Made by a program: the position numbers and the translations under genes. DNA of 64,000 bases from Salpingoeca rosetta (Eukaryota; Protista; Choanoflagellata), in contig JAWQFM010000002.1 of assembly GCA_033442325.1 (NCBI GenBank), positions 25,174 through 89,173 of the forward strand. The letters are read 5' to 3'. Below, piece by piece: positions 1-64,000 of the stretch. How positions within the stretch are numbered: the first letter of the stretch is position 1; each line of letters starts with the position of its first letter. The notes under the pieces are model-generated. The model was not told the origin of the DNA. It ran no database searches and saw only the letters and a list, made by a program, of their open reading frames with translations.

Positions 1-149
1 CATTCATTAGGCGCGACCTACTGACTCGGCCCGACCTAGACGCGCCTACACACCTAACCCCTTGCCTTCCCGTCACCTATCGTCCTCTCTCTATACTTCT
101 ATCGTGTTCCTTAACTTAAAAAGCAGAGGCTTCATACGTTTTGTCCCAG

Positions 150-1530
150 CCTTCCTCCGACTGCACCGAACCATGCACGGGGGGCATCCACGGAAATGAG
201 CGGAGCAGCCAATCGCATGAACATCATCCAGGCAAGCTGTTCCGGCACACCCGTTCCCACAGGTAATCCCCCCCCCCCACACACACACACACAACACACA
301 ACACACACACACACACACAACACCACCCACTCAACTCATACGTGACTGCTGTTGCATTTTGCCTCGTCAGGCCATGTGTGCCTGTCTGCAGCGACGAAGG
401 AGTTGCCGTTCTGCAACACGAGTCTGTCCATCGGTGCCCGCCTCGACGACCTCATTGGACGCCTCAGTCTTCAGGAAAAGGCCGGTCTCATCGGCCCTGA
501 CCGTCACCAGCCCATGCGCTGTTGTTGACTATGGTGTCAAGAGGTGGGAAAGGACATTCAGCGCCTACGCAGTGACTCGTGACTCTGTCTGCTTGTGTTT
601 CCCTTCCCCGTTTCTTCGTGCCACAGCCGCATCAACCGCCACCACCACCACTCACACAACAACACCACCTCCCTCTTCATGCTTGCACATGTGTGCATGG
701 GTGCAGGCTCGACATCCCGCCGTATCTGCATCTGGTGGAGACGAACACGGCCGTTGCATCTGCGTGCAGCAGCCAGGACACGTGTGCCACCACCTTCATT
801 GGCCCCACAGGTCTTGGCGCAGCCTTCAACCGTGTGTGTGTGTGTGTGTGTGAGTGTGTGTGTGTGTGTGTGCCTACGTCTGCTATGTCGGCTTCTTCTT
901 GATCAAAGCTCCTGTCGTTCATTCCCTCCCTCCTCGTCCCACCACCACCGGTTCTTCGCTTCCAGGTCATATCCACGGAGATGCGCGCCTTCAACAATCT
1001 CAACTAACACAGGGCGGCAGCGTCTCACAGAAGATCGGACTCACAGGTGTGCCCTTCATCACGTGTTGCTGATGCTGGTGCACACACCACACCCATGCGA
1101 TCACTCAACAACAGTCGCACGCATTGCTCCCAACCCCCCTTCACACCCACACACTCACTCTCACTCACTCACTTTGCAGGCCCACCCCCTCACCTTTACT
1201 GCACCCCTCTCAACCGCTGAGACCCCTTCTTGAGCGGCGAGTACGCTACTGCATACGTGACGGGCTGCCAGGACGGCCCAAACAAGAAGTACAAGAAAAT
1301 GGCAGCAGGTACGCACACGCATCCACGCTCACACATGCGTGTATGCAAACACCCACAACCGTGTCAGCGACGCTGTTTCATATGCACACTTGGTGGGGAT
1401 CGTGTCATTTACACTGCTGTCACCGCTCCATCGCGCTGTTTAGGTCTCAGGCACATTGACGCGTACTCGGTCGAGACAAACCGCATGGCATTCAACGGGA
1501 ACATCTTCACCTTTGATCTCTGGGACACCG

Positions 1531-1601
<71 letters not shown>

Positions 1602-2091
1602 GTCAGCTCGTGTGCAACCCATCAACATTTCTTGTCAGTTCATCCACGTCACCATGCCTGCGCCATCCCCCCACCTCCCACTTCCTCATCTTCATCCCGC
1701 TCCCCGCTGCCATGTGTTTCATGTGCAGTACAAGCGCGGGCACTCACTGCCATGTGCTCGTACCCCAACATCAACGGCGTGCCCTCTTCGTGTGCGAACA
1801 ACATGCTGCTCAACGACGTCGTGCGCAGGCAGTGGAAGCGTGACATGGTGACGATTGGAACTGACTGCGGTGCGATTTTCAAACATGGTTGTCGCGAACA
1901 AGCACGCCCGCGACTTTCGTCGACGCCGTCGCAAAGACGCTGAACGGCGGCGCGGACATGGAGCTCGGGGAGACACACTTCACCAAAAACGACTACTTGG
2001 GGCAGGCTGTGAAGCACAACCGCACGACTATCAACACGGTGCACAACGCCGTGCGGCGGGTCCTCAAAGATAGCTTCATCGCAGGCCAATG
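150..2091 (+). pseudogene. WSC-domain + glycoside hydrolase family 3 (beta-xylosidase-like) pseudogene, N-terminal catalytic domain only
   Basis: Exons read PSSDCTEPCTG/ASTEMSGAANRMNI (WSC C-terminal half, +1 frameshift in the G-run near 180), KELPFCNTSLSIGARLDDLIGRLSLQEK, ATTFIGPTGLGAAFNR, ISTEMRAF, DPFLSGEYATAYVTGCQ, MCSYPNINGVP and IGTDCGAI (GH3 nucleophile motif TDC). In-frame TAA near 1004 and several frameshifts; GT-AG introns retained. Confidence 0.85.
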
Positions 2092-2297
2092 GTATGTTGA
2101 CTTATGCTGGCTGTGTGTGTGTGCGTGTGTGTGTCTGTGTCTGTGTGTGTGTGTTTGTGTGCTTGTCCTCAATGTCTCTTGTCAGTTTTGTATCGTTGAG
2201 ATGATGAAGCGGTGCACGGTTCCTCAACACCTCACAACAGTATTGTCATTGCCTCTCACGCCATGTTCCCCTCCACTCTCACACCCTCCCTCTCCAG

Positions 2298-5230
2298 ACA
2301 TCGACGAGTGCACGGCCTGTGGGCCCAAGTCTCCCCCGACGGCGAGTATGAGCTCGGCAACGGGTGTGCCGAATGCCACTCCACGCGTGTGCCAGGTGCC
2401 ACCCCACCGGACGCCACCAACTGCCTCAGCCTCTGCGACGGCAACCTCCCCAGCCGTGCATTGCCCATTGCCCTCTCGACTGGCTACTACGCCAAAGACC
2501 ACCGCTGCGTGCCAGGCACCACGTGCGGCATGGGCACCTGGGCCTCCATCCCATGTTCCGCGTCCTCCGACGCTGTATGCTCTCCCTGGACCGAGTGCAA
2601 GCCGGGCCAGAAGGAGTACGTTTCTGGCAACGCCGTGCGCGACCGTGCGTGCGTGAGCTGCATCCTTTGGCATGGAGTACCAGCCGCTGCCGGAACGCGC
2701 CTCGTGCTTCCCCACCAGCGTGTGCGAGGAGCCCTTCATCGAGACCATCCCGCCCACGCTCACCACGGACTGCTTGTGCTCCTGCGACACGCTCACCTGC
2801 AGCAAGCTCATCACGCAGCTGTTTGAGGAGATGGTGTGCGCCGAGCCCACGGACGAGCAGCTCGACGTGGTGCTTGACGTGTGCTGCTCCGGCCAGGGCG
2901 AGGATGGCATCCGCGACACCATTCGCCAGATGGACGCCAACGAGGCGCGCCGCTCCTGCCCAGGCTGCGCAGACACGTGCGAGTGCAGCGCTGGCTTCAT
3001 CCTTGTCTACGAGGCCGACTCGGCCGACTGTCAGCCGTGCGACGGCGTGACGGAGTTCTCCCCATCCATTGGCGGCAGCAAGTGCGAGCCCATTGAGGAG
3101 TGCGAGCGCGGCCAGGAGGAGGTCTCCGCGCCAACCTGCTGTTCCTTGGACCGCGTGTGCGCGACTGCCCGGGCACCATCGATTCGGACAGCGACGGCTC
3201 CATGAGTTGTCAGATGTGCCCCGCTGGCCACTACACGGAGGCGGGCTGCCACGGCTCCTGTTCCAGCTTCACCTGCCGCGCGGGCACTCACCACCACCAC
3301 GACAGCGACTCGCCAGACCCCGTGCGAGGACGTCACAGAGTGCGCGGCGGGCTTGAGGAGGTGCAGGCCATGACGTTCCTCATCAGCGACCGTGCCTGCG
3401 ACGAGTGCCCGGAGGGCACGTACAAGGCTGTCTCTGGCCAGCCAGGGCGTGCCCTGCCTCCCTGTCACCACGTACGACGCCGGCAAGGAGGAGACGGCCG
3501 AGCCCACCTCCACGAGCGACCCTGTGTGCAGCCAGTGCGAGCTTGGCGCCACCTTCAAGCCCGTCGACGGCCAGGCCGAGTCATGCTGCCCCGTCACGCA
3601 GTGCGGCCCGGATGAGGAAGAGATTCGCGAGCCCACGCGCCAGCATGACCGCCTCTGCCGCAAGTGCGTTCGGAACATCACCTACCGCCCCGCCGGCTCA
3701 GACACGTGCGTGTCTGTGTCGCGTTGCGCAGCTTCAGCATACATTTCCACGCACGGCCGTGAGCGAGTGCGAGTTTGGCACCTTCCAGAGCCAGGTGCCC
3801 ACGCTCGACTCCAACCGCGAGTGCACGCTGGAGTGCTCCGAGTGCCCCAGCGGCCGCTACGAGATTCGCGCCTGCTCCACGCTGGAGAACGTGCAGTGCG
3901 CTGGCTGCTCTGCGTGACCGCCGAACACCTACATCCTGCGTGTCTGCAACTCGGAGAACGACGTGTCGTGCCAGCAGTGCAGTACATGCTCTGATGAGCA
4001 GTACCGCAGCGCGCCATGCACCGCCACCAGCGACACGGGGGAGTGCACGACGCTTGACGTGTGCGACCAGGACTAGTTTGAGCTGTTCCCCATCCCCACG
4101 CCGACCACGGACCGCATCTGCCGCGACCTGACCCAGTGCAACCCGTCGACGGAGTACGAGCGCCGCCTGTGCCACCTCATCACCAAGTGCGACCCTGGTG
4201 AGCAGCGCATCCGCGCGCCCACATCCACCTCGGACACCAAGTGCGAGCCGTGCCTCATCGGCAGCACCGACCACGACCGCAACCCGCTCACTGCCTGCCA
4301 GCCGTGGCCCTACGGCCACTATGTGCCGGCGGGCTCCATCGGCTCCTGCGAGCAGTTCCTATGCCCGGCCGGCACCGCCGACGTGGACCGCCGCAACGCC
4401 AGCACACGCTGTGCGCGCCGTGCCAGGCTGGCATGGACTTTGCCGCCCTCTCTGGCCAGCACGCCGTGCACGCTTGTGACGGAGTGCGACCTCGGCTGTC
4501 ATGAGGTGGTGCGCCCTACAATGCGCCCCACCATCTTCACTGACCGCCAGTGCCGCCGCTGCATCGAGGGCCTGTTCTACCGCGACAGCAACACGGACTT
4601 CTGCACGCGCGTGTCGCCCTGCGAGCCTGGCTCGTTTGAGACGGCCGCGCCCACCATCAGCACGGACCGCGAGTGCCAGATGGGCCCGCATATGCCCCAA
4701 CAACAACACGTTCATCTCCCGCCCGCTCAAACCAACGACGTAGAACCACAGGCATCTGCTCGCCGTGGACGCAGTTCCTGTCCAACGAGTACGAGCTCGT
4801 TGCGCCGTCGCTGGTCAACGACCGCGAGTGCCAGCGCGTGCGCTCGTGCCAAGACACGGAGTACGAGGTGTCGACGCCCACGGCCACGACGGACCGCCTC
4901 TGCGCCACCATCAGTGGAGCAGTTTGAGGTGCTTCCACCGTGCGTGTGTGCCCGCGTACTCTGTCTCGCTCGTCTTTGACGCCGAGTTCAACGCCCTTGT
5001 CGGCACGCAGTCGGGTCGCGAGGCGTTTGAGGTCGCACTGGTGCAGTCCATCAACACGACGTAGGACGCGTCGCAGATTCATTCTGCGCATCGACCTGCG
5101 CCAGGGCACCACCATCGCCACCGTCGCTTCCCTCAACGAGGACTTTACGGCGCGCCTCTTCAGATGGTCTACCTCTGGCGACATCACCGTCATGGGCTTC
5201 ACCGCATCGCCATGCGAGGCCGACGCGTTG
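2298..5230 (+). pseudogene. Cys-rich repeat (TNFR/ephrin-receptor-like CxxC ... DRxC) extracellular protein, frameshifted fragment
   Basis: Repeated CxxC and (T/S)DRxC units (SDAVCSPWTEC, RDRAC, HDRLCRKC, SNREC, TDRQCRRC, TDREC, NDRECQRVRSC) alternate among all three + frames, with stops such as the TGA near 3915. GC3-rich coding-like composition. Confidence 0.75.
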
Positions 5231-7966
5231 TGGACGACTCGCCGCGTTGGTTGCACGGGTGCACACGCGATCCCACCCATCGCACACACCAACTGCTGGG
5301 GGCCTCACACGCACGCACGCTTGCAATTACACGTCGGTGCCACATCCCCCACCACGACATCCACAGCAGGCATCATCATTGCACCTGTTGTGATCGAGTG
5401 CTATCAGCACATGCCACCTTCACCTCCCACATCTTCGTCATCATCCTAGCACTGCTGCTGCCACCACCCACCACCAACGACAGCAACGAGCTCAAGGCAT
5501 CGGATGCAGTTGACTCTTGGACCACCACGGCGTTGTTGGAAGTGACGCCAGCAGCAGCAGTGGTGCACGCCATTGCAACAGCAACGACAGCTGATGAGGT
5601 GGTGGTGGTGAATGTGATTGTGTTTGCATTCCTCACTAGTTCCAGCAACAGCAAGGAAGTGGGCACTGTGCTTCTGGTGGGCACGCGTGTGCTGGCTGTT
5701 GTTGGTACCATGGCTGGCAACAGCTGCTGCTGCAATGCGAGGCAACGGCAGTGAAGAAGGAGATGGATGTATGTGGTGTGCATGGCGCGCAGCGACGCTT
5801 CCTTTGTGGTTGGCTGTGCAATTGCATGTGTGCGCACACCGATGACGACGATGATGAGACGGCGGCCAATCAAATCACTTCCCATCTGAAGAGCCACCGC
5901 GTCATGGCTGGTGCACGCGTGCATGTCTTTCTTCCTGCAGGTCGCCATCGACAGAGCAGCGTTGCAGTGCGCCATGCGGTGTTTGATGATGCGTCGTTGT
6001 TGTTGTCACTGCGTCGGCTGTTTGTTAACACGTATGCCGTGCATGCCCACCTTCCTTCCTCCCTGCCTTCCTCCCTGCCTTCCTTCTTGCTGTCTCTCTG
6101 CTCTGCCACTCTCCCTTGTCAGTGTTGTGTGTTTGGCCGTGTTGCGGTGATTCCACCTTGCGTATCCAATCGTTCTCCAACAACAATACATTGGGGACAG
6201 AGCCAAGACATGAAGACACGACAACAGCCCTCAAACGGGGCACACAGTCAGCACCAACGTGCACATGTCTCACCACTTCACCTTCTATCCAAGCAAGAGA
6301 GGAAAGCAGAACCAGGGACACAGCACTGCTCAAGACAACAGTCACATCGCATGGTGCCACTTGCAAGGCAGCCAAACAGCCAAGTGCAACGTGGCCTGCA
6401 CCAACAGCACCAACGACAAGGCCGCAGGCATCCACCAGCCACCACTGTGTGTCAGGGTGCTGCAGGCAAAGAAGACACACAAAGCGGGTCACTCCACGAC
6501 GCTATTGTTGTTGTTGCTGCTGTACTTGAACGCCTCGCACCAGCCCTTCAAGCAAGCCCCTCCAGTGTCAGCTGCACTTGGTTGCCATTGTTGTCAGCTG
6601 GTGGTGCTGTTGTCGTGTGCACTGTGTCTCGCGGATGGCCTGTGTGATGAAGCAGAACGTGTCCAGCACCACCACGATGGTGTCAGGTGAAAGCAGTCGC
6701 CGTTGTCACGCACGTCCATCAAGCCTGCTTGTGTGGTTCACAAAACGAAGCCACGCACGCGCAAGGCAGTACCAGCAAGAGTGAGTGAGGCAGGTGCGTG
6801 TGTGTGTGTGTGCGTGTGTGCGCATCACAGCAGGTTATGTGGAGAACACGCACGAGGAGCTGCGTGCAGGCCATCACATGGAAGCAAATGATGATCAGGA
6901 GGCAAAACACGGAATCACTCACTTACAAGCAAGGATGCCGCTGCCACTTGCCACTGCCATGGCCTCGTGCATCGACGATGCCGTCGCCAGCCAGTGAGCT
7001 AGTCAGCTAGCCAGCTTTCAGTCAGGAAGGGAGTGTCCAACATCGTGTGGGGGCAGCAGGCTAAGGAGGATCTTGCACGGTTCTTCTCGTGTGCTTCGCA
7101 CCACCAACACCTCATTTTTGTTGTTTTCAGCCCATGCTGCTGCTGGTGCTGTGTTGGCGAGCAATAGGGGGAGATGGCCAGTCATTCGGGGTTGCCACCA
7201 CGTCGGCTAGCGTTGGCACCACCGCTGATCCATGCATGGAGTGCAATGGTGGCTGATTGTTGGTTGGTTGAGTGAGTGTTGGAGAGGGAAGGGGAACACG
7301 AGCTGATGGGAAGGAGAAGGAAGGTGGAAGGAAGGGAAATGGTGCTGTGGGTCGGTGGAGGTTGTGCAGTCGCACACCAGTCAGTCAGTGGGAGAGGGAA
7401 GTGAAGGGAAAGGAAGTGGTGATCACTTCTGTACTTGGCATGGAGCAGCGCTCTCACCACAGCAGAGCAGAGAAGAGAGAGGAGAGGAGAGGAGAGGAGA
7501 GGAGGGGAGAGAGGAGAGGAGAGGAGGCACTGCAGCACATTCAAACTCATGCACTGGCTGGTTGGATGGTTTGTTGAGAGTGGTTGGTGTTGTTGTGGGG
7601 AGAAGGAGAAGGACAGCTGGCCGGCTGCTTTGTGGAGGAAGATATGGGGAGTTTTCGTGGCTGCGCGAAAAAGGAATGGTGGTGGAAGTCTTGACGTACT
7701 TTTCGTAGGGTGCGGAGTGTTTGTGAAAAGGAAACCGCCCCAAGAAAGGCACAGCAAACAACAAGCAGAGAAGGGAAGAAGAAGCAAGCACTGCAAGCAG
7801 TGGTTTGTTTTTGTTTGTGGTGTGTCCTCTCCACTCCATTTCTGCGTCGTTCCAGTCACAGCAGAGGTCTCACAGCACCCCAGCCAGCCAGCCACACAAA
7901 CAACAAGCAAGCAATAGGAGAGAGAAGAGAGGGAGGAGGAGAACAGACAAGGAGGAGACAGGGCAG

Positions 7967-10900
7967 ATGGGTGACACCCACAGCAAGGCAGAGGGAGAGG
8001 AGAGGGCGAGGGAGGAGGTGGAGGCCTTGCTGGCGCAGACAAAGCTGAATGATGAAGCGAAAGACAAGATCAGGGCCATCGCCAACAACACGTGTGGGGA
8101 TAAAGTGAGGTGAGCGCATACCAAAATGGCATATTGCTGTGTTGGAGAACAGCACGCACCCTGCATGCTCTGCTCTCAGCTTGCCTTGTTGCTGGGCTTT
8201 TCGTGTGGGGCAACCACAATCGCCATGGCCGATGTGACTTATTGTCTGCTTGTCTCTTGGCCTGGCACGCATTGAATGGCAGCTTTGTTCGGGCTGGCCT
8301 CGGCGACAGTGGGGTGACCGCGTTGGCAGAGGCGCTCAAGGACAACACCTGCCTCAAAGAGCTTGAGTACGTGGTGATTTGAACTGCATCGTGTGGCATG
8401 CATTTCTGGTTGATTGCTTCATGCTGGTTGTTGGCTATCGTCTTTTCCTCTTTGTGTGCTCACGGCATGTGTTTTGACCGCCCACTTTCCGTGTTGACAG
8501 CCTGTGGTACAACCGCATCAGCGATGAGGGCGCACTGGCGTTGGCGGAGGTGCTGAAGCACAACACGACCATGACAAAACTCTTGTGAGTTGAACACACA
8601 TGCATGCATGTTTGGAGATGGGCTGCCTCACTGCCGTTGCAAAATGCCCTGTGCTGTGGGTGCGCATGCGCATGTGTGGTGGGGGTGGGGTCAATGACAA
8701 TGGTGTTACCCGCAGCGATCATCCCGTTCTCACTCACTCTTCACCCATATGGCATCATCGCTGTGCGTGGCATCATACCATCTTGACAGCCTGGAACACA
8801 ACAACATTGGTCCTGAGGGCGCTGTGGCGTTGGCGGACGCACTGAAGCACAACACGACGTTGACCGCACTCATGTAAGTGTGACACACATACATGCACGC
8901 ATGTTTGGATGGCAACGGGCTGCGTCAATCTCATTGCACCATTATCCCGTGCTGTTTGTGTGGGTGTGCGTGTACGGATGCACCGCGGATGCTCATGTGT
9001 GGTGGGGTGGATTCCATGTGTTGCTACCCACTGCAATCATCCCTCACTCACCCCTCCTCTCATGTGGCATCATCGCCCTGCGTGGCATCACACCATCTTG
9101 ACAGGTTGAGGGGCAACCGCATTGGTCCTGAGGGCGCTGTGGCGTTGGCGGAGATGCTGAAGCACAACACGACCTTGACTACACTCGAGTGAGTGTGCAC
9201 ACATGCATGTGTGGATGGCAATGCGCTGCGTCACTGCCATTGCGCAATGCCCTGTGCTTTGCGAATGCACGTGTGTTGTGGAGTGGGTTCAACGACTGTG
9301 TTTCCGCCCACAGCGACCTTCACGCGCTCACTCACTCTTCCTCGCTCATGTGACATCATCACCCTGCGTGACATCATTCCATCCTGACAGCCTGGCACGC
9401 AATTCCATCGAGGATAAGGGCATTCTTGCGTTGGGGGAGATGCTGAAGTACAACACGACCATCGAAGGCCTCGAGTAAGTGCACACACAAACACGTGCAA
9501 ATTTGAATGGGCGGTGTCACTGCAGTGTGTCATTGCCTCCGCGCGCATGCGAGCAATCAGGTCACATTCCTGCCTGCGAATGCCAGCCGCTGCGTTCGTT
9601 TTTGCCCACTCACCGAGATCCTTATCTCATCCAACAGCATGCACAACAATGGTACCACGGAGCGAGCCATGGTGAATGTGCTGAAGCAGCTGCAAGTCAT
9701 GGACACCAAGGCCAACATACGGTGAGTTTCATGCCCTTGCCACATCGCTCATTCAGCTACCCACTCGGTGTCAGGTCACCCTCTTCCTTCTCACATCCCT
9801 CTGCGCTTTCCCCTAGGCTGTTCGAGGACAAGCTCAAATCCTCCACCGCCGTTGCCCGTGTACTGGCCACGCTCCGCATCAAGCGGCCAGACTTCAACGT
9901 CGTCTTCTGCAAGTGGTGAGTCCATGTCAGGCTTCCTCTTGCTGCAACCACTGCTCCCACCTCACCTCCTTTCCTCTATTCGCGCTGCATTCTTCTTCTC
10001 CTCAGGCGTGTCAAATTTTTCAGAACAAAGGACGACTTCAGCCCTGCCGCCAGGGCCGCCTATCAAGATCAGCTTGATCTCCCGAAACTGCTTGAAACAG
10101 GCCCCGTCCCTCTTGGGACAGCGAAGGTGTTCGTGTGCGGCGATTGCGGCATCGGCAAGACGACCATGCTCGAGTCGCTCCCAGATGCTGATGAGGGCAG
10201 CAGTTACCTTCCCCGATTCCTGTCATCTTGGTTCGGGCAGCCACGTCATGATCCAGAACAGCCTGGTGCTTATGGGGTCATCGGCTACATTGGGCGATTT
10301 GTATCAGCTTTTTCCTGGCAACCACGCCACGATCCACGCCAGGCATGCGCGCACACGCCCGGCATTCGCGCCCGTGAAATGAAGCTCAAACAGAGCCACA
10401 GCAGCGATGACACTGCGTCTCTTCATGTGTACGACTTTGGTGGAAGCCGGGCCTATCACGTGATCCACACGCTCATGATGTCGGATCGCTTCGCTGCGTT
10501 TGTCGTCTGCGTCGACCTCTCCCAACCAGAAGAGCACGTGAAGGAGCGCGCCAACTACTGGCTGCAGTTCATCTGCACGCGACTGAAGCAGGGCATTGCG
10601 GCTGCCACAGCAACAGCAGGCGACGACGAGACAGAAGACACGAAGCCGCGCGTCGTGATCGTGGGCACCAAGAGGGATCTTGCCCGAAAGATTGGGCTTG
10701 TTGAAGCATTTTGGCAGCCCACTTGGAGCGCAGCGATGGTCGCACACCTCAAAAGAACGTATGGCAGCATCGTTGACATCCAAGACAGCCTCATCTCCCT
10801 CAACTGTCATGGGCGTGGTGATGTCAGTTTCAACACGCTTCGCGCGCGCCTTGTGCGAAACTGGCGGTGGATGAAAGGGCAAGAGGTTCTCGTCCCCAGA

Positions 10901-11817
10901 GTTGTGGATCGGCTTGCGACAGCCCTCCAGTCAGCCAGGAATGAGAAGCCAGCGTGGGTCATCGATTCGCTCTTTCAGTTTGTCCGAACCCACACGCCTG
11001 GACTCGACTTGACCTCCTTTGACATGACAATGTTTTCTTCTGCGCTGAGGTAGGCTTGCAAGACTTCGCAGATTTGTCATCCTTGTTGTGCAAACAGTTG
11101 ACTGACTTGAGGACCAGTGCCAGAATGCTCACACACGCCTACACCCTTGCTGTCCCTGCTTCCCACACATGTACACAGGTACTTCCACACACGTGGCGAT
11201 CTGCTCTGGTATTCCAACACCCCATCCTTGGCGGATTTCGTCTTTGTTGACCCCAACTGGCTGCTTCATGACGTGCTGGGGAGAGCGCTGACGCCGGATG
11301 GCGTGCAGCAAGGCTCGATCACAAAAAAAGGCGTTGTGACCTTCACAGACCTGGAAACCGCATTTGATGGCATCGCCGACGCAGATCTCGTCATCAACGT
11401 GCTGCAGCACATGCTCTTCTGCTTCGAGCTGCCGCCTTCGAACTATGGCCAACAGCGATTCATGCTGCCGAGCCGTGTTGAGGAGGAAGTCGATCTCGCA
11501 ACCGCCTGGCCTCAAGCTGGTTTCTGGCCCCTCTATGCCGGACGACTGCTGGTGGTCGAGAAGAAGGCGCTCGCACTGCCACCTGGCTTCTTCCCACACG
11601 TGCAGACGCTGCTGCACAATTCGTTTGGCACAACCCTTAGGGTGTGGGAGGATGCCTTCTTCTGTGAACACGATGGCGTGCAGTGCCTCGGACTGCTGCG
11701 TGGCGATCGACAAGTCGACGTCTGGGTGCGGGCATCTTCTGGCGCAGAGCACAAAGCCCTGCCATTCATGACAAAGGTCAGTTTGTGAGCGATTGTGAGT
11801 GCTTGTGGGCATGTATG

Positions 11818-11850
<33 letters not shown>

Positions 11851-13062
11851 TGAGAGAGCTTGCGTTGTTGTGCCCCATCGCTTGCCAGGGAATGGCCAGT
11901 CTATATTTCCCCTCTGCTCGCCCTTATCCCATCCTCTGCTCACTTGCGGTGTTGATGACAGGTGCTGTCAGTGCTGCAAGAGGAGGCAAGAGGGATTGAC
12001 CACGTCCACCTCGTCCTCAGCACGAAACACCTGAAGCGCCACGAAAAGTACCCAGCTGCGCACAAGCTTGAGGATCTGACAGGCAAGGACCCAGACGAGC
12101 TCGTCACATCCACGCACCACAGGGAAAGCCAGACCCCAGTGTCCGACCGCGTTGGCGATCTGTTCCTGCAGGCGCCCACGCAACCACCACCCGTCATGCC
12201 GTCTTGGCAGTTGCGCGACCACGAATGGCACCACCCTGCTTGGCGGCTCGACGATGCCTTTGATGAGCAGCTTCCATGGAGCGGGCCAAGTTCACATGGC
12301 GTGTATTCGGCACCCTTGCCACCAAACACCGACCTCTATCGATGGATTGAGAGTCAGATGGCGCCGGGCCTCACCCTGTCGCGCGTGGAGATGATCAAGT
12401 CCACCACAATGCTCGATGCCTTTCACACCGAAATGAAGAAATCGGCGACTCGTCGTGGTGGTCAAAAGCCCTTCAACAAGGACTTTGGGGCTGGCGATCC
12501 GGAGAAACAAGCCATGCTCGATCGGCTCAAGACGCAGTTTGCAGAAACACCCGACAGCGTGAAGCACGTCAATGTGCTGATTGGTTTCCACGGCTGTGAC
12601 GAGGCTGTCACCGACGACATCACCGCCGCGGGCACCGCCAACCTCAGTAACCCGAACGACCCTGGCTTCTTTGGTGCTGGCATCTACCTCACGCCGCAGG
12701 CCAATTACGCGGCTGGCTACTCGACACGCCTGCTGACTGGAAACTGGCGCGCACCCAACGCAGATGGCGAGCACGTAATGCTCCTGTGCGCTGCCAGCGT
12801 CGGCCTCGCATACCCGATCACCAGGAGTAAGGACTACCCATCGTCTGGGGAAAACAAGTGCAAGAAGTTCTGGGGCAAGAAGCTGAAGAACGGCTGCGAC
12901 ACCCATTATGCTCAAGTGACGAAACGCATGAGCTATCAATCCACCGACACGCCTGCCACCTTTGACTTCGAGGAGTATGTGGTCTCACAAGAGGCGCAGG
13001 TTTTGCCATTCGCCAAGGTGTTTGTCAAGGTGGACAAAACAGCACTCGCAGCGCAACTCTAG
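7967..13062 (+). CDS. Roco protein: RNI-type LRRs - Roc GTPase - COR - PARP-like ADP-ribosyltransferase (1162 aa, 11 exons)
   Basis: Exons 7967-8109, 8283-8366, 8501-8584, 8790-8873, 9105-9188, 9391-9474, 9638-9721, 9817-9915, 10006-11049, 11179-11776, 11962-13062 splice GT-AG into one 3489-nt open frame. LRRs of the form LxxNxIxxxGAxALAxxLKxNTTLxxL. Roc: GDCGIGKTT, HTPGI, YDFGG, VGTKRD. COR: YFHTRGDLLWY...VFVDPNWLL, FMLPSRV, LPPGFFPHVQ. ART: FHG, GFFGAGIYLT, MLLC, EEYVVSQEAQVLP. Confidence 0.92.
8283..9721 (+). repeat. Tandem exon+intron cassettes, one 84-nt LRR exon each
   Basis: Six exons of exactly 84 nt, all flanked by phase-2 introns. Introns 8585-8789, 8874-9104 and 9189-9390 are mutually similar (e.g. 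...catcatcgc(t/c)(g/c)tgcgtggcatca(t/c)accatcttgacag). Confidence 0.9.
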
Positions 13063-13106
13063 CCACATGTGTGCGCGTGTGTATGTGTGTCTGTCTGTCC
13101 GCCCGT

Positions 13107-13172
13107 CTGTCTGTTCATCTGCCCGTCCGCCCGTCTGTCTGTTCATCTGCCCGTCCGCCCGTCTATCTGTCC
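13107..13172. repeat. 28-bp tandem repeat just 3' of the Roco stop
   Basis: ctgtctgttcatctgcccgtccgcccgt occurs twice, with degenerate flanking copies. Confidence 0.7.
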
Positions 13173-13748
13173 ATCCTCCGTCTGTATGTCGACCTGCCCG
13201 TCTTTTCCTTTCCTTGCACCGTTCCCCCCCCCCCTTTGTTGTGTGGTGACACCGTTGCCCTTTGTGTTTCAGGGCCTTTCACATTGGCACTTTGCTCTTC
13301 TGTTCGTAGCATCGTTCTTTGAGACTCTTACTCCTTCACCCAAACCCTGCGCCACTTCACAACACCCTCTTCTTCGTGCCACCGATGCTGCTTCCCTTCA
13401 TTTGCCAAATACACAAGCACAAAACCAATGCGGCTCACAACACTCAGGCACTACTACTCACAACACTCAGGCAACAGACATGGCAAATACATCAGCTGCA
13501 AGTAACAGCGACCCCAATCATCACTTTGCGCTGTGAACCTTGACAAGCTCAACTCACGCATTTACTCAAGAGGGTGGACAGTGCGACAAGTGGATGCGCG
13601 ACACAAATCAAAGGAATGGAGAGCGACATCAAAACGACACACGAAGCAGAAGCGCAACGCCAGCTCCCCTATCGAAGCCAGAGAAGCCACAAGCAGCAAC
13701 CGTCCCCTCAACCTCACGCACGACCAACTTCCCGTTCACATCAACCAC

Positions 13749-16700
13749 TCAAGTAAACCCCATTCCCTGCACCGGCTCTTCTTGACCGCCACCACCATCA
13801 CCCCTGCCGCGAGCCAACAGCTGTTGCAGCAACTCGAGCGTGCGATCAACCTTCTCTTCTAGAGACTTGACTCGTTCGTCTACACCTCCAACTTTTGCGT
13901 CAAGCCTCTTGCTGAACCCAGTCTCCATACCCTCCACTTTCCCTTCCACACCCCCCATCTTCCTTTCTACACCCTCCACCTTGTCTGCCACCTCCTTCTT
14001 GAGGGCGTGCAGCACACCCTGCCACTGCACGCTGCCACCGTCACGGCCGACGCCGCTGCCCTTGGGCACGAGCACGTGCAGCCACATGGGGAAGCGTCGC
14101 GCATCCATCTTCCCCTCCAGCGTCAGCCACGCGTCCTGCTCCCGCAAGATGCGTGCGCGCAGCAGCTGGAACTCGATGTCTGCGCGGTCCTGGATGCGCT
14201 CGTACGAGTCTGACATGAGCGCAATCAACAGGTTCAGCAGCACGACGGGGACCAGCACCATGGAGATGACAAACAGGATGCGCAGCAGCACCACGTAGTC
14301 GCCGTCAAAGGTGTCCAGGTCAAAGTCCGCCAGCAACAGCAGGTTGAACATGAGCAGCAGCCCATTGGCTGGGTCGCCCAGTCCTTCAACCAGCAGCGTG
14401 GTATCATCACGCAGCAACAGCCGGAACGACGTCCACCCGGCCACGATGCTGATACCAAGCACCAACAGGAAGTAGCGCATGTCGAAGCAGATGGCCAGGA
14501 TAGTACAACAGCCCGTACCACCGCCAGGTACACCGCAAGCGCCAAGAACGCACGCGCGTGCACCCACCCAGCAAAGTACGTGCCCAGCACCACAAACACC
14601 AACACCACATTCGTCACGTCCAGCCAGTTCCAAAAGTCGAGCCAGTAGCCGTGCACCAACCGTGACTGCCGCACCTCCTGCAGCATGTCCACGCCAGCCA
14701 GCACGCCCAGCACCACCATGATCACCACTGACACGACATCGCTGCCGTTGTTGCTGTTGCTGCTGTTGTCGGCTGCACCCAGCAGCTGGGCCACGTCCTT
14801 GCCGCTGGTGTTGAAGACGAAGGTGAGGGCGGTGATGAGAGCGACAGAGAGCAGGTACCACGCCGCCTACCACAGGAACTGGCGCAGCCCGCTCGTCTGC
14901 CACTTGTACTGAATGACGGCGCGAACAATGAAGCTGCCAAACAGCTCAGCATCGCCCGTGTCCACCAGCGTCTCAAGCAGGCTGGAACCGTCATTCACAA
15001 ACCCAGCAGCACGCGGCAACGGCACCACGCGCGCCTCTGTCAGCGTGGGCGCTGCGTTGGCGTCTTGAAGCTTGGCCAGCTCACCAGACTCACGCATGTC
15101 GGCCCATAGGTTGCGGTTGATGTTGAGGGTGTTCGCGCCCATGACGATCATGCGTGATGACGGCAACTGGATCTCTGCCGGAGCGCCCACACGCGTCCGC
15201 ACGAGACCAAGGTTGTCGAGGAAAGCAGAGGCGATGGAGGGAAAGTGCTTGATGAGCAAGATCACGTCGGCCGTGAAGGCAGAGCCGAGCTTGGGAATGT
15301 TGAGGAATGGCTTGCTCAGCATGCGTCCGGCGTCGCCTTTGGTCTCTGTGCTGCGTGCTGTTGCGACAAAGAAGTCGGCGATGGTCTGGACGCCGTTGAC
15401 GTCCTTGGATCGCATGATGGCGGTGTTGAGCATGGATGGCTGCTCAACAAAGTCCACACACACCACACCTTCCATCATCTTCTTTGCCATGTCAAGATGC
15501 TTGGCAGTTGATGTCAGGTACGGCAATGCAGTGATATGTAGTCATCGAGTTTGTGCGCATCTGCGGGAGGTGTTGCTGGTGGAACAACAATGGGCACAAT
15601 GGCGTAGGGGCGGCATCTGGGGTCTGTCGTTGGGCGGAGATGGTGCAGGTCAAACTGCTGTGTGGGGATCATGGCGCGGTTCAGGGTCGGTCCCAGCGCC
15701 CACAGGGCAACCCTGCCTCGCGAAACGCTGCTTGAAACAGTAAGCAGGCGCTGGTGATCGCACATGGCCATGTCATCTGCTCTGTCATTGCGATGCAGTA
15801 TGGTACTGTGCTGTCCGGTGCTGTAGTCGCACTTGATCACGCTCTCAACAGAGTTGACGAACAAGATGCTGCTGTGACGGGCAAAGACGCTGTACTTGAC
15901 CGGAACGTTTCTGCTCACCTTGAGCTTGCTGAGGACCTTGCGGTTGGCGACGTCGCACACAACCACATCGCCTCGCGCAGTGCCAATCGCCAGCAGGCTG
16001 TCATCAGTTGGGTGCGTGGCCATGGTAGTGACGGTCATGTTGGCGTTTGGCTCTACCTCGTCCACAAACAAGTCATCCAACACCGCCACACGCGTCAGCG
16101 CACTGCTCACACCACTACTGCTGCCGTTTACGTGCTGCTGCTGTTGCTGCTGCCGCTGCTGTTGTTGCTGGTGATCCTGCTGGTGGTCGTCATGCTTCCG
16201 GTGTTCAATGACGTAGACGTGCAGTGTGTTTCCGCACGCGCTAGCAAGCTTGTTGCTGCTGTCCGCAAGCGCTGCAATGTGCGGAACACGAACGCCCGTG
16301 ACCTCTTTGGGTTGTGCCAACGTCGCACGACCAACACAAACGGGCGCATGTCGTTGTTGTTGCCGCTGCTGCTTCTGCTGTTGTTGTTGGCGCCACTGCT
16401 GCTGTCCCTTCATGTTGTGTTGTTGCTGATCGTGTGGATGTGAGGGTGCTGAGATCCCACACGCGCAAGTCGGTGGAGGTGGACGCAGTCACCAGGAAGC
16501 GGCCATCAGGGGTGACGCGCAACGCATCCACGGCAGTGCGCTATCGCTCCTTGCTCGCCGGTTCCGCCTCTACCCCTCTCGCTGCTTCTCCGTCCGCGTC
16601 TTGTATCGTCTCCTCGCCATTACCGACAGCATCGGCCCTCCACTCTGCAAGCAGGGTCGATGGCTGACCAAGCTGCCACAAAGAGATGACACCCGCCTTG

Positions 16701-17230
16701 TTGCCCGCGATGTACAGGGTGGGCGTGAGTGTCATGCAATGCGTCTAATGCGTGTGCTCGAAGGTGGACGGCACGACCGCCAGGCACTTGAGGTCTGGCA
16801 CGCGGTGCAGCTTGCACTCCTAGGGCACCTTCTGCCACCTCTCGATGACGCCATCGGACACGGCAGTGCATGCAAGCTCAGCGCCAGGGAAAGGATCCTC
16901 GAAGATGAGGGTGCGTTCAGCCTCATGTGCACCGAGGCCGCAGATGTTCACGCGGGAATAAGAGGGGCAGATGAGGTGCCTGCCGTCCTTGGTCCACACC
17001 ATGTCGGTTGCTGTGACGGGCACGCGCTGCTTGCACGCCAGCCTGTGCATGTCCCACACAAACGACTCAGCCACCAGCAGGCGGCCATCGGGACTGGTGT
17101 TGACGTAGGAGTAGCCGCCCTGCTCAGAAGGACAGCTGCCAGGAGGCCTCAGAGAGACGAGAGTAGGAGTGCGTGTCTGCTTGGCTGCTTGATGTTCTTG
17201 ATGTCCTGGGAAGACTGGTGCTGAAATGGA
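13749..17230 (-). pseudogene. WD40-repeat + TRP-family cation channel pseudogene
   Basis: WD-like segments (NTSPDGRLLVAES, VTPDGRFLVTASTSTDLRVWDL, HPTDDSLLAIGTARGDVVVCDV); pre-S1 IVRAVIQYKW; S2-S3 YWLDFWNWLDV; S6/TRP helix VLLNLLIALMSDSYERIQDRADIEFQLLRARIL; C-terminal coiled coil. In-frame stops at 14867, 16541, 16732 and 16820; frameshifts near 14500-14525, 15520 and 16420. Confidence 0.88.
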
Positions 17231-17669
17231 TGTGCGATGTATATTCGTGGTTTGTGTTGAGAGGGAAGTGTTGTTGGATGGATGAGTGGCTGTGTTGAAT
17301 GTGCTCGATGGTGTGAGCCAAAAGAACTGAGCCAACGCACGCAACGTGAACGGAACACGAAAGACAGGTCAAAGCACCAACAGAAGAGAAAGGAACAACT
17401 GTTGCAGTGGAAGAGCAGCAGTTTCAGGATGTACGTGTAGCACACACACACACACACATACACACACACACACATCACGGCTCACCGCTTGGTGTGGAGC
17501 TTGTTCTCCTCGCTTGGGTACTTGGTAGGGTGCACCTGAACATCGTCGCAGATGAGGCAGTGATGTTAGCATAAAACGACTGCACACAACCGCCACCACC
17601 ACCTCACCCCAAGCAACCGCCACCACCATCTAACCCCCAAGCAAACAAGGCACCCCACAGCCAGCCCAC

Positions 17670-18760
17670 CTTGCAGACGCATGCGTAGAGGTTGGTGGCG
17701 GCAATCAGAAACGCCTTGTGCAGCGGATTCTGCTGGATCAAACTCGAGCGCCTCGCGGAAGATCTTGTGGTCTTTGTGTCCAGCACACGCGAGGTGCGGA
17801 GCATGGAACGAGGCAAACACGCGATCAGTTGCGGTGTGGATGGTGCTGCCAGAGCGAACACCACACACACATACACGCACACACACACACACACACACAA
17901 ACACAGACACACACACGCACGCACGCACACACACACACGCACGCACACACACACACACGAGTCCTCACCTGACCAGAAGGGCTCTCCACTCTTGGTCTTT
18001 GCGGGGGAAGTTGGCGATGAGTTGCAGAATGACATCGCGGAAAAACGCGTGGAAGTCGCGCCATGCCAGCGACACACACGTCTCCATCGTCGGCTTCTCT
18101 TGCAGCTGAAAGAAAGAACGTGTCGGTGGTGGTGAAGGTACGGAGATGTTAACCCTCATAAGCAGGAAAGGGTGTGTCATCACATCCATCACACAATTAC
18201 CACACAACTACCACACGCTACCATCACCCTCAACAACAACAACACCAGCACCTGTGCGGCGAGGTCCTTGATGGCCTTGAGCGTGCCCACGCCGCGTTCG
18301 AGGGCGCCAATCCACTCACCGCCCACGTGCTGCTCAAACTTCGTCTCCAGCCCCGAGGTGAATCCCTCAGGATCCTCCAAGAACTGCTGCAGCTGCGACG
18401 CAGGGCTCACAAACAGGTCCGCGAACTTGGCCCGCGCCCACTCGATGCAGTGGTCAATGAGGTGTGGGAAGTTGTGCAGCGTGCACATGGGGATGCCGCC
18501 ACCTGAGAACAGAAAAAGAAGATGAAAGAAGGGATGTTGACTGATGATGAGGCAATGTGTTCGGGCGGGTTGAAACGGTTGCGCGAGCTACTCAAATGCA
18601 CACACGCACGTGCACACAGCACACATACCTGCTTCTGCGTCGCCGCCGTCGCTGCATGAGTTGGTGGTGTGCGGCACAATGACGTCGACGTTGGCGTCCG
18701 TGCCCATCGTCCCGCTCTCCAGCAGTGGCTTCTCGTACAGCACACACTCGCTGTCAACAG
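17670..18760 (-). pseudogene. Ubiquitin-activating enzyme E1 (UBA1/UBA6-like) internal fragment
   Basis: Exons VDSECVLYEKPLLESGTMGTDANVDVIVPHTT / IPMCTLHNFPHLIDHCIEWARAKF (catalytic-Cys motif) / ILQLIANFP..KTKSGEPFWSG / LEFDP..NPLHKAFLIAATNLYA. Frameshifts near 18005 and 17730; no N-terminal or C-terminal E1 exons recognisable. Confidence 0.85.
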
Positions 18761-18959
18761 GTTGTGTGATATTGTATGTCGAGGGGGGTTCGTGTGTATG
18801 GATCAAGATAGTAGGTGAGTGTGCATACAGTCGACTTGAAATCTCATCAATCGACGTGTTGTCTGCACACACACACACACGCGCGCGCACGCACACACGT
18901 ACACACACGCACGCACGCACGCACACACACACACACACAACACACACACACACACACAG

Positions 18960-20142
18960 CCGTCGTTGGCGCCGGCCATCCTAGACGCATTCTCAAATCT
19001 CAAGTACGAACACGACGTTGATGTTGGTGTTGTTGTTGATGACGTTGTGTATCTGCGGGGTGATCCTCAGCCACTAAAGAAGTTCTTGGATTGCGACGCA
19101 GCCATTCCGCCATCATCCCTCACCCATCTCCCCCTCCCACCCACACACACACACCACGACCACCCTCATCCACGCCCTTGCTGTGCAGTGTGGCGCCGGC
19201 ACGCCTGCGCCAGATCTGCGATCACGTGTTGAGCCAGCTTGGATCGTACAGCCCAGAGTGCCTTCAGTCGTCATCAAGTTTCTCATGCAGCAAGGTGGCG
19301 CTGTTGTTGAGGGGAGTGGCAGATGTTGCCGCAGTGTGTGATGGTGATCTCACATGTGCCTGCGTGCCTGCACGTGTCGCTGTGGCTTGTTCTCTCACAG
19401 CCGATCCCTCACATGCCTTCACACACACACACACGCACACATGCACGTTGACATTCAGCGGATGGAATGGACGTGAATCTGCTGACAGCGAACATGATCG
19501 CTGACTCCTCCACCATGCACACGGCGTGCTTGTCTGTGGTGGCTGCCATCAAGAACGGGCTGGCATTTGATGCGCGCATTGCAAAGGCGTGGCTGCGGCC
19601 AACTCAAGACTACCATGGCCCAGCCGATCACCGCCCTCGATCTGCTTGTGCTTGTGCTGCTGCTTCACCACCAGAACGCCCACCGCCGCGGCGCGGAGAC
19701 CACCGTCATCAAGCTTGCAAGCACGGGCCGGCTCACCGCTGCCATGGCTGCTGCCATGTTTGCCAGACACACGCGCGCGTTCTTGATGTGCTTCAAGTCG
19801 ATTGTGCACATGATCGACATCCTGAACCGGCGGCAGCCGCCACCTCGCCTCCACAGCAGGAGGTGGTTGGGGCGCTGGTAGCGCACATTGGCATGGGGTA
19901 GGCACAGGAGGTGGACGCAGCCACGCCTGTGCTGCTGCTGTCGCTGGCCACAGACCACCCGAAGCTGCTGCACTCGTTTGCGCTCATGTTGAACGGCATC
20001 CTGGACTGTCTGAGCAACCTGCACTTCATCCACATCTGGCAGCTCTTCCGTGTCCTGACCACGCTCACGTTTGACCGCCAGCGCATCCCCGCCGCAGGCC
20101 TCATCGATGACGAGAACGAGGATGGTGTGTGAGATTGAGTGA

Positions 20143-20232
<90 letters not shown>

Positions 20233-21460
20233 TCTTGTGCGTTGGGGAAGATGTGTTAACATAATGTCCTTCCATGAAGAGTGTCTCTCACCTGTTTCAC
20301 TCCACCACCACCACCACCATCCCTTCTGCATTGCACCCATGTACGGCAGCTGTCTCAATCGAACGAAGAGCTGAAACGCATCGACACCATCGCCGCCGCC
20401 ACCGTCACCCACACCTGGCTCGCTCTTGCCAACGACGCAGGCATCTCCATCGACGGTGCGTGCGTGCGTTCATGCGTGCGTGCGTTTGCGCCCTTGTCTG
20501 CACCCTTGTTTGCGGTTCACCTGAGTCCCCCGTGTGTACCTGTCGTGCTCCTTCTCATCCATCACTCACCCGTCTCCTCGCCTGTCCAACAGGCGACCAT
20601 CTCTCCTCGCTTTTGCAGGTATTGCAGCTCATCTATGTCGACAAGAGTGTTCAGCTGACATGCTCCGTTGCCACAACGTCTCCACATCCACGCCCAGCGA
20701 TTTGCCCGTCTATCGTGGCGTCGTTTCCTCCCCCCACCGCCAGCACCAACAACCATCAAGAGCAAGCACATCTGTCAGAATGCCATCGCGCCGCTTCAAC
20801 GGGGATGGCGGACTCACCATCGAGCCGCCGCCGCCGACGGCCGGTTGGGTTCAGGTCGCTCGCCGACCCCGGCAGGCACGTGTGGAGGGAGCCGGGACCC
20901 CAAGCGCACGTTACAACACCGTCAACACGATTGTGGTTTGCGCAGACGAACGGGTGTGCCCCACACGCGGGGGAGATGTACTCCAACTTCTCGCCTGAGT
21001 ACACGCGCGCCCGCGAGGTGGGCAAGGACACGCACGTGGTCGTCAGCGAGAAGACGCTGGAGGCGCCGTTCGAGACGAAGCTGACGCTGCTGTCGGGAAT
21101 TGCCGCCGTGTTCGCGGGCATGATGCGCAGCAAGACCGTCGTGGAGCTTCTCGCACGTACAGGGTTGCGGAAGCACGCTGCCGGGACGCGGACCTCTTCA
21201 CGTTCCTGATGGCGCTGCAGCCCATTTGTATGGTGGGACCTGTCGCTGGGGAGGGGCGACCTGAACCCGGAGGAGGGAGACGGTGGTGGAGGTGCAGCAC
21301 GAGAGTTGGGCGCATCGCCGATTGGCGTGGGCCTGCAGCGACGACTTGCTGTTCCGCACGGTCATGGACGGACAACGAGTCCAGTCTGGGCAACCCAGCC
21401 CTGCGACAAGGCTGCTGGCGTCGTGCACGCTGGGCAACTGAATCCGCTGCCGATGCCGCC
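18960..21460 (+). pseudogene. FANCD2: FANCD2 partial pseudogene, copy 1
   Basis: AILDAFSNL, VVIKFLMQQ, IAKAWL, QQEVVGALVAHIGMG*AQEVDAA...LNGILDCLSNLHFIHIWQLFRVLTTLTF and LSQSNEELKRI match FANCD2 as I recall it (QQEVVGALVTHICSG..EVDTALDVL..GILDYLDN..IRKLF..LSTLAF). Stops, frameshifts and missing internal segments; ends at an N gap. Confidence 0.85.
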
Positions 21461-21560
21461 NNNNNNNNNNNNNNNNNNNNNNNNNNNNNNNNNNNNNNNN
21501 NNNNNNNNNNNNNNNNNNNNNNNNNNNNNNNNNNNNNNNNNNNNNNNNNNNNNNNNNNNN
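21461..21560. other. Assembly gap (100 N)
   Basis: Run of n between the two FANCD2 copies. Confidence 1.
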
Positions 21561-21899
21561 GCACATGGCCGACATCCTGAGCCGGCGGCAGGAGGCCGCG
21601 TGCTTGCCACCTCGCCTGCACGGCAGGAGGTGGTCGGGGCCCTGGTGGCGCACATTGGCACGGGGCAGGCACAGGAGGTGGACGCAGCCATGCCTGTGCT
21701 GCTACTGTCGCTGGCCACAGACCACCCGAAGCTGCTGCACCCATTTGCGCTCATGCTGAACGGCATCCTGGACTGCCTGAGCAACCTGCACTTCATCCAC
21801 ATCTGGCAGCTCTTCCGTGTCCTGACCACGCTCACGTTTGACCGCCAGCGCATCCCCGCCGCAGGCCTCATTGACCACGAGAAGGAGGATGGTGTGTGA

Positions 21900-21946
<47 letters not shown>

Positions 21947-23270
21947 TGAGTGTGTGTGTGCATGAACTTGTGCGTTGGGGAAGGCGTGTTGGATAACATA
22001 ATGTCCTTCCATGCAGAATGTCTCTCGCCCTTCACACCACCACCACCACCACCACCAACACCACCACAATCCCTTCTGCATTGCACTGGGTGTACGGCAG
22101 CTGTCTCAATCGAACGAAGAGCTGAAACGCACCGGCACCATCGCCGCCGCCACCGTCACCCGCACCTTGTTCGCTCTTGCCAACGACGCAGACATCTCCA
22201 TCGACGGTGCGTGCGTGTGTTCATGTGTGCGTGTGTTCATGTGTGTGCGTGTTTGCGTGCGTTTGCGCCCTTGTTTGCAGTTCACCTGAGTCCCCCGTGT
22301 GTACCTGTCGTGCTCCTCCTCATCCCCCACTCACCCGTCTCCTCGCCTGTCCAACAGACAACCATCTCTCCTCGCTGTTGCAGGCATTGCACTTCATCTA
22401 TGTCGACAAGTGCGTTCAGCTGACATGCTCTGTTGCCACAACGCTTCCACATCCACGCCCAGCTACTGCCCATCCATCATCGTGGTGTCGTTTCCTCCCC
22501 CGCTCCCCAGCACCAACAGCCATCAAGAGCAAGCACATCTATCGGGATGCGTGAACGGGGATGGCGGACTCACCATTGACCCACCGCCACCACAGCCGTT
22601 TGGCTTCAGGTCGCTCGCCGACCCCGGCAGGCACGTGTGGAGGCCGCCGGGATCCCCAAGCGCACGTTCCAGCACAACAACACCCTCAACACGATTGTGG
22701 TTTGAGCAGACGGACGGGTGTGCCCCACACGCGGGAGGTGTGCTCCAACTTCTCGCCCGAGGACGCGCGCGCGCGAAGTGGGCAAGCACACGCTCGTGGT
22801 CGTCAACGAGAAGACGCTGCAGGCGTCATGCGAGACGAAGCTGAAGCTGCTGTCGGGGATTGCCGCCGTGTTTGCGGGCACAGTGCGCTGCAAGACCGAC
22901 GTGGCATTTCTCCGCACGTGCAGGGTTGCAGAAGCACGCTGCCGGGACGCGGACGTCTTCTTGTTCCTGATGTCGCTGCAGCCCTTTGTATGGTGGAACC
23001 TGTCGCTGGGGACGGACAACCTGAACCCGGAGGACGGAGACGGCGGCAGAGGTGCAACACGAGAGTTGGGCGCATCCCCCGACTAGCGTGGGCCTGCAGC
23101 GACAACGTGCTGTTCCGCACGGTGGCGGACAACGAGGACAGGCTGGCGACCCAGCCCTCCCGACAGGCTGCTGTCCGCCGTGCACGCTGGGCAACTGAAC
23201 CCGCTGTCGATACCGCCGCACGTTCCCGTGCTGATGGAACTACTTTTCCACCGGCCGCACCCTGGAGCTG
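21561..23270 (+). pseudogene. FANCD2: FANCD2 partial pseudogene, copy 2 (diverged tandem duplicate of ~19805-21460)
   Basis: RQEVVGALVAHIGTGQAQEVDAAMPVLLLSLATDHPKLLHPFALMLNGILDCLSNL. Exons and introns are collinear with copy 1 but differ by many substitutions and indels. Confidence 0.85.
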
Positions 23271-23556
23271 ATGCGTGGATGGGTTGAGGGAAGTAGACCT
23301 GTTTGGTTGACGTGTGGCGTGGTAGGTTGTTTGCTCGTTGCTTGTCAGCCGGTTGGATCGCGTAAAGAGTTTACTAAAGTGTCAAACAAGCAACGTCAAG
23401 CAAGTCAAAGCAAGGGGAAAGCATGTATGTGAAGGAAAGAACGACAACACACGCAAACCCTCACTTCTGACACACGCTCTTCACGCAGGAGTAGATGCAG
23501 AGGAAAGGCAAAGCAGCAACAAGACATGGACAACAAAGCACAAGCACAGCACACAG

Positions 23557-64000: not shown

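What the first reader, a model, noticed from the sequence alone, without database searches (positions are those of the whole stretch)
8283..9721. One-LRR-per-exon cassette array with the splice junction inside the ligand-binding strand
Seen: six 84-nt, phase-2 symmetric exons, with three mutually homologous introns, indicating that exon+intron units were duplicated. Each junction splits the codon for an exposed residue of LxxLxLxxN (D, F, M, D, D), next to variable pairs (WY, EH, RG, AR, HN). Any exon can be skipped, duplicated or swapped in frame, and a new junction can recode the split residue. Established: exon-shuffled LRR-Roco arrays were proposed as diversifying pathogen receptors in the brown alga Ectocarpus. 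Inference: a convergent combinatorial receptor-diversification device.
Basis: partly seen in the sequence, partly recalled or inferred. Interest (0 to 1): 0.78.

Follow-up and report, generated by a model that had tools for sequence, protein, structure and literature searches.

The report
Shuffled LRR exon cassettes, choanoflagellate ROCO-PARP gene
This is the sensor end of a Salpingoeca rosetta gene (PTSG_13136), built from one-repeat 84-base exons whose ligand-facing codons vary far more than the rest across about 20 copies that lie mostly near chromosome ends. The exon design itself is the ordinary one of animal NLRC3-type genes, and the shuffling principle is already known from brown algae and ciliates.

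Summary
There are six 84-nt, phase-2 exons, the junction codons read D, F, M, D, D, and introns 2-4 are homologous. One caveat: the public model PTSG_13136 starts the sixth exon 84 nt further upstream.

The stretch is the RI/NLRC3-type LRR array of a Salpingoeca rosetta LRR-Roc-COR-PARP gene.

At least 20 paralogous arrays share the exons and also the introns. 19 of the 22 arrays I fetched lie 13-70 kb from contig ends, and two of those ends carry telomere repeats. Each array has a fixed head cassette, 1-9 internal cassettes and one of two fixed tails (PARP-type or ANK-Roc-COR-TIR-type genes).

In 102 internal cassettes, every column whose majority base is below 70% falls in one of two classes. 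Most are in the codons for x2, x3, x5, x7, x8, x10 and x13 of LxxLxLxxN (plus the Leu/Met first position). The other two are synonymous third positions.

Units are 95-100% identical, introns included, between genes whose Roc-COR parts are only 22-25% identical. Differences sit in short patches at exon ends.

Germline cassette shuffling and hypervariability are therefore supported. A "convergent device" is not: an anchovy NLRC3 gene has the same 84-nt phase-2 exons split at the same codon. Exon skipping is untested.

This scan had already reached the same family-level reading on three paralogous arrays of this genome.

The parts
7967..8109 (+). Exon 1 (start codon, 47 codons + 2 nt). It ends in phase 2 with a degenerate half-repeat (..IANNTCGDKV|S).
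   Evidence: Read. Matches the N-terminus of the public protein P0175. The same N-terminal exon occurs in the TIR-type paralogs.
8283..8366 (+). LRR exon 1, the 'head' cassette (FVRAGLGDSGVTALAEALKDNTCLKEL). 84 nt, phase 2.
   Evidence: Head cassettes of the same type open every paralogous array.
8367..8500 (+). Intron 1 (134 nt). This intron type is position-specific: it follows the head cassette in the paralogs too.
8501..8584 (+). LRR exon 2 (internal cassette).
   Evidence: (Pfam LRR_6).
8585..8789 (+). Intron 2, homologous to introns 3 and 4.
8790..8873 (+). LRR exon 3 (internal cassette).
   Evidence: (LRR_6 24.7 bits, above the 23.4 cut-off).
8874..9104 (+). Intron 3, homologous to introns 2 and 4.
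9105..9188 (+). LRR exon 4 (internal cassette). Its first base is G, so the junction codon reads ATG (Met).
9189..9390 (+). Intron 4, homologous to introns 2 and 3.
9391..9474 (+). LRR exon 5 (internal cassette, more diverged).
9475..9637 (+). Intron 5. The public model ends it at 9553 and counts 9554-9637 as coding.
9638..9721 (+). LRR exon 6, the 'tail A' cassette (MHNNGTTERAMVNVLKQLQVMDTKANI). This is the fixed last repeat of the PARP-type genes.
9817..9915 (+). Linker exon (99 nt, phase 2 on both sides).
   Evidence: Read. Present in P0175.
10006..11053 (+). Exon holding the Roc GTPase (P-loop GDCGIGKT).
   Evidence: Pfam Roc 29.9 bits, cut-off 27.
11117..11788 (+). Open frame holding COR-A.
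   Evidence: 31-32 bits, below the 35.3 cut-off.
11962..13062 (+). Open frame holding the PARP catalytic domain (C-terminus of the protein).
   Evidence: 30.8-33.9 bits, cut-off 26.7.

Best explanation
The stretch is the ligand-sensing LRR array of PTSG_13136. This gene belongs to a largely subtelomeric S. rosetta family of Roco genes, in which an LRR array is followed by Roc-COR and either a PARP or a TIR effector.

Each 28-residue RI/NLRC3-type repeat sits on an 84-nt exon that is phase 2 on both sides. Any number of units therefore stays in frame.

Arrays appear to grow, shrink and exchange material in the germline. The likely route is unequal crossing-over and short-patch ectopic gene conversion between exon+intron units, with the near-identical introns and the invariant ~57-nt scaffold inside each exon as the obvious homology. 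As a result the two half-strands that flank each intron (x2,x3,x5 on one side and x7,x8,x10,x13 on the other) assort independently. The concave surface diversifies while the scaffold and introns stay homogenised.

Shown here: the exon anatomy, the family, the variable cassette number, hypervariability confined to the exposed codons, mosaic cassettes, exchange between deeply diverged Roco subfamilies, and position near contig ends.

Inferred: that the LRR binds variable ligands, that this switches the Roc-COR GTPase, and that the switch releases an NAD+-consuming effector (PARP here) in an immune or non-self recognition role.
For: Anatomy and public model.

Family: one search gives 87 DNA matches covering exons and introns. 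One search shows 20 loci with head + 1-9 internal + tail cassettes. All 102 internal cassettes used in the alignment are 84 nt and phase 2; two off-length cassettes turned up later (81 nt; 70 nt).

Position: contig lengths are, and 19 of the 22 fetched arrays lie 13-70 kb from a contig end. About 17% would be expected if placement were random (68 contigs x 2 ends x 70 kb out of 55.4 Mb). Telomere repeats are assembled at the C36 and C25 starts, 36 and 50 kb from arrays.

Hypervariability: in the codons x7, x8, x10, x13, x2, x3 and x5, positions 1 and 2 are all below 70% majority. In contrast, 15 of 19 scaffold third positions are at least 90% conserved, and the donor-proximal intron bases are at least 90% conserved.

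Mosaics:
- cassettes 16_9 and 16_6 are identical over ~270 nt of intron+exon, then differ at 5 bases within the last 14 nt, all of them replacement changes. By arithmetic this has a chance of about 6e-6.
- One search also shows the same unit 95-100% identical in PARP-type and TIR-type genes, whose Roc-COR parts are only 22-25% identical.
- Four-gamete combinations of the 5' and 3' exon modules are present.
- the window gene and its 96%-identical C20 paralog differ in patches centred on x3/x5 plus the first ~30 nt of the next intron.
- The PARP exon of the C28 copy is 90% identical to the window's, but its Roc exon is only 64% identical.

Structure: modelled strands at residues 46-48, 74-76, 102-104, 130-132 and 158-160 each end on the split-codon residue.
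Against: No formal dN/dS or recombination test could be run, because the script machine was lost. The argument rests on conservation classes and worked examples.

The window gene itself is a quiet member. Its units are 61-82% alike, and cassettes 2-4 keep the same order in the C20 copy. No change of cassette number can be shown for it, because the C20 array runs into an assembly gap.

The immune role is inferred from architecture only. Most contig ends lack assembled telomere repeats.
Confidence: 0.75

Rival explanations
1. Diversification happens at the transcript level. Cassettes are skipped or chosen alternatively during splicing, so one gene yields many receptor isoforms.
For: All exons are phase 2 on both sides, so any skip stays in frame.

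The public model PTSG_08728 joins internal cassette 4 directly to the tail, although the GenBank DNA holds five more intact cassettes. PTSG_09099 omits four.

A 70-nt frameshifting cassette with intact splice sites at L017:1967-2036 would have to be skipped for that gene to stay open.

Alternative splicing of LRR exons is reported in brown algae (PMC11378527).
Against: No RNA data were examined.

In both paralog models, the retained upstream cassette has the same 3' end as the true last internal cassette (TWL|GG and ITSL|GA). That is what collapse of short-read transcript assemblies across near-identical repeats would produce.

All 102 cassettes have invariant AG and GT and a conserved GTGAGTG donor, with no sign of graded splice-site strength.

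The window gene's own public model keeps all its cassettes.
Confidence: 0.12
2. This is an ordinary repeat protein under concerted evolution. Subtelomeric recombination duplicates and homogenises the units, the variable positions are merely unconstrained, and there is no adaptive diversification or receptor role.
For: Subtelomeres generally breed multigene families. Zebrafish NLR-B30.2 genes have variable LRR numbers without notable LRR variability (PMC4852459). The window gene shows no recent change in its array.
Against: Relaxed constraint cannot make replacement sites more variable than silent sites and introns. Here all 14 first and second positions of the seven x codons are below 70% majority, while most silent scaffold sites and the flanking intron bases are at least 90% conserved. 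Near-identical units differ only at those codons.

Open frames are kept, and Pfam finds Roc and PARP above their cut-offs.
Confidence: 0.1
3. The array is a decaying or mis-assembled repeat, that is, a pseudogene or an assembly artefact.
For: The C20 copy has a head exon one base short in a G run and then runs into Ns. One paralog holds a 70-nt cassette.
Against: The window gene is open through all exons and matches a 1190-aa public protein. The cassette spacing of the C28 array is the same in the GenBank record of its gene and in this assembly.
Confidence: 0.03

Closest known systems
Brown-algal LRR-ROCO genes with shuffled LRR exons (Ectocarpus and kelps; Zambounis 2012, PMC3341825; Teng 2024, PMC11378527)
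   Same: LRR-Roc-COR order. One LRR per exon. All introns phase 2. Variable exon number. Inactivated cassettes. Variable or selected residues on the concave face. Proposed immune receptors.
   Different: The algal exons are 72 nt and encode 24-residue repeats (GxxPxxLxxxxxLxxLxLxxNxLx). In that published consensus the exon boundary lies after the strand; I have not examined algal sequences myself. Here the exons are 84 nt, the repeats are 28-residue RI-type, and the x5 codon is split.

The algal proteins end after COR. These carry PARP or ANK...TIR effectors and lie mostly near contig ends.
Animal NLRC3/NOD-type NLR genes (RI-type LRRs)
   Same: Tested on an anchovy NLRC3 gene: 84-nt exons, phase 2, first base + L6x7x8N... 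and ending L4 + 2 nt of x5. That is the identical junction.

LRR sequences are 35-39% identical to a paralog of the window gene, PTSG_13043.

Zebrafish NLR-B30.2 genes have one LRR per exon, a fixed last repeat and 0-6 variable-number repeats (PMC4852459).
   Different: The switch domain is NACHT in animals and Roc-COR here.

The zebrafish LRRs are described as not particularly variable.

That the mammalian NOD1/NOD2 LRR exons are also 84 nt is from my memory only and was not checked.
Tetrahymena 90-bp-exon LRR gene arrays (PMC6564038)
   Same: Exact-length exons. More than 96% phase-2 introns, with a 'junction' amino acid. The youngest genes are concentrated in subtelomeric and pericentromeric regions. 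Near-identical exons are shared between genes through ectopic recombination.
   Different: 90-nt exons, thousands of genes, an association with a LINE-like element, and no Roco or NAD+-effector context.
Lamprey variable lymphocyte receptors
   Same: Fixed end modules, a variable number of internal LRR modules, diversity on the concave face, and patchwise templated copying between cassettes.
   Different: VLR assembly is somatic and occurs in lymphocytes. Here only germline (evolutionary) exchange is shown. This comparison is from general knowledge.

Membership tests
Roco proteins | Roc (Ras-of-complex) GTPase domain with a P-loop | tested here: met
   Pfam Roc scores 31.4 bits on the exon and 29.9 bits on P0175 (cut-off 27). 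GDCGIGKT and DFGG are read.
Roco proteins | COR domain directly after Roc | tested here: inconclusive
   COR-A scores 31-32 bits, E about 1e-7, below the 35.3 cut-off. Paralogs carry PF16095 in the precomputed Pfam list.
RI-type (RNI-like, Pfam LRR_6) leucine-rich repeats | 28-29-residue period with LxxLxLxxNxIgxxGaxxLaxxL and beta-alpha units | tested here: met
   LRR_6 scores 94.7 bits on P0175. Exon 3 alone scores 24.7 bits, above 23.4. The model shows a 28-residue strand/helix period at pLDDT 70-88.
Exon-shuffled LRR cassette arrays (Ectocarpus/Tetrahymena kind) | Equal-length exons of one phase, one repeat each | tested here: met
Exon-shuffled LRR cassette arrays (Ectocarpus/Tetrahymena kind) | Exon+intron units duplicated, and cassette number differs among paralogs | tested here: met
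   Cassette number ranges from 3 to 11.
Exon-shuffled LRR cassette arrays (Ectocarpus/Tetrahymena kind) | Near-identical cassettes shared between different genes (mosaics) | tested here: met
   compare.
Exon-shuffled LRR cassette arrays (Ectocarpus/Tetrahymena kind) | Positive selection at concave-face sites by codon models | not tested
   The script machine was lost. Only conservation classes are available.
Exon-shuffled LRR cassette arrays (Ectocarpus/Tetrahymena kind) | Alternative splicing of cassettes | not testable with these tools
   No RNA data. The hints from gene models are ambiguous.
NLR (NACHT-LRR) receptors | NACHT/NB-ARC STAND ATPase | tested here: not met
   Pfam finds Roc, COR-A and PARP but no NACHT. 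The gene works like an NLR but is not a member of that family.
VLR-like somatic cassette assembly | Somatic rearrangement of a germline-incomplete gene | not testable with these tools
   The germline gene is complete. No data from single cells or clones.

The most novel reading that the evidence does not exclude
The closest living relatives of animals may diversify a receptor repertoire on a fast time scale. One route would be regulated skipping or choice of LRR cassettes. Another would be mitotic ectopic gene conversion among subtelomeric arrays, so that clonal lineages of S. rosetta carry different LRR-Roco-PARP/TIR specificities. That would be an anticipatory-like recognition system that predates animals.
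Probability: 0.08. Interest if true: 0.9.

Novelty: new variant of a known kind. Interest (0 to 1): 0.55.

Why it matters
Choanoflagellates are the sister group of animals. A largely subtelomeric, hypervariable family that couples NLRC3-type LRR sensors to a Roco GTPase switch and NAD+-consuming effectors (PARP, TIR) would be an NLR-like recognition system built on a different switch.

The 84-nt phase-2 LRR exon with the same junction is shared with a vertebrate NLRC3 gene. This suggests that the cassette design of animal NLR sensors may predate animals.

S. rosetta is genetically tractable, so ligand specificity, effector action and cassette dynamics could be tested directly.

I found no paper that describes this family. 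The only paper holding both 'Salpingoeca' and 'ROCO' was an unrelated neuroimmunology review, which I did not open. The genome paper mentions only shared subtelomeric repeats.

Tried and rejected
- The script for tblastn, entropy, piN/piS and trees failed when the script machine was lost. All later counts come from alignment conservation lines and hand reading.
- A genome scan with Pfam LRR_6 missed these arrays, because the motif is split by the introns. It is of no use for counting.
- The C20 paralog could not be used to compare cassette number. Its array runs into Ns.
- Paper searches for the NLR LRR exon phase found nothing usable. I tested the point directly on an anchovy NLRC3 locus instead.
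- A coral NLRC3 protein had no encoding contig on record.
- I considered N-myristoylation of the MGDTHS N-terminus and dropped it, because Asp after Gly does not fit the consensus as I remember it.
- The AlphaFold model of the whole protein is poor (mean pLDDT 39.6). I used only residues 11-170 and made no fold search.
Exons were searched one by one by reference, and whole-protein steps used the public model P0175 that the database returned.
Full report
OBSERVATION

The six exons exist as described: 8283-8366, 8501-8584, 8790-8873, 9105-9188, 9391-9474 and 9638-9721 on the + strand. Each is 84 nt and flanked by AG and GT. Each reads as 1 nt + 27 codons + 2 nt. The codons formed across the junctions are D, F, M, D, D, and the next two residues are WY, EH, RG, AR, HN.

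Introns 2-4 (205, 231 and 202 nt) align along their length, and the first ~70 nt of intron 5 aligns with them too. The neighbouring introns are also phase 2: exon 1 (7967-8109) ends in phase 2, and the linker exon 9817-9915 is phase 2 on both sides (read).

The exons were scanned one by one by reference.

IDENTITY OF THE GENE

The genome is Salpingoeca rosetta ATCC 50818. The gene is PTSG_13136, a 1190-aa 'hypothetical protein' (P0175). On the whole protein, Pfam gives LRR_6 (94.7 bits), Roc (29.9, cut-off 27), COR-A (31.1, below the 35.3 cut-off) and PARP (30.8, cut-off 26.7).

The public model uses my junctions for exon 1 and the first five LRR exons. It starts the sixth cassette at 9554, exactly 84 nt upstream, which adds 28 non-LRR residues. 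Three things favour the shorter exon:
- Four paralog models use the plain 84-nt tail exon.
- The extra stretch aligns with intron sequence of the sister units.
- In an AlphaFold model it lies in a stretch with pLDDT below 50 (residues 185-223).

THE FAMILY

A DNA search of the genome with exons 2-5 and their introns gave 87 matches. Many cover introns as well as exons at 68-76% identity, and one is 95% identical.

I fetched 20 loci holding 21 arrays; the window's own array makes 22. All show the same design:
- a fixed head cassette (..GLG..GARAVAEALKDNTCLK.L);
- 1-9 internal cassettes (L..NSIG.EGAVALAEMLKHNTTL..L);
- one of two fixed tails.

Tail A (I..N.ITE.GMVNVLKQLQ..DAKAKI, the window's type) precedes Roc-COR-PARP. 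About 12 such loci exist. Tail B (L..NSITPVGGAALGAALDQNRTL..L) precedes ANK-Roc-COR-TIR, for example PTSG_08524 and PTSG_08722. Total cassette number runs from 3 to 11.

19 of the 22 arrays lie 13-70 kb from a contig end. About 17% would be expected if placement were random (68 contigs x 2 ends x 70 kb out of 55.4 Mb). The C36 and C25 starts carry assembled telomere repeats, 36 and 50 kb from arrays. The genome paper noted repeated subtelomeric regions shared by most telomeres but did not describe their genes (PMC4054682).

WHERE THE VARIATION LIES

The 102 internal cassettes, each with 30 nt of intron on either side, align without gaps over the 84 nt (A2). AG and GT are invariant. The first exon base is C in 98 of 102. 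The donor GTGAGTG is at least 90% conserved.

Columns in which the majority base is below 70% fall into three groups:
- the first and second positions (and for two codons also the third) of the codons for x7, x8, x10 and x13 at the 5' end of the exon, and x2, x3 and the two exonic bases of x5 at its 3' end;
- the first position of the Leu/Met codon (L1 of the motif);
- two synonymous third positions (an Asn C/T and an Ala T/C).

Of the 19 scaffold codons, 15 have third positions at least 90% conserved. Replacement variability at the exposed codons therefore far exceeds silent and intronic variability. That is the signature of diversifying selection or templated patch exchange. I could not run a formal codon-model test, because the script machine was lost.

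In the structure model, residues 11-170 have pLDDT 70-88. The strands at 46-48, 74-76, 102-104, 130-132 and 158-160 each cover x3-L4-x5, so each ends on the split-codon residue. The junction does lie inside the strand.

MOSAICS

- Cassettes 16_9 and 16_6 of the C28 (PARP-type) gene are identical over about 270 nt of intron and exon. They then differ at 5 bases within the last 14 nt. All five are replacement changes, and the two cassettes' downstream intron starts are identical again. By arithmetic, five differences all falling in some 14-nt window out of 278 nt has a probability of about 6e-6.
- The variant patches recur in other cassettes (for example the MTLL, TWL and TAL endings), so they look templated.
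[quoted passage not shown] The Roc and COR parts of those genes are only 22-25% identical. The LRR module has therefore moved between deeply diverged Roco genes.
- All four combinations of the 5' and 3' exon modules occur. LSENSIGPEG and LGGNRIGPEG each occur with TAL and with MTLL. Within the C25 array, the K-type and D-type exons each occur with MATL|I and with ITSL|D.
- For the window gene itself, the 96%-identical C20 copy differs in patches centred on x3/x5 of the head cassette and cassette 2 plus the first ~30 nt of the following intron. Cassettes 3-4 and their introns are about 99% identical.
- The C28 copy is 90% identical to the window in the PARP exon but only 64% in the Roc exon.

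MECHANISM

The best reading is germline exchange. Equal-phase exon+intron units allow in-frame expansion and contraction. Recombination and short-patch conversion use the near-identical introns and the invariant ~57-nt scaffold of each exon as homology. The two half-strands on either side of each intron assort independently.

The functional chain (variable ligand, then Roc-COR switch, then PARP or TIR effector) is inferred from architecture only.

The window gene is an older, quieter member. Its units are 61-82% alike. No change of cassette number can be shown for it, because the C20 array ends in an assembly gap.

COMPARISON WITH WHAT IS KNOWN

- Brown algae. Their ROCO genes have one 24-residue LRR per 72-nt phase-2 exon, exon shuffling, selected concave-face sites and alternative splicing (PMC3341825; PMC11378527).
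- Ciliates. Tetrahymena has tens of thousands of 90-bp phase-2 LRR exons, and the youngest genes are subtelomeric or pericentromeric (PMC6564038).
- Zebrafish. NLR-B30.2 genes have one LRR per exon, a fixed last LRR and a variable number of others (PMC4852459).
- Direct test. In an anchovy NLRC3 gene (L049), the LRR exons 18562-18645 and 22459-22542 are 84 nt and phase 2. Each begins with the third base of the x5 codon and ends with L4 plus two bases. This is exactly the S. rosetta junction.
- Sequence relatives. NLRC3 LRRs are among the nearest non-S. rosetta relatives of the array of the paralog used as query, PTSG_13043 (35-39% identity).
- Fungal relative. The nearest fungal relative (Linnemannia) has an essentially intronless gene: 3613 nt for 1172 aa.

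The 'junction inside the strand' is therefore the ordinary design of NLRC3-type LRR exons, possibly shared by descent within Holozoa. It is not a convergent invention. The parallel with Ectocarpus holds for the shuffling principle, not for the exon itself.

Recoding by new junctions is marginal, because the downstream first base is almost always C.

The Roc exon has only 57 hits at E of 1e-3 or better, and 4 below 1e-30, among 1.84 billion representatives. This Roco lineage is therefore very restricted.

SPLICING

This part is untested.

The public model PTSG_08728 joins internal cassette 4 to the tail, although the GenBank DNA holds all eight internal cassettes. PTSG_09099 jumps from exon 5 to exon 10. 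In both models the retained cassette has the same 3' end as the true last internal cassette. Collapse of short-read transcript assemblies is therefore at least as likely as real skipping.

A 70-nt cassette with intact splice sites (L017:1967-2036) would have to be skipped for that gene to stay in frame.

EARLIER NOTES OF THIS SCAN

Three follow-ups on paralogous arrays of the same genome reached the same family-level reading. My tests were made independently and agree with them. One of those notes prompted me to read the Tetrahymena paper, which my own search had already listed.

VERDICT

This is a new variant of a known kind, of moderate to high interest for the origin of animal innate immunity.

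Noticed in passing
window 9554-9637: The public model PTSG_13136 counts these 84 nt as coding, giving a 168-nt exon and 28 non-LRR residues. They align with intron sequence of the sister units and are modelled at pLDDT below 50. Either the acceptor is mis-annotated or it is an in-frame alternative 3' splice site.
   Followed up: partly
L016 (G000:C28:973.2-975.7k) / L050; L011 (G000:C25:50.7-53.6k): The public models PTSG_08728 and PTSG_09099 omit five and four intact, in-frame cassettes that are present in the DNA. This is either real exon skipping or collapse of repeats in the transcript assembly.
   Followed up: partly
L017:1967-2036 (G000:C15): A 70-nt cassette (14-nt deletion in the scaffold) keeps its AG and GT. 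It is an inactivated cassette like those described in Ectocarpus, and it would shift the frame if spliced in.
   Followed up: no
L029:7357-8571 / L002 (G000:C20:1235.3k): This is the nearest paralog (96% identical). Its head exon is one base short in a G run, which is either a frameshift or a 454 homopolymer error. The array is then cut by a run of Ns.
   Followed up: partly
G000:C28:969859-972735 compared with window 10127-13062: The PARP exon is 90% identical to the window's, but the Roc exon of the same gene is only 64% identical. This is a domain-level mosaic between paralogs.
   Followed up: no
L024 / P0089 (PTSG_08722): One internal cassette has 26 instead of 27 full codons (81 nt). Exact length is therefore not absolute, but phase is kept.
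   Followed up: no
L026, L024, L021 and other tail-B loci: The same N-terminal exon and LRR cassettes head ANK-Roc-COR-TIR(-SAM) genes. Two NAD+-consuming effector classes thus share one sensor module.
   Followed up: partly
window 11962-13062: The PARP domain appears to keep the His-Tyr-Glu motif (..GFHGC.., ..GIYLT.., ..FEEYVV..). This comes from reading the translation, and no alignment to a solved PARP was made.
   Followed up: no
window 32630-32738 (+): A 5S rRNA gene (Rfam RF00001, 69.8 bits).
   Followed up: no
L036:18-106 and L037:28-170 (starts of G000:C36 and C25): Assembled CCCTAA telomere repeats sit at the contig starts. The other 16 contig ends I sampled have none.
   Followed up: yes
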